Shown here piece by piece: positions 1 through 64,000 of a stretch of DNA of 64,000 bases (its first letter is position 1; every line of letters begins with the position of its first letter). Source of the DNA: a virus. Lineage: Duplodnaviria > Caudoviricetes. The notes under the pieces are model-generated. The model saw only the letters and a list, made by a program, of their open reading frames with translations, ran no database searches and had not been told where the DNA came from. A program made the translations under genes and the position numbers. Location of the stretch: the IMG/VR virus record IMGVR_UViG_3300037067_005519, positions 1 through 64,000 of that record. The stretch is one strand, 5' to 3'.

Positions 1-329
1 GGGGAGGGCAGGAAGAGCGGGGGAGCAAGAGGCGCGCGAAGAGGGCAGCGCTTAGGCAAGAGGGCAGGGAGGGCAGCACAATCGGCACAACCAGCAAGTA
101 GGGTAAACCCCAACTATGGCGCGCATCTAACCGCGCGCGTGTTATTCGCGCCATCCTGATAACCTGATAATATGATAATTATCATATCATTCCCTCTAAT
201 TCCTAAAATCAGATATAGGCGCGCATATCAGGGTAATATGGGCGAGTGTACTTTATCATGCCCTCCCATTGCTGCAAGTCTGCAATCTGCAATAGGTTAG
301 GTCAATTTAGTGGTGTATCATAGCCCTTT

Positions 330-800
330 ATCATCTTATCAGCAAGAGGGCAGCAAGAGCGGGGCGGGTTTGCCCTGCCCTTGCTTGACAACAATGCTGC
401 CCCATTGTTGCCCCCGCCCTTGCCCTTGCGTCAAGGCGGGAAGAGGCGGCGCGGGTTGCCCCGCTCTTGTTTGCTGCCCCTCTTGCCCTGCCCTATCGAC
501 GGGGAAGAGGCGGGGCAATGCTGCCCCATACTGCCCCGCCCTTGTTTGCTGCCCTGCCCTTGTGGTCAAGAGGCGGGGCAGAATTGCAAGCAATTGCCCC
601 GCCTTGCTGCCCCGCCTTGCTGCGCACCACCCCGCGCGAATCATCCGGGGAAGTCTGCCCCGCCTTGTTTGCTGCCCTTGCCCTTGCTGCCCTTGTGGGC
701 TATCGGGTCAAGGGCGGGGCAAGCAAGGGGCAAGCAAGGGGCAAGCAAGGGGCGGGGCGGGGTTCCCTTGTTTGCTGCCCTGCCCTTGTTTGCGGGGTGG
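330..800. repeat. Low-complexity repeat tract (TTGCCC/TTGCTGCCC/GCAAGGG vocabulary)
   Basis: Dense imperfect repeats of ttgccc, cccgcc, cttgtttgctgccc and their complements gcaagggg. The overlapping long ORFs are P/C/A/L-rich shadows. Confidence 0.8.
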
Positions 801-851
801 GATTGTACGGGCGCGCTCTTCCGCATTCTGCCGAATTCCGAATTCATCCGG

Positions 852-880
852 TTGACAACAATGCTGCCCCATACTACGGT
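852..880 (+). promoter_or_regulatory. sigma70-type promoter with ACAATGCTGCCCCAT box
   Basis: TTGACA-17 nt (acaatgctgccccatac)-TACGGT, followed by an RBS and ATG at 904. Confidence 0.55.
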
Positions 881-903
881 TTAGATAGGAAGGGGAAGCA
901 ATC

Positions 904-1008
904 ATGCCAGACGGGAAAAGGAAGCGCAGAACACGGGATACAATCCGCAAGCTATGGTATGCCCGATGGCGCGCTATCCGGTTTAATCGCCGTTTCGGCC
1001 TAGCCTAG
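904..1008 (+). CDS. Small basic hypothetical protein (34 aa)
   Basis: Hand-translated MPDGKRKRRTRDTIRKLWYARW...; purine-rich RBS; first gene after promoter. Confidence 0.45.
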   Translation: MPDGKRKRRTRDTIRKLWYARWRAIRFNRRFGLA

Positions 1009-1021
1009 AAAGGGAAACACA

Positions 1022-1183
1022 ATGCGGTATAGAATCATTGCCAGAATGGACAATCAGGAAACCTTAGCGGGTTTCGCGCGCCCTGATAGCGCTTGCAAAG
1101 TCTGCTATCGGTTGCCCTTGCTTGCTTACGTGGTCGATACTTGGACGGGGCAGACTCTAGCAGAGAATTGGCGATTGCCATAG
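1022..1183 (+). CDS. Hypothetical protein (53 aa)
   Basis: Hand-translated MRYRIIARMDNQETLAGF...; RBS aaaggga; tight gene packing. Confidence 0.6.
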   Translation: MRYRIIARMDNQETLAGFARPDSACKVCYRLPLLAYVVDTWTGQTLAENWRLP

Positions 1184-1196
1184 AAGGGGGGACACA

Positions 1197-1364
1197 ATGC
1201 GGCCGATTCTCACAAGGGGCGATTTAGCGCTATGGTATAGCCCCGACGATAGGGGCTATTATTGGCAAGATTGCAAGGGGTGGGGCAATCTGACAAGCAA
1301 GGTATTCCGCACACAAGGGGGCGCGCTGCGCGCCTACAATCGGGGCAATCTGCGCTTGACCTAG
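1197..1364 (+). CDS. Hypothetical protein (55 aa)
   Basis: Hand-translated MRPILTRGDLALWYSPDDRGYYWQD...; RBS aaggggg. Confidence 0.6.
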   Translation: MRPILTRGDLALWYSPDDRGYYWQDCKGWGNLTSKVFRTQGGALRAYNRGNLRLT

Positions 1365-1398
1365 GGGAATTCAGAATTCGGAATTCTTGAATTTGAAT

Positions 1399-1427
1399 TT
1401 GACAACAATGCTGCCCCATAGTATGGT
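1399..1427 (+). promoter_or_regulatory. sigma70-type promoter with ACAATG-N6-CATAGT box
   Basis: TTGACA-acaatgctgccccatag (17 nt)-TATGGT; AT-rich gaattc/ttgaatt repeats upstream; RBS and ATG at 1452. Confidence 0.65.
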
Positions 1428-1451
1428 TTAATAGAAGGGGAGGGAAGAGCA

Positions 1452-1652
1452 ATGGATACACTCGACACAAGAGAAGTAGAATGGATACCCGCGCAATGGA
1501 TAGAGCTAGCTTGCTGGAATCGGCCGATGGTTTGCTTTTCGCGCACCATCCGAATTCCCCGCCATGATAGGCGGGTTGCCGATAGGCGCGCCCCACAAGA
1601 GCGCGCCCCGTCGATTGTCGAAACAATGCTTGCCGATCTAATCGCGCGATAA
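1452..1652 (+). CDS. Hypothetical protein
   Basis: ORF track; RBS ggaggg; follows promoter. Confidence 0.55.
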   Translation: MDTLDTREVEWIPAQWIELACWNRPMVCFSRTIRIPRHDRRVADRRAPQERAPSIVETMLADLIAR

Positions 1653-1662
1653 GGGGAGAATC

Positions 1663-1866
1663 ATGGGAAGCAATTTTGCGGTTTGCTGTTATCTTGACGG
1701 GGTATTCTTTGTATGGCGCGCGGCCGATTGCGGGTGGGTTTCGGTTTGCGAATCATGGGCGCAGACTTTGCCCATTGCTACCCGATACCCGCTAGGCGCA
1801 GCGCAGACAATCTTGACCCGTATGGCGCAGCAATTCCCTTGCTGCCCTTGTTTCCTAGTCGTTTAG
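1663..1866 (+). CDS. Hypothetical protein
   Basis: ORF track; RBS ggggag. Confidence 0.5.
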   Translation: MGSNFAVCCYLDGVFFVWRAADCGWVSVCESWAQTLPIATRYPLGAAQTILTRMAQQFPCCPCFLVV

Positions 1867-1897
1867 TCAACCACAACCACACAAGAGGGGAAAAGCA

Positions 1898-2062
1898 ATG
1901 TCCCGAAAACATTTTACCGCCCTTGCGCAAGCAATCGCCGAAATTTCAGACTTGGAAGAGCGGGGCAGGGCAGCGCGCCTTATCGCCGATGTTTGCGCGG
2001 CAAGCAATGGGCGGTTTGATCGGCAGCGCTTCTATCATGCTTGCGGGGTGAACAATGCTTGA
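1898..2062 (+). CDS. Small conserved phage protein (xRKxF...NxRFDxxRFxxACG type)
   Basis: Hand-translated MSRKHFTALAQAIAE...SNGRFDRQRFYHACGV; preceded by CACAAC leader and RBS. Confidence 0.7.
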   Translation: MSRKHFTALAQAIAEISDLEERGRAARLIADVCAASNGRFDRQRFYHACGVNNA

Positions 2063-2396
2063 AATTCACCCTAGCAGACTCCACAACCGGGAAGAGCGCG
2101 CCCTAGCAAAGTTAGCGCGAATAGCGCGGGGCGATTGCTGGCAAGGCGGGGCAAGGGCTAGCGTAATCGCCGATAGGCTAGCGAATATGGGCGCGCCGCA
2201 ATACCTTGACGTAGTTAGCGCGGCATATACGAATTCGCGCGGGGAAGCGCGGGAATACCTTGCTTATGAGTGTCCAGAATGCGGCGCGCCTTGCTTAGGG
2301 GAAAGCGCGGCCGCGCAGCATTGCCAGCAAGAGGAAGAATGGCAAGAGGAAGAGCAAGAGGCGGAAGAGGAAGAGGCGGAAGAGGAAGAGGGCTAG
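2055..2396 (+). CDS. Zn-finger protein with poly-Glu tail
   Basis: YECPECG...HC motif; C-terminus EEEWQEEEQEAEEEEAEEEEG. Confidence 0.7.
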   Translation: MLEIHPSRLHNREERALAKLARIARGDCWQGGARASVIADRLANMGAPQYLDVVSAAYTNSRGEAREYLAYECPECGAPCLGESAAAQHCQQEEEWQEEEQEAEEEEAEEEEG

Positions 2397-2439
2397 CAGA
2401 CTCTACACAACCACAACCACAACCACAAGAGGCGGAACA

Positions 2440-2961
2440 ATGCCGAATTACAATACCACAACCGGAATTCCCTATGGGGTATTGTCGGGGAACAATTGCC
2501 CCGAATTGCTTGACGATATTATGAGCAATGGCGATAGCTTGACCTATCGCGCTTGGAAGGAAGAGCTAGGCGAATCCGTCAAGGGCGCAATCGTCGGGGC
2601 TATCGACGATTACACTTGCCGCGCGGCCGCAATCGTCGATTCTCTGGACATTGCCGAAATTGTCGATAGCTTGCTTGACGGGGGGCTAGGGGATGATTGG
2701 CAATCGGAAGAGGAAGAATACGAATACGAATACACCACCCCGCGCGGCAAAGTTAAATTGCTTATGGGGTGGTTAGGGGGCGCGCCTCTTGTTTGGGTTT
2801 GCGAATCCCCATACGTTGCGAATTGTCGGGGGTGTTCCCCTTGTGTTCCGGGGGCAGGGGATTTAGATACACCCGATACGGATGGTATGCAAGCATATTG
2901 CTTGCCCCCGGATGATATGCCCGATGATTGGCAAGGGGAAGCGCGCTTGATAGAGGGCTAG
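2440..2961 (+). CDS. Conserved acidic phage protein
   Basis: TGIPYGV...WLGGAPLVWV..SPY...CSPCVPGAGDLD motif, recalled from uncharacterised phage early proteins. Confidence 0.75.
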   Translation: MPNYNTTTGIPYGVLSGNNCPELLDDIMSNGDSLTYRAWKEELGESVKGAIVGAIDDYTCRAAAIVDSLDIAEIVDSLLDGGLGDDWQSEEEEYEYEYTTPRGKVKLLMGWLGGAPLVWVCESPYVANCRGCSPCVPGAGDLDTPDTDGMQAYCLPPDDMPDDWQGEARLIEG

Positions 2962-3024
2962 CAGACTCCACAACCACACAACCACAACCACAACCACAAC
3001 CACACAACCACAAGAGGGAAAACA

Positions 3025-3423
3025 ATGCTTGCAACCATTCTACACTCTGAAAAGGATAGCGAATCGGCGCGCCTTGCCGCGCTTGACGAATTCACCCGCG
3101 CTTATGTCGAGTGCGCGCTATGGTCAAGTATCGACGATAGCGGGGAACCCCTTGACAAGAGCAAAAGCGCGGGGGACATTGCCCCCGAAACCTTGCTTGC
3201 AATGGCGGAAGATTGCAAGCAATTCCAGCAAGCTAACTACCGCATGATTGCGGCCGATCTATCCCGCGCGGGTTTCCATTTCTGGTTGACCCGCAACCAT
3301 CATGGGGCAGGGTATTGGGATGGTGATTATTCGCGCAAGATAGGGCAGATATTGACCGATCGCGCGCAAGAATTCGGGGAGTGTTCCCTATACGTCGGGG
3401 ATGATTCGCTAGTATACTGCTAG
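3025..3423 (+). CDS. Conserved phage protein (FWLTRNxHGAGxWD family)
   Basis: AYVECALWSS...GFHFWLTRNHHGAGYWDG motif. Confidence 0.8.
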   Translation: MLATILHSEKDSESARLAALDEFTRAYVECALWSSIDDSGEPLDKSKSAGDIAPETLLAMAEDCKQFQQANYRMIAADLSRAGFHFWLTRNHHGAGYWDGDYSRKIGQILTDRAQEFGECSLYVGDDSLVYC

Positions 3424-3484
3424 CAGACTCCACAACCACACAACCACAACCACAACCACAACCACAAGAGCAAGAGGGAAAACA

Positions 3485-3949
3485 ATGCTTGCAACAATGC
3501 CAGCAATCAGGGCGCGCGGGGAATTCGATAGCGCTTGCAATCATGCGGCGCGCTATGCGAATCGACACAACCGGGGGCTAGAAGGGGCGGAAGAATTCTT
3601 GCGCCGCGCGGGGTGGGGCGCGCAGACTTTCGGGATAGAATACGTCGATTGCGCGGGGCGGGAATTGGCGTATCTGAATACGGGGGAAACCTATGATCTA
3701 ACCATAGGGCAGGAAGGGGAGGGGGAAGTATTTTCTACATCATGGGGCGGATGGTTGGAAGAGGCGGAAAGCGCGCATTGTGAAGAGGAAGGGGTTATTC
3801 GTTGCGGGTATTGCGGGGAGTTTACCCCGATGGAAGAGGGCGCAGACTGGCATGATACGGTTTGCGAATCATGCGGCCGATACGTCGATAGTGGCGAATT
3901 GCCAGAGAAGGAAAAGGAAGAGGAAGAGGCGGAAGAGGAAGAGGGCTAG
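3485..3949 (+). CDS. Acidic Zn-ribbon protein with poly-Glu tail
   Basis: YLNTGETYDLT, CGYCG...CESCG; ends EKEEEEAEEEEG. Confidence 0.75.
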   Translation: MLATMPAIRARGEFDSACNHAARYANRHNRGLEGAEEFLRRAGWGAQTFGIEYVDCAGRELAYLNTGETYDLTIGQEGEGEVFSTSWGGWLEEAESAHCEEEGVIRCGYCGEFTPMEEGADWHDTVCESCGRYVDSGELPEKEKEEEEAEEEEG

Positions 3950-3998
3950 CAGACTCCACAACCACAACCACACAACCACACAACCACAAGGGCAAGCT

Positions 3999-4523
3999 AT
4001 GTTTAATCGCGCAGAGTATACGCTAGAATCGGGGCGTTTAATGTCCTATGCTTTTCCGGGGGGCTATCCGATTTACTACCTTGCGAAAGATTGCGGGGTA
4101 TTGTGTCCAGAGTGCGCGGGGTTGCCAGAGTGCGCGCAAGCTAGCCCCGATGATTCGCAATGGTATCTTATCGGGGCAGAATGCAATTATGAGAATCCCG
4201 CGCTTAGTTGCGACCATTGCGGGAAGCGCATAGAATCCGCCTATTGTGAAGAGGCGGAAGAGCAAGAGGCGGGGCAGGGCAGCAAGGCGGAAGAGGCGGA
4301 AGAGGCGGAAGAGCAAGAGGCGGAAAATTTGGATTGTATGCCGCTATCAGACTTGCAAGCATATTGCCAGCAAGCAAACCACCCCGCGCTCTTGCGGGAA
4401 TATGCGGCAACAAAAGCGCGCGCCATCGAAACCCGCCTTGCGGGTTTAATCCCGCAAGCGCTGCAATGGGAAAGCGCTTGCGACAATCTTTATAAGCTAC
4501 TCCCCAGCAATCTAAAATGGTAG
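3999..4523 (+). CDS. Conserved phage Zn-binding protein (YAxPGGYP family) with acidic linker
   Basis: YAFPGGYPIYY...LCPEC...CDHCGKRIESAY; start placed after the CACAAC leader. Confidence 0.75.
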   Translation: MFNRAEYTLESGRLMSYAFPGGYPIYYLAKDCGVLCPECAGLPECAQASPDDSQWYLIGAECNYENPALSCDHCGKRIESAYCEEAEEQEAGQGSKAEEAEEAEEQEAENLDCMPLSDLQAYCQQANHPALLREYAATKARAIETRLAGLIPQALQWESACDNLYKLLPSNLKW

Positions 4524-4600
4524 CAAGTGCGCGCGGGGTTCCCCTTGCCCTTGACAAGGGCAACCCCGCGCAGACTCCACAACCACACAAGAGGGAAGCA

Positions 4601-4900
4601 ATGGACACAACCACAATGGAAGCAATGGACACAACCGAAACCCCCGTATTGTTTCGGGTCGATAAGGGCGGGGAAGTATTCGCGCTCTTCCCGTCGATTG
4701 CGGCCGATCTATCCGGGCATTGCTCTTGCTATCAGCATATAGGGCAGCATTGCGCGGCCGATTACGGGGGATGTATGCGGGAAAGCAAACCCGCAACCCC
4801 CGCGCAGTATGCCGCGCTTGCGGAAGAGCTAAGGGGGCGGGGCTATCGGTTGCGGGTGGTGCGCAGACAATCGGCCGCAATGCGCAAGCAATGCCGATAG
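4601..4900 (+). CDS. Conserved phage protein (VxFR...ALFP...YxHxGQH family)
   Basis: PVLFRVDKGGEVFALFP...CYQHIGQH...ATPAQYAALAEELRGRGY. Confidence 0.8.
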   Translation: MDTTTMEAMDTTETPVLFRVDKGGEVFALFPSIAADLSGHCSCYQHIGQHCAADYGGCMRESKPATPAQYAALAEELRGRGYRLRVVRRQSAAMRKQCR

Positions 4901-4969
4901 GGCGCAGACTCGACAACCACAACCACACAACCACAACCACACAACCACACAACCACAAGAGGCGCAGCA

Positions 4970-5146
4970 ATGCCGAAACCCCATAGGAAAGAATTGATAG
5001 AGGCAATCGAAACCCTATTGATATGGGCCACAAGAGGAAACAAGGCGGGGAACCCCTATTGCAAGGCGGAAATAGAGCAAGCATTGCGCTTGCTTGCGCA
5101 AGAGCGGGGATTGTCTGCCGATTGCTGGTTAGACTTGGACATATAG
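4970..5146 (+). CDS. Hypothetical protein (58 aa)
   Basis: Hand-translated MPKPHRKELIEAIETLLIWATRGNKAGNPYCK...; follows CACAAC leader. Confidence 0.65.
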   Translation: MPKPHRKELIEAIETLLIWATRGNKAGNPYCKAEIEQALRLLAQERGLSADCWLDLDI

Positions 5147-5159
5147 GGCGGGGCAGGAA

Positions 5160-5445
5160 GAGCAAGGGCGCAGACTCCCCGCGCAGACTTCGCAACCACT
5201 AGGGCGCAGACTCCCCGCGCGGGAAGCGCGCAGACTCGACACAACCACAAGGGAAGAGCGGGGCGCAGACTCCCCGCGCAGACTCGACACAACCACACAA
5301 GGGAAGAGCGGGGCGCAGACTCCCCGCGCAGACTCGACAAGAGGCGGGGCGCAGACTCCCCGCGCAGACTTCGCAACCACAACCACAAGGCGCAAGCTAT
5401 GCCCGATACACTCCCCGCGCAGACTCCCCGCGCAGACTCCCCGCC
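5160..5445 (+). repeat. Tandem cluster of GCGCAGACTCCCCGCGCAGACT units without intervening genes
   Basis: About 12 CAGACT copies in under 300 bp, several followed by short cacaaccac runs and gggaagagcg. Confidence 0.9.
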
Positions 5446-5790
5446 CATTGCCCCGCCTTGCTGCCCTTGCTCTTGCTGCCCTGCCCCGCCTTGCTCTTCC
5501 CGCCTTGCTCTTGCTGCCCTGCCCCGCCTTGCCGATCTATCGCCCCGCCTTGCTGCCCTCTTGCTGCCCTGCCCTCTTGCTGCCCTCTTGCTTGCTCTTG
5601 CTGCCCTCTTGCTGCCCTGCCCCGCCTTGCCCTATTCTAGCCCCGCTCTTGCCCCGCCTTGCTCTTGCTTTGCTGCCCTGCCCCATTGCTGCCCTTGCCC
5701 CGCCCCGCTCTTCCTAGCCCCGCTCTTGCTTGCCAGCAAGAGGGCAGCAAGAGGGCAGCAAGAGGGCAGCAAGAGGGCAGCAAGGGAACC
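5446..5790. repeat. Low-complexity tract ending in inverted (CAGCAAGAGGG)n
   Basis: ccctcttgctg repeats at about 5556-5615 are complementary to the cagcaagaggg tandem at about 5735-5785. Confidence 0.8.
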
Positions 5791-6114
5791 CCGCGCAGAC
5801 TCCCCGCCCCTATGCCGATTGCGCGGCATTGTCCGATTGCCCGATGGTAGCGGGTTGACCGGGTTTTCCGGTTGTGCCGATCGTAGGGATTCTGTCGAGT
5901 CTGCCGGTTGTGCCGATTGGCCGATTTTGTCCAACATGCCGGTCGCCCGGCCCTTTAACCGGGCGCGAAAAACCGCTAAGGTCGCGCAACCGGAACGGAA
6001 AATCTGCTAAGGGGCGGCGGCCGAAAATTGCCGGCGGCCGGCGGCAACGTGATTCGCATTCCCTGGCGCGTTGTCAAGTCTTGTGTCCGAAAAACTTGAC
6101 AATGCCGGACACAA

Positions 6115-6480
6115 CGGCCGGCGTCGGGCGTCGGGCGGCCGGCGTCGATCTAGCAGCCCGTGGCGGCCCCATGCCGGCGTCGATCCGGGCGGCCCGGTGT
6201 CGGCGGCCGTTTCTTCCGCCCGTCGATCTAGCGGGCCTCTTGTGGCCCCGTGGCGGCCGGCGTCGATCCGGGCGGCCCGGCCGGCGGCCGATCCGGGCGG
6301 CTGGCGGCCGATCCGGGCGGCCGGCTCCTGCCCGTCGCGTCGATCCGGGCGGCCCGGCCCGCGTCGATCCGGCCCGCGTCGGGCGGCCGATCCGGGCGGC
6401 CGGCGTCGATCCGGCCGGCGTCGATCCGGCCGGCGTCGATCTGGCCGGCGTCGGGCGGCCGATCCGGGCGGCCCGCTGTC
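6115..6480. repeat. GC-rich imperfect repeat GGCGTCGATCCGG(G)CGGCC
   Basis: About 13 CGATC-containing units. Confidence 0.85.
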
Positions 6481-6548
6481 AGCCTGGTTGCAGCCTGGTT
6501 GCAGCCTGGTTGTCAGCCTGGTTGTCAGCCTGGTTGTCAGCCTGGTTG
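6480..6548. repeat. Tandem repeat CAGCCTGGTTG(T) x6
   Basis: Six 11-12 bp copies, each containing CCWGG. Confidence 0.95.
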
Positions 6549-6832
6549 CCGGGTCGATCTTATTGGCGTCTTGTGGCGCAAAGTGCCGGCGTCGGGGAAG
6601 CTCGGCAACCGGCCGGCGTCGGGGAAGCTCTAAGCGCATCGAGCGGATAGCGCTAAGCGCCAACGGCCGATAGCGCTAAGCGCCGGCGGCCGTCGCCCTT
6701 GCGCGCCGCTGCGCATAGGGGGACATTTTGTAGCCCTTTCCGCAGACGTGCGCAAGTGGCGCAAAGAGAAGGCCCGGCGGGCAACCACGTCCGCCGGGCC
6801 ACAAGGGAAGCAACCACACACACAACAGACTA

Positions 6833-9800
6833 TCAAAGCCTCTTCACAAACTGTTCTAGCCCCGCAACTCTTGCGCGTTCGGCCTCTTGTTCGGCTCTTG
6901 CCTTGTCAAGTCGGGCCGTCGCCGCTGTCAGATTCTTTTCGGCGGCGTCAACCACGTTGCCCTCTAGCACGTCGGGGTTGCCCAGATAGTGGGCCACGTC
7001 CCAACGGCCATGCTCGGCCAACAGTTTCGACGATACGATGCCTGCCCTTCCCATTGCTATCCTCTGTCAACCAAGTCCCATGTATACACGGGTCGCGTGT
7101 CGCCCGCTCCCCGGAATGCACAACGGACTCCCTTGCCCATGCCCAGCCACACGGCGTAGGCCATTTGATCGTTCGGGTATTCGCTTACGTGGTCGGCGAA
7201 GTACACGCGGGCCTTGCTCACGTCGGCCGCTTCCCATGCCTCTTCCCGCTTGCGGTCAAGGTAGGCCAGCATTTCGGTTTGCCCTAGCGGCGTCAACTGG
7301 TCAAGCTCTACAAAGTGTACCATTATCGGTTGCTCCCATAGTCGCACACGTCGCAAACATCATCGTGGTCGCCGGGGCTACGCGGGTCTTCGCGCGTGCC
7401 GGCGGCGTCAAGGTGTTCGGCCGGGGCGTCTTTGCCGTAGTCGGTTTCGACGTAGCAGCCGCATTGTTTGCACTTCACTAGCATGGTTGTCGTTTTGTGG
7501 TGAATGGTGAAGCCTTGCCGTACCGCGCGATGTTTTCCTTCCGGTGTATCGCGGCAAGTTGTCGGGTTATCCGCTGCCACAACGGCGTTCGGGTTCGCAA
7601 GGCGTCGATTGCCTCTTGCATGATTGCCTTGTCGGCGGCCGTGAAGCTCATAGTTCACTCCCCCGGTATGCTTCCTCTATCTCGGCAATCGCATCGTCGG
7701 TCACAACGGCGGTCACGTCAACGTGAAACCCGCCGGCGCTGCCCTCTGGCAGGAAACCTTCCCGGCACGGCTTGGCAATCATCCGGTCAACGTCGCGCTG
7801 GTCAAAATAGTTTGACGATTCGCATTGGCAATTGCCTTCCCAGATACTTTCGTCCAGCGCTTCGGTTTCATCGTCGGTCAATTCTCGGCTCGCTTCCCAT
7901 TGGGTGCCGAGAAAAGACAAGTAGTAGGAACCGGAAAAGCTACAACAATGCGTCACTTGCCGGCGGTCGAAAACATACACGCCGAAAATGCGCGCCGTCT
8001 TGTCAAGCACGTCGGGGGCAATCCAGTGTTCGCGCTCGTCGATCTTGACAATCCACACGTCGGGCAGCAATTCGACCCGCTCGCCCTCTTCCAAGCCCTC
8101 ATGGTTTCCAAAGCGGCGGTAGATTCGCGGCTCTTTGTCTTGCTCCCACTCTTCCCGCGTATACAACCATCCGCTGTTGTCTTCGCTATCCAAGTGGAGC
8201 AAGGTCACAAGCGCGGGGTCAACGGCCGTTCGGTCGCCGTCTTTGAATTCGGCGGCCTCTGTAATCAGGGCGGCGCTCGGGGTAAACGGTTTCTTTTCGG
8301 TTGCGGTTGTCATGGCGTTTCTTCCCTTGTCACGATGGTAACTGGTTTGCTCCACTCGCCCGTGGGCGAAACCAGTATTGCGGCGCTTTGTGTAAACTTG
8401 CCCCCTGCCCGGTGTTGTATGGTTGTCACTTTTGATCGGTTCGCGGCCCCGCCGGCAAAGACGCGCGTTTCCCCTATCCTCATTTCGCGTAGGGCAGGAT
8501 AGGAAGGAACGGGCAATCTCATTCTTTCACCTTTCGCCCGGTCAACCGTTCGATGGTTTTCCGCGCTTCCTCTTTCGACGGTGGCCCCATGATTCGCGCG
8601 CCCACGTCAGACATTCGCAACGTCTTGTAGGCGATTCGCAACTGGTGTTGCTCCGGTACGCTAAGCTGTTTTGTTTTCATCGTGTTGGGCATTCGCCTTG
8701 CGTGAAGAGGATTGCTTTGTCGTCGTCGGCAATCATCATCCACCCGGCGGCCGTTTCTTCCACGCGGTTGCCCACTCCCTTGTCGGCGGCAAGGATTGCC
8801 CCGGTCAAGAGCGCGGCGTCATGCGGGTTCGGCACTTGGATGGTTTGCACGATGGTTGCCGTGGTTGCGTTTGCCATATACTCTACTATACCACAATGCT
8901 AGCCCATAGTCAAGTCATTTTCCAGAAAATCTAGGGCGGCGTCACGGTCGGGCGTCTTGAATTCGACGTGGAACCGCTTGCCCGATGGTCCTATGTCGGT
9001 TGCGTACACGCGGAACGTGCCGGGGAACCCGGCAAGCTCTGCCATCAAAGCCTCTTCCTCCCCATGTTTGCGGTCGAATCGACGGATAAGCTCGTGCATT
9101 GCTTTCCCCTCCATTGTGGTAAAGTGACTACCTTACACAATGGTAGGAAGCGGGTCAAGGCCCCCTATCCGGCCCACCACTCACGGGCCGCGTTTGTCCA
9201 GTGCGCCCGGCCTCGACAACCACGATTCGCACACGTCAAAGTGGTGTTGGGCGTCTTCCCGGTTGACCGTTCGGGCGGGCCACAATCCGCCGTTCGGGTC
9301 GCGCAGATAGATGCCCGTGAAGCCCGGCGTTTCGTCAAGCAGGGTCACGCCGACAATCTTGTCGGGGTAGGCGGTCAAAGTCGTATGCTGGAATTGTTCG
9401 GGCGCTTGCACTTGCATGGTTCTATCCTATGACTTGTGTGATTGCCGCTTTTCCGATCTTGTATTCGTCGGCGGTCGCTTCTCTCATGCGCCGCTCTTTG
9501 CCGCTTGCGTGCGCGTGTCGCCTATGGCAGATTGTCGGGCCTAGCCCGTGGATTGTCCAGTCGGCATTGCCGCATTCATCGCACACAACTAGCTTTTCGT
9601 TGGGCGTCGGCGTACCGCGAATCTTCCACGTCGGGTAGTCAATTGGCGCGCTCATATCTTGTAGCCCTTATCGTGGAAGTGTTCGCGCCATAGGTCGGTC
9701 ACTTCCTTGTCGCCCTGCCCTTCCGCCGCTTCCACAATCGCGTCTTTGACGTAAGCAAGGCCATCGTCGGTCAACTCGCCGAACAATACGCCGATCTTCC

Positions 9801-10563
9801 GCCCGCTCGGCAACGTGATAGCGTTAATGCACCGCTTGCCGGCGGCGCAGTGTTGCGGGCCGTCGCTCTCTTCGCTATCGTCGCCGCGCTTCGGATAATC
9901 GTCGCTGTCGTAAGTGGTTTCATCGTCGGGGCGGGCCGGGGCCTTGCCCTCTCTTTTCAGGCGCTTGCGAATCGCCTTGCCGCAATCGTTGCACCACAAG
10001 TCAGCCTGATAAATGTAGCTCATTGTTTCGGTTCCGGCCGTGGTTGTGGCGGCACGTTTCGCGGCGGGTAAAGTCCCCATGCTCCCACCTTATGCTTGCC
10101 TTGCTTGTGCTTTCCCCAATGCGAATGCGCCACAAGCGCACCGATCTGGAAAGCCATGCGTCGAAAATCGTTGTCGCCCCTCATAGGTCACACGGGTAGT
10201 CAGTCGCGCCGGCCTTGTGCTGCGCCCGGTAGTGGGCGCGGCTGATAGCGGCTTGTCGGGCGCGGTATTCGTCACGGCTCTTGCGGCCCATGCGCCACTG
10301 TCGAGCTACAAGCTCTGACAATCGCAAGGCCCGGCCGTATATCGTCAAGTCGCGTGTCATGCTTCCACCGCTGCAAAGGTCCAAGTGGGATTTAGGCGCT
10401 GCAATTCACCTAAGCACACGTCAACCCGATGCTCTGGAATGCGGGAAGCGTGAATGCGCAAGGTGGTAGTCTTCGCGCGTTTGCCGTCACTGCCGGCCCC
10501 GGCCAGCAAGACGGCCCGCCGCATTCCCTTGCCCTTGCATCGAATGTAGTATTCTTTCGTCAT
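6833..10563 (-). other. Cluster of small hypothetical early genes (6833-7054, 7057-7323, 7323-7484, 7648-8313, 8310-8522, 8519-8680, 8677-8877, 8899-9114, 9181-9417, 9422-9655, 9652-10023, 10357-10563)
   Basis: Abutting or overlapping same-strand ORFs with coupled stops and starts; several have CxxC motifs. Confidence 0.7.
8885..8913 (-). promoter_or_regulatory. Repeated early promoter/operator, copy 1 (probably leaderless)
   Basis: TTGACT-atgggctagcattgtgg-TATAGT; ATG at 8877 lies 7 nt after the -10. Confidence 0.85.
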
Positions 10564-10726
10564 GGTTTAGTCGGGCTGGTAGCCGGTGCCTTGCATGATT
10601 TCGCAAGCAAGGTCATAGATTTCCTGCATCCGCTCGGCAAGGGTTTCGGCCGGGTGGCTCGCGTCGGCGCGGCCTTGGATTTCGTACACTCGGCTTAGGA
10701 TTTCGTCGCTTCCCATTCGCTTCTCC

Positions 10727-10948
10727 CTAGTCTACCAGATACCACGGGGCAGTGCGGGCAAAGCCCGGCTCTTCCGTCACGGGCCGGCGAAGTCGCCCGG
10801 CCGTTTTGATTCGCACGGCCCGGCCGGTGGTCACGTTGACCCCTTCCCACCCGCCGTAAGGCGATTCGCCTTTGATCTTCACGCGGGTCAAGCTGCCGGA
10901 AACCTTGACAACGTATTCGCGGCCGATTTCGACTTGGCTTTTCAGCAT
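10727..10948 (-). CDS. Small beta-rich protein typical of Planctomycete mobile elements
   Basis: MLKSQVEIGREYVVKVSG...GGWEGVNVTTGRAVRIKTAGRLR; RBS GGAGCAACCACCATG. Confidence 0.75.
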   Translation of the reverse strand: MLKSQVEIGREYVVKVSGSLTRVKIKGESPYGGWEGVNVTTGRAVRIKTAGRLRRPVTEEPGFARTAPWYLVD

Positions 10949-10969
10949 GGTGGTTGCTCCTCTACTTAT

Positions 10970-10998
10970 ATCATACCACAATGCTGGCCCATTGTCAA
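10970..10998 (-). promoter_or_regulatory. Repeated early promoter/operator, copy 2
   Basis: TTGACA-atgggccagcattgtgg-TATGAT. Confidence 0.9.
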
Positions 10999-10999
10999 G

Positions 11000-11455
11000 T
11001 CAAAATTGCGGTTGCTCGCGGGGCGTATAGTCGGGGGTGTTTTCCGCCGTCATGGGCGGCCCAAAGCTGGCCGTGTTGCCGGCGCTGTCGATTAGGATAG
11101 AGCGGAAGGGGCGCGGGGGCAACTCGATTCGCTTGGCAACCCGGTATAGCGATTCTTCCGTTCCCCATATTTCGTTGACCGGCCCGTCTTTCGCGCCCGG
11201 CTGATTGCCGGCAAGTTCCTGCCAACGGTAGCGGTACACGGGCGGCGCGGCGTCATACTGCGCTTTGATCTTCGCATACTCTTCCGGCTCTTGGATTGCC
11301 CTTAGCAAGTCGGTGGCAACGTAGCGGTCGCCCTGCCTTGCTTCGCGCTGCAAAGCGCGAATAAGGCATTGCAACGGCTCGGCATTCAGCCCTTGCAAGG
11401 CGCATATTGCGCTGCCGGTGTTGGGGTCGGTTCCGGTTTGCACAAGTTGGAACAT
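11000..11455 (-). CDS. Hypothetical protein
   Basis: ORF track; preceded by a CACAACCACAAC leader; stop abuts promoter copy 2. Confidence 0.65.
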   Translation of the reverse strand: MFQLVQTGTDPNTGSAICALQGLNAEPLQCLIRALQREARQGDRYVATDLLRAIQEPEEYAKIKAQYDAAPPVYRYRWQELAGNQPGAKDGPVNEIWGTEESLYRVAKRIELPPRPFRSILIDSAGNTASFGPPMTAENTPDYTPREQPQF

Positions 11456-11479
11456 GGTAGTGTTGTGGTTGTGGTTGTG

Positions 11480-12124
11480 TTACCGCTTCGCGGTTCGCTT
11501 CGCGGTTCGCTTGGCGGTTCGCTTGGCGGGTTTCTCTGCCCGCGCTTGCCAGTCGTCGGCGCTGATATAGCGGGCGGCCGGGGTGTTGCCCTTCTCGGCA
11601 ATCAGGGCGGCAAGCTCTTTCTTCACCTTTGCCACGGGGAACCCAGCGCACGGCCGGTATCCGCCGGCAAGCGATTCTGCCGCGCTTTCCAGCGTAGTGG
11701 GCGAATCCCCGCCTTCCGATTCGTTGTCGATTTCCGCCATCAGCAAGCGCTTGAGTTCCGGCGAAAGTTTCGACCCCATGCCGATCTTGTAGGCGGCGTC
11801 GATTGCCGTCTCGGCTTCCCCTATCCAATCGTAATCGACATGCCCGCCCGCGTTGTGGGCGTCACACGCGGCGCTCGCCCGCTCTAGGGCGGCAAGCAAC
11901 TGGTTGGGGATGGTGAGAAATTCCAAGTCGTGTTCGGTATTCAGCCGTTCACAAAGCTCGTCGATTTCCAATTCCCCCAGCGGTTGCAAGTGGCCGGCGT
12001 CACTGGCAATGTCATACTCGGCAAGGCATTGGGGCTTAGTTGCTCCCCCGATGCCCTTGCGCTGCCAGTAGCGCAGCCCGGCAAGTATGGTGGCGAATGC
12101 CCGATGATCGACGTTAAGATACAT
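11480..12124 (-). CDS. Conserved phage protein with C-terminal (KRTA)n tail
   Basis: ATILAGLRYWQ...EIDELCERLN motif; a 12-bp tandem encodes AKRTAKRTAKRTAKR. Confidence 0.7.
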   Translation of the reverse strand: MYLNVDHRAFATILAGLRYWQRKGIGGATKPQCLAEYDIASDAGHLQPLGELEIDELCERLNTEHDLEFLTIPNQLLAALERASAACDAHNAGGHVDYDWIGEAETAIDAAYKIGMGSKLSPELKRLLMAEIDNESEGGDSPTTLESAAESLAGGYRPCAGFPVAKVKKELAALIAEKGNTPAARYISADDWQARAEKPAKRTAKRTAKRTAKR

Positions 12125-12925
12125 GGTTTTCTCCGTTGGGGTTGCAAGCCGGGTGGAAATAGTTAAAGGCCGGCGCTGGCATACAAGTGGTTTGCCAAGT
12201 CCGCACAACAATCAGCGGACTATCGCCGATAGGTTGCTTGCAACCGGCGCAAGAGCATTCCACCATTGCCTTGTTGCCGGGGTTCGCGCGTTGCTCGTAT
12301 CGGTCCATTGTGTACATCATTCGCCTCTCTTCAGCGCGGCAATCGCGGCCTCTTTGCTGATATGGAATTTGCACTTGAACCCGTCGCGCTGCGCTAGTGC
12401 ATACCAGTCACGCCGGGGCAACGGTTGGGAATAGGCCATCTTGCGGTCTATCAAAGCCACTTCGGGATTGTACGGAATGCGGGGGTCGCGCTCTCCACGC
12501 CACAACACTTGCGAATAGGCGGGAACCCAGCGGTAGCCCGGCCGTGGTTTCCGTGGCGTTGCCGTGCCCCGCTCTACGTTGCCGTTCGGGTATAGGTGCG
12601 CGATTGTCATGCCAGCCTCCAAGCGTATCGCAATTCGTTGTCGTTGTCGGGGTCGCGCGTCACGCGGTAGTCAACTCCGCAATGGTCGGTCACAAGCCAC
12701 ACGTTGGGCGCTGCCAAGTGCATAGCGTTGTTAATGACGGTATGGCATTCGTTGCCCAGTGCCAAGTAGTCGCCAAGCGCCGGCCGTTGCGGCTTGGCAA
12801 GGCCGCACTTGCACACGCGGATATGCCGGCAATTCGATTCGCCGCATTCGCACGGCCACACGTTGCCGGTGGGCTTGCCGCCGATCTTACTTGTCGTACC
12901 GTGTTGGCAGAGTGAACAAAGCATG

Positions 12926-13681
12926 TTACGGCTCAAAATCTTTGATCTTGGATTCGACCATCTTGCGAATGTCTGCCGCTTTCACGGCGGCAATCGCTTC
13001 CTCAGTGTCGGCCTCTGCCGACTTCCGTAGGCTGCGCAATTCGTTGTACTCTTCGCGGGTTCGCTTGTCCATACCCTCTAGCTCTTCGCGGCGGTCGCGG
13101 CGCTCTTCCGCCGTTTGCTCCCTATCGTCAAGGTCGATGGTGAGAGAATCGTACCCGTCGTTTATCCGTTCGATAAGGCGCTGGAATTCGGCATAGACGG
13201 CGTTGCCGTAGGTGTAGGCCGCTTGCGCGATGATTGCCCGGTCGGGTTCCAAGCTCTCCCATAGTCCCTTGTCGGTTTCGACGTGTTGCCGCAAGTCGCG
13301 TATGACTTCGGCGGCCTCTGTCAAGTCATAGTCTTTGTCGGTATGACTTTCGTGGTGGTATTCATCCCCGCCGGGGTAATCGTTTAGCAAGTCTTCGCTT
13401 GCCTTGCCGCTGTCAACTAGCGCCTCGACAATTTCGTCAAGGAAGTTGTCGGCGGTTGCGGCGGCGTCGCGCTGCGCGTCGCCCTCATAGTTGGGTCGCG
13501 CCGGCGGCGTTGTGGCCGTGTAGGGCATTACCGTGGCAAAACTCATTTTGTAGCCCTTGCGGCGCAGCTTGACCTTGCCCAGCGCGTCACAAACGGTTGC
13601 CCTTACGGCCGTGGCCGTTTCACTTAATGGTTGCCCCGGAAAATCGTCAACGTCGATGGAAACAAGCAGCATGATTGTCAT
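12926..13681 (-). CDS. Ocr-like acidic DNA-mimic candidate with N-terminal extension and coiled-coil tail
   Basis: Very D/E-rich; ETDKGLWESLEPDRAIIAQAAY resembles T7 Ocr [23 protein letters not shown] (recalled); early-region location. Confidence 0.45.
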   Translation of the reverse strand: MTIMLLVSIDVDDFPGQPLSETATAVRATVCDALGKVKLRRKGYKMSFATVMPYTATTPPARPNYEGDAQRDAAATADNFLDEIVEALVDSGKASEDLLNDYPGGDEYHHESHTDKDYDLTEAAEVIRDLRQHVETDKGLWESLEPDRAIIAQAAYTYGNAVYAEFQRLIERINDGYDSLTIDLDDREQTAEERRDRREELEGMDKRTREEYNELRSLRKSAEADTEEAIAAVKAADIRKMVESKIKDFEP

Positions 13682-13836
13682 TAGGCCGGCTCCACAAAGT
13701 AGCGGATTGCCGGAAAGACGCGCTGCCAGATAGCAGCTTGCTTGTCGGCGGCGGCCCGGTTCGGATAGCGGCTTATGCCCGTCACGGGCAAAGCCACGCC
13801 GTACCGCACGGGCCGAATCCATTTGATCTTGAACAT
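13681..13836 (-). CDS. Hypothetical protein (51 aa)
   Basis: Hand-translated MFKIKWIRPVRYG...; directly after promoter copy 3. Confidence 0.55.
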   Translation of the reverse strand: MFKIKWIRPVRYGVALPVTGISRYPNRAAADKQAAIWQRVFPAIRYFVEPA

Positions 13837-13859
13837 GGTTGCTCTTCCCTTATACCACA

Positions 13860-13888
13860 ATCATACCACAATGCTGCCCCATTGTCAA
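13860..13888 (-). promoter_or_regulatory. Repeated early promoter/operator, copy 3
   Basis: TTGACA-atggggcagcattgtgg-TATGAT. Confidence 0.9.
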
Positions 13889-13897
13889 GTCAAAATG

Positions 13898-14593
13898 TCA
13901 GAATACAAAGCCTAGCTCTTCCACGGCGGCCTGAAATTCTGCCATCAAAGCCGGCAGTCTGGCCTTTAGCTTCTCTGCCAAGTCGGGGGCGGTCAATTCA
14001 TCGTCGGTAGCGTCGGGCCATACGGCCGTGCTACGGGCGGCGTCAAGGTCGCGCTCTTTGCCCTCATGCAAAAGCCACGGCACGGGTACGATTTCCCCGC
14101 CTACCCGCTCGGCCATCGCTTCGGCCTCTTCGCGGTCGGGCAGCTTGTGTTCGTCGCCGGCTTCCACGTCAAAGACAAGGTTGCCGTTGACGCGCACGTT
14201 GTAGCGGTAGGTTCGCACGTCGCCCTTGCGCCCGCCCCAACAATCGCGGTCGCTCGCGTGATAGACCGTATTGGCAACGTAGTGCATCGGTTCATCGGCG
14301 CTTACTAGGTGCCACTTGATATACTTGGCAAGCTCCGGCAACCGCTCGGCAATCACGTCATGCACACAACCCCCGCCATTCAGCCAAAGGGTTTGCCCGT
14401 CTTTGTGGGCAATGCGGCGCTCGCCCGGCTGTCGGTAGGTCTGGAAAATGTCGCCGGTGATAGCAAAGCTGTTGTGTCCGTTGCCGCATTTATCGTCATA
14501 GCGGACGTGGGCAATCAGGGTTTCCGGCTTGCCGTCAACGTAGTAGTCGGCGCGGAACGTCTTGACTTGTTTCTTTGTCAGTATGCTCGGCAT
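13898..14593 (-). CDS. Conserved phage protein (YDDxCxNGHNSFxITG / KWHL...PMHY family)
   Basis: RYDDKCGNGHNSFAITGD...GGCVHD...KWHLVS.DEPMHYVANTVYHA. Confidence 0.8.
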   Translation of the reverse strand: MPSILTKKQVKTFRADYYVDGKPETLIAHVRYDDKCGNGHNSFAITGDIFQTYRQPGERRIAHKDGQTLWLNGGGCVHDVIAERLPELAKYIKWHLVSADEPMHYVANTVYHASDRDCWGGRKGDVRTYRYNVRVNGNLVFDVEAGDEHKLPDREEAEAMAERVGGEIVPVPWLLHEGKERDLDAARSTAVWPDATDDELTAPDLAEKLKARLPALMAEFQAAVEELGFVF

Positions 14594-14616
14594 GGTGGTT
14601 GCTCCCTTATACTACA

Positions 14617-14645
14617 ATCATACCACAATGCTGGCCCATTGTCAA
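14617..14645 (-). promoter_or_regulatory. Repeated early promoter/operator, copy 4
   Basis: TTGACA-atgggccagcattgtgg-TATGAT. Confidence 0.9.
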
Positions 14646-14646
14646 G

Positions 14647-15357
14647 TCAAACGTAGAAGAATTTGGTTCCCGGCTCGGCGGCCTTGACGGCGGCCCGCAA
14701 GCGTTGCAATTTCGCCACGTCGCCCGGCTCTTGCTCGGCGTTGTCTTTGTGCCATGCCAGATTGCCGTCGATTTCCGCCAGTATGCCGGCCTTGTGTTCG
14801 GCCGATTGCACTTCGCGGGTGGAAGCAAAGGCGTACAAGGCGCTTTCCTGCCCGCCGTGCCATGCAAAGGCCGTGGCAACGATAGGCTCATAGGCGGCGT
14901 CGGGTTCTGCGCCCTCTTCCGGTTCGGGCGGGTAGCCGGCGGCGTCGATCTTCTCATTCGCCACGTCGGCGTATTCCGTCATTTCGTCATAGGGCAAGTC
15001 GGCGGTCACGCCACACGCGCGGCAACCCTCTTCCCATTCGTCGCCGTACCGATCTTGGATAGAAACCCCGTGGCCCCGGACGCCCAGCAAGAGGTCGCTA
15101 AGCGCGTCGATTTCCTTTTCAGCGCCCACGATTCCGCCGGCCGCGAAAATGTCGGCAACCGGCTTGCCCAGCGCCTTGTCGATCTTTGCCAAGAGCGGGC
15201 GGATAATCGGGTTGTGTTCGGCCGGCGTCAAGGGCACAACGTAGGTGCAAAGGTTCTGCCCGCCGGGGAAGTGCCCGCCCCTTTGCTCTAGGGCGTCGGC
15301 GAATTCGGAAGAGTAGATGATATGGGCGGCCCCATAGACAACGGCGTCGGTAAACAT
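14647..15357 (-). CDS. Acidic hypothetical protein
   Basis: ORF track; RBS GGAGCAACCATG; WHGGQxSALYAFAST motif; stop abuts promoter copy 4. Confidence 0.7.
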   Translation of the reverse strand: MFTDAVVYGAAHIIYSSEFADALEQRGGHFPGGQNLCTYVVPLTPAEHNPIIRPLLAKIDKALGKPVADIFAAGGIVGAEKEIDALSDLLLGVRGHGVSIQDRYGDEWEEGCRACGVTADLPYDEMTEYADVANEKIDAAGYPPEPEEGAEPDAAYEPIVATAFAWHGGQESALYAFASTREVQSAEHKAGILAEIDGNLAWHKDNAEQEPGDVAKLQRLRAAVKAAEPGTKFFYV

Positions 15358-15382
15358 GGTTGCTCCCTAGTTATAGCAAGTT

Positions 15383-16558
15383 CTAATCGGTTGTAGCTTC
15401 GCACTTGTCCGAACAATAGCCCCGCCGGTGCGCGCCCACGGTGGGATTGATTCCGAATTGTGTATTGCAGCCGGTGCAAGCCCGGTTGCCGGGGAAGCCC
15501 GCTTGTCGGCACATTCGCAAAATGGTTTGCGATTCCATATCATCATCGGAACGGTAGACAAGCTGCCCGGCCGGGTCGCCCACGGTCACGGTGATTCGCC
15601 AAGCCTTGCCGTCAAGGTAGTAAAAGGTATCTTCCCCGAACGTGCCCAGCTTTGTGGCTTGCGTTGCCAGCATGGCGGCGGCGTTGTCTTGTGCCTTGAC
15701 CCAATACATGGCTTATCCCCCAATGGTTTCTAGCGGGTGGCGCTTTTGATAGAGCGCGGGGTCTTTGCGAAAGGCATAGGCCCAATGCTCGACAAAGCTA
15801 TAGAGGCGGTCACGGCCCCGGTTGTCGTTGCGCTCTAGGCTGCGCTTCCATTGCGAATCGTTGGCGTGAAACCAGCGGGTCCAAACGTCGGTATGCTTGA
15901 CAAACCACTCGCATTGTGCCGGCGTCAATTCGTGGTCCATTCGCCCCAACACGGTTTCGGCAACCACGTCGGGCATGATTGCCGTGCGCTTCTCGAATTC
16001 TTCCCGTGGCGTCGGGGGCAGCTTGGCGTTGTCAAGGTCAAGCTGTCGAATCGCCGCAAGGCCGCTAGGTCCGATCTTGTTTCGGACTCGCATAAGCTCC
16101 GGGGAACAATTCGCGTGTTCCCACCGCACTTGCAATTGCGATTTCCAGCGGCGGCCGTGGGTCACGGCAAAAGTTTTCAGGGCGGTCAATTCAGTTTGAT
16201 CGAGCATGGCGATACCTTACTATGTCTTGTGCCACGGTGGCCGGCTCTTTGTGAAACAAGTCGGCAAGTAGCAGAGTGGAAATGTACCCGGCTACCACGG
16301 CGGCGTCTTGTGCGTCGGCGCTGCCGGGGCTGTCATTCTCGGCAATCCACGCCACGCCAAACTTGTATCCTTCCCTTGTCATTTCTCGGTTTGCTCGCGT
16401 AGGTATTCGTCTTCGCGGATTTCGGCAAGCAAGTCTTGCGCGGCTTTCCGCAAGCCGGGGCGGCCGTGCATGGCGGCCCGCAAGGCGGGGCCATAGTAAA
16501 TCGCCAAGCTAAGACGGTCAAACAACTCCGGCACGGTCAAGTCTGCTACGGGTTTCAT
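15383..16558 (-). other. Small early genes 15383-15709, 15713-16207 (HGRxWKxxL...RNxxGP family), 16191-16382, 16379-16558
   Basis: Coupled ORFs downstream of promoter copy 5. Confidence 0.7.
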
Positions 16559-16582
16559 CGTGGTTGCTCCCTTTCTACTTTA

Positions 16583-16611
16583 ATCATACCACAATGCTGC
16601 CCCATTGTCAA
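16583..16611 (-). promoter_or_regulatory. Repeated early promoter/operator, copy 5
   Basis: TTGACA-atggggcagcattgtgg-TATGAT. Confidence 0.9.
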
Positions 16612-16617
16612 GTAAAT

Positions 16618-16655
16618 CGACCCGCCGGCCCGTGGACTAGACGGGCGGCGGGCCG
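16618..16655 (-). terminator. GC-rich hairpin upstream of promoter copy 5
   Basis: cccgccggcccgt...acgggcggcggg inverted repeat; short U-run on - strand. Confidence 0.45.
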
Positions 16656-16709
16656 GCAATACGGCCAATACGGGCTAAGGGGACTATCCGGCCTGTATCG
16701 GCCGGTTCT

Positions 16710-19700
16710 CTACTCTATGGTTTCCTGCCATTCGTCGGCAAACAAGTCGGCGAAAGGCCGGGTTGCCGGGTGGCACTTGTCGCCGGGTTTCAGCCCCGGC
16801 CAAGCGGGGTCTAGGCGCTCTTGCACAAAGCGGGCGGCGCTATCGCGGAATTCTTCACTGCCCGCCCAATCCCACACGCCCATGCCCTCCCCGCTTGTCT
16901 GCGCGAAGAGAATGGCAAGGGCCATGCCGGCGGTATCCATCGCCATGCTGATTGCATGGTCGATAGATTCCCGATGCTTGTTGTACTCGGCAAGCGGGAT
17001 AGTGTCGGGAATGCAAGCCTCTATGCGGTCGAATGCCGCCGCTAGAATCCACTCGGCAACACAAGCAATCTGTTCGCGCGTGAAGCGCGGGCCGTTGCGG
17101 TTGAATTCGCGGTCGATCTTTTCATCGGACCACAAGAGCGCTTCCAAGATGGTGCGCGCCACGCGCCGGTGGTATCGGTCACTGCCGGCCCCCGACGTGG
17201 CGGCGGCGCGAAGTTCACTGCGCGCCAGTTCGATCATATCATCTTCCGTTCGGCCGTCGAATGCAGTCCAGTCCCCGCCCTCTTCCGGGTTCTCATAGCG
17301 CTCTAGTTCGCGCTCGGGAACGGAATGCCCGGCCATCGTGCAATTCTCGTTGTAGATAAACAGCTTCACGATTGCGCTCCCTTGTCAGAGTAGACGGTGC
17401 CCAGCAATTCCGAACCGGGGCAGACGGCGGTTTCGCTTGGCAGCGCGAACCCGTCGATCAAGCGCGGCTCATGGTTTCCGGGCACGGCAATTTTCAGCTT
17501 GCCGATTTCTCCGTCGATCTTGACCGGCAAGTTGCAATGCGAACATTGCACGTAGGGCGTTGCTAGTTTCTCCATGCTTTGCCTTTCACGTTGTAGGTTT
17601 TCATCCGGGCGTCAATTCGATTACGTCGGTTGCATCGTCACGGCTCGCGTCGGCGAACACAACCAGCCGGGGCCTGCCCTCTTTCGTTTCCAGCCACGCG
17701 ACAACCCGGTTGCCGATTGCCAAGGCAATCTTATCGGGTTTGATTTCCACGTTGGCGGTCACGCGCGGGCCGTTGCCCAGTGCATCGGTTAGGATTGCTT
17801 GTATCATCATGTTCCTTTGCAAGTGCAAGCCCCGCCCTTGTGTTCCGGGTGGTCTTGCCAGCCGGCCGGGCAGTCTTGCTTGTGGTCAGAGAATGGGCAA
17901 GTCACGTCGCCGCAATATCCGCCCGGCGTCAAGGCGGTTCCGCAACGGTCACACGTTTCGCCGCGCAGATTTTCGACGGTCACGTTGCCGTAGGTCCGTT
18001 GCGCGGCGGCAACTACGCTTTGCTTCTCTTCGCGGTTGCGCACGCTATGCCGGCTCAACAGCTTGCCGTCTTTGTGTAGGGTAAAGGAAATGGGGAAGTC
18101 GGTTTGCGGCGCTTCGGTCGCTTCGCCGACTTCGCCCAGCATGATGGAAATGCTTTCGCTCATATCGTGAACGTGCCCCTCGCCCTGCCCGTAGCGAATG
18201 GCGTGTTCGATTGCTTCGCGCACGCTTCGCAACACGCGGGGCTTGTCGGCAAGCTGGCCGGCGTCTTCCTGCCCTTCCACGTCAAGGGTGATGGTCAATT
18301 CTACTTTCATGCTTTCACCTTTCGGATTGCTGATAGGGTCCAGAGAAGTGGCGGTCAATATCATCGTCGAGCGCTGCCGCTTCGGCGCGAACCCGGTCTA
18401 TGCCTTGCTGCGCTTCCACGTCGGTATCGTAAGGCCCAAAGGTTTCCGTTCCGAATTCGGCGCTCGACACGTCAAAGTACCAAGTCATGCTTTCACCTTT
18501 CGGAAGTCGGAAGGCTCTACCGATCCTTGCACGGTCGGGTTTGCCTTCCACGCGCCGCGCGGCGTCTTGTAGCCCAGCCGAGTATGCAGCCCATACGTTT
18601 CGGCGTAGCGCTCGAATTCCTCATAGTTGGCGTAGCCGTCGCGCAACTTTTCTTGCCAGCCCATTAGGCCGCTCTTGCATCTTACTCGGCGCATAATTCT
18701 CTCCCTTCCGAAAGGCGGTCGGTCGAAACCCATTGCTGCCCGGCCCCATTCAATGGAGTCACTAGGCAATCGACCCGCGAAAAGACTTGCCGGCTGTCTA
18801 AGACGCGCACGGCAACCTTGAGCGGGCCAATGGTGAGAATGCCCATTCTCGGATGCAACGGTCGCATTTCGTTTGTGGTTCGCATTGTCAGACTCCAAAG
18901 GCTAGTGGAAAGGGGCTTGTGTGTTTCGGCTCACGTATAGCAAGGGCATGGCCCCGCAAACCCGCCGCTGCCCGGCCGCTTGCTATGCCGGCCGGGGCGA
19001 CGTTGCACAAGTCCCTTTCCTCTAGCCCTCATACCCCGTGGTTTTCATCGTGTTAAAGACAACCTCGTGCCCTTCACCCGCCTTGACGGAAAAGTGATAC
19101 CAGTCGAATGGGCGCGGCTCCACTTGGAACCATGCCGAACGCTCTAGCAATTTCGTCGCCGCTTCCGTTGCGTTGCGTGTTCCTTCCACTTGCCAAGTTG
19201 CTAAGCCATTCATCGAATCGTCCCTTCCTTTACCAGCTTGCGCAGTAGGCGGTATGCCTCTTGCGGCGTTGTGACAGTCCAGTAGCCGAACGTGTTGCCC
19301 GGCTTGTATTCGCCCATGTTGTTGGGGTCACGCAGAAATTGCGGATAGACAAGCACGGTGTAGTCCAGCGGCGTATCCTCTGATAGGTTACGTTCCCATT
19401 GCTCTTGCAATAGGTCCGCTTCGCGCCACGCGCGGCGCTGGATTAGCCGGTCGCGCTTCTCTTGCATGGCGGCCGGCATGGTAAGCCGCGCGCCCAGTCC
19501 GATTTCCGGTGTATCCATTTCGATCTTGTCTGCGCCGGGGTAGACAAACGCCCCGCCGCTAAGCCGGTGCGAATTAAACCGCACTTGCACGTTGCAAGCA
19601 AAGTGCCCTTGCAACCACTCGGCAAAGCGGGCCACGGCGCGGTCAAGTCGTTTCGTCTTGCCGTCAAAGCCCCCGCCGGGCAACGGCCCGCCCCACGGTA

Positions 19701-20513
19701 CGCCGGGGCTGATTCCGATAGAGCGCGTGATTGTCGCCGTCATGGTTTGCTCTTACGTGTGAAAGGTATGCTGCCCGTAGGACTCGACTTCGCGCCACCC
19801 CTTTTCGACAAGCCACGCCACGAATTCACTGTCGGCGTCGGGCGTCGGCTCCTCTTCCCGCCACTCTTCCCACAAGGCGTCAAGGGCGGCGTCGGTATCA
19901 TCATCGGCCACGGTTGCCGGCGGCGTCACGGTGCCGATGATATACGCTTCCGCTTCGCCCTCTTGTTGTACAAACAGAGTGATTGTCACGGTTTGCTCCG
20001 CATGATGCTTGCCGGGTATTGTCCGCAATGCCGGCAATAGTTGACGTTCGGGTGAATACCAGCGGCGTGTAGGACACGGGCGTCAAGTCGCGTGTCCGAT
20101 TGCTCCCCGCACACGCTACACTTGTGAACGGCGTAGCCCGACAAGAGCGCGGGGTTTGCCAACAGTCGGGCGGCTTCCTCTTGCGCCGCTTGCAAGTCCA
20201 CGTCGCCCTCTTCGCTTACCTTTTCCCATAGGACGGTTCTCTTGCCGAATTCGGCCAGCCCCACGGCGGCCTCTTCCGGCGTCGGCTCGCCCTTGTAGCC
20301 CACGGTGGCCTCTAGGCAATCTTTGATTGTGGCGGCCGTTTCCAAGCAAGCCGACACTAGGAAAAGCGCGGTCCAAGTTTCATCTTCCGGCCGGCTACTG
20401 TCAGACTCATTCGTCGGCTCGACAAAGAGCATAAGCCAACAGTCGCCGATTCCCGGCACGGCAACCGGCTCGGTGTAGATGCTACGGTAGTCGGCATTCT
20501 GGTATTCGCGCAT
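16710..20513 (-). other. Cluster of small hypothetical early genes (16710-17369, 17366-17575, 17601-17810, 17807-18310, 18315-18488, 18485-18694, 18682-18885, 19022-19213, 19210-19743, 19753-20037, 19986-20513)
   Basis: Coupled same-strand ORFs; several strongly acidic. Confidence 0.65.
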
Positions 20514-20514
20514 G

Positions 20515-21213
20515 TTAGCCCTCTCTTGTGCCGGCAAGGGTGAAAGTGTAATCGTTGCCCGCCGCGAATTCCTCTAGCGATTCGTCGCTAGTCTGCCCCT
20601 CATAATCCTCTTCCAAGTCGTTGTAGAGCGCTTGGCAAAGAGCAAGGCGCAGCGCTTCGGCGTCGGCCTCGAATTCGTTTAGCAGCTTTTCCACCTTATC
20701 CGCCCGGCCCGTCGAATTGAATTCGATGGTCACGCGGCAAGTGCGCTCGTGTGAATACTGGTGGCTTGTCCGCTCGACTTTCGACGGATAGAGCAAGTCG
20801 CCCAGCGCTTTCAGCCGGCGGTACTTGGCTTTCGTCGCCTTGTGTGCGCCGGCCTTGTCGGCAAGCCACGGGCGGAAGTCTTCCGGCTCCCCGGCAATCG
20901 TCTTGCTCGGCTCTATTTTCGTTGCCAGAAAATCAGCCAGCTTGTCTACGTCGATATTCGCCGTGAAGCTGGCCCCGTCGCCTTGCGACCAAAATCCGGT
21001 AAAGGCAATCTTGGCGTCGGTAAAGCCGATCTGCGCCATCGCCTCTTTCCACGTATCGGTAGTGAATTCGTACCATTCGCCATCGGTTGCCGCTTGCCGC
21101 AACCATTCGCGGGCCTTGTCGATTGCCTTGCTTGTCGCCGTGCCGGCCTTGTGCAAGTCCAGCAATTCGCGGAAGGTGTAAATCGTCTTTGTGATTTCGC
21201 GCGGCATGGTCAA
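20515..21213 (-). CDS. Conserved MGE protein (GFWSQGDGA family, often auto-annotated 'antitoxin of toxin-antitoxin stability system')
   Basis: TIYTFREL...KAREW...FTGFWSQGDGASF...LYNDLEEDYE...NDYTFT; no toxin partner evident. Confidence 0.75.
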   Translation of the reverse strand: MTMPREITKTIYTFRELLDLHKAGTATSKAIDKAREWLRQAATDGEWYEFTTDTWKEAMAQIGFTDAKIAFTGFWSQGDGASFTANIDVDKLADFLATKIEPSKTIAGEPEDFRPWLADKAGAHKATKAKYRRLKALGDLLYPSKVERTSHQYSHERTCRVTIEFNSTGRADKVEKLLNEFEADAEALRLALCQALYNDLEEDYEGQTSDESLEEFAAGNDYTFTLAGTREG

Positions 21214-21773
21214 GTTCCCTCCGTAAAGCCCATGCGGGCAATCCAGCGGCGCGCCTTTTCCGGGGTGGTAAAGGCGGCGTGTTCCGTTCCGTCACAATAC
21301 ACGGCGGCCGTAAGGGTCTGATTGCCCAGCCGGCCCCGGCTAAAGGTGCGCGTGATTCGCTTGACCGTGATTGCGCCGACGTGATAGGCGGGGTGTTGGT
21401 AGAGGGTGCGCCGATTGCTGCCCGTGGTGGTGATTTTCACGATGCAGTCGGTTAGGATTCCACCCCCGGCGTTTGATCGGCTGTTGTGAAGTAGAAGAGG
21501 GATTTTGACCGGCCCCATGCTCCGGCCCACGGTTCCCTCTACGTCATTCTCTTCCAACCAGTCGCGCCCCACGGGCGGAACGGAAGTATCGCACGGCCCG
21601 ACTTTCGGCGTTGTGTAGCCGTGGTGAATGCGAATGCGCTGCCCGGAATTCCGCGCTCTTTCGATTACGCGGATTACATCGTCGGGCGTGTCGGGCGAGT
21701 AGTAAGTGCCATCGCACACGCGATAGCTCTTGTCTTGGAATGTCGCCGGCACAATGGCCGTTCTCTCTGTCAT
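21210..21773 (-). CDS. Conserved phage protein (GRDWLEExDVxGxVGRSxG family)
   Basis: TPDDVIRVIE...GRDWLEENDVEGTVGRSMGPVKIPLL...GGGILTDCIVKI. Confidence 0.8.
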   Translation of the reverse strand: MTERTAIVPATFQDKSYRVCDGTYYSPDTPDDVIRVIERARNSGQRIRIHHGYTTPKVGPCDTSVPPVGRDWLEENDVEGTVGRSMGPVKIPLLLHNSRSNAGGGILTDCIVKITTTGSNRRTLYQHPAYHVGAITVKRITRTFSRGRLGNQTLTAAVYCDGTEHAAFTTPEKARRWIARMGFTEGT

Positions 21774-21821
21774 GGTAGTCCCCTTCTCGGCCGGGGTAGT
21801 CAATCCCGGCCTTGGCGTTGT

Positions 21822-22031
21822 CTATTCGATGGTCAAGTCGGCCTCTTTCATCCCGGCAACAAGGTCGGCGGCATAGCGGGGTTCCACGCAAAGCGTAATC
21901 CCCAGCCATTGCCACGATTCTGTCTGGCAGTTTTCCCTAAGCCATTCTTTCGCGGCCGTGGTGTTCGGCATAATGGCGACGATGGTGCCCTGGTCGATGA
22001 TCGTTGCGTCGATGATGGTTGCGTTTGTCAT
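21822..22031 (-). CDS. Small conserved protein, probably leaderless
   Basis: MTNATIIDA...AKEWLRENC..ESWQWLG...VEPRY; ATG 7 nt after the -10 of copy 6. Confidence 0.7.
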   Translation of the reverse strand: MTNATIIDATIIDQGTIVAIMPNTTAAKEWLRENCQTESWQWLGITLCVEPRYAADLVAGMKEADLTIE

Positions 22032-22038
22032 ATACTCT

Positions 22039-22067
22039 ATCATACCACAATGCTGGCCCATTGTCAA
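22039..22067 (-). promoter_or_regulatory. Repeated early promoter/operator, copy 6
   Basis: TTGACA-atgggccagcattgtgg-TATGAT; the -35 supplies the TGA stop of ORF 22064-22360. Confidence 0.9.
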
Positions 22068-22360
22068 GCAATCTTAGCAGATTTTCTTTTCGCTGTCAAG
22101 CGGGCGTCGGTGTAGTAAATCCGCCGGCTTTCGTCGGGGTGGGTGAAGCTCCCCGGCCCACCCGCGATTCCCGGCTTTTCGCCGGCCGGCACTTGCGCCG
22201 CTGTCAGATACCCGTATCCGCCGTAGCTGTCGGTGGCGAAAAGAATATCCTCTAGCAAGTGGTTCCATCCGGTTCGCGCTTCCGGCGGGCAAGTTGACTT
22301 CGCGTTGCGGTCATTCACGTTGGCAATCAGGTCGGCTACTTTGATCGTTGTTTTTGGCAT
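22064..22360 (-). CDS. Conserved phage protein
   Basis: LLEDILFATDSYGGYGYL...DESRRIYY; RBS GGAGCAACCACCATG. Confidence 0.75.
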   Translation of the reverse strand: MPKTTIKVADLIANVNDRNAKSTCPPEARTGWNHLLEDILFATDSYGGYGYLTAAQVPAGEKPGIAGGPGSFTHPDESRRIYYTDARLTAKRKSAKIA

Positions 22361-22384
22361 GGTGGTTGCTCCCTTCTATACTCT

Positions 22385-22413
22385 ATCATACCACAATGCT
22401 GCCCCATTGTCAA
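22385..22413 (-). promoter_or_regulatory. Repeated early promoter/operator, copy 7
   Basis: TTGACA-atggggcagcattgtgg-TATGAT. Confidence 0.9.
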
Positions 22414-22678
22414 GTCGCTAGGCAACAATCACGCGCAACAATTCCGGTTCCACGGCCGGATAGGCGGCCGTCGCCTTGCGTCGGGCATGGTCGAAAGATA
22501 CGGCCCGAACGGTTCCCACGGGTTCGGTCACTTCCCACGTTGTACGGCTGATTGTGCCGCGCTTGTACCATCGTACTGCCGTTGCGATATGCCTTGCCAC
22601 GATGAATGTCATGGTATCCTCTTGTATTGTAGGATGCCCGCCCCAGTCACGCTAGGCCGGGGCGGGCAATCGCCATTG

Positions 22679-23404
22679 CTAGACGGCAATCTGACAATGG
22701 GCGTCAAGTAATCCGTGCAAGGTCATGGTGCGCTTCACGGCCGCCATCGGGGCGGTTCCTTTCAAGACTTCCGTGAAGTCGTTAAACAAGCTCCACACGT
22801 TGCGGGGCGCGAATTCGTCGTGCGCCGGTTTCCTCCATTCGCCGACAACCTTTGTGACGGCTTCCCCGCTGATTACACGGGCCAACAGGGCGCGGATAAT
22901 CAAGTCGTGCGCTTCCAAGTCGGAAAGCTCCCGGCCGCGATAGGCGGCAAAGCGGGCCTCTTGCTTCACGCGAAGATCGGCCAGCTTGCCTACGGCAGAG
23001 AAGATAAGCCGGTCAAGGTCACGGCCAATAAAGCGGGTATGCTTGCGGGCCACGGTCACGTCGCCGGAAAAGGAAAGGTTATCGCACACAAAGACGTGGT
23101 TGCCGAGTGAAAGGCCGGCGGGGAACGTCTTGTCATGCGAATTGCGGATACCGACAACCGTGTTCCCGCCGTCGTTGTTCTCGCCCAAGTGGAGCAAGCC
23201 AAAGTAGCGGTCGCCGCCGCGATACAAGGCGTGTTCCTCTTTGACGATTTCCTTCCCGGTGGACACAAGCGCGCCCTTGACGCTATTGACAAGGGCGTCA
23301 TGGGCTACCGGGGTCCAAGTCGGCGTAGCGTCGGGGGTGGCGACTTCCCGCAATTGTTCCATTTCGATGATTTTCGCGCCACTGTGTAAGCAAAGGCTAC
23401 TCAT
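22679..23404 (-). CDS. DUF932 family protein
   Basis: TPTWTPVAH...GIRNSHDKT...VFVCDNLSFSGD...RKHT...NVWSLFNDFTE. Confidence 0.85.
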   Translation of the reverse strand: MSSLCLHSGAKIIEMEQLREVATPDATPTWTPVAHDALVNSVKGALVSTGKEIVKEEHALYRGGDRYFGLLHLGENNDGGNTVVGIRNSHDKTFPAGLSLGNHVFVCDNLSFSGDVTVARKHTRFIGRDLDRLIFSAVGKLADLRVKQEARFAAYRGRELSDLEAHDLIIRALLARVISGEAVTKVVGEWRKPAHDEFAPRNVWSLFNDFTEVLKGTAPMAAVKRTMTLHGLLDAHCQIAV

Positions 23405-23452
23405 GGTTGCAACTCCGTGGTGAAAGGTGGTTGACTTCTCTCGTATACCACA

Positions 23453-23481
23453 ATAATACCACAATGCTGGCCCATAGTCAA
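23453..23481 (-). promoter_or_regulatory. Repeated early promoter/operator, copy 8
   Basis: TTGACT-atgggccagcattgtgg-TATTAT. Confidence 0.85.
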
Positions 23482-23533
23482 GGAAATAATTTCCGCTTTC
23501 AAGAATCCAGCCAAGTAGCCCGCCCCTACAACC

Positions 23534-24229
23534 CTACCTTGCCCGGTAGGCCAGTATGGCGCGGTAGTTTATCGCTTCGCACAAGTGGCTCGGTTTGATG
23601 GTTTCCGAACGGTCCATATTGGCAATGGTTCGAGCCACGGCTTTGATTCGCTCTTGCGCGTCGGCGTCGATATTAAGCTCGGCACACGCGGCCTTGAGCA
23701 AGTTGCGGCATTCTTCGCATAGGTCAAGGCCGGTGAATTGGGCCACGTCGGCAAGGGCGCGGGATAGGTCTGCCGAACACGTACCCGGTCGCCCTTGCAA
23801 GTCGCGCTGCGCCGGCGGCACGATTTCGATGGTTATGTCGGCAACGGGCAACTTGGCGCGGTGGCGCTCGACTTGTGCGGCCGTGCAATTGCATGGTGTT
23901 CGCGCGCTGCCGTAGTACCCGCACGGGCAGGGGCGCGCCTCAAAGGTCACGGGGCCAATATGGTGGATTGCTGCCGCGCGAAACATGCTCTTTCCGCTGT
24001 TGGGTTCGCCGATGAAAAGAATGGAGTGGTTGCCAGCGCACCCAACGGTTAGCGCCCGCTTGCCCATTTCGTTTCCCCGGATGATTGCTACATCATCGCA
24101 CTTGGCGGCGCTCGCTCGCCGGCGCAACTCGACACAACAGGCGTTATAGAGGGCAGCAAGATCGGCGTCATTCTTTCGCAATATGTCCATTGTGTTCCTA
24201 CTGGGGTTGGGCGCTTGATAGATTCGCAT
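23534..24229 (-). CDS. Miniature, internally deleted ComM/YifB (Mg-chelatase-like AAA+) homolog
   Basis: RGNEMGKRAL..GCAGNHSILFIGEPNSGKSM (Walker A), PCPCGYYG..CNCT, KAVARTIANMD...HLCEAINYR. The Walker B region and LLDRID finger are missing. Confidence 0.8.
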   Translation of the reverse strand: MRIYQAPNPSRNTMDILRKNDADLAALYNACCVELRRRASAAKCDDVAIIRGNEMGKRALTVGCAGNHSILFIGEPNSGKSMFRAAAIHHIGPVTFEARPCPCGYYGSARTPCNCTAAQVERHRAKLPVADITIEIVPPAQRDLQGRPGTCSADLSRALADVAQFTGLDLCEECRNLLKAACAELNIDADAQERIKAVARTIANMDRSETIKPSHLCEAINYRAILAYRAR

Positions 24230-24232
24230 GGG

Positions 24233-25097
24233 TCACTTCGCGTAATGTTCGGGGAAGTATCGGGGCAGTATTTCGTCCATAACTTGCTCGATATGGGCGA
24301 TTCGCTTGTGGAATTCTTCGCGCCGCTTGGCGTCTTGCAAGCCCAGCCGTTGGCATTGCTTGCGGTGAATGGCAAGGGAACGGTCATACATTTTCAGGAC
24401 GATAGCGCCGATGGTCATGGTAGTTTCCTAGCGTCGGGTTTCCGGCAACACTTCCACGTTGCCGATAGTCTTGCCGAATTCCATAACGTCTTGCCGCAAT
24501 GTACCGGCGTCGTTTGCCGTTCCGCAAACGGTTCCATCGTCGATTCCCGCCGCGCCATATAGATAGGCAAGAAACCACCCGGCGTGTTCGTGAATTTCCA
24601 CAACCAGAGGGCGCTCGGCATGGTGTCGGCTGTATTCGTCGGCAATGCGCCGCATGGTGTCATTGCCCCATTCGTCATTCGCAAGGTAAACGTAGGCGCG
24701 ATAGACTGTCATACTAGAAGTCCCCCAAGTGAAGTGCGGCGGCAATGTCGCCCTTTGCAGCTTTCGCGGCCGTTTCCGCATGGTCGCGCCGGATGGTTTC
24801 GTTCTCCATTATCTGCGCGCCACAAAGCGCCATGAATTTCGCCACGGCCGGCTTGCGCCCTTTGTAAATCCACACGCGCTGATTGCCGTCGCCGTGTATC
24901 CGTGCATCGGTAAACGTCACGCCGTTCCGCATGGCGTCACGGCAACGGAGTTCCGGCCCGACGATATACTTGCCGGTGCGCGAATGGAAGATCGACGGGG
25001 CCATGCCCGTGTTAAAACAGCCGTAGAATTCTGGCCCGCTTAGACCGCGCCCCTTTGCAAGTCTTGGCACGGTAATCGGTTTGCGTTTCGTTTGCAT
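24233..25097 (-). other. Early genes 24233-24418, 24428-24712, 24714-25097
   Basis: Coupled ORFs downstream of promoter copy 9; RBS GGAGCAACCACCATG at 25097. Confidence 0.65.
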
Positions 25098-25116
25098 GGT
25101 GGTTGCTCCTATCTAT

Positions 25117-25189
25117 ATCATACCACAATGCTGCCCCATTGTCAAGTGAAAACTTTTCGCTTGACAATGGGGCAGCATTGTGGTATGCT
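25117..25189. promoter_or_regulatory. Back-to-back divergent promoter pair (copy 9 on -, copy 10 on +) forming a near-perfect palindrome of about 69 bp
   Basis: cataccacaatgctgccccattgtcaag-tgaaaacttttcg-cttgacaatggggcagcattgtggtatg. Confidence 0.9.
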
Positions 25190-25570
25190 TGTGGTATCGG
25201 CGGGGTTTTAGCTCGCCGCTAGAGTGCCGGGTGACTCCCGGCCGGGGACTACCGCCCCAACGTGGGCTTGCTCTTTGACAATTCGATTGTGCCGGTTCCA
25301 CGGCCAGCGTCGGCGCATCCGGCGCGGACGGCAGAATTGCCGCCCACGGCTTAGACCTATCCCGGCGCGCATCCGGCGCAACCCGGACAACCATCATCGG
25401 CGCTCGGCCTTGATTCGAGCGCACGGTCGGATTATCCGGTGCTGCGCGAATGACCCGCAAGGACGGCAAGGCTGATACTATGCGCGCGAACGGCACAATC
25501 GACAAGACCAGCACAACCAGCACGACCCGCGCGACGCCGCCAACCGGCGGCACCGCTCGTCTCATATATG

Positions 25571-25676
25571 TAACCGTGTCCTCAAACCCCTAATGTCATT
25601 TTAACCGTGTCGAAATTCCGCTAAAGGTCAATTAACCGTGAGCGCCGGCGGCTGTGATGGAATTTCTAACCGTGTC
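25571..25676 (+). repeat. Phased direct repeats TAACCGTG(TC) x4
   Basis: Starts at 25571, 25602, 25633 and 25667 (spacing 31/31/34 bp) in locally AT-rich DNA. Confidence 0.75.
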
Positions 25677-26290
25677 ACCAAACCGCTATGGATGACCGGC
25701 GCAACCGGCAACGGCCGCACCATCACCGGCTCGCCGATGCCGGCCATCAAACGATACTTCCCGGAGTCGATGAGAAGTTGATAGGCGTCCTGATAGCTTC
25801 GGGCGAAGCCCTTCTGCTTCGCCATGTGCCAGATGTCGCGTAGCGCAGCGATCATGGAACCGCCTGATCGCTCACGAAGACAACCTTCGAGAAGAACAAA
25901 GACAGGATCGGACATAGTATCGACAGGCGCGGCCATACAGTCGAAGTGACAGTTGTGATGCCACCGCGATGACTGTGTACCGATCCTATCCTCGGCCATC
26001 TGTCATTGTCACGACGAGTGACCCTGGGGCAGGTGGCTGGCCCGACGTTGGTGGCTGCACCCTGACCCAGATTTGGGGCAACCCATCGTCCAAGTTGGGC
26101 GGGATGGTAACAAGATCAACCGATGGTGGCAAGGGCAATTTTGGCAGGATTCTTGGCCGTCGATCATTGCCGATCGACAGCCCATATTGTCTCAGTTGTC
26201 TTCCACGAATCACCGAAACTCCAAGCGCGAAGAGCCGATAGCGCTAAGCGCCGCGTGGGGATAGTGCCAAGCGCCGTAGGCCGTTAGCAC

Positions 26291-27232
26291 TCAAGCGCCG
26301 GCGGCCGTTAGCGCCATCGGTTGTAAGCGCGGTGTGCCGTTATGCACCACTCTGGTCAACTCCATAGCCAAGCGCTGCTGGGCAATACGCCTCCCCGGAT
26401 CGGACCCGTGCCGCGCCATAAGCGCATTGATCTCGTCCATGTCCAGGTCTGTGAAGAAGCATAGGCAGCGCCGCACGTCGGCATCTTCCACGTTGACCCA
26501 GTATTGGTAGAACTCGTAAGGCGAAGTCTTCTCGGCGTCCAGCCACAAAGCGCCGTTCTCGGTCTTGCCCATCTTCGCTCCATCGCTCTTTGTCAGCAGG
26601 GGAATAGTCAGCCCGTGCAACTGTACGCCGCTCATTCTTCTGCACAGGTCAATGCCGGCAGTGATGTTGCCCCACTGATCGCTGCCGCCGATCTGCAAGG
26701 TGCAGTTGGCGAACTCGTGCAGATGCACGAAATCGTAGGCTTGCAGGAGCATGTAGCTGAACTCCGTGTAGCTCAGGCCATTCTCCATCCGACTGCGTAC
26801 AGAGTCCTTCGTTAGCATCACGTTGACTGAAAAGTGCTTGCCGATCGTGCGCAAGACTTTCAGGTAGGTGAAGTTCCCCACCCAGTCCTGGTTGTTGGTG
26901 ATCGTAGTACCATTGAGAAGCCCTTTCAGTTGCACCTTGATGGCGGCAAGGTTTTTCTCGACTGTCTCCCATTCGAGCAGGTTCCGCTCCTCGCTCTTCC
27001 CGCTCGGATCACCGATCGCTGCGGTAGCGCCACCAATGAGAACAATGGCCTTGTGGCCTGCCTTCTGGAATCGTTTGAGAGTCATCAATGCCAGCAGGTG
27101 CCCGACGTGCAGGCTGTCAGCCGTGGGGTCGATGCCGAGGTAGACGGTCTGCGGAGTTTGCAGTAGGTCAGCCAGGCCGTCAGTCGTTTGATGGATTAGG
27201 CCACGCCATTGTAGCTCTGACAGTATGTTCAT
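26291..27232 (-). CDS. tyrS: Tyrosyl-tRNA synthetase, C-terminally truncated (no S4-like anticodon-binding domain)
   Basis: YLGIDPTADSLHVGH (HIGH), GDPSGK, QAYDF, QIGGSDQWGNI, KMGKT (KMSKS), SPYEFYQYW. Homology ends at LTRVVH. Confidence 0.95.
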   Translation of the reverse strand: MNILSELQWRGLIHQTTDGLADLLQTPQTVYLGIDPTADSLHVGHLLALMTLKRFQKAGHKAIVLIGGATAAIGDPSGKSEERNLLEWETVEKNLAAIKVQLKGLLNGTTITNNQDWVGNFTYLKVLRTIGKHFSVNVMLTKDSVRSRMENGLSYTEFSYMLLQAYDFVHLHEFANCTLQIGGSDQWGNITAGIDLCRRMSGVQLHGLTIPLLTKSDGAKMGKTENGALWLDAEKTSPYEFYQYWVNVEDADVRRCLCFFTDLDMDEINALMARHGSDPGRRIAQQRLAMELTRVVHNGTPRLQPMALTAAGA

Positions 27233-27445
27233 TTGTGTTCTCGCACGGATAATGAAGCTCTTCGCATGGCTCACATGATTGTGTGCCATCGGCAAAGAAA
27301 TACCACGGTTCCTGCCCGCGCCGGACCTTGCCGCAGAAACAGCAGACTCGTGGCGGGATTGGTGCCTCGGGTCGGGCTGGCAATACTTTTCGATTCTGGA
27401 ACATGCTCACTCCACAAACAAAACTATCAAAACCATCAAAACTAT

Positions 27446-27480
27446 CAGAGCCAGCCGGGTTGAAAGGCCGGCTGGCTCTG
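27446..27480 (-). terminator. Intrinsic terminator
   Basis: 13-bp stem cagagccagccgg/ccggctggctctg followed on - by atagttttgatggttttg. Confidence 0.75.
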
Positions 27481-27593
27481 GTGGAATCCTATTGCTCGTG
27501 CTCTACCGGGGTCCACAGCTTTGTAATCAGAAGGGACCGTTGAGCTACCGTTGGAAGGGCAGGGGTCGAACCTGCAACCCGTCGAGCATTCAC
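27481..27593 (-). ncRNA. Circularly permuted tRNA-like RNA (YrlA/Y-RNA-like topology)
   Basis: - strand: GCTCG-acgggtt-GCAGG TTCGACC CCTGC-CC ttccaac GG-TA GCTC AA[insert]GGTA GAGC A-CGAGC; the T-arm precedes the D-arm. Confidence 0.75.
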
Positions 27594-28043
27594 TGACTCA
27601 CACGAGGAACTCGCCATACAACAGCGTTTTCCGTCAGTACACCAGGCAGCATTGCTCATAACAACGCCGGTCTTACATTCTTTCGGCCGTTCAGGGCGGT
27701 CATGTTCAGAATGTCATCACTGGTTCGGTTCCATCGCTGTCGCGCCATGATAAGCGGCTTTAGCGACAGGATGCACGTCTGGCATAAACGGTATCGCATG
27801 TCTGAATCTCCTCGTAACCGATGGTTGGGTTGCCAACAACGCCTTGCAAGGTGGGCACTATAGGTATCGGATTCCTAACAAGGAAACAGGAGAAGCCTGG
27901 TTGGATTTCCGTTTGGCGCAAAGAAAAGGATCGTGGCGGATTGAGGGTTGCTAGCATCCTCAATTGGAGTTACCCGGAGTCGTAGTGCATCGGCTCTCGA
28001 TGTCCGGCTATCCACGGTGCGAGGCCGCACCGCCGCCACGCCC

Positions 28044-31000
28044 TCACGATCGGTCGGTGCCGATCGTATCGGGAGAACCTGATGGTGCTTTCGGTTTTCC
28101 AAGTCGCCCAATTCGGTAGTTGAGGGCGAAGATCGCAAGCCAGATCAAGACGATATTGGCGAACGTCACTCCATTGATCCCTGTTGCCGCTTCGGTTCGT
28201 GGCGTCCAGAGCACAACGGCCAAGGCGCACACTGACGTTACAACTGGTGTGACGACCAACGCCATCAATATCCAAAATCTTTTCTCTGTCATTCGCTTAT
28301 TCCTTGCTTCCAAGAGTAACTCCCACAGGCATTCCCAGCAGTACGTGTCGTCTTCATCCGCCGGCCAATCGCAGCCGTCGTTCAGCGCGATCGTTGTCCC
28401 GCACCTGACACATTCACGGCTCATACCTTGACTCCCTTCTCGCTCAGCGCCTTCTTCCATTTCTCCCGCACGTCAGGCGTACAGTGGGCCATCGCATCGG
28501 CCCACGTTGGCCAGCGGCCGTGCTTGCCATAGAAGTCGTACTGGTACGTGAGCGACTGTTGGTTGTGCGGCTCGTTCGGGCCATGCTTCATCGCGCACTC
28601 TGGGCAAGTGTCCGGCGGCGTCTTCAACAGCATCCACGGACCAAGATGGGGATGTTCAGCGTTCATTTGCACGTAATTTCGTTTGGAACCAGAACCCAAC
28701 AAACCTCCTCGCCATCCTGGCATTTCACTACTGTCTCGGATTTCCAGATCAGTTCGCCTGGCTCTGGCGCACGCCATTCCCAACGCACAGGCGGCCGTCG
28801 CCCTTCCTGTGCGGTAAATGCAACTACCGAGTCCAAGTATTCAGGCGGCATGTCCGTGACGTACATCCGAACCTTATTGCCGAATCTCTCGTGACGGTGC
28901 TTCGACAGCACGACCGTGGGGACTTGCTCCGGGCGGCAGTGAAAAAAGTTGCCCAGTTGTCGGAACGTAAGAAACTCCGTTCTAATCAGTCGTATATCCA
29001 CAATCTCGCCGATATTCATCTTAGTTCCTCTCCGCTTGAATCTTTGCTCGCATGGCCGGGATAAATTCCTCATCCACGTAGCGGCGGTTCTCTTCTGACT
29101 CAGAAGCAAAATCGCCTAGTTGCTCATCCGGCCCCGGCAGATCGCATTCCTCAATGTCATCCGGGTGCAGGCCGAAGACGTTCTTGCCGAACAGCACCCG
29201 GCAGTACGTGCCATCGACGATCAAGGTCATCGTGCCGTTCTCGCTGTACGAAGCGATTGTCCCTCGATCGCCAGATTTCTTGATGCGATACAGCCGATCG
29301 CCGGGGAACTTCGTGGCCAACTCACGCACAATGTCTGGCCGGGAGGCTACCCACTGATCCCAATTAGCGCGTTGCTCGGCGGTCCACTCAATTACCTTGG
29401 CCATTGTTCCCATTGCTCCATTACGAAATCACCAAACTGACGCTCTTGAAGTATCTCGCCAGTCAGGTGTGCTTGTTGGTATCTCGTGGCAGGTCTCTGT
29501 TTCAGCACCCACAGACGCTTGACCAGCCGAGCGCGGTGGCTGATGTTGCGCTGAATGATTTCAGCAAGTTTCATCCACTCGTCAAAGTCTTTCATCCCAT
29601 ACACAGATTCGGTTTAGCGTCTGGTCGATCGCACGGCTGACCAGCCACGGGAAATTGAATTCAAGGTGAGGATAGTCGAGGATCGGCTTGTCCCCATGCG
29701 GATCATTGTTGCCGATGTGGATGTATGTGCATCCGGCTTGAAGTATCCGCTCCTCGTGTACACCCCAGTAGTTTCCGTCGTTCGGTATCCAGCTATGCTT
29801 TGTCACCCACGCGCCAATGACGACCTTCGGCCGGTACTTGGCGATCGCCTGGTGGGCATCGAGTCTCTCAACGCAGGGCGGCGGGATCACGGGCATCTGC
29901 CCGCGCGTCGCGCAGTAGATCGCTACCAATGGCTTTGTCTGTTGATAACTATCGGTCATAGGAATTCCTAAGTAGCGACCAATACACGCCCGGCCGGCAG
30001 CAATTTCGATTGCCGGATCACCATTGATCGTGTGCCTCAGCCAGTCGATCAATTCCCAGGTGGGAACCTGGTAGACGCCATTCTTGACGCACCATGATAG
30101 GATGTCATTTCGTGGAAAGCGCCGCAGCAAGTCCCATTCGATCGGACGAATCAGACCGTCTTCGATTAGTAGTTGATCGAGGACGGTTGTGTCACAGGGC
30201 CTAAGTCGCGCTGTTCGTTGTCGCATCTTCGATCTCCGCTCTCGGCATGAATACCATCAGTTGTCCACCCACGACGCCGATCCGCAGATCAAGATCGTGG
30301 CCATCAAAGTGCATCGGGTGAACCTGTCCATCCCGTAAGGTAGCCTTCTCGGCCCACGCTAAAGCCCGATCACCCATTTCGAGAAACGTGTAGACGTATG
30401 CCTGACTGGCGAAGGTCTCGCCGAACATCCGTTTGATCGCCTCGTGCTCGATCCAGACATGCTTCTCGCGCAGTGGATCAAGGAATACGGCCCACTTCGA
30501 CGGGTCGGTCTTGAACGGTGTCACGGGCAGGACCGGATAGATGCGGTGGCCGCTATGCTCGCCGTGTTGGGCACAGTCATTGGCGTGTCCGACGTGGTAG
30601 AATTCGTCGCATTCGCGGCAGTAGTTCTGGTACGTCGGTCGCTTGCATTCCGGGCAAACGATCGGCGGCGTGTCGAGCATGTGGATGATGTCAGCGGGAT
30701 CAAGTAGCGGCATTAGTTTAGGCCCTCGCAAACATGGATGAGGCGACGATTTCCCAAGCAGCCTCGCGGCTCACGCCAAAACGCTTCATGTTCTGTTCGT
30801 CACAAGTCTCCTCGTCCCAATACCAGGGCGAAGCGCATTCGCCTTGGCCAGAGAAGGGGAAGTGCCCTGGCTCGTTCTCGAACACCAGGGACACTTGGAA
30901 GCATTTGTCGCTGCTCGGATCAGGGTAGGTCCGGTCCAGGTAGTAGCAACGTCGTCGATCACTGTTGAGTAGTTCTTGAATCATCCCCGACCTCGTGGTT

Positions 31001-33822
31001 TGACAACGATCAGTTCCTCAACGGCCTCGTAGCGCACCAGGCGGATCACCTTCTTGTGGGCATCGGCCTGCAATTGCATCTGTCTGACGATCGCCGGCCA
31101 GGTCAACTTCGTCTTGTGGTCAGCGATGCCCACGATCGGAATCATGCCGGCCGGGCAAAGCGCCTGCTTGATGCCGATCGCGCCTGATCCATTTTCATCC
31201 TCACCGATCCAAGCAATCAGGTCCGGTTCCCCTTGATGGGTTCCTTCGTATGCCATCAATCAGTCCTTTGCGTTTGATGTCCTCGTACACGGATTGGTAA
31301 GGCGGCATGTCGCTCAACCACACGGGCGTCTTGAGTGCTGCCGCTTCTTCAAGCAACGCTTCGTTGTTATTGGCATCGCCAAGTTCCTGGTACACGATCG
31401 ACATATCCCGCCGTGGTTTGGCACGGGCTGAGTTGTAAATGACGTGCCACACTACCGATAATTGAACGTCGCAGATTCGGCAGAACTTGCGGCAGGCGAA
31501 CTTGTTGACTTCGGCCAACATGATCCTACTGCAATCATCGAACAGGTCATCTTCTTCGCCGAAGAACCCGAGACACGTACTTCCGGCATGTCGCAGGGCG
31601 TCCCCGTACTCGACGGCATAGAGGTTGGCTTCTATGTGCCGGAAGTACATGTCTCGGGTTTCTTCACTATCAAAGACCATAAGCCCACGCTCGCTCCCCC
31701 ACGTCGCGTGGGCCTGCATCGCTGATCCGCTCGCCGAGCACCGCTTCTGCGATGAGCGTCAGATTGAATTCGCTGTGGCAGACAAGGCAGATGTAGTTGG
31801 CTCCCATGCCGCCGTGCGGACCTTCCTTTAGGCCGCCACCGCAATCCGGGCAGTGCCCTGTGCGATGAATTTGGTCACGCTCCCACTCGGTCAGACTCTC
31901 GCGCTCTTTCGAGGATCGTTCGATGGCTACGTGTTTACGATGCCACCAGCTTCTAATTGAGTCCAGCATGTTCTTCCTGTTCTTCCTTGATTGGTTTGAC
32001 GATGATTTTGATTTTTCCTACGACGGTCAATGAATCTCTTCCACCGATGATGTTCACCGTGATGGCATCCTGGGTCTCTTCGATTCGATGCACATCAAGT
32101 TCCGGGTCCAGTTGTGATTGCAGCAGCGGTAGCAAGTCTTTCGCTTTCAATTATTCTTCTCCTATCTGCATTGAACATTGAGCAACAGCACCCGCCTCCG
32201 AAGGCGGGCACCACGTCGGCGTCGGGTTGGCCAACGATCTGGTCGTACTTGTCGCAGAGCCACCGGCCCGGTCGAGTCTTGTCCGGCACCTGGAATCGGC
32301 AGGCTCGATTCGTGGGGCTGGTGACTTCGCCATACGGGCAGGGGGCAATCCGACAGCAGAATCCACAGTTGACACAACTCATCGACGCCTCAAGTATACT
32401 GGGTCAAACAATCGCTTCAAGAGGAGGCCGGCATAGATCGACGCATCCCGGTTTGGTGCATAGCACACCCAATGCGGCGTCTCTTTGGCCGGGCACCACA
32501 GATAGCGCGGAGGATCAGGAGCCGTCCATGCCATTCCCAAGGCAGAGGCGGCAGTTTTCAAGTGACGAGTGGTAAAATCGACAATCTCTTGCTGATCGAC
32601 AATTCCGACCCAACAGTGCATTTCGGGCAGGTTGCCCATCATCACGGACATGGCGCTCTCATACGCTCCTGGCGTCCACATATACGCGAAATGCGTATTC
32701 GATACACCGTCGTCTTCTTCTGGCTTGATTCGGGGCCACTGCAACGAGCCGGCTTGGATCGTGGCGCGGTAGCCGTGCCGGTGGAGAATGGATAGGGCGT
32801 GATGAGCGTAGTAGAGGCATAGACCCGGCCGGTCGTCCAGCTTGGAGACTTGTCGCTCGATCTCTCGGATGACTTTTGATCTATTGCCCACCTTGGAATC
32901 CTGTTGGAACGCGAACTACTGCCTCTCGGTGAATGACGCTGCCTTTTCTCATCACGATTCTTGGAATCATTCGGCCGTGCCCTGTGTGCATCAAGGCTGG
33001 ATGCGGCCGGCGCATGTGAGGAATGACTTCAATGTCCTTGCCGATGTTGAATCCGAACTTGTTCCGTTTCTTTGCCCTCTCAACATACTTCGGGTCTTTC
33101 GTGATCTCGTACTTGTCGCGGTCCTTGGCTAACACATCAGGCTCGATGATGTCGGGGTTGTTCTCCAAGAGGCAGAGCGTACAAGCGAGCCGAGCACAGG
33201 CTGTTCGTATCTCCTCGGGCATCTGCATTCCTCGGAAGGCACTCACATCATACGGCAAGGCGCTTAGGGATTGTTCCAGCGTCATACCGCGCTGTATCGG
33301 CAAGTTGATATAGGTGTGGACTGAATAGAATTCACCATTTGGCGCTTCTTCAACTTCGCCGGTGTCCACCCAGAGAACGAATCCGTTGAACATTTCGGTT
33401 CTGTTCTGGACGGTTGTGGGGCTGACTAGCATCGAGCGAATGTGCCAGTCTTCATCCTGCCACTTGAATTGGAGAGGCGGCCGTTCCTTGGAGAAGCGGA
33501 TGCAGAAGCAGGGCATCGGCAGATGGACAAGGCTGGTGTCCACGTCGAGATTCAGCTTCAAGAGCATCGGGGCGATCGTCGGGTAGACCTTGTAGTACGG
33601 CCGCCGGTTCTTCTCCCATAGATGCTCGCCGACCATCTGGATCGCGCAGGAAGTCGAGTGAAGGCCGGCGACGGCGAGTCCAAAGTTCCGCTTGTAGAAG
33701 CTCTCCGAGTCCTCCCCGCTCTTTCGCGGTCCTCGGTTCACCATGTCACGGGTTGTCGGGTACTCGTAGAAGTCCATGCCCCTAGTATAATTGGGGCAAT
33801 TGGGTATGTCAATGCTCCCCAA
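28044..33822 (-). other. Operon of hypothetical proteins (incl. 28421-28666, 28663-29019, 29021-29413, 30201-30713, 30718-30984, 30981-31256, 31670-31969, 32379-32891, 32881-33822)
   Basis: Overlapping stops and starts; several CxxC motifs; 32881-33822 ends with PHMRRPH, similar to 44873-45832. Confidence 0.65.
29582..30226 (-). CDS. SAM-dependent methyltransferase-like protein
   Basis: PTWELIDWL...AIEIAAGRACIG (motif I-like)...VVIGAW. Confidence 0.5.
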   Translation of the reverse strand: MRQRTARLRPCDTTVLDQLLIEDGLIRPIEWDLLRRFPRNDILSWCVKNGVYQVPTWELIDWLRHTINGDPAIEIAAGRACIGRYLGIPMTDSYQQTKPLVAIYCATRGQMPVIPPPCVERLDAHQAIAKYRPKVVIGAWVTKHSWIPNDGNYWGVHEERILQAGCTYIHIGNNDPHGDKPILDYPHLEFNFPWLVSRAIDQTLNRICVWDERL

Positions 33823-33886
33823 TACTCAAGAAAACGATACGGGCCAGGACCATTCCCTGGTCCTGGCCCGCCTGGCAACCGCTCCA

Positions 33887-34576
33887 TCACGCAGCGTATC
33901 GTAGGAAGTTCTGGCGGAACGAGTCCCGTTCGTCCTCCAGTCGCCGCAACAGGTCCAGCCTTGGGACGGTCGTGACCAGCAGACCTACCTCGTACCGTTG
34001 CACGTTTGGCATCTCGTCAACGTCCTGGGTGTGGGTCAGACACCACTTGAGGTAACGGCCATGACGACTTCGGTTCTTTCCGAACAACCCGGCCAATCGG
34101 CCCGGATGACCATCGGCTGTCATCAGCCAAGCGCGCTTCAACATGATCTCCCATTCGTTGCGGCTGAGCGCCCAACTTGGGGCCGGCTCCAACCGGGAAT
34201 GAGCGACTTGTTGTGGGTAGGCGACGACGGCCTGATCGGGCAGCAGCAATCCCATAGCGTGATGGAACGTGCGCTTGCCGCTGCACTGCGGACCAATCAA
34301 CAGCAAAGCCGGTTGCGGTTCGTGAGGCCGCGTGGCCAAGCCGTGGACCCATCTGTTCAGTTCCGGCGTCCGGTCTGCGGCTTGAAGTCCGACCGTTTGG
34401 CGGCCGATGTGGTTCAGGAGCCGATCCCAAGTAGGGTGAGGGGCAATCCTGACGACTTCGCTGTGGACCATTCGAGGAACGAACAGGCTGGCTGTGATAG
34501 CTGCCGCTGCTGCGCCAGCGCCTTTCAGCAGGGCGCGCCGGGAAACTTTGCGAGGACTCTTCTTTCTCTTTGACAT
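33887..34576 (-). CDS. Twin-arginine-like signal fused to degenerate P-loop domain
   Basis: SRRALLKGAGAAAAAITASL; ALLLIGPQCSGKRTF. Confidence 0.5.
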   Translation of the reverse strand: MSKRKKSPRKVSRRALLKGAGAAAAAITASLFVPRMVHSEVVRIAPHPTWDRLLNHIGRQTVGLQAADRTPELNRWVHGLATRPHEPQPALLLIGPQCSGKRTFHHAMGLLLPDQAVVAYPQQVAHSRLEPAPSWALSRNEWEIMLKRAWLMTADGHPGRLAGLFGKNRSRHGRYLKWCLTHTQDVDEMPNVQRYEVGLLVTTVPRLDLLRRLEDERDSFRQNFLRYAA

Positions 34577-35120
34577 GATGGAGCCTTTCTGCTTTGGGTA
34601 AGGGTAAACCGGCGACACGGTAGACGGCCGTGGCGCTGGTGCCAGACGAAATACCGATAGTCAGTATTCGCTTCCGCCTGGCGGGCGGTGCGCGGTCAAG
34701 TCCTTGTGTTCCTCCTTCTCAGGCACAACATACGTTGGCAGGCGGAACGGTCCCTTGGCATCTGAGGGGCGTAGGATTGTTGGCGGGCGCTCGACTGGTT
34801 TGGCCTCCGGTGTCACTGGTGGAAGCCTGATGATTGCCGGGACGGTCTGGTCGCGGGCGTTGTGGCCAGTCGCTCCAGCAGTGCCATCGGACCTGATGAT
34901 GGTCATGGGTACTGCCACACACGCGACCAGGGCACAACAAAGCATTCCGATTCTTCGCATGATCTTCTCCTGGGTTGCCTATGGTAAGTTGCGAGGGATG
35001 TTCCGGGGCGAGTGTCGGTCGCCTCTTTCGGTTGCCCAAGCTGGGTGAAATAGGTATCGACTGCCAATCGAGAAATCTGCGGAGGCTACAGAAAGTTTCC
35101 AGTTAGCGCGAACTTTCACA

Positions 35121-36170
35121 TCAGGACGCTAATTCCTCATTTGATGGGAAAAGGAGTGGCGCGATGCCAAGCCATTCCATCTTCTCTTCCAATTCCGTCC
35201 GCTCCCGGCTGCTCAGCGGCTTCATGCAGACTGTCCAGTTAGGGTGCAGGGCCTTCCTGATTTCGTGTTGTTCTGCATAACTCAGTGTTATGCTGTTCAG
35301 ACGGTAGTCCTCGAAGGCTTCCCACGTCACCGGGAATAGCGGCTTGATAAGTTCGGCAATGGCATTCGCGTAAGTACGGATTTCCAACTGCGCGTGTTTG
35401 TCCATTCGCAGTTCGAGGAAATGAAGGAGGTTATGCAAGTCGATCTTCCAATACGCCTCGGTGTAGGTCGAGAGCGGTAAGTCCTTGCGCGCCTGCTCGC
35501 GGGCGATGCCAAAGTTCAATCGCTCTTGGTAAGTCTTGCGGGCGTATGCCTGCACGTTTGCTTCGGCTGCCGAGAGATACTTCGTTGGCGTGAACTCTGG
35601 GTCGTAGGTAATCATCCGGGGCACGTCGTCACCATCGAGCACGACGTAGCCGCCTCGATCGTCATTGCGAGGCTCGACGCGATAGCCCCCCGGCCATTCC
35701 AATTCTCCGCTGCCCGATCCCTGCTTATTGTTGCTGCTCTGCAATCGCCAGGTCTCGGCGGTTTGCATCGAGTCGATCGCCTCCGAGTATCGAGTCGAGT
35801 ATTCGTTCACGCTGGCCGTGCGATGGCGAATCCATTGCCGCCAAGTATCCATGCCGACGCGAACATGCAGTTTCACTTCGCACATTTCCAGCGGTGTGGT
35901 ATGGCGATGGCGCACCAGGTAGCGGATCAGCGAACGATCATCGCTGGGCGTCTTGGTTCCCTTGCCGTAGCTCACGCGGGCAGCCTGGACGATTGCGGCG
36001 TCATTACCCATGACATCAACAAAACGAACAAATCCGTCAGGCGGGACTTCGATTAGCCGCCCCGCTTCTCGCTCATCGCGCATCATCAACAATCTGCCAT
36101 GCTCAGCGATTTGTTGTTCGTTGGCACCACGTACATTTTCAACTTCTGCTAGTCTTGACTGGAGACTCAT
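35121..36170 (-). CDS. thyX: FAD-dependent thymidylate synthase
   Basis: QAARVSYG, HTTPLE, RQWIRHRTASVNEYSTRY, REQARKDLP, HAQLEIR. Confidence 0.97.
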   Translation of the reverse strand: MSLQSRLAEVENVRGANEQQIAEHGRLLMMRDEREAGRLIEVPPDGFVRFVDVMGNDAAIVQAARVSYGKGTKTPSDDRSLIRYLVRHRHTTPLEMCEVKLHVRVGMDTWRQWIRHRTASVNEYSTRYSEAIDSMQTAETWRLQSSNNKQGSGSGELEWPGGYRVEPRNDDRGGYVVLDGDDVPRMITYDPEFTPTKYLSAAEANVQAYARKTYQERLNFGIAREQARKDLPLSTYTEAYWKIDLHNLLHFLELRMDKHAQLEIRTYANAIAELIKPLFPVTWEAFEDYRLNSITLSYAEQHEIRKALHPNWTVCMKPLSSRERTELEEKMEWLGIAPLLFPSNEELAS

Positions 36171-36426
36171 GGTATTCCCGTTCGGTAATAAAGGTGGGGT
36201 TAGTTGGTGGGTTTGGTGATCCGTTTGACGTATTGAGCGATCTTTTGTTCCCGATCGGGATCACGCATGAATCGCAACACGAGCTTGTTCAGCAGGATGT
36301 CGCAGCGTTTGCAGATCGGGCGATATACGTTGTTGTCGGCGCAGACTTGCCATTGGTACTCAGATGGCCGACCGCAGCGGAAGCACGGTAGCCGGCGGAT
36401 GCCGGCCTGGCTGTAGGGTCTGGTTC

Positions 36427-37383
36427 TCATGCGGGCACGTATTCCCAGTTCAATCCTTGGTATGACCCCTTGCCCTTCAAGGACTGGTAGAGGCCCGAAC
36501 TGCCGAATCCCGCCTTCAAGGCGTCAATCACCTGGCCGAATTCATGCACAACTTCTCCCTCTGGCGTCACGGCACGGATCGGCCGCTTGTTGCCCGGACG
36601 CCGAGTATTGAGGAAAGCCGACAAGGCACTCTCTTTGGGTGTTTCCGGTACTGGCGTCTCAACTTTTGGTTCCCAGACGACGCCGGGACCAAGGGCCTCT
36701 TGACCGGACTGGTTGGCATACCAGGCGGCGACCGCTTCCTGTCGTGTTGGCCGGAAGATCGTTCTATTCTCAAGGCGTACACCCCAGAGGTTCTGATTTA
36801 CATCCAGGTAGACAGCCGCCGTCAGCCGTTTGATCTCGTCTCGTCGTTGGGCGGCGGTCAGCATCGAGTTGGCGATCTCCGGTACGTCGGCGATGGCGCT
36901 GTCCTCGTTGGGTTTCACCCAATAGCGCCAAAGCATCTTTCGGTGCTTCACTGCCCTGCCATCGAGCACCTTGCGCACGGCGTCCCTGTCGAATCCTGCT
37001 TTTCCTGCGGCCTCAATGCTGGGGAAGAACTCGATTCTTCCCGTGAGAGGGTCAATCGCCTCGATTGCGCGCAGGTCCGTCACGGGCTTCTTTGGAGCCG
37101 GCGGCACTGGCGGTGTTGGCGGCTCTGACACGGGTGGTGCAACTGTCGGAACTTCACTCTGGAATCGCCAGCGCACGCCGTATGCCATGTTGTCGCGGGT
37201 TCCCAGCACCTTGAGGACATTGGGATAGCCGGCCGCGAGGACGGCTCGTGGGTTCTCAAACGTGTGCAGAAGGCTTCCACTGTTGTTGCTGTAGGTCTCA
37301 ACTGGTTCATCAGGAAGATTCCTGAGCACTTTGTCAGTGGCTAATCTGCGAAAGAACATTCGGATTGGATGAAATGGGTTCAT
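36427..37383 (-). CDS. Protein with three NUMOD1/IENR1-like DNA-binding repeats
   Basis: Three copies of the pattern PI.A....G.V...F.S...A..AGF....V...L.G......W.Y; no nuclease motif. Confidence 0.65.
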   Translation of the reverse strand: MNPFHPIRMFFRRLATDKVLRNLPDEPVETYSNNSGSLLHTFENPRAVLAAGYPNVLKVLGTRDNMAYGVRWRFQSEVPTVAPPVSEPPTPPVPPAPKKPVTDLRAIEAIDPLTGRIEFFPSIEAAGKAGFDRDAVRKVLDGRAVKHRKMLWRYWVKPNEDSAIADVPEIANSMLTAAQRRDEIKRLTAAVYLDVNQNLWGVRLENRTIFRPTRQEAVAAWYANQSGQEALGPGVVWEPKVETPVPETPKESALSAFLNTRRPGNKRPIRAVTPEGEVVHEFGQVIDALKAGFGSSGLYQSLKGKGSYQGLNWEYVPA

Positions 37384-37417
37384 TGGTATCCTCTTTTATT
37401 GAAAGATTGGTTGTAAC

Positions 37418-38200
37418 TTACACGGCAGTAGCGTAGGCCCACTTTAGATTCTTGTAGAGTTCTCCACGTCGTATTGACCGATAGATGCCCTCTTTGTTGA
37501 AGCCAGCACTAATCGCGTCGGCGAATCGAGGGAATTCGTGAATGACTTCGCCGTTGCTATTGGTAGCCTTAACTGGCCTGATGCGCGGTCGCGTGGTAAC
37601 GCCCAGCACTTTGCGTAACTTTGCGATTCCGTTTTCAGCACGTTTCTCTATGGTCGTCTGACTGACGTGGAGCAATTCGGCTGCTTCTGCCGCCGTCATA
37701 CCACGACAGTGGTAAAGTTCGATGGCATCCTTCTGATTTGGTGGCAGGCTCTCAAGAGCAACCTTCGCTTCCGTCTGGAGTCCAAGAGCACGAGCTTCAC
37801 ACTCTGTCAACACACTGTCCTTGTCTGGAAGGTTACTGGCTCCCGATTGTCGATGCAGCAGATTGTCATCTGTCATTCCTGAGTCTACGAGCGTGTCGAT
37901 GGTGCTTGCGCTGGACAGTACATCAGTTTCTTCGCTTCGCTTCCGGTCAAGACACAAGTTCTGAGTTATCCTGAATAAGAAGCTCTCGGCCGAACGGATT
38001 GGTTCTGCCGGTGCCTTGAGTTCGAGGAGCTTGGAGAAGGTGTCTTGTATAATGTCCTCAGCGTCCTCCGGCGATTTTAGGATGCGGAGACTAAGGCGAT
38101 AGAGTCGGGGCTGCATCCGTTCATACAGGATCGTGAACAGTTCGTGATCCTTCGTTTCCAGATACTTGGTCAACAGTTCTTCATCAGTCATGTTTGGCAT
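37418..38200 (-). CDS. ECF-type sigma70 factor with C-terminal NUMOD1-like domain
   Basis: Region 2 (LYRLSLRIL...DAEDIIQDTF...LFRITQNLCLDRKR); region 4 (LPPNQKDAIELYH..GMTAAEAAELL); then PVKATNSNGEVIHEF...WAY. Confidence 0.85.
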   Translation of the reverse strand: MPNMTDEELLTKYLETKDHELFTILYERMQPRLYRLSLRILKSPEDAEDIIQDTFSKLLELKAPAEPIRSAESFLFRITQNLCLDRKRSEETDVLSSASTIDTLVDSGMTDDNLLHRQSGASNLPDKDSVLTECEARALGLQTEAKVALESLPPNQKDAIELYHCRGMTAAEAAELLHVSQTTIEKRAENGIAKLRKVLGVTTRPRIRPVKATNSNGEVIHEFPRFADAISAGFNKEGIYRSIRRGELYKNLKWAYATAV

Positions 38201-38401
38201 AGGTTCCTCACGGCGAGATGTTAAGGTGTGACGATTAGGTAGGTATGGAAACGTAGATCGTTATTTCTGAGAAGCAAATCCAATTAGCGAAACTTTTCCG
38301 GCACCGAAGACCAGCGAGGTTGGGTCATAGTTGTTATGCCGCTTGTGCGGGCCTTGTGCTAGCTATTTGAGTCTGGTCGCCGGTTATTCGATCTAATAAG
38401 C

Positions 38402-38671
38402 ATGAACAGAAATCACTACATGGCCCTGGGAACGATTTTGCTGCTGATCGGGGCGACGATCTTCAAGATAGATGCCGTCACCCTCAACGAGGAATCCACC
38501 AAATTCCTTGCTCAGCAGTTGGAAACACCAGCCGGTGAAGGAGGCTTGCTTGCTTCAACGGCCACTGTGAAGAAGACCATTCCCATTCCTACCTGGCCTC
38601 GTTTCCTTTGCATCAGTCTTGGCGCAATCCTTATGCTTCACGCGATCGGAATGGCAAAGCCTGGTGGGTGA
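38402..38671 (+). CDS. Small two-TM membrane protein, Planctomycete type
   Basis: MNRNHYMALGTILLLIG...P.W...ISLGAILMLHA. Confidence 0.75.
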   Translation: MNRNHYMALGTILLLIGATIFKIDAVTLNEESTKFLAQQLETPAGEGGLLASTATVKKTIPIPTWPRFLCISLGAILMLHAIGMAKPGG

Positions 38672-38793
38672 CCGACTGTAGCGATTCTGCGGGCGCACGA
38701 ACAGTTTCCACAGTTTACCCAGGATACCAACCGATCCACTCGGTAGGCGCATCCGCAACATCGCGGAAGCCTACTACTTTAAGGAGAAGCCAG

Positions 38794-39471
38794 ATGAAGA
38801 GCTTCCTGATGATGGCCGCCACCCTGGCGGCCTTGGCGTATGCGTCGGTCACGATGGCCGAGAGCCTACCGCCAGTCCCGAAGACCGCCACCGGCACGGT
38901 GACGGCGATTGTTGTTCCGAAGACCGAAGCCAAGGTTGAGACCAAGACCGAGACCAAGACTGAGGTTGCTCCGGCTCCGTTGCCCTCAGCGTTGAAGGTG
39001 ACGGAGAAAACTGAGGCAACTTGCGAAGCGGCTCCCATGCCGCCGGTGCCTTGCAGCGGTAAGGTTGACGCCACTACGCACAAATGTAAGTGCAGGACGT
39101 GCTCGCGGAAGCCGATCGAGACCTCAGTGGTGTTCGTCACCAATGAGTTGCTCCGCAAGCCGATCTACGACGTGGAGAAGGCCCTGTGGGAGGCCGAGGG
39201 TCGCCGGCTGAATCGGGAGAATACTCGATTGAGCGAAGAGGCCGAGGAGCTTATGGCCAAGTCAGCGAAGCTGGCCGAGAAGATCAAGGCGACTGACAAG
39301 AGCGACCTCCATGCCAAGCTCGTGCTCATCAAGCAGGAGCGCGCCTACGCGACCCAGGTCAACAACTTGGCCGTGCGTCGCGCCGCCTTGGAGTTGAAGC
39401 AGGCTGAGCACGCCGAGCAAGGCAAGAAGCTCGACGCCAAGCACATGAAGTTGTTTCACAAAGCCGGTTAA
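38794..39471 (+). CDS. Secreted coiled-coil protein
   Basis: RBS aaggag; signal peptide MKSFLMMAATLAALAYASVTMA; heptad-rich C-terminus. Confidence 0.75.
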   Translation: MKSFLMMAATLAALAYASVTMAESLPPVPKTATGTVTAIVVPKTEAKVETKTETKTEVAPAPLPSALKVTEKTEATCEAAPMPPVPCSGKVDATTHKCKCRTCSRKPIETSVVFVTNELLRKPIYDVEKALWEAEGRRLNRENTRLSEEAEELMAKSAKLAEKIKATDKSDLHAKLVLIKQERAYATQVNNLAVRRAALELKQAEHAEQGKKLDAKHMKLFHKAG

Positions 39472-39494
39472 TCACCTTTCCGGCGCTAAGGGTT

Positions 39495-39536
39495 AAGGCC
39501 GCCAGTCGTTGCCGACACTGGCGGCCTTTCCTTTTC
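39495..39536 (+). terminator. Intrinsic terminator
   Basis: aaggccgccagt...actggcggcctt followed by tcctttt. Confidence 0.7.
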
Positions 39537-40040
39537 ATGGAGGATCGCATGAAGACGTATCGAGTCGAATACAATGCCAACGGCGAATGGATACCTGGCA
39601 GCCTGGTGCAGATGGCACCACGGCATCTCAAGTGGTATCTTGAATTCCTTGCCGGCGATCGTCCGCTGGTATCGTTCGTCAAGGCCGAAGGTCGGCTGGT
39701 GGCAAAGAAGATCGTTCACCGCGTAAAGAAGAAGTGCCTGCCGACACGAGTTCGTGCTATCGAGCCAGTCTGGATTGACGAGGACGGCTACTATCTATTC
39801 GATGGTACAAACCTGGAGTTCATCAGCCTATCTGAACTGGACGGCCAAAGGGTGCGTCTACCCAGGAACCGTCGTCGAGCTTAGTCAGCAACTCGCACTG
39901 CTTGCATCCTAACAAGGCGAAGGGAGCCGGTACGCCTTCATCAAAGAGAACGGTCAGGCTGCGGCCGTTTCGGCTGGCAAGTTCGATGACGCCTTGTAGC
40001 CGCCGGCCGGCGATCGTTACGATGATGGGATCACCTTTTC

Positions 40041-40995
40041 TCATCGTGTGTACTCACCCCGCTCAAACCGTTCTATTGCGGACAGCAGCGGAAGATGCTT
40101 GGACTGGGCATTCGTCAGTATGCTGGCCAATTGGTTCTTGGTTCCTTCTTGCAAGGCTTGTTGGCCAAAGAGAATGTCCATCACGATAAGGGACTGAGTT
40201 TTGCCATCCTTGAATCCTAATCCTGCTGAATGACATCCGAATTTGGGAACACAAGGGTTATGAGCGTAGTACCAGGGATGGTCAGGGAAAAGGAGGCTGC
40301 CCACTGCCGCACACCAGGGCGCAATGATATTGCAATGGCCTGTGATACGATACCAATTTGGGCTGTCAGACTTAGGAGGCGATGCCTCTAGTAGATGCCA
40401 GTTGGGAGATTGCCGGCTGGAGAACCACCACGGTCCCAGATTACGGTCCCATGTTGTCTCTAATGTAGAGCATAGCACGTTCATTCCGGCATCTAGGGCA
40501 CGGAGAACGAGAGGATTGTTGGCGACAGCCAATACCCGACGCCATTGACGTTGGTCATCGAAGTCAAAGATTTGGATTTTCAAGGTTTTCTGCATGTCAG
40601 TTCATTTCTGCCTCGGTGGCCACGATCCGCATCCACGGCTTCTGTAGTAGTATCTCAAGGGCCTGGTCGCCTGGCAGATTGAGATCGACTCGTTCCCACA
40701 TGGACCCGCCATGCCGCGCCGAGGTCATCTTGGCAATCTGGTCGAAGGGCAGGATCAACTTTGTTCTCGGCGTGTGGCCCCGTAGCGTGAACCCATGCCA
40801 GTTGGAGCGGATGACCCGCTCTCGCTTGTCAAAGTAGGCGAAGCGATGCCTGGCCTCGTACAGGCCGTCCGGCCGACGCCAGATAGCAGCGATCCAGTTC
40901 ATGTTGGCAACGCCGGTAGCCTTCTGGTATTCAGCCGAGGGCTGATCTGCAAACCAGTGGGCGATGAAGAAGTTGTCGGGCGCGTAGACGATCAT
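40041..40995 (-). other. Two hypothetical proteins (40041-40595, 40597-40995)
   Basis: Abutting ORFs. Confidence 0.55.
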
Positions 40996-41027
40996 CCCGC
41001 TAGTCTAACTGGGGGACTGTCCTGTGT

Positions 41028-41273
41028 CTACTTCTTGCCGTTGAGCTTGGCAGGTAGCGTGCATGTCCATAAGCACAAAACCACCCCTGATCCAATGTAA
41101 GCCCACGGCTTCCAAGGCTCAGGCACGACGACCTTAGCGGTGGGCGTCACGATGCCAAACGTGCTGGTGTTCATGGACGCTTTTGGCCGGACAGTATAAC
41201 TGTCAACGGCATGGAGTGCCAATCCAAGAATGAGTAGGAAGGCCCCAATTCCGAGGGATACCGATTTAATCAT
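41028..41273 (-). CDS. Small two-TM membrane protein, similar architecture to 38402-38671
   Basis: LGIGAFLLILG...VD.Y.V...PEPWKPWAYIGSGVVLCLW. Confidence 0.7.
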   Translation of the reverse strand: MIKSVSLGIGAFLLILGLALHAVDSYTVRPKASMNTSTFGIVTPTAKVVVPEPWKPWAYIGSGVVLCLWTCTLPAKLNGKK

Positions 41274-41442
41274 GGATTTTCTCCCGCTGTATCTGCTCGT
41301 AGACCTCTTGGCGGTGTACGGGCACTTCTTTCGGTGCCTCGACTCCGAGTCTGACTTTATCGCCGCGAACGTCAACGACGGTCACTACGATGTTGTCGTT
41401 GATTATAATGCTCTCATTCCGTAGTCTGGATAAGACTAGCAT
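41266..41442 (-). CDS. csrA: Carbon storage regulator CsrA
   Basis: MLVLSR..NESIIINDNIVVTVVDVRGDKVRLGVEAPKEVPVHRQEVY. Confidence 0.97.
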   Translation of the reverse strand: MLVLSRLRNESIIINDNIVVTVVDVRGDKVRLGVEAPKEVPVHRQEVYEQIQREKIHD

Positions 41443-42431
41443 GGCAGGCTCCTTCCACAATTAGTATCGGCCCGGTGGCCTGGCGAAAATAAGTCGTCTA
41501 GGCAATTCCATCGGACGCCCGACACTTTCCTCAAGACAAGCATAGCACGCGGATTGGTGCCAGGCATCGGATTTCGGTCTTGATCCTTGGTGGCCGGCGT
41601 GATATTCTACGCGACCGGAAAGGAGGGTTCGATGGACCGACTTCTCGTGACGATCATGGAGGATTACTATGCCGGCGATTTCGCCTCAATGGCCACCAGG
41701 CTGCCTGGGAGCCGTTCCCTGGCGTGGGTGGTTGAGCCGGTGATATTAACCCTCCTGGCGGCGGGGGCTGTAGGTGGGCTTCTGGCTGGCTTTGGTGAGG
41801 CATTCTGGGCCGCCTGGCATGGACTTGCTGCCCTTGGGTTTCTGGGTGTAAAATGGCGTCGGCCAGCGATGGCCGCTAGTGAAGCATAGCGGGTCTTCCT
41901 GCCCCAAGACCTGCCTCGCGCGGGAAGGCCCTGGCCGTAAGGCTGGGGCCTTTCCATTTGGTTTGGGTGTGGTAGGATGATTCTGTTACGCGAGGCTGTA
42001 ATCAGCCTTCGGGAGGCCCTGGTTGGTAACGCACCAGGGCCTTCTTTCTGCGCAAAAGGAACCCCTAGTCGTGGCTTAAACGACTAGGGGTCAGATGCCG
42101 TAGACGCAGATTTATCAAGCCCGAATCGGGCAGGTCGTGACCATGCGTGACGGGCCGTCCCTGGCCCTGTTACGGGTCCAGGGCGGCACCCGTTCGCTGT
42201 GGCTCGACGACTCGGTGACAATGGTGGTCGTCCGGCATCGAGCATTGTTATCGGCTGGTTAGGGGCCTGCTCTTGACCGGCTGATTTGACTTGCTATTGT
42301 AAGCGGAATCAAGCGTGTTCGGTTAGAGGAAAACGCAACTCGTCGTTGCGTTGGAAACCCCGGCTCAAGCGGCCGGGGTTTCCTGTTGGGTTGTATTGCC
42401 ATGAGGCCAGCGGCGCGGTAGGATCACGGGC

Positions 42432-42502
42432 TGGCCGATGGTGTAGTGGCAACACAACGGACTTTGGTTCCGTTATCCCAGGTTCGAGTCCTGGTCGGCC
42501 AG
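42432..42502 (+). tRNA. tRNA-Gln(TTG)
   Basis: Acceptor TGGCCGA/TCGGCCA; anticodon arm ACGGA-CTTTGGT-TCCGT; T-arm CCAGG TTCGAGT CCTGG. Confidence 0.92.
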
Positions 42503-42779
42503 CTTCGCTTTAGGAGACGACGGTTGTGAGCATGAAAACTCGACGGCTATCGACGGCAGAAACGGGGATTTTAGGAGCGCTTGGGAGCTTGGGTAAGATA
42601 GAGAATATCGCTCTAAGTCCTTGACAAGGCTCGTATTTACGAGGATAATGAGGTTATTCGAGGAAACCAAGAAAAGATTTTGGTTCCTTTTGATTAAAGT
42701 TCCAAACCCTTTGTTGCCGAAGACTTAGGACGACACATGGATTTTGCGACGGTCATTTCGACGGTGATTTTTGCCTGTG

Positions 42780-42865
42780 GTACTGTCGGCGTACTGTCGG
42801 CCGTCGAGTCGTTGTACTGTCGGATTTAGCCCGGCCTTGCTACTGCCGTCGCATCCGTACTGTCG
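42780..42865 (+). repeat. GTACTGTCG direct repeats (candidate integrase arm-type sites)
   Basis: Four copies at about 42780, 42791, 42814 and 42857, just upstream of the integrase; CGACGG repeats at about 42517-42558 and 42747-42766. Confidence 0.6.
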
Positions 42866-42888
42866 TCCACCACACCACGGGAGCTAAA

Positions 42889-44349
42889 ATGTCCACGTTG
42901 CAAGCATCGCCACAGCCACCAGAAAAGCCCACACCTGACTTTCCTCTATTCGCGCACGGGAACGGGCAATGGGCCAAGTGTATAGGCCCACGGGGTAAAC
43001 AGAAGACAATCTACTTCGGTCCTTGGGACGATCCGCAAGGAGCCTTAACCAAGTATCGGCAATACGTCGTCGATGAGGCCAACAAGCCCAAGCCCAGGTC
43101 GCAACAGAAGAAGCCCAAACCGCCCACCAAAGACTTCCCCCTCTATGCTCACCGCAACGGCCAGTGGGCCAAGACGGTCAAGAACAAGGACTACTATTTT
43201 GGACCTTGGGACGACCCGACCGGGGCCTTGAATCGGTGGCTCGATCAGAAGGATCACTTGCTCGCTGGCAAGCCACGAGTGCTACCGGCGGCGACCTACA
43301 CCTTGGGGGAGATTTGCCGGCGCTTCCTCAACTCGAAACGGTCAAAAATGGCCACCGGGGAATTGACATTTGGAACGGTCGATGGATACCAACGGGAATG
43401 CGATCGACTGCTCGCTCACTTTGGCGAAGACAAGATCGGTGATGAGTTGACGCCGTTCGACTTCGAGGGATACCGGCAGTCGCTATGCAGGAGCCGGGTA
43501 CAGGAAGGACGGAAGGGCAGAGCGTCGGTGGGCAAGCCTCTGGGTCCACACGCCATGACCAACGCGATCATGGCTATTCGGACCCTACTAAAGTATGCCT
43601 ACAAGCAGGACATGCTCTGCCGCCCGGCGAAGTTCGGCGACGGGTTTGACAAGCCCTCCTCAAGGGTGATGAGGGAAGCTCGGAACAATCGACCGAGAAA
43701 GCTGTTCACGCCGGCCGACATCAAGGAAATGCTCCGCGAGGCCAAGCAGCCTCTCAAGTCGATGATCCTCCTCGGGATCAATTGTGGCTTTGGAAATACC
43801 GACTGCGCCAAGATGGAGTTTCGACACCTTGATCTTCCCAAGCAGTGGGTTGACTACCCCCGTCCGAAGACTGGTGTGATTCGATGGTCGCCGTTGTGGC
43901 CCGAAACTTGTGCTGCGCTGCACGAGTGGATCAAGATGCGTCCTGAACCACGATATGCTGACTGCGAGAATCGAGTCTTCCTTACGCTGAAAAAGCATAC
44001 GCCCTGGGAGAACGCCAAGGGTTATTGTCCTGTTGGCAACGCGATGGCCAAGGTGATTCGCACCATCGGCATTGACCAGTTCGGCATTGGGTTCTATGCC
44101 CTGCGGCACACGTTCTTCACGATTGCTGAGGGATGCCGGGATCAGAAGGCCGTCGAATTCATCATGGGGCACGCGCCTGATTCACGCGATATGTCGCCCC
44201 ACTACCGAGAGGAGTTTACGCGGGAACGGCTAATGGCTGTGACGCAGTGCGTTCACGATTGGCTATACGCTCGGCCGGCGTCTCCACCCGTCGTCGTGGC
44301 CGCCCCAGTGGTGTTGGAACTGCTGCCCGATTCGACCGCCGTTGCATGA
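42889..44349 (+). CDS. Tyrosine integrase, Planctomycete type, with duplicated N-terminal arm-binding domain
   Basis: Two copies of FPL.AH.NGQWAK...YFGPWDDP.GAL; LLGINCGFGNTDC, RPKTG, YALRHTF, IMGH, HY. Confidence 0.92.
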   Translation: MSTLQASPQPPEKPTPDFPLFAHGNGQWAKCIGPRGKQKTIYFGPWDDPQGALTKYRQYVVDEANKPKPRSQQKKPKPPTKDFPLYAHRNGQWAKTVKNKDYYFGPWDDPTGALNRWLDQKDHLLAGKPRVLPAATYTLGEICRRFLNSKRSKMATGELTFGTVDGYQRECDRLLAHFGEDKIGDELTPFDFEGYRQSLCRSRVQEGRKGRASVGKPLGPHAMTNAIMAIRTLLKYAYKQDMLCRPAKFGDGFDKPSSRVMREARNNRPRKLFTPADIKEMLREAKQPLKSMILLGINCGFGNTDCAKMEFRHLDLPKQWVDYPRPKTGVIRWSPLWPETCAALHEWIKMRPEPRYADCENRVFLTLKKHTPWENAKGYCPVGNAMAKVIRTIGIDQFGIGFYALRHTFFTIAEGCRDQKAVEFIMGHAPDSRDMSPHYREEFTRERLMAVTQCVHDWLYARPASPPVVVAAPVVLELLPDSTAVA

Positions 44350-44518
44350 AGTCTTTGAGGTCTTCTGGCGTTACGCGGTAACTGGGCCGTGGACCATTGC
44401 TGGTGTCCACGGCCTTCAATTCGCCAGCGTAAATCCAGTCGAGCACGGTCATGCGCCGAACGTGCAGGTACTTGGCGACCTGCGGCGGCGTAAGCGTCGT
44501 ATCAAGTTCCGTTGCCAT
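44216..44518 (-). CDS. Excisionase-like HTH (HTH_17/MerR type)
   Basis: LTPPQVAKYLHV...VLDWIYAGELKA...YRVTPEDLKDF; convergent on and overlapping the integrase 3' end. Confidence 0.8.
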   Translation of the reverse strand: MATELDTTLTPPQVAKYLHVRRMTVLDWIYAGELKAVDTSNGPRPSYRVTPEDLKDFMQRRSNRAAVPTPLGRPRRRVETPAERIANRERTASQPLAVPA

Positions 44519-44872
44519 CGCAGTTCTCCTTCAAGTAGTCGAGCATCAGTTTTAAGTGGCGTGGCCGCAAGTGAAGGTTGTGGTAAACGAGACAGCCGCG
44601 AACGGCAGCCATGCTGCTCTTGGACGCCCAAGTCCCATCTAGCATCAGTCGTTCCCAGGAGCCATTGTGGAATCGAAGAACTTTCTCGAAATGTGGCGCG
44701 AATTCCTTGCAGTCGAAAGCCGCCGGGTGTGCTTTGGCTTCGTCTAGTAGCCGATCAACGCAGGAATAGTGGCGGTGCATGTTCTCGATCGCATAGGGAC
44801 CGGAGTAGAAGGATGTTTTGCCGTCCTCTCTGACTTCCCAATTGCCTTCGATGTTTCTGATTTGGATCATGT

Positions 44873-45832
44873 TCATCCTGTTGGAGCTAGTACGTTGTAG
44901 GTTGGAATTACTCTGCCGAGATCGGCCGTTCCCCGGACGTGGGCCGGCACCCAGAAGGTTCCGTAGATTCCTCGGCCAAAGAGACCTTTGCTTACGCCGT
45001 CGTTGACGCTGTGCATGAAGTGTCCACGGCAGATATGCAGCGCTTTACCGGATCGGTCGCCTTCCGTCTTGCGGTCGCTTGATTGTGTTTTATTGCCGAT
45101 GTTTGGGTCAATGAGCAACGTATGGTATTGTAGCTCAGGGACTCGTTGTCGCCGGCACCATTTGCGCGGCTGCCCCTCCTGCTTTGTCACATCGACCCGC
45201 TCGACATTCTTGCATTGCATGAACGCCAAAGTCGTTATGATTTGCGCCCAACAGCTTCCGAACTGACCTGTGGTGTACTTGTCACTAATGTACCCGTGAC
45301 TCGCCGCCGAGCCAGATATGAATCGGCCCTCTTCGTCAAGAAGAATGGTTAGCACGCAGACTGGCAGGCTTCTTCCGTCCAGATCGCAGATGTATAGGAT
45401 TCCTACGAGAAGCCATTTTGCCGTCGCGCTGATGGCTTTAAGTACAGGATCGTCCTTTGCCCATGTGTTCATTGATTCCTTACTTGTGGTGGCACAGAGC
45501 AGACAGCCGATTTGTTTGGTGCCTTGTTCCTCGATCGTGTCGCCATGTGGATAGAATATCTCTGGTTGGTTCCATTCGATGAAGCAACGACCAAAGGCAG
45601 GCGGGCAGGGTGGGTAGGTCGTTAGGTCAATGGTCGATTTGCCAGATATTCTAAATGACTCGTTCACGTAGTCCGAGACGTTATCTGCAATGATGATTGG
45701 CACTCCGTTAGCTATTTCTTCGGCGCACTCTTGATGCAATTTCGTTACAAGTGCAAATTGCCTCGGGTCATAGACCTCACGGTCCAGAGGCAAGAACCGT
45801 TGAATCAGTATGCGGTGAGCCAGGCGAAGCAT
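44873..45832 (-). CDS. Conserved hypothetical protein
   Basis: C-terminal LHICRGHF...FWVPAHVRG motif. Confidence 0.7.
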   Translation of the reverse strand: MLRLAHRILIQRFLPLDREVYDPRQFALVTKLHQECAEEIANGVPIIIADNVSDYVNESFRISGKSTIDLTTYPPCPPAFGRCFIEWNQPEIFYPHGDTIEEQGTKQIGCLLCATTSKESMNTWAKDDPVLKAISATAKWLLVGILYICDLDGRSLPVCVLTILLDEEGRFISGSAASHGYISDKYTTGQFGSCWAQIITTLAFMQCKNVERVDVTKQEGQPRKWCRRQRVPELQYHTLLIDPNIGNKTQSSDRKTEGDRSGKALHICRGHFMHSVNDGVSKGLFGRGIYGTFWVPAHVRGTADLGRVIPTYNVLAPTG

Positions 45833-45841
45833 GATTGTTCC

Positions 45842-46273
45842 TCAGTTTGGGTTGCAGCAATACGCCACGTAAGCATTCGCGCACGACTCGCTACAGCAAG
45901 TCTGGCCGTCATAACACGGATCGCCGCAGTTCGGGCACATGCCCGTGGGTTCAGGCGCACCTTCCTCCCACGGCACGTACTCGCCCTTGCCCTTCGACGG
46001 GAATTGGGCGGCCGTGGGGTCAATGATCTTGCCATCCAGGGTCAACCACCAATGGGCACGTTCGCCCCAAGCCCAATCGTAGTAGTGGCCGCGCACGCGG
46101 GCAAGCTCAGGGAAGTCCTCGGCCATCTGGCGCGTGACTTCCTTGCACGTTCCGTAGGCTTCTTCGACGTTCTCGGCTATCCAGTCAGCGTACTTGCGGT
46201 CAATACCGAGGGCCTCGGCGTTGGCCTCGGCTAGGATGTCATCGAGTGCTTGCATATCCCGTTCCCAACTCAT
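45842..46273 (-). CDS. Hypothetical protein with C...HWW...DPT (papain/transglutaminase-like) pattern
   Basis: GTC...RVRG...HWWL...IIDPTAAQF plus C-terminal Cys cluster. Confidence 0.55.
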   Translation of the reverse strand: MSWERDMQALDDILAEANAEALGIDRKYADWIAENVEEAYGTCKEVTRQMAEDFPELARVRGHYYDWAWGERAHWWLTLDGKIIDPTAAQFPSKGKGEYVPWEEGAPEPTGMCPNCGDPCYDGQTCCSESCANAYVAYCCNPN

Positions 46274-46686
46274 TTCATCCTCAACGTGCAGAGTTCCGAC
46301 CTAGCGAATTCCAGTTGGCGCAAGGCTTGTTCAGTTGTCTTCCACGCTCTGGAAGTGACTGCTACTGCTGGGAGAATCTCTGTGCCGACCAGTCACAACT
46401 CTTCTCGAATCTGACAGCCTCACGTTCACCGCCTGGGTAATAAACCCTAACATCGAAGTCGCCTCGGTGTTCGCGGCAGAAGACATCCTCCAAATCCGAT
46501 CTTGCCTCGGAGACTTTCTTGTGGGCATTGAAGAGCCGCCTTACTAGCTTGTGGCTCTTGCCGAGGAACTGTAAGTCAATGCCAAGATACATGGTCTGGT
46601 AGTAGAGCTTGTGTAACCGTTCCGCTAACGAGTGGTGCTGTTCGGTTGTTAGTGGAGTCTTCTTCATTGTTTGATCTCCTGTGTAA

Positions 46687-47265
46687 CTAGAAGGCTGGCT
46701 CGCCTACGGGTGTGTGATCGCAAAGGAACGGGGACTTAGCCAGGTCAGCGAAGAGTGTGCTGGCGAAGCTCATTTTGCCAACACATGCTTTCGCACTCTG
46801 AATCGTGAAGTTGCAGTCGAGCTTCGATTTTGGCGGCGGGTCTTTCCAATTCAAGATTGTTAGGCCGCCGATTCGCCCTTCCCAATGCTCGCGGTCGGGA
46901 TTATTGCGGCTGCACCACGACTGCTCGTAAAGTACCACCCCGACGCATTCGGTCCTGCATGGCGAGACGATCGACACGGCTTCCACAATCGCGTTGATTG
47001 TCGTGCCCGTATCTATGAAATCGTCCAGGATCACGTACTTGCCCGCTACACCACCTTCCATTCGCCGGCCGCTATGTGCCGTGTCACCAGGCTTGCGAAC
47101 AAGTGCCCACGGCTTCCTCAATTGGAGGGCTACAGTGGGACCAACCACTGCACCTGAAAAGCCTCTAAATACTAGAGTGTCGAACTCTATCTCTTTGAGA
47201 CAGTCAACGGCATAATCAACAACATGCTTGAATTCGCCTGGCGCATTGAAGGGACTGCCATACAT
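46687..47265 (-). CDS. Type I phosphoribosyltransferase-like protein
   Basis: RGFSG, VRK, PRPP-binding loop YVILDDFIDTGTT. Confidence 0.85.
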   Translation of the reverse strand: MYGSPFNAPGEFKHVVDYAVDCLKEIEFDTLVFRGFSGAVVGPTVALQLRKPWALVRKPGDTAHSGRRMEGGVAGKYVILDDFIDTGTTINAIVEAVSIVSPCRTECVGVVLYEQSWCSRNNPDREHWEGRIGGLTILNWKDPPPKSKLDCNFTIQSAKACVGKMSFASTLFADLAKSPFLCDHTPVGEPAF

Positions 47266-47540
47266 GATGTTTCCTTTTCGGCTGCTTACAGTGATGTCAT
47301 CGGAAAGCAGATTGGAGAAACTTTGACGGCCACAGAAAGTTTCCGGTTAAGGTAAGATTTCCGGTTGGGGCAGACTTTCCGGTTATACGCTTCTGAGCCA
47401 TCGCCAAAGGCGATCCGGCCATGACCGTCTCAACTTGGGACACTCCTTCACCTGGTTCATGCAGCAGGAAATGAAGCTGCCGCACGATTGGCAACAGGGT
47501 TTCGTTGGTCCAAACCACTTGCAGATTAAGTCACGCATCA

Positions 47541-47945
47541 TCAAGCTCCTTGGGCGTAGTTGAATTGTCGAATCATCGAATCGACTTGGCGTTGCAGACC
47601 ACGATGGTTCCGCGCCGCGCCTCGTCGCCATTTGTCGTAATGTGCGAATTCGTGCGCGAGACTATCAAGAATCTCGTCACGAGCCTCTTGCCGGTTCTTG
47701 ACCTTGCCCTCTTCGCGCCAGTAGTACCACCAAGTTGCTACCCAAATGCACGGTTTTCCATTCCGTAAACCAAAGCAGGCTGCGGCCAATCCGGTACTCG
47801 TTTTAAGGGAGCCGGCGGCACGCAGCCTGATGGTGATTTGATGATCCACGCCGACGTTCTCCAAAAACCAATTGGAGAAGTCCACGGTCAAGTGCTTGAC
47901 CCATAACGCTACTTCTGGATCGTGGTATGTTCGGAAGGCTCTCAT
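47541..47945 (-). CDS. Small zincin-like (HExxH) protein
   Basis: LAHEFAHY...H. Confidence 0.55.
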   Translation of the reverse strand: MRAFRTYHDPEVALWVKHLTVDFSNWFLENVGVDHQITIRLRAAGSLKTSTGLAAACFGLRNGKPCIWVATWWYYWREEGKVKNRQEARDEILDSLAHEFAHYDKWRRGAARNHRGLQRQVDSMIRQFNYAQGA

Positions 47946-48617
47946 TTGCGTTCCAGAGCAAGAATGCGAGTTGTCATGGTTGACGGTACGCGGGAGATAA
48001 TTGGCGTTTCGGCCGCCAGCCACGGTCCCATAGGGTCCATGATGAGCGCTCGACGGCGAGCCTCGTCAGGAGATTCGGCGATTACAGCAGCACAACGGCC
48101 GCCGGCAATCAACTGAAAGACGTATTTGGTGTCTGGCATAATAGAGTGTGGCGGGCCGGGTTCCGGCAATGATCGGTGCCGAACCTAAGCTCCGGTGCAG
48201 TCAGTCACCGCCCGGCCCAGAGAGATTGTAAACCGATCAGGTCGCTGGCAGGCGATTACCCCGATCGGCCGACTGTTCCTACCGCTGCCACGTTGCCACA
48301 CTCTTCAAGCGGCCACGGCTTACCCTTATGGGCAACCGAGGACCGAACCCACTGTTGATCTTCATCATTCAGACGCAGGTAGCCGAAGGCCGCAAATCCT
48401 TGCCATCCGTCCACATCGTATGAGCCGCCGGCTTGGTCATCCATCAGGGCAGCGATCGTGTCTCGGATCATTACCCGGCGGGTATTGCGGTCGAATTGTT
48501 CCCACGTCTGGTATAACCAATCCAAGCAAGCGCCAACGATGTAGCTTCGCCTTCCCAGGCAATACCGATGGGCAGCCGTAGCCATCAACTGATCGTTTAA
48601 GCCTTTAAGTTTCATAG

Positions 48618-48751
48618 AGACAGTCCCAGGGATCGAACCTGGCTAGAGGTCGCGTTGCCTCCTTTGGCTCCTACGGCAACGGATGCCTTGCAAGGGTTTC
48701 CGTCCCTCAGCGACATAGCGCTATTGGCTGAGGTTTGCCGGCCTGACTGCC
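48618..48751 (-). ncRNA. Non-canonical tRNA-like RNA (134 nt) downstream of tRNA-Ser
   Basis: Acceptor GGCAGTC/GACTGTC plus T discriminator; T-arm CCAGG TTCGATC CCTGG; the middle ~100 nt forms several hairpins instead of D and anticodon arms. Confidence 0.7.
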
Positions 48752-48760
48752 ATACTCAAG

Positions 48761-48849
48761 CGGAAGGGGAGGGAATCGAACTCTCACGCCCAGTGAAGAG
48801 CGCTCGCTTTAGCAAAGCGGCCCGGCCAACCAATATCCGGCTCCCTTCC
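48761..48849 (-). tRNA. tRNA-Ser(GCT)
   Basis: Acceptor GGAAGGG/CCCTTCC, G73; anticodon loop TTGCTAA; long variable arm; TTCGATT T-loop. Confidence 0.9.
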
Positions 48850-48853
48850 AAAT

Positions 48854-49279
48854 TCATTCTGCGAAGATGCCACACGCATACCAGACGCCGTTGTCGCTCA
48901 AGACCATTGCATAGCCGTAGTACCGGCATGAGCCATCTACTGCACTCCAGTGGCCCTTTGATTTCTTCCAGGACTTATACATCTCCTTCGCTGCCGCCAC
49001 CTGGTCCTGCTTCGGCCAACTTTCGTTGACGACTTCGGAGAAGGTGTGGCATTCAGGAATCTGGGGCCTCATCCGAGGATAGCGAATCTCGTCCCACCAG
49101 AAGTGCCCCTGACGGTGAATCTTGGCTTGGTAGGCGGCTTGAGCCTCAGCCTCGGCTTGTAAGACCGGATGTGGCTTCCCGGTCATTATGCTTCGGACGG
49201 TCAACGCACGGCCCACCGCTACAAGTTGTTCGTTCGGTGAGAGTGCCGCGAGTGTTAAAAGCAAGACAAGGATTTTCAT
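48854..49279 (-). CDS. CAP/SCP-domain secreted protein
   Basis: Signal peptide; QGH...SEVVNESW...SWKKSKGHW...YGYAM...WYACGIF. Confidence 0.75.
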   Translation of the reverse strand: MKILVLLLTLAALSPNEQLVAVGRALTVRSIMTGKPHPVLQAEAEAQAAYQAKIHRQGHFWWDEIRYPRMRPQIPECHTFSEVVNESWPKQDQVAAAKEMYKSWKKSKGHWSAVDGSCRYYGYAMVLSDNGVWYACGIFAE

Positions 49280-49712
49280 AGTGTTCGTTCCAGGGATTTG
49301 GGACGGGATTGGCTACAGCACCATTATTGTGAATGTCAGCCCAACTCCACGGCTGAGTGCCTTCAACATGCAGGTGGAAGTTGATCTCACCTTCGGGCAA
49401 TTCAGGATGTGCCGTTGCTCGAAGGATTTGCTGGATTGCCTCAGCAATCTCGCGCTTCTGTCGGGTTGAGAACATTTGAGTTCCTCTTAAATGCAAAGAT
49501 CAGAGACTCAACATTGGTGGTGTGAATGAAGCAACTCCGGCCATCACAGGCGCAACCGAAGTTGGTTAGACCTCGTTTGACTGCGGCCTCGATCTTGTTC
49601 CTGGCCTCCAGTCGCAAGGCTCCGCATTGGGCGTCGGTTGGGCAGGGATGCCCAAATTCGGCAGCGAACTCTCGCAACTCGTCATCGCTGTACTCGTAGT
49701 TGAAGACGATTT

Positions 49713-50123
49713 TCACAGTTCGACCGGGCTGAGTCCTCGCCTAACAAGCGCCTCTATCCCCGGCATTAACGGTGATGGGAGTTTATCCCAGGGGAACCAG
49801 TCCCACCGTTCGCACTTCTCTGGCTCCAGGTTTATGGCGTCCTGCCCGGTTGGATGGTCTGCCACCATGAAGATCGTCACGTAATGTTTGTTCTCAGTCC
49901 AGAACACCACATTCTCGACGGTCCAAAGTGTGGCGGACACCAGGCGGATACCAGTCTCCTCGGCTGTCTCGCGGATTACGCAATGCTCGAAGGACTCGCC
50001 GCCCTCCAGATGCCCACCTGGAAAGCCCCACATGCCTGGTGCATGACGGCCTTGGCGCAGGCCCAGGAGCACATGGTCATCGCAACGAATGGCAACACCG
50101 ATTCCAACCTTGGGTCGTTTCAT
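49713..50123 (-). CDS. Nudix hydrolase (NUDT15/MutT-like)
   Basis: Nudix box PGGHLEGGESFEHCVIRETAEETG; NLEPEKCERWDW. Confidence 0.93.
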   Translation of the reverse strand: MKRPKVGIGVAIRCDDHVLLGLRQGRHAPGMWGFPGGHLEGGESFEHCVIRETAEETGIRLVSATLWTVENVVFWTENKHYVTIFMVADHPTGQDAINLEPEKCERWDWFPWDKLPSPLMPGIEALVRRGLSPVEL

Positions 50124-50129
50124 GGATAA

Positions 50130-50675
50130 TCACGCAGATTGGGCGAATTGTTGGAGAAACTGTTCTTGAGTAATTGGCACACCGCCGGGAAAGCCAGGAC
50201 GCGAATGGGAACGATTCCTTCCCTTAACAAGCCTGCGCATCTGTCGTTCGCTAATTCCGAATCGTTCTGCTATTGCGGAGTTGGTCATACTACTCCGTAG
50301 TTCCTTCATTGCCACAATCTCTGACCAGGATGCCTTAAAACGTCGTTTCCCGTAGCGACCCTTTGCTACGCAATCCCGCATATTGTCTCCGGCGTCACCC
50401 AAGAACAAATGCTCTGGATTCACGCAAAGTGGATTGTCACATTTATGCAGCACGAAGTTTTTGCCAGGGTCTTCGCCGCGAAACAGAATCCAGGCTAGTC
50501 GATGTGCGAGCATCTCCCGTCCACCGAATCTCATGTGCCCATACCCTCTACTGTCAACTCGACTCGTCCAATTCCAACAGAGGGTCTCTGGGTCAATCTC
50601 GAATTTCGGCATGAATCGGTCGCGCAAGGGCCACGGCTCATTTATCGGTCTACTTTCCTCATCGGTGTGTCCCAT
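50130..50675 (-). CDS. HNH homing endonuclease with C-terminal HTH
   Basis: CWNW...GYG...AHRLAW...VLHKCDNPLCVNPEHLFLG...NMRD. Confidence 0.9.
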   Translation of the reverse strand: MGHTDEESRPINEPWPLRDRFMPKFEIDPETLCWNWTSRVDSRGYGHMRFGGREMLAHRLAWILFRGEDPGKNFVLHKCDNPLCVNPEHLFLGDAGDNMRDCVAKGRYGKRRFKASWSEIVAMKELRSSMTNSAIAERFGISERQMRRLVKGRNRSHSRPGFPGGVPITQEQFLQQFAQSA

Positions 50676-52328
50676 TGTGTTCCTCGTAGTATCGAGGTCT
50701 TCGTGGTCAAGTCATCAAACGCTTGGTCACGGGCCTTTGCAGTCACATACCATTGCCGAAGGCACCACTTCTTGTTCCAGTTAGACCATTGCTCGATGCC
50801 GTAACGCTTTCGTCTTGGCATTCGCTTGATGTACTTCGGTGCCTCGGGCAGGTCCGTCGAATTCACCCTGGTATTCTTGTTTGTAGTCATTTGGTTCTAG
50901 CTTTCGCTTGTCCAACGACGAACGATACATTGCCTCTGGCGGCCAAGGGATTACTTCTTCGGCTTTCTTGTAGGTCATACCATCGCGCGTGCGTGAGAGT
51001 TGAAGGTATCGCAAGTGATGTGGGCACAATAGCGCCCACTCGACTGCTTCACGCTTCACGGTAAACGCGGCGAGGAACTCAAGGTGCGCTGGATGACCTG
51101 GTGCCAAGTAGCGGATCAGGTAGATGTATTCAGACCTGGCCATTCTTAACACCTACGGCCTTCAAGTACAACTCGACCGCTTGCTCGGCGATGCCGGAGG
51201 AACGCTCGCTCGAAATGATGCTGGCAATGTTGTTGGCGTGAAGCTCGTACAACTTGTCGTCACGCATGGTTGTGGGTGTGGTAAGTGTTCTCATGGTTTC
51301 CTCTAGTCAAAAAGGGACTCTGCCCAGTCGTGGACGGGACCGCCCTTGACGTGAACAGTTGATTTGCCGAATTGCACGTTGAAGCCGTCGTCTCGTTTCG
51401 TTACTGCAACTGTTGCGGTCAACGCTTTTGGCTGACGTTCGACTTCGATCTCGATGCCGTAGATGGTTCCGACAACCTCGTCCCGTGCGTTTGGGATGTG
51501 TGGACTCGTGGTGACGTGTATCTTGCCATCCTTGACGCCATGACGGCACCAATATGCACGAAGCTGTTGGGCATACTTGAAGATTTCGTCCGCCAAGTGC
51601 TCACGAGGATTTGTCAGCAGTTCGACTGGAAGTTCTTCTGCCATGTTTCAGCCTTTCGTCTTCGCAAGTAATGAAGCCTGGTTCATCGTGGTACTTGAAA
51701 AAGCGCTCAAGGCCACGTTGCGTATCTTCGGCGTCAGCCTTGGTCGCATACGGCCCGCACGGTTCGCAGTCTGGAATCTTCGTGACCCAGTAGCCGTCCG
51801 GTTTCTTGATGACCTTCATCTTGGTCTCAGTCACCAGTCGATCTCCCGAGCCGTGAACGTCGCGCCTTGTGCTTTCAGCCAAGGTTCCAGTTTGTTCTCA
51901 AAGCATTCAGGGCAGACGTGGTAGTCGCGGAATTCGATGTTTGTTGACTCGGGACAATTGAATCCACGGCCAATGAAGACGCCGGTTTTCGCCACGTTGT
52001 CGTGCAGGTGTTCCCAATTGATGCCGTCACTGTCCGTGTCAGCCATCGAGAAAACCTTGCCGCACAGATCGCAGGTTACGCTCTCGACGAACTCACGGGT
52101 GGTCGCTGGCACCGGAAGTATTTGTTTCTTCACACTCATGTTTCACGCTCACGTCTAGGGTCTTGTAAATGCCAAGCACGGCTTCGGCCGGATCATTGGC
52201 CTGCACAACCTGGCCGTCGTAGTACGCCCACCAGTATCCCAAGGCCGCCTTATTCGAGAGGCGAATTTGGAAGCCTTCCTTAGAGGCCGCCCGGAGCGCC
52301 TCCATCGCAATATGATCCCGCTCTGGAT

Positions 52329-52802
52329 TTACCATTTCAGCTTTGCCGCCTCATCAAGGACAATGAACAGCCGTGCCCAAGTTATCTTGTGCATCTGCAT
52401 CTTGTGGCGGTTTTCCTTGAACCAAGTCCAGTTGTTTGGATCAGGCCATGCTCCTACATAGACTTTGCCGGCGGCCAACCAATCAGCCACCATTTCCCGC
52501 ACGGCCGCTTCTGGCATAGGTAGCGGACCAGCTTCATTATTGCCCTTGCAGTGCGGCGTTCGCCCTACCCAATACTCTGGGTGATGATCGTTGGTATTCT
52601 GATGGTGGAGCCACGCACGAGCAAACCCCTCTGGGTCGCCGCGATCGCCGTGAAATTGGCGGGCATAGGGACCGAACTCGGCGGCCGACCATTTGCTCAC
52701 ATCATGTTTCAACAGCCGCCAGAGCGACACCTTGAGGCGTAACCCGGCCATCAGCACGTACCATTTATGGCGCAACGTCTGAATCAGGTGCTTCGTCCGC
52801 AT
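52329..52802 (-). CDS. DUF5662-like HD-related protein
   Basis: HKWYV...HDVSKWS..EF...AWLHHQNTNDHHPEYW...EMVADW. Confidence 0.75.
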   Translation of the reverse strand: MRTKHLIQTLRHKWYVLMAGLRLKVSLWRLLKHDVSKWSAAEFGPYARQFHGDRGDPEGFARAWLHHQNTNDHHPEYWVGRTPHCKGNNEAGPLPMPEAAVREMVADWLAAGKVYVGAWPDPNNWTWFKENRHKMQMHKITWARLFIVLDEAAKLKW

Positions 52803-53708
52803 TGTGTCTCCTCATACGATGGAACGTCGATGGCCACGATCTCTGGTAATCGAACTGTATGCCCTTGTCGATTACGTCGTGTGATGACGCCCTTGCAGGC
52901 TTGCGGACCCTCCGGGCTGGTCCAAACCGATGCAACCGACTGATCGACCCAGGAGGTTCCGTAGTCGTTGCTTCGCCGATACCAGCGGCCCGTCTTTTGG
53001 TCTCGAAGCATAAAGAATGTCATAGCTTCACGTACTCTCCGATCTTCTTCTTTGTCTTGACGACTCGATATTGCAGTCCTTTTGCCCGAGCCGCATTGAG
53101 CATGTTCGACTTGTAGCCCTTCTTAACGATACGCCCTCGTCCATGCCATTCGATGACTACCAGAGCGAATTCGTTAGAAACTAGCATTGATGCTGTTCGT
53201 GGGCAGTTGCCCAAAATTGTTTCAGTTTGGCTGCCAAGCGTTCCGCCGCACCTTCGATTGCAATCTCAGCCTCGACGTTCAGCCAGAATTCCTTCAAGCT
53301 GGCAAGCGCCGCCGAGATACCAGCGACTCTGGCTTCCGTCTCCTCACTCATCGGGCCTGGCTGAGGACGGTTCGCGTAGTGGACCTCATCCGATTCAGCC
53401 ACGACGACTGTGCCGTCTGGCTTGATGAGAGTACAGTGGCTTCCGGGAATGTCGAGCTTTGCCAACAGCGTCAGCAGGTTTCGACGACTCAATCGTACTT
53501 GCATCGTTCTGTTCCTTTGGATAGTCCCATTCCCACGCGCCGTCACGCACGCGGAGTTGGGATGTGCAGTAGCGACAATGCAACGTGTCGCCTTCGTTTT
53601 CGGTCACAAGAGCTTCATCGAGCGTTGCGATGCAGCATCGCATTACTCCGCCGATTCGCAGAGGCAGTTGGCGTAGGTGTGGTTCGTTCATGCTGTTCTC
53701 AAAGTAAT

Positions 53709-53880
53709 TGCGGCGGGCCGGGCCTGATTCCGGCTCCCAGGCGCACCCATACGATGGGCTTTGTAGTCTGGTAGGTTACAAACGTGGCGCTTCACGTCCT
53801 ACCATTCCGGGTCTGGCACCCTGGCGTCAGCTTTGACAGCACCCACCAAGGCCCTGTGTGTCCATCCACACCGCCGCCGC
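53709..53880 (-). ncRNA. Non-canonical tRNA-like RNA (172 nt) with ~110-nt insert replacing the anticodon loop
   Basis: Acceptor GCGGCGG/CCGCCGC plus A; 2-nt linker; D-stem GTGT/ACAC; CAGG/CCTG stem; T-like arm GCCGG AATCAGGC CCGGC; begins 4 nt after tRNA-Glu. Confidence 0.7.
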
Positions 53881-53884
53881 AAAG

Positions 53885-53958
53885 TAGCCCCGGACAGAAT
53901 CGAACTGTCATCTCCGGCCTGAAAAACCGGCGTCCTAAACCGTTAGACAGACGGGGCC
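53885..53958 (-). tRNA. tRNA-Glu(TTC)
   Basis: Acceptor GGCCCCG/CGGGGCT; anticodon arm CCGGT-TTTTCAG-GCCGG; T-arm GACAG TTCGATT CTGTC. Confidence 0.88.
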
Positions 53959-54004
53959 AAGTCAACCGGCCTGCTACAAGCAGGCCGGAAGCAGAAAGGA
54001 GTCC

Positions 54005-55345
54005 CTACTTCGTAGGCTCGGTTGGAAGAACCCCGGTTGCACGGAGCAACATGAGGTTCATCAAATTCTCATTGAGGCCGCCGCCTTTGCCTTCCTTGTT
54101 GTCACCAACGATCACCACGGCAGGCGTCTTCACACCGGCCAGGGCTGCGGCGACCTTTGCGTCCCGATCGGCCTTAATCGTCGCCAGGATGCGGTCTTTG
54201 TCGGACAAGCCGCCAGCAATCTCGATTTCCTTGGCTTTTGCTTCGGCAGCCGAGATCACGGCTTTTTTATCCAGTTCAGCCCGTTCAGCCTTGATCTGGG
54301 CGATCGCCTTCAAGGTCTCGGCTTCCTGCTTGTCTTGCAGAGCGACTTCAACCTTCTGTTGGGCCTTCGTCACGGCCTCGGCCTTCTGAATCACGGCAAC
54401 TTCCTGTTGCTGTTGAGCAGCGACGGTCGCTTTCTTCTTTTCGAGATTGGCAGCGGCCTCGGTCTCGGCGACCTGTCGCAGACCACGCTCGATAATCATC
54501 AGTTTTTGTTGCTGCTCTTCCTGACGCTGAGCCTTGGCCTGCTCGGCAGCCAAGTAGGACTGCTTCTTCGCAGCAAATTGCTCCAGAGTCTTGGAGTCGT
54601 ATTCCGTTTCGGTCACGCTAAATTGAATGACCTCAATGCCATACCTCTTCAAGGGCGACTCTTGCACGACGATCGGCTGTCCCTTTTCATCGCGGACGAT
54701 CTTTGTGGCGGCAACCTTCGCCTTCTTCTCACGCATGATCGCTTTGCCATCCGCACCAATGCCGGCGGCTTCCATTTGGGCAACGTCATTCAGTTCAACT
54801 TCGGTTCTCTCCATCTCGAAGAGACCTTTGATGAGTTGCTCTTCGACGACCTGGTTAAATTCGGCCTTACGGCTCGCTTGGTTCTCGCTGGCCGACATCA
54901 TGGGGCCGGTGCTCTTTACGCAATTCGTCAGGTGAGCTTTGACTGCATCGACGATGCTATCCTGGTTGGAAGCATAGTCCTGATGAATCAAGAGTCGATG
55001 GGCTTCATCCGAGGGCAAACGAATCTTGACGAAGCTGCCGATTTGAGCCGTGCCGCCGTCGTTGAACGTAACACGGATTGAATCATCGCTCTTGCTGCCT
55101 TCCTTTACGCTGGCGCTGTAATAATGCTGCATCGAGCGCGGCATAGTCCAGACGGTGGCAAACCACTTACCGTAGTACCCAGACTTGTCGATCACGGATA
55201 CATTGCCGCTGACGGACTGGTAGACTTGATAGTCCTGCATATTGTTGTGGCCAACCAATCCACCCCACATGATCCCTACCAGGATCAGGGCGAGAAAGGT
55301 CACGATGCCGGCCGCAGCCAGCTTCACTTGGGTAGCAGCACTCAT
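54005..55345 (-). CDS. SPFH/band-7 (flotillin-like) membrane protein
   Basis: N-terminal TM; IRVTFNDGG; YGIEVIQFSV; long AE/AQ coiled coil. Confidence 0.8.
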   Translation of the reverse strand: MSAATQVKLAAAGIVTFLALILVGIMWGGLVGHNNMQDYQVYQSVSGNVSVIDKSGYYGKWFATVWTMPRSMQHYYSASVKEGSKSDDSIRVTFNDGGTAQIGSFVKIRLPSDEAHRLLIHQDYASNQDSIVDAVKAHLTNCVKSTGPMMSASENQASRKAEFNQVVEEQLIKGLFEMERTEVELNDVAQMEAAGIGADGKAIMREKKAKVAATKIVRDEKGQPIVVQESPLKRYGIEVIQFSVTETEYDSKTLEQFAAKKQSYLAAEQAKAQRQEEQQQKLMIIERGLRQVAETEAAANLEKKKATVAAQQQQEVAVIQKAEAVTKAQQKVEVALQDKQEAETLKAIAQIKAERAELDKKAVISAAEAKAKEIEIAGGLSDKDRILATIKADRDAKVAAALAGVKTPAVVIVGDNKEGKGGGLNENLMNLMLLRATGVLPTEPTK

Positions 55346-55680
55346 GGGAACCTCCGGGTTAGAAAGGGGTGGGTTTGCGTCGAACTTGACGCTTGATCGT
55401 ACTTGCCGTCTCACGCTCCCTATGGGCAGCGTTTCGGGCTTCTTCTGCACGTTGTCGAGCATTCTGCTCAGCATGTTGCAGGTCTTTCAAGACTTCCTCG
55501 GCGGTCTCTGGCGACGGCTTTACGCCACCGATGAGTCCTGAAAACCACTTGGAGTGGATCAGCCATCGGTAGAGTAAAAAGGCCGCTGCCATCAACGCGA
55601 AGAAGGCCAGTGCTTCAATTGCGGGCATGTCAGTATCCTTGGCTCAAAGGGTTGAAGGTGTCGGGATAAGAGACGTTCAG

Positions 55681-55959
55681 TCAATCCCAATCGTCATCTT
55701 CGTCTTCCCAGTAGTCGTCTTCGTCCCAGTCATCGCCCCAGTCGTCGTCATCGAAGATCGAGTCGCCGCAATCGTGATCGTCCCAGTTGTTGTCCCAGGG
55801 ATCGTCCCAATCGTCGTCTTCCCAATCTTCATCCTCTTCCCAGTCGTCATCCTCGTCTGGGTCGTCCTCTTCATCCTCTTCCTCACAGGGATCGTCCCAC
55901 TCGTCGCGGTCGTCGAGAGGGTCTTCCTCCCAATTGAATCCGTCGCTTTCAGCGCACAT
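55681..55959 (-). CDS. Extremely acidic Asp/Trp-repeat protein
   Basis: 92 aa dominated by D/E with periodic W (DDWD); in-operon position. Confidence 0.6.
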   Translation of the reverse strand: MCAESDGFNWEEDPLDDRDEWDDPCEEEDEEDDPDEDDDWEEDEDWEDDDWDDPWDNNWDDHDCGDSIFDDDDWGDDWDEDDYWEDEDDDWD

Positions 55960-55970
55960 GGCGAATGTCC

Positions 55971-56342
55971 TTATGTCAGTCGAGAGTTAAACCACAAGTC
56001 GAGTTCTCGTTTGGCAGCGGCCGTCGAGTCCGAGGCGTGAACCAGATTCCTTGGGTTGCAGACGAGATCAGCCATATTGATGCGGATTCTCTCTGCAACC
56101 TCTCGAACCTTGAACACGTTGCCCGTAATTGCTAACGCGCAAACCCGACCGCTGCACATGAACGCTTGCAAACCCGGATAGAAGCTCTTGCTGACGTGCT
56201 CAGTGTAATGCTTTGCACACAGCGCTTCATCCATCGTCGTCAGATACATGCCGGCGATTCCGAAAGACTCAAAATCGGAGATGAGTTCTCCCATGAGCTT
56301 TTGTTCGATCGCATCAGGCTTAATGAGGACCAGGCTGCTCAC
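55971..56342 (-). CDS. ndk: Nucleoside diphosphate kinase
   Basis: LVLIKPDA...HYTEH...FY..L..FMCSG...RNLVHASDS...RELDLWF. Confidence 0.93.
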   Translation of the reverse strand: MSSLVLIKPDAIEQKLMGELISDFESFGIAGMYLTTMDEALCAKHYTEHVSKSFYPGLQAFMCSGRVCALAITGNVFKVREVAERIRINMADLVCNPRNLVHASDSTAAAKRELDLWFNSRLT

Positions 56343-56581
56343 GTCACGTTCTCCACTTCCGCTGGCGCATCGTCCAGCGATTCGCCGGCACAGATACAGA
56401 CATTTTTTTTCAGCAAGATGTCACATGGGCAAGGCTTTGTCCGGTTACAGACGCAATGTCCAATCTTCTTGGCTCGTGCCATAACTTGCTCGCGTTTGAT
56501 CTGAACCTGATCGACAGTAATTACCGTCGCCTGTTCTTCCGGCGTAAGGTCTCCCCAGGCCCGTTCGACTTCGGGTGACAT
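56339..56581 (-). CDS. Cys-rich protein resembling the ferredoxin-thioredoxin reductase catalytic Cys pattern
   Basis: GHCVC...PCPC...VCIC. Confidence 0.4.
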   Translation of the reverse strand: MSPEVERAWGDLTPEEQATVITVDQVQIKREQVMARAKKIGHCVCNRTKPCPCDILLKKNVCICAGESLDDAPAEVENVT

Positions 56582-57322
56582 CACTCTGGCACCATGACTT
56601 TCTCGATCTCGACCTTGGCGATCACGCCCAAGTCGTCGATCTCGCTCTTCTTGTCTCTGGCAGCCGACTCGTCGTCGAACAGTTGATTGATGGCCATGCC
56701 ACAGCATTCGCCGACGACACGGTACTTCTCAACCATTGGGCGCACGAGCACCTTAATCTCGGAGTAGTCGCCCTTCGTGATCCGCAGGACGTTACCCGCT
56801 TCGTCAGTGACCTTGACACCAACGATATTGTTGTTGGTGTAGTCAAGTTCCACTGTCATGCCATTCAGGGCAATGTCGGTAGGTGCCTTGACCTGCACCC
56901 ATTTGCTTGCGATCGTAGCCATGATTTCTCCCTTGGTATAATGGGTATCGGTTGCGGCTTAGGTAAGCTCTACCGATCCCATAAGATTTCCGGTTGGCGC
57001 AAACATTCCGGTTGTGCCTACGCCTATTTGTGTGTGGGCCAAAGGCAGCGAATCAGGGCGAACAGCCCGATCGCTTGCCAGAAATTGATGGTGGGAAGGT
57101 GAAAGAGAACCGGCATCAGCCAGTTCCACAGCCACATAATGGGAAAACCCACCAGCAGGCCAATGACGACCAAGAACACCAGCACAACACACGATCCAAC
57201 AATCAGCTTGTCCACGAAAGTCTCCTTGTGAAAGATTGCCGGCCGCCGATCAACAGGCCCCGGCAGTAGGCTGATACCAACCCGAGTTGTTCGAGTCTGG
57301 TTGTTTAACGGACTCTGACGGC

Positions 57323-58237
57323 CTATCCGTTTCTTAGGCGTTTGACGCCCTGGCGTACAAGCCAGACGACTGCCTTGGCGTCCTCAACGGCGGTGTGAGC
57401 CACCGTGTTGTCGTAGCCGGCTCGCTCATAACACGTCTTGCTGTCGGGCAGCCGTTCATCCTCCGCTGGATTCCAGAAGAGGATGGCCGGATCAATGACC
57501 CGATGGCGGAACTTGACGTGCAGATCGAAGTACGGTAGTCGATTCAGAAATTGCATGTCGAAGGACGCGAAGTTCTTGCCCGCCGCTTGAACGCTTTTGG
57601 GGTCAAGACCGTGGCCCGCGATCCAGGCAGAGAACAACTCCGCGAACTCAAAATCGCGGCAGAAGCACGATACTCCAGGCGGGGTGCCGCCAAACGTCAG
57701 CGCTTCTGCCAGGCCGTATTGCCGGCCCATCGTTAGGAGGAAATTCGGTATCTCGTACCAGTGCATGGGCATGTCGCCCAGCAACTTGAGCATGGCTGCC
57801 TGCGGGAAGCCTTTCGTTGGCACAGCACATTTATCCATCCAAGTGGCCAGGGCCTCCCTTGGCATGGATTGCTGCTCTTCTTGCGGCCGGTTGGCGATCG
57901 TCTTCAACAGATTGGCGTTGAGGGCCATAGCAAATGGTGACCCGGATACCTCATCGTAGGAGAACACACGACGGAAGACTGGCAACTGGTCGATCGGTGA
58001 CTTCCAGTCGTCCATGACCGCGCCAACCTCCAAAGTCTGACACGTCTCCGGGTTCAAGCCGGTTGTCTCGATGTCAATGCTGACATAGGGCAACTTGAGC
58101 GCAACGGCTGGCAGACCAGGCTCACGGTGAGCCTCGCCAAGGTGCCCGGACCAACCGCATCCATTGCAGTGTCCTAGCGATGGATTGAGGTCGTTGGTCT
58201 TCAACATCTCTTCGCACTCAGGGCAAAACTTCTTCAT
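57323..58237 (-). CDS. DEDDh 3'-5' exonuclease with N-terminal Zn ribbon
   Basis: CPEC...CNGCG; SIDIETTG (ExoI), GKNFASFD (ExoII), HTAVEDA (ExoIII). Confidence 0.88.
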   Translation of the reverse strand: MKKFCPECEEMLKTNDLNPSLGHCNGCGWSGHLGEAHREPGLPAVALKLPYVSIDIETTGLNPETCQTLEVGAVMDDWKSPIDQLPVFRRVFSYDEVSGSPFAMALNANLLKTIANRPQEEQQSMPREALATWMDKCAVPTKGFPQAAMLKLLGDMPMHWYEIPNFLLTMGRQYGLAEALTFGGTPPGVSCFCRDFEFAELFSAWIAGHGLDPKSVQAAGKNFASFDMQFLNRLPYFDLHVKFRHRVIDPAILFWNPAEDERLPDSKTCYERAGYDNTVAHTAVEDAKAVVWLVRQGVKRLRNG

Positions 58238-58580
58238 GTGGTCCTCGCTGCAAGCTGTTCCTGCACTTTGGCTAATTCCGTGAACACGTCCTGAATCAAG
58301 CACGTCCCGTGCGACAGTTCCTCAGTCGAAACGGATACGATGACCTCCGGGTCCGCCAGTATCTTTCGCATAGCCTTGAGGCAGCCGACGATCCTGTCGA
58401 AATAGTCAATGCTGATCTGGTAGTCGATGGTGAGCTTGTCATCATCTGCGGTTGGTGGCATCTGATCGCCCATCAGCATCTTCGCTGACTGCTTATGTTT
58501 TCCTGCCTTGCCCTTGTCCAGAACCAGTCTGAACTTGAGCCTTTCAGTTCGCGTTGGCGATCCTTCGTAGATGGTCTGGC

Positions 58581-58940
58581 TCATTGGACTCCTAGCTCTT
58601 TGAGCGCGGTTTTCTCGGCTTGCGTGAGCTTGCTGAGGGCTTCTTTGCGGAGGCGGACGAGCTTTTGGTATTCCGCTTTCTCGACTTTGTAGGCGTCGAT
58701 TGCGAGCTTGTACGCTTTCTGGCACGCTTCCTTGGTGCTTCGGCCGGTTCCTCCGCAGGCGGTGCAGGTGGTTCTTGGTCCATAGGCGATATAGGCTTGT
58801 CCGTTTCGCTCAAGGAAGAACCCTCTTCCTTTGCAGGCGAGACATGGGTATCGTCGTCCGTTGGGTCCGTTGCCATCGCTCCCGTTGGCCCAGCAAAAGA
58901 GGCCGAAATTCTTGTAAGGGCGTCTTGGTCCAGGTCGCAT
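58581..58940 (-). CDS. DnaJ-type Zn-finger protein
   Basis: CLACKGRG...CTACGGTG. Confidence 0.6.
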   Translation of the reverse strand: MRPGPRRPYKNFGLFCWANGSDGNGPNGRRYPCLACKGRGFFLERNGQAYIAYGPRTTCTACGGTGRSTKEACQKAYKLAIDAYKVEKAEYQKLVRLRKEALSKLTQAEKTALKELGVQ

Positions 58941-59347
58941 ATCTCGATGTCCTTACGCTTCCGTGTCGTCGTGTCCATCAGCAAGCCGTACACGTTACGG
59001 TTCAACTTCGGCCTGACCCACAGTGGATAACCAGATGGAACCTTGCCAAACAGTTCCTCCAATTTGCGGATGCCTGTTCCCTCGGCCGCCTGTTGCCAAA
59101 GACGTTGATGTTTCTCGCACGCTTCTTGGGCGGCCTTGAAGGTCTTGAACAGCCGGCGGCTGCTCACGAAGTCCCACATCTCGCTGCCGTTCGGCAACAG
59201 GATGCGAACGGTCGCTTGGAAGGCGGCCGGCAGCGCAATCCCCCAGGCTTCACAGCGCCAGACGATGCGATATTTCTCCTCTGACATCCAGGTCTTGCGG
59301 ACCTTCTTGTTTTGGCCCTTAATCTTCTTGCGGGTGAATTCCATCAT
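58592..59347 (-). CDS. Hypothetical protein with acidic then basic disordered tail
   Basis: Start coupled to the upstream gene; 3' half overlaps 58581-58940 in another frame. Confidence 0.55.
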   Translation of the reverse strand: MMEFTRKKIKGQNKKVRKTWMSEEKYRIVWRCEAWGIALPAAFQATVRILLPNGSEMWDFVSSRRLFKTFKAAQEACEKHQRLWQQAAEGTGIRKLEELFGKVPSGYPLWVRPKLNRNVYGLLMDTTTRKRKDIEICDLDQDALTRISASFAGPTGAMATDPTDDDTHVSPAKEEGSSLSETDKPISPMDQEPPAPPAEEPAEAPRKRARKRTSSQSTPTKSRKRNTKSSSASAKKPSASSRKPRKPRSKS

Positions 59348-59805
59348 GCGGCATTCATCAACTCGGCGTAGTCGAAGCCTCCGCTTCGTAGGGCGTCTCG
59401 AATGTCAATGCAGGCTTGTGCCGCTTCCAGGACTTTGTTGTTGAGCACGAGCATGTAGGCCGGCAAAGCAATCTCACCACGAACGAACTGGCGGCCCTTG
59501 TCGGTTACGCGCCAATAGCCGGAGGTCGGACGCTTGTCAGTAGGCGACATTGGTTCAATCAAGCCCCAGTATTCGAGCTTGCCGTAGTCGGCGTTGAATT
59601 CCCGATGGTCCTTCACGTCATGGTTGACATGGAACCACTTGTCGTCGTATTTCCTGGCCGCCCGTATCAGGAACAGCGCAAGTCCAGCATTCAACTTTCG
59701 GCGATAGACTTTGGTGTATCGGCCGCAACATGGACAATGGGTGCCCTTGTCAACCTGCTGGAGAAACAGTTCTTTGGCTTCGCTGAGGGGTCTGTCGGTA
59801 ATCAT
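59344..59805 (-). CDS. Zn-ribbon plus winged-helix protein
   Basis: CPCCG.YTKVYRRKL...KLEYWGLIE...GYWRVTDKGRQF. Confidence 0.7.
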   Translation of the reverse strand: MITDRPLSEAKELFLQQVDKGTHCPCCGRYTKVYRRKLNAGLALFLIRAARKYDDKWFHVNHDVKDHREFNADYGKLEYWGLIEPMSPTDKRPTSGYWRVTDKGRQFVRGEIALPAYMLVLNNKVLEAAQACIDIRDALRSGGFDYAELMNAA

Positions 59806-59808
59806 GGT

Positions 59809-60375
59809 CTATTCCATGTTGTGCGTGATGATCGTGCCGTGTTGCCCATTGCCAGAAATGTTCTTGATGACAATGGCCTCACTGAAATCAGTCAAGGCGG
59901 TCCAGTAGACGGACACTCCGTAGCGACGGAGCCGGCGTCTTGTCTCGTGTGTCAACTTATCCTGAACTTCATCAGTCAAATGTTGTAGCAGGTATTCGAG
60001 CGTGTGCGTGGTAATGACCTTCGTAATGGCCACCATCGAAATGTCATTTAGCGTATCGCTGACATCCCAATTCCTGGCGATCGTGGCCACAACATCGTTG
60101 ATCGCGTAGACCACGACTCCACTGACGACGATCTTCTTTCCGTCCGACGTAAGCAATGCTTGTGTAGGAAGATTGTGGGTCTGTCTAGCCGTAGGGATGA
60201 CTTCGACCTCTGTTACCAGAGGCCAGTAGACATGCAAACCTGGCTGCAAAGGTGAAACCTTTGATCCATACCTGAATCGCGCTCCAGCGTGGGTTGAACG
60301 AACTATGAGGATGCGGGGAATCCACCTTGCTAGCCACTCAAATAGCCAGCCGATCCATGCAAAAGCGCCTTCCAT
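59809..60375 (-). CDS. SPFH/band-7 domain protein
   Basis: GARFRYG...LQPGLHVYWP...QTHNLPTQALLTSDGK.IVVSGVVVY. Confidence 0.8.
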   Translation of the reverse strand: MEGAFAWIGWLFEWLARWIPRILIVRSTHAGARFRYGSKVSPLQPGLHVYWPLVTEVEVIPTARQTHNLPTQALLTSDGKKIVVSGVVVYAINDVVATIARNWDVSDTLNDISMVAITKVITTHTLEYLLQHLTDEVQDKLTHETRRRLRRYGVSVYWTALTDFSEAIVIKNISGNGQHGTIITHNME

Positions 60376-60376
60376 C

Positions 60377-60571
60377 TCAATATCCTCTCCCACGGTGTTT
60401 CCGTGGATGCAGTGGACTGTAGGTGTTGCGAGTGGCCGGCGCTTTGGTAATCGCTCGGCGGACTCGACGCACACCGCACTTGGCGCAGCGCGTGGGCTGC
60501 TTAGCATTCATTGGCTGAAAGGCTTCGCTGGTTTCGCCACACGCACCGCACACAAGGTCGTAAAGCGGCAT
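60377..60571 (-). CDS. FmdB-family zinc ribbon
   Basis: MPLYDLVCGACG...CAKCG. Confidence 0.75.
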   Translation of the reverse strand: MPLYDLVCGACGETSEAFQPMNAKQPTRCAKCGVRRVRRAITKAPATRNTYSPLHPRKHRGRGY

Positions 60572-60893
60572 TAGTCTTCCTCCTCATCAGGCTCACGCTC
60601 GCCGAGGGTCACTAACGCATCCTTGGTGCCCTCAGCGAGTTCCTCGGCGTTGTTGGACTGTTCCATGTCCTTCTCACGCCTTCTTGATCGGGTCATGCAA
60701 CCTTCGCCGTCAATTCGCGTGTAGTAGTCGCGGATACATTCAAGCTGAACTTCCGTTGCAATGGCCAAGGTTTTCCAGAGTTCCTTGGCCTGAGCCAGTT
60801 TCCGATTCTCGAAATACAGGTGCAGGAACCACCAGCAGGCGAAAGCGAAGGCAATCAATCGGACGATCAAGAGGGTAATCATGGTGTTCTCCG

Positions 60894-61781
60894 TTACACG
60901 CCACAGCACTGAGCGTTGCAGCCGACGCGATGGCACCGATCCTCGGACTGCCGCTTGTCGGTAGTGCCAATCGGGCCAAAGAACAGATCGGTCTTGCCAA
61001 ACAGCAAGTCGAGGGCCGTCTTCTCCTTGGACTTCCGCTCCAACATGCGGGCCAGCAGATGGGCGACGGTCTCGGCGGCATCGCACATCGAGTCGTCGTA
61101 ACTCTCCGTGTCCATGTCCTCAAGCCGGTCGATGAACTCACGCACAAAGTCATCGTCCTCGTGGGAGTCGAGAATCGTGATGTGGGACTCGCCGTCGCTG
61201 AACGGCATACGATAGACCCTGGCACCGGCGGCGCAGCATTGCGTGTCCACCACGTAAAGCGAATCGCTGGATTGGTTGATGACGATGAACTCGCCGCTGC
61301 CATCGTCGTCGTACTCGATCGGGATTTCGATGAAGACCAAACGGCCGACGTAGTTGGGCCGGACGGAGAGGCCACCGTAGATTTCGGCGAAGACCGCATT
61401 CTGGGCGGCCGAATATGCGTCACGTCGGGGCGTTGGTTCGTCCAATTTCACCGGCTGATCGCCGTCAAGAGATTGGAGCCGATCGAGATTCTTACGGATG
61501 CCATTCTGGTCGGCGCTGCCCTCTCGGTAGAAATCGGCATCGAGGCGCGAGATACAACGCGACTTCACTTCGTCGATCATCCTGGTGCTGTTGCGCCAAT
61601 TGTGGACCGTGCCAATAAGGCCCGGCCCCTGCAATGCGATAGGCGGATAGGTGATATGCTCCTGGCCGACTTCGATAGGCACGACTTCCACGCAACCGGC
61701 GTAGTGCGCCGTGCAGATGAAATCCTTGGGCGCAAGGCCCTCGTAACGTGACAGGGTGATGATCTTCCCTCGGTAATCCAT
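60894..61781 (-). CDS. Acidic hypothetical protein
   Basis: 295-aa ORF with RBS gagga. Confidence 0.6.
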   Translation of the reverse strand: MDYRGKIITLSRYEGLAPKDFICTAHYAGCVEVVPIEVGQEHITYPPIALQGPGLIGTVHNWRNSTRMIDEVKSRCISRLDADFYREGSADQNGIRKNLDRLQSLDGDQPVKLDEPTPRRDAYSAAQNAVFAEIYGGLSVRPNYVGRLVFIEIPIEYDDDGSGEFIVINQSSDSLYVVDTQCCAAGARVYRMPFSDGESHITILDSHEDDDFVREFIDRLEDMDTESYDDSMCDAAETVAHLLARMLERKSKEKTALDLLFGKTDLFFGPIGTTDKRQSEDRCHRVGCNAQCCGV

Positions 61782-61986
61782 GCTTTCCTCGTGGGTTAGT
61801 ACCCGCGCCCTCGGTTGCGCCGGGGATGAAGCGGGCTGTAAGTATTACGAACGACTGGGGGTTTCTTGAAGGCGAGCATCTCGGCCATTCGATGACTGCA
61901 ACCGTTGCGGCGGCATTCCTCGTAATGGGCCTGGACTTTTTCGTCTTCGCTGACTTTCTCGTACTTGCTCATTGATTACTTGTCCG

Positions 61987-62015
61987 CCGGCCGGGGCCGT
62001 TCAGCCCCGGCCGGC
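61987..62015. terminator. Hairpin terminator
   Basis: gccggccggggc/gccccggccggc stem. Confidence 0.5.
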
Positions 62016-62571
62016 AAAAGACGTTGAACTCAGGTTGTGGTTTCGTACTGGACGCCCAAGGGCACGATCACGGCCACAGTGTCGAGATTGCGAACGCTGA
62101 CCCTTCGACCCTCCGGCGTAGTGCCAGAAAGATATGGGCGACCATTCGGCCCTCCTTCGACGATCTGTAGAACGGTCATGCGCTTCAACCACATACTCGA
62201 TCCACGGCGAACAGCATACAGAACGGTACAACCGACCTTGACCTCGCGGTCAACGCAGTCCACTACTCGCATTCACACTCTCCCTCTACTAAGATGACGT
62301 AATTGGAACCGACATTTCCCCTAGTTTGCCCCGTCCAAAAGACCGTTTCGCTTTCCCAGCGCGTTATAAAGCGCACGGGCGAGCAAATCCCACGCTAGGA
62401 GCCGCTTACGTGGGAAGTCTTTGACCGTTCCCGACTTCCAGGGACGGCCGACGGCATCTCGCAACTCGACTCGGTAATCACCCTGGGTGGGTGTACCTGC
62501 GCCAGTGTTGACGATCTTGCCGGTTGCAATGGTCTTGATCTCACCAGTGACGGCCGAGTGCAATTCGATCT

Positions 62572-63321
62572 TCACGATGAGCATGACCAATCCTCCTTGT
62601 TGCGTTTGAGTCCGTTTTCCTCAGCGATCTTCTCGCAGTAGCCACGGTCGATCTCAAGCAGGGTGCAAGGATTGCCAAGGGCCTTGCAGACTCTCAAGGT
62701 TGTGCCGGTGCCACCGAACGGATCGAGGACCGGATCACCAGGCGGCGTGGTGAACTTGATGCAGCGTTCGACCAGGCCCTCATTCAACTGAGTTGGGTGC
62801 CAGGTTCGGCGCTGCTTGGAGTTGCCAGTAACACGGGTGAAGTCGAACACGTCGCCGGGTACGCGCCCGCGCGGGTCCGCCCGCTTGTCACCGTTCTCCT
62901 GCCGCCAACTGGGAACACGAATGGCATCAGGAAACAGGGGTGCATCGTACCATCGCAGCCGCAAAAGCGGTCGATGGTTGTTCCCCAGATCGTGATGATT
63001 GTGTTGACCGAAGGTGAAGGTCTGAATGCAGTGCTTCGCTTCAACTTCGGTGCAACGAATGCCGAGAATCTCCTTGACGATCACGCCAACATCGAACGTC
63101 CATTTCGAGTTGTAGCTGAACCATACGGTTCTGGCTCTCAGGATGAACGTGTTGAGCCATTTGCGGAGCAACTCCACGTACACCTGGTCAGGGTGTTTAT
63201 CCTTGTAGCTCGAATACCCAAGGCCAATGTTATCTGGGGGATCGGCGAAGATCGTTGTCCACTTGGGTATTCGATCTTTGAGGTAGTCAAGACAGTCCGT
63301 GTTAATCAGTTGATGCTTCAT
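62572..63321 (-). CDS. N4/N6 DNA methyltransferase (beta class)
   Basis: IFADPPD (motif IV variant), HPTQ, VLDPFGGTGTT (motif I). Confidence 0.9.
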   Translation of the reverse strand: MKHQLINTDCLDYLKDRIPKWTTIFADPPDNIGLGYSSYKDKHPDQVYVELLRKWLNTFILRARTVWFSYNSKWTFDVGVIVKEILGIRCTEVEAKHCIQTFTFGQHNHHDLGNNHRPLLRLRWYDAPLFPDAIRVPSWRQENGDKRADPRGRVPGDVFDFTRVTGNSKQRRTWHPTQLNEGLVERCIKFTTPPGDPVLDPFGGTGTTLRVCKALGNPCTLLEIDRGYCEKIAEENGLKRNKEDWSCSS

Positions 63322-63836
63322 AGATCGCGGACCTTGATGTAAAGACTGCCTGGCGATTCATGGATGTGTGCGGAATTTATCCTGCCTGACTGTTCGAGGA
63401 TGTCGGCCACATACTCTGAACAGAAGATGCCCCTGACCTCGCGGCCTTTCCACCAGCCACGTAGCATATATGGGCGTCCTAACTGCGATTCGGCATACCG
63501 CTTCATCGCTGATAGTTCGCGGCTACTGTATGGGATTCGTGGCTCAAGGATGAACCATGACATCTCATGCCGTTGGCTCTTCTTTTCCAGGAGCCGCAGG
63601 TACTCAGGAAGCGCCGTCCGACAAACGCGAGGCGGTGTGGCCTCGTAGACCCACGGCTCACCATTGTCGTAGAGGATGATTGCGGCGTGAGTCAGTGTGC
63701 TGTCGGTATGCCTTGAGATGAGATTCGTGAACGGACCTCCTTGGATGAAGATCACTGAACCGTCTCTTGGCGTAATGGCGTGAGTCTGGCTGCAACCCAC
63801 AAGACAGATGAAGGTTGCGAGAATCATTCTGCACAT
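63318..63836 (-). CDS. Permuted papain-like amidase (YiiX/YebB-type NlpC/P60), lipoprotein
   Basis: LVGC lipobox; THAAII...VYEA; QLGRPY; FCSEYV (His precedes Cys). Confidence 0.8.
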   Translation of the reverse strand: MCRMILATFICLVGCSQTHAITPRDGSVIFIQGGPFTNLISRHTDSTLTHAAIILYDNGEPWVYEATPPRVCRTALPEYLRLLEKKSQRHEMSWFILEPRIPYSSRELSAMKRYAESQLGRPYMLRGWWKGREVRGIFCSEYVADILEQSGRINSAHIHESPGSLYIKVRDL

Positions 63837-64000
63837 GGATCGGGAACCTCCTTCAAGTCCCAGCCTTCGTATTCATAATCACGATGCAACTGCAAGATGG
63901 CTCGAACGCACTGAGCGTTCCCTGAGCGAGCCATTCTCAGGGTGAAGCTATGGGCCTCGTCCTCCATGTAGCATTGGTATTCATCAAGGATCGTGAACAG

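Follow-up and report, generated by a model that had tools for sequence, protein, structure and literature searches.

The early gene module and its junctions

The window analysed in this study (64,000 nucleotides) belongs to an uncultured phage and is the start of its genome of 148.6 kb, hereafter G000, that was assembled as a circle. This circle rests only on an overlap of 127 bp, so that the physical ends of the genome are not fixed by the assembly. Rightward transcription in G000 is confined to one block, the array with its 13 small early genes (g1 to g13; Table 1). This module of 7.6 kb (the other 141 kb were used for comparison) is the sole block on the + strand and with a positive skew, and lies where the genome makes its only strand switch. 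The start codon is ATG in the 13 genes. The stop codons are strongly biased to TAG (11/13 and 14/16), a bias for which the leader reading given below offers no account.

Table 1. Positions of the genes, junctions and repeats in the window.
Feature	Position	Strand	Description
Degenerate early-promoter copy	385..413	+	TTGACAACAATGCTGCCCC...
Early promoter-like repeat 5' of g1	852..880	+	TTGACA, 17 nt, TACGGT
Early promoter-like repeat 5' of g4	1399..1427	+	TTGACA, 17 nt, TATGGT
g1 to g5	904-1008, 1022-1183, 1197-1364, 1452-1652, 1663-1866	+	short SD-only junctions
Junction g5/g6	1864..1900	+	TAG, TCAACCAC..., 17-nt A/C tract, AAGAGGGG, ATG
g6	1898-2062	+	overlaps g7
g7	2055-2396	+	overlaps g6
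Junction g7/g8	2394..2442	+	TAGCAGACTC, 24-nt CA tract, AAGAGG, ATG
g8	2440..2961	+	173 aa, acidic
Junction g8/g9	2959..3027	+	TAGCAGACTC, 46-nt A/C tract, AAGAGGG, ATG
g9	3025..3423	+	132 aa, phrog_1915, widespread phage family without assigned function
Junction g9/g10	3421..3487	+	TAGCAGACTC, 38-nt A/C tract, AAGAGCAAGAGGG, ATG
g10	3485..3949	+	154 aa, C-terminal part Zn-ribbon-like
Junction g10/g11	3947..4001	+	TAGCAGACTC, 34-nt A/C tract, AAGGGC, ATG
g11	3999..4523	+	174 aa, two CxxC pairs, phrog_18238
Hairpin, junction g11/g12	4531..4571	+	predicted -40 kcal/mol, z -3.1
Box and leader of g12	4570..4603	+	box, 14-nt CA tract, AAGAGGG, ATG of g12
g12	4601-4900	+	
Junction g12/g13	4898..4972	+	TAGGGCGCAGACTCG, 46-nt A/C tract, AAGAGG, ATG of g13
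g13	4970-5146	+	
Stack of 12 CAGACT units	5147..5445	+	mostly CCCCGCGCAGACTC or GGGGCGCAGACTC
A-free C/T-rich repeat block	start of 5446..5809	+	CTTGCTGCCC family
Isolated CA-hexamer tract	11460..11481	-	22-nt A/C run from TAA stop to ATG, 151-aa gene

The gene g1 codes for an Arg-rich peptide of 34 aa (pI 12). The products of g7 to g11 have pI values of 4.1-4.6 and display CxxC pairs, which agrees with the acidic or Zn-binding type of cargo proposed by a sequence-only reading of this DNA; family searches with the cargo proteins gave no informative match, and the anti-defence role suggested in that reading is thus not supported. The family of g8 comprises 63 homologues, and its confident structure model matched no known fold. 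The acidic tails of g7 and g10 are identical. At the nucleotide level, the last 35 nt are the same in g7 and g10 and the first 24 nt are the same in g9 and g10, a sign of concerted evolution.

The promoters of the early operon are predicted to be of the sigma-70 type. Their 18-nt core is present in three copies in the window (0.1 expected) and bears a palindrome, a putative operator, which differs from the box described below. The promoter scan detected these repeats at 385, 852 and 1399 only and none at the CA joints. The repeat at 1399..1427 is kept in the two relatives L010 and L014.

Most of the gene joints display one order, composed of the TAG stop, the GCAGACTC box, a CA-repeat spacer free of G and T, and the ribosome-binding site. 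At g7/g8, g8/g9, g9/g10 and g10/g11, TAGCAGACTC is followed by the CA tract, by AAGAGG or AAGGG and, after 5-8 nt, by the ATG. The pure A/C tracts are, from g5/g6 to g12/g13, of 17, 24, 46, 38, 34, 14 and 46 nt, the joints being mostly of 30-69 nt, and the junctions are composed of 46% A, 39% C, 13% G and 3% T. In every G000 joint that has an SD, the CA tract runs straight into it. The motif CCACAAGAGG(G) sits 5-8 nt upstream of the ATG in six joints, with an orientation of 32:0. The junction g5/g6 contains the CA tract and the SD without the GCAGACTC box, and its TAGTCAACCAC start is common to G000 and L010. In g11/g12 and g12/g13 the box lies 3-47 nt downstream of the TAG. One further copy of the box, TAGCAGACTCCACAACC, is included in g7 (2071-2088, 20 nt into the gene). 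Folding predictions leave the joint unpaired in five of six junctions (z from -1.4 to +2.0). The exception is g11/g12, with a hairpin whose 3' arm extends into the GCAGACTC box and which is followed by no U run. In L010, reading by eye suggests a hairpin at this junction too, with a different stem sequence.

The motif counts confirm, together with the + strand bias and the reading of the junctions, that a recurring element occupies most gene junctions, as the sequence-only reading had stated. The window contains 22 copies of GCAGACTC (2.1 expected), 19 of which fall within 1150-5802 of the + strand, and 32 copies of CACAACCAC (0.7 expected), of which 29 are on the + strand between 1872 and 5386. 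In the 7.6-kb module the ratio between + and - strands is 32:0 for CAACCACA and 20:0 for GCGCAGAC, versus 9 and 5 copies, respectively, in the other 141 kb. Ten A/C-only runs of at least 14 nt are found in positions 1-7000 against 0.2 in shuffled sequences, and CAACCAC is distributed 34:0 in G000 and 33:1 in L010. From 148269 to 6742 the + strand contains 30 copies of GCAGAC, with a consensus that extends on both sides; seven copies are inside genes, three are upstream of promoters and four supply the TAG. The boxes are confined to one module of 8.5 kb. The copies included in g10 stem from codon and amino-acid changes that are specific to G000. Elsewhere in the genome, the 151-aa minus-strand gene (11455) carries its CA tract before the ATG without an SD, and ThyX (36170) and two further genes (at 125415 and 41957) likewise have an A/C run in front of them.

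After the last gene, CAGACT is present in exactly 12 copies (5171-5433; about 12 had been counted before), with no credible ORF between them. Their spacing is irregular (13, 23, 24, 35, 13, 37, 13, 23, 13, 55 and 13 bp). This stack contains 2.3 copies of a 50-nt unit, and some of its units have, besides a CA tract, the SD-like AAGGGAAGAG, with no start codon. The C/T block comes next; after it the inverted 11-mer CAGCAAGAGGG is repeated 4.6 times, before one further CCCCGCGCAGACTCCCCGCCC unit (5446..5809). This repeat family is also found to the left of the module, which has on either side 0.4-1.6 kb of densely iterated repeats common to both flanks.

Conservation of the genes and joints in relatives

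L010 (about 75% protein identity) contains the 13 genes in the same order, g1 to g5 included, and three additional genes (X1, X2 and X3). The junctions on both sides of each additional gene follow the G000 design with different repeat units; X1 is flanked by near-identical joints of 60 nt, and X2 and X3 are located between g10 and g11. The joints of L010 all retain this plan, with the TAG first, then A/C-rich repeats that contain a CAACCAC core, then AGAGG and the ATG; at g7/g8 the CA tract is present without an SD. The units of L010, CACGTTTCAACCAC in 8 copies and CCCACAACCCACAA in 7, do not occur anywhere in G000. The joints resemble each other more within a genome than orthologous joints do across genomes. 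The gene joints of L010 are almost devoid of boxes, and its GCGCAGAC copies show a ratio of 11:0. In the sister lineage (L014, L015 and L141-L146), homologues of g6, g8, g9, g10 and g12 are preceded by short GGAGG junctions without a CA tract, and L014 gains, loses and shuffles the genes of the module without CA joints; GCGCAGAC is found in L014 after the last gene. The gene g1 is restricted to the lineages that carry boxes, which are two lineages only.

Three independent assemblies reproduce the junctions g8/g9 and g9/g10 base for base, and the joints are therefore not artefacts, a possibility raised with the first description. The junction g8/g9 is the same in four assemblies and g7/g8 is polymorphic, with three alleles. 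What differs among near-identical assemblies is the terminal stack or a single junction. Between L140 and L010 the sole difference is the indel of a unit in the stack, and L018-L020 display junction-associated indel alleles among assemblies that are at least 99% identical. In L020 a deletion of 71 bp between SD-like AAGAGGCGGAA repeats removes a whole joint, without use of the box or of the CA tract. The lengths of the CA tracts are unchanged at 12 joints between L140 and L010 and at 2-3 joints between L018-L020 and G000. The proposed tuning of CACAAC length by slippage is thus not borne out, since lengths that are identical in near-identical assemblies give no sign of fast tuning. The stack has counterparts in L010/L140 and in L014. 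Three lineages thus have a stack of the same kind, which is also hypervariable, so that it is more than the leftover empty units that had been seen in it.

Proposed gene capture, probable intercistronic leaders and oriented boxes

Integron arrays are co-directional series of small unrelated genes parted by a recurring element, with attC hairpins, intI, attI and Pc. The module shares the co-directional small unrelated genes and the recurring element. It differs by joints without attC hairpins, predicted to be unpaired in five of six cases with the exception of g11/g12, and by the absence of adjacent intI, attI and Pc. A CRISPR array is also rejected: the box spacing (322-621 bp) corresponds to the length of the genes, conserved protein genes take the place of spacers and the spacing in the stack (13-55 bp) is irregular. 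On both points the earlier denial of attC-like or CRISPR-like repeats holds.

It had also been proposed that the module is a dedicated platform where the joints exist to recombine, the cassettes being captured, excised as circles and reordered, in a manner akin to PeSL shuffling, where a translational unit would replace the promoter-terminator unit. Part of this proposal stands, namely the three whole-gene differences between G000 and L010 that are bounded by joints and the homogenisation of the joints within genomes; the junction-associated alleles, the gene-less stack and the precedent in T4-like phages (PMC2839356) point in the same direction. A dedicated platform seems nevertheless unlikely. 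The genes common to G000 and L010 are not reordered, L014 shuffles its genes without the repeats, and the genes of the g8 family have no such joints in about 70 other contexts. No recombinase or other capture machinery was found for the module, the only integrase-like ORF (42889-44349; Pfam E 1e-5, below the gathering score) being 38 kb away, and the one deletion seen directly (L020) used AAGAGGCGGAA. The PeSL (promoter-early stem-loop) cassettes of T4-type phages are composed of a sigma-70 promoter and a terminator hairpin (PMC2839356, PMC4122927). Like them, the joints are short repeats bordering small early or accessory genes, and recombination between repeats explains insertions, deletions and replacements between close relatives (X1-X3, the L018-L020 alleles and the L140/L010 stack indel). 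Unlike them, they have no sigma-70-like promoter in the promoter scan and no terminator stem-loop per repeat (the single hairpin at 4531-4571 has no U run), so that their action, if any, would be on translation.

We rather consider, with a probability of about 0.55, that the joints are homogenised intercistronic leaders, where an unstructured CA tract serves as enhancer or standby site, which are shaped by slippage and gene conversion and of which cassette turnover is a by-product. The early operon would be transcribed by the host RNA polymerase from the repeated TTGACA-17-TATGGT promoters. Each copy of the joint consists of a TAG stop with the GCAGACTC box, an A/C-only tract of 14-46 nt and an AGAGG-type SD 5-8 nt from the ATG. 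Since the CA tract is unable to pair with itself and lacks start and stop codons, it would form an open lane; we infer that it offers terminating or free ribosomes a landing and standby site beside a rather weak SD and raises the initiation of each gene independently. The hexamer, heptamer and 11-mer units peculiar to each lineage would come from replication slippage. Gene conversion would homogenise the joints within a genome and reach the flanking codons, and unequal recombination between joints would delete or duplicate whole genes and probably built or fed the gene-less stack. As the joints would thus evolve as DNA repeats, cassette turnover would be a by-product and not their purpose.

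Translation starts more efficiently where ACA motifs and CA-rich segments precede the SD, and an ACAA repeat can substitute for the SD (PMC3879156). Single-stranded CA-repeat tails are ribosome standby sites with the greatest effect at 16-18 nt (PMC5934652). The earlier proposal of an A/C translational enhancer is in part sustained by these systems, known from enterobacterial and MS2 mRNAs: the tract is predicted to be single-stranded, lies likewise directly upstream of the SD and contains repeated ACA and CAA motifs. The lengths of the tracts span the 16-18 nt optimum, with A/C segments of 17-46 nt in six of seven joints, and function without an SD is possible. The effect was measured in enterobacteria only, which may not be the host group of this phage. 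The tracts differ in that they are natural microsatellites, built of hexamer or heptamer units and up to 46 nt long, and in their occurrence at seven consecutive cistron boundaries, tied to the TAG stop and the box. The joints also show similarities with the SAS (Start-Associated Sequences) of Cluster K mycobacteriophages, represented by the 13-mer GGGATAGGAGCCC, and with the ESAS, which have a hairpin-forming inverted repeat (PMC3203893). Both are asymmetric, oriented in one direction, located few bases upstream of the ATG of non-structural genes, provided with an SD core and sometimes overlap the upstream stop codon. The joint is an analogue and not a member, as its sequence differs from GGGATAGGAGCCC and consists of a variable-length unstructured microsatellite and a separate box in place of a fixed 13-mer. 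Several observations argue against intercistronic leaders. The short GGAGG junctions of the L014 lineage indicate that the CA tract is not required; the minus-strand early genes with the same promoter family are mostly devoid of such leaders; units of the stack have a CA tract and SD-like purines with no gene behind; L020 lacks one whole joint; and the GCAGAC box also occurs within genes.

The leader reading does not account for the GCGCAGAC(T) box, a second motif of strict orientation that probably binds a factor. One tentative proposal extends this to the stack: like the GCGCAGAC(T)(C) boxes, it would provide oriented sites where a factor of the phage or of the host binds and acts on DNA or nascent RNA, as a stoperator-like roadblock or silencer or in an N/nut-like control of elongation, with the CA tracts as mere RBS spacers and the Arg-rich g1 peptide as candidate partner. 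This is compatible with the leaders and is suggested by the 30 oriented GCAGAC copies, including those in genes and upstream of promoters, by the GCGCAGAC orientation in G000 and L010 and its presence in L014 without CA joints, by the G000-specific copies in g10, by the stack as the only difference between L140 and L010 and by the co-occurrence of g1 with the boxes. The last point concerns two lineages only, the partner is a candidate only, and the gene joints of L010 are nearly free of boxes. The stoperators of Cluster A mycobacteriophages are found genome-wide, match the operator of the early promoter and are bound by a known repressor (PMC9283540). The GCGCAGACTC box is likewise asymmetric, in one orientation to transcription, present in many copies and commonly overlapping stop codons (PMC9283540, PMC3203893), as illustrated by the 30 GCAGAC copies and the four that supply the TAG. 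It differs from the stoperators, as it is confined to 8.5 kb with five GCGCAGAC copies in the other 141 kb, and as the palindromic operator of the promoters is different.

A very unlikely explanation is that the C-rich, G-poor joints and the A-free C/T block are Rho-utilisation sites that grade or end uncoupled early transcription. The composition of the unpaired junctions would be suitable, and 5446-5733 is C/T-rich, G-poor and situated where the operon ends convergently and calls for a terminator; no intrinsic one with a U run follows g13. Most joints, however, are below the typical rut length and adjoin the SD and ATG, where ribosomes would cover them, and the sister lineage is devoid of them. 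We consider it highly improbable that the stack and flanking repeats are a genome end or origin (packaging site, injection-stop signal or Chi-like nuclease-attenuating array) with the oriented box acting on DNA. The strand switch, the skew, the bracketing repeats and the clustering of a strictly oriented motif would fit; the 127-bp overlap does not fix the ends, and the location of boxes on stop codons is left without explanation.

The junction element of the early module

The IMG/VR record has a length of 148,650 bp, and the window covers its bases 1-64000. The "direct terminal repeat" of this record is a mere 127-bp exact overlap of the two ends, so the assembly is circular, base 1 is arbitrary and a long terminal repeat was ruled out. 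The 13 small early genes (g1 to g13) form part of the sole plus-strand, positive-skew block of the genome, nearly all genes between 6.8 and 147.8 kb being on the minus strand. The region that includes the repeat joints (the intergenic units between neighbouring genes) runs to the left over the origin to about 147,850.

Features of the early module, with positions in the window
Feature	Position	Strand	Remarks
13 small genes, g1 to g13	904-5146	+	all with ATG starts
Promoter-like repeat TTGACAACAATGCTGCCC, three copies ahead of g1 to g13	385, 852, 1399	+	0.1 expected
Strong hairpin, g11/g12 joint	4531-4571	+	-40 kcal/mol, z -3.1, no U run

A recurring element at the gene junctions had been described in the sequence-only reading. 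It is borne out by motif counts far above expectation, by their strand specificity and by the joints read one by one. The motif GCAGACTC is present in 22 copies in the window for 2.1 expected (19 on the plus strand in 1150-5802), and CACAACCAC in 32 copies for 0.7 expected (29 on the plus strand in 1872-5386). An unbiased count of 8-mers in the module gave 32 plus-strand and no minus-strand copies of CAACCACA, versus 9 copies in the remaining 141 kb, and 20 and none for GCGCAGAC, versus 5 copies. Between positions 1 and 7000, 10 A/C-only runs of at least 14 nt were counted, versus 0.2 in shuffles.

Four joints are composed of TAGCAGACTC, an A/C tract, AAGAGG or AAGGG, 5-8 nt and the ATG, and in two further joints the box (the oriented GCAGAC-type motif) is localized a short way past the TAG. 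The g5/g6 joint contains the tract and the Shine-Dalgarno sequence (SD) without the box; g1/g2, g2/g3 and g4/g5 are short joints with an SD only, and g6 and g7 overlap. The pure A/C tracts measure 17, 24, 46, 38, 34, 14 and 46 nt, and whole joints are composed of 46% A, 39% C, 13% G and 3% T. The CA tract invariably leads directly into a rather weak AGAGG SD, tracts without an SD being found at one joint of the related contig L010 and at the minus-strand gene at 11455. Upstream of ThyX (36170) and of the genes at 125415 and 41957 there are A/C runs as well. Among viral contigs, (CAACCA)3 tracts were detected at no fewer than 119 loci; of 126 tracts, 70 fall within coding sequence and just 6 are ahead of an SD and a start codon, so the tract alone is not diagnostic. 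No array resembling the g5 to g13 joints was seen among these loci.

The stop codon TAG ends 11 of the 13 module genes and 14 of 16 in L010, versus about 23% of crude minus-strand gene calls elsewhere in the genome (Fisher p 2e-5), a bias that is not accounted for by base composition. Read-through of TAG into a polyprotein, or recoding, was rejected: the distance from stop to ATG is in frame in just 2 of 6 cases and none of the six tRNAs called in the whole genome is a suppressor. Outside the window, positions 131462-131533 (plus strand) encode a tRNA-Cys with the unusual anticodon ACA according to ARAGORN.

Conservation and turnover of the joints in related phages

An assembly artefact is refuted by identical junctions in independent JGI and ENA assemblies. 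Contigs L018, L019 and L020, all three assembled from other samples and at least 99% identical to the genome, match it base for base at the g8/g9 and g9/g10 joints. The differences of L019 and L020 are confined to the g7 tail and the g7/g8 joint; L018 displays these changes as well and, further upstream in g7, a few substitutions and two single-base indels. The tail and joint changes involve a 15-bp unit of the acidic repeat and a 12-nt insertion ahead of the box. In L020, the 71 bp corresponding to 2355-2425 of the window are deleted between two AAGAGGCGGAA repeats, with loss of the stop, the box and the CA tract. One of these repeats is included in the acidic-tail codons of g7 and the other in the g8 SD, and g7 runs on out of frame across the g8 start.

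Each of the 13 genes has a homologue in the 145,969-bp viral contig L010/L013, with the gene order unchanged (41-87% identity). This contig has three further small genes, one between g5 and g6 (X1) and two between g10 and g11 (X2 and X3). The design of its joints is the same (TAG, A/C-rich repeats, AGAGG, ATG), with different units: the 11-mer CAACCACGTTT, the hexamer CCACAA and the heptamers CGCAAC(A/C) and CCCACAA, the latter repeated nine times. These units have no copy in the whole genome studied here, whose unit GCAGACTCCACAACC is nearly missing from L010. The sole unit in common is the heptamer CAACCAC, with plus-to-minus counts of 34:0 and 33:1. Joints are therefore closer to their neighbours than to their orthologues, a pattern characteristic of slippage combined with gene conversion. 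In the present genome, conversion tracts extend into coding sequence: the last 35 nt, encoding the acidic tail EEAEEEEG, are common to g7 and g10, and the first 24 nt (MLAT) to g9 and g10. X1 of L010 is enclosed by a pair of near-identical joints, each about 60 nt long, at a place where the present genome has one joint only, as expected from unequal recombination.

A sister lineage (L014, L015 and L141 to L146) encodes g8 at 53-73% identity, and its homologues of g6, g8, g9, g10 and g12 are linked by short GGAGG junctions. As CAACCAC is absent and the set of accessory genes is different in this lineage, the CA joints are clade-specific and the flux of genes through the module is independent of them.

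The joints give no evidence of rapid tuning by slippage: CA-tract lengths are stable between near-identical assemblies, although these represent consensus sequences where variation within populations is invisible. The independent assembly L140 is 99.3% identical to L010 over 5.4 kb. The four differences, one 36-bp unit and three substitutions, all fall in the terminal stack (the gene-less CAGACT units after g13), with none across 5.1 kb of genes and 12 joints. They are localized at 5120-5192 of L140 and 3780-3870 of L010 (minus strand), in the GCGCAGAC stack.

Proposed ribosome loading, recombination and the oriented box

Experiments in Salmonella and E. coli have shown that initiation can be boosted more than 10-fold by ACA motifs and CA-rich segments 5' of the SD, and that an ACAA repeat is able to substitute for the SD (PMC3879156). 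Ribosome standby has been described on single-stranded CA-repeat tails, with a maximum at 16-18 nt (PMC5934652). In the predicted junction RNAs, the tract and the ribosome-binding site are unpaired (z -1.4 to +2.0). The repeated junction is real and reproducible, and its statistics are extreme. From these experiments and the unpaired tract next to the SD, we take the joints to be ribosome-loading leaders, with a probability of roughly 0.55. An A/C-only tract excludes start codons, stop codons and self-pairing, and CA leaders would let every cistron initiate independently; the microsatellite form and the turnover of cassettes would follow from the joints being direct DNA repeats. The predicted folds show no hairpin at the joints except at g11/g12, and T7-like RNase III sites were thus ruled out at the other joints. 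The 3' arm of this hairpin overlaps the box, and a hairpin with another stem sequence was read by eye in the equivalent place of L010. The Rfam search recovered sub-threshold chance matches only and no known RNA family. A GU-rich antisense small RNA against the CA tracts was considered improbable: there are just four reverse copies of CACAACCAC, at 10040, at 123575 and as a pair at 11.46 kb, and the pair, which was the part inspected, is the sense leader of the minus-strand gene.

If they are indeed leaders, these joints would be natural CA-rich standby or enhancer leaders at the scale of an operon, known hitherto from single enterobacterial mRNAs and synthetic tails. The two related phages would offer naturally varied tracts, 14-46 nt long and built of hexamers, heptamers or 11-mers, with which to ask why CA sequence stimulates initiation. 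The joints seem to fit known kinds, CA-rich enhancer or standby leaders on one hand and, on the other hand, the repeat-mediated shuffling of modules known from early regions of phages. They are like PeSL in their role as recombination seam (PMC2839356), whereas the unit found here contains neither promoter nor terminator. The Start-Associated Sequences of Cluster K mycobacteriophages are similar in position, orientation and ATG preference (PMC3203893), but the joints differ from them in sequence and in their variable length. The joints would extend such regulatory-repeat seams (PeSL, SAS, boundary sequences) to an unstructured element acting on translation. The dedicated gene-capture platform of the sequence-only reading is improbable in comparison with this leader function: X1 and its flanking joints are what repeat-mediated gain or loss would leave, whereas genes come and go in the sister lineage without CA joints. 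That the array is neither integron nor CRISPR was correctly recognized, attC hairpins being absent at the joints with no integrase nearby, and the "spacers" being conserved genes.

The box may have a function of its own. GCAGAC is present in 30 plus-strand copies between 148,269 and 6,742, with the extended consensus (G/C)(C/T)(G/A)GCAGACT(C/T). Seven copies fall within genes; two of these, in g10, result from amino-acid changes specific to this genome. The stack contains exactly 12 CAGACT units at 5171-5433, some with a CA tract and SD-like purines without a start codon. Each of the three lineages, L014 without CA joints among them, has GCGCAGAC units past its last gene, and the stack is the fastest-changing spot between L140 and L010. 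The oriented copies, those inside genes, the presence in three lineages and the fast stack together point to a recognition site of fixed orientation, on either DNA or RNA. That the box binds a factor, which is compatible with the leader function, we consider a tentative proposal only; it resembles the stoperators in orientation and overlap with stop codons (PMC9283540), while their genome-wide spread is not seen for the box.

The first gene past the promoter at 852 is g1 (904-1008), an Arg/Lys-rich peptide of 34 amino acids (pI 12) restricted to the two lineages with the box and the CA features; it is a candidate partner of the box and nothing more. An elaborate scheme, to which we give little credit, would be a two-part code made of oriented GCGCAGACTC boxes on the stops and, 12 or more times, in the stack, CA spacers for ribosome loading, and seams. 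A phage factor, possibly g1, would read the box on nascent RNA or DNA and thereby govern elongation, termination or silencing, much as N/nut systems or stoperators do. The CA microsatellites, free of starts and structure, would be evolvable ribosome-loading spacers; the units would double as recombination seams for gene gain and loss, as a translational counterpart of PeSL, and the stack would be a fast-evolving component. The oriented GCGCAGAC box and the hypervariable stack may mark a new regulator-site pair.

Cargo genes and genomic surroundings

The proteins g7 to g11 are acidic (pI 4.1-4.6) with CxxC pairs. Pfam and PHROGs searches assign no function to the cargo, and g9 belongs to a widespread family without assigned function. 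The model of g8 (pLDDT 95) found no convincing match in structure searches, where all hits were at noise level (Foldseek E > 0.1, VIA Z at most 5.1), and a first protein-pattern scan of viral contigs with g8 gave no match. Distant relatives of g8 were detected in MAGs of Phycisphaerae, Desulfobacteraceae and Coriobacteriia and in the Xylophilus phage Lumi. An anti-defence role of the cargo is a guess from its position in the early accessory block. A DNA similarity search recovered no match among isolated phages. Among the other genes of the window are those for a TyrRS/TrpRS-like enzyme, ThyX, a sigma factor, an integrase-like protein and tRNAs. At 42432-44349, a tRNA-Gln adjoins an ORF of 486 amino acids that matches phage integrase weakly (E 1e-5, which is below the cut-off of Pfam), a possible sign of temperate lifestyle in this 148-kb phage.

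DNA dense in short repeats brackets the module from 148.1 kb to 0.85 kb on the left and from 5.15 to 6.8 kb on the right, with repeat families in common in both orientations. Those shared by 5446-5809 and 148,100 to 850 include TGCCCCGCCTTGC, CTTGCTGCCCTGCCC and the inverse GGGCAGCAAGAGG. One stretch within the bracketing blocks, about 290 nt long, is C/T-rich and devoid of A; 4.6 tandem inverted 11-mers come after it and could pair with it over 24-27 bp. The convergent non-coding gap at 5810-6830, which may be an origin or packaging region, comprises tandem arrays of CCGGCCGGCGTCGAT (about 7 times), TGTCAGCCTGGT (about 6 times) and AGCGCTAAGCGCC... (about 3 times) and, downstream, a conserved GCGCATAGGGGGACA..TGTAGCCCTTT segment and a hairpin; counterparts are present in L010 and L014.
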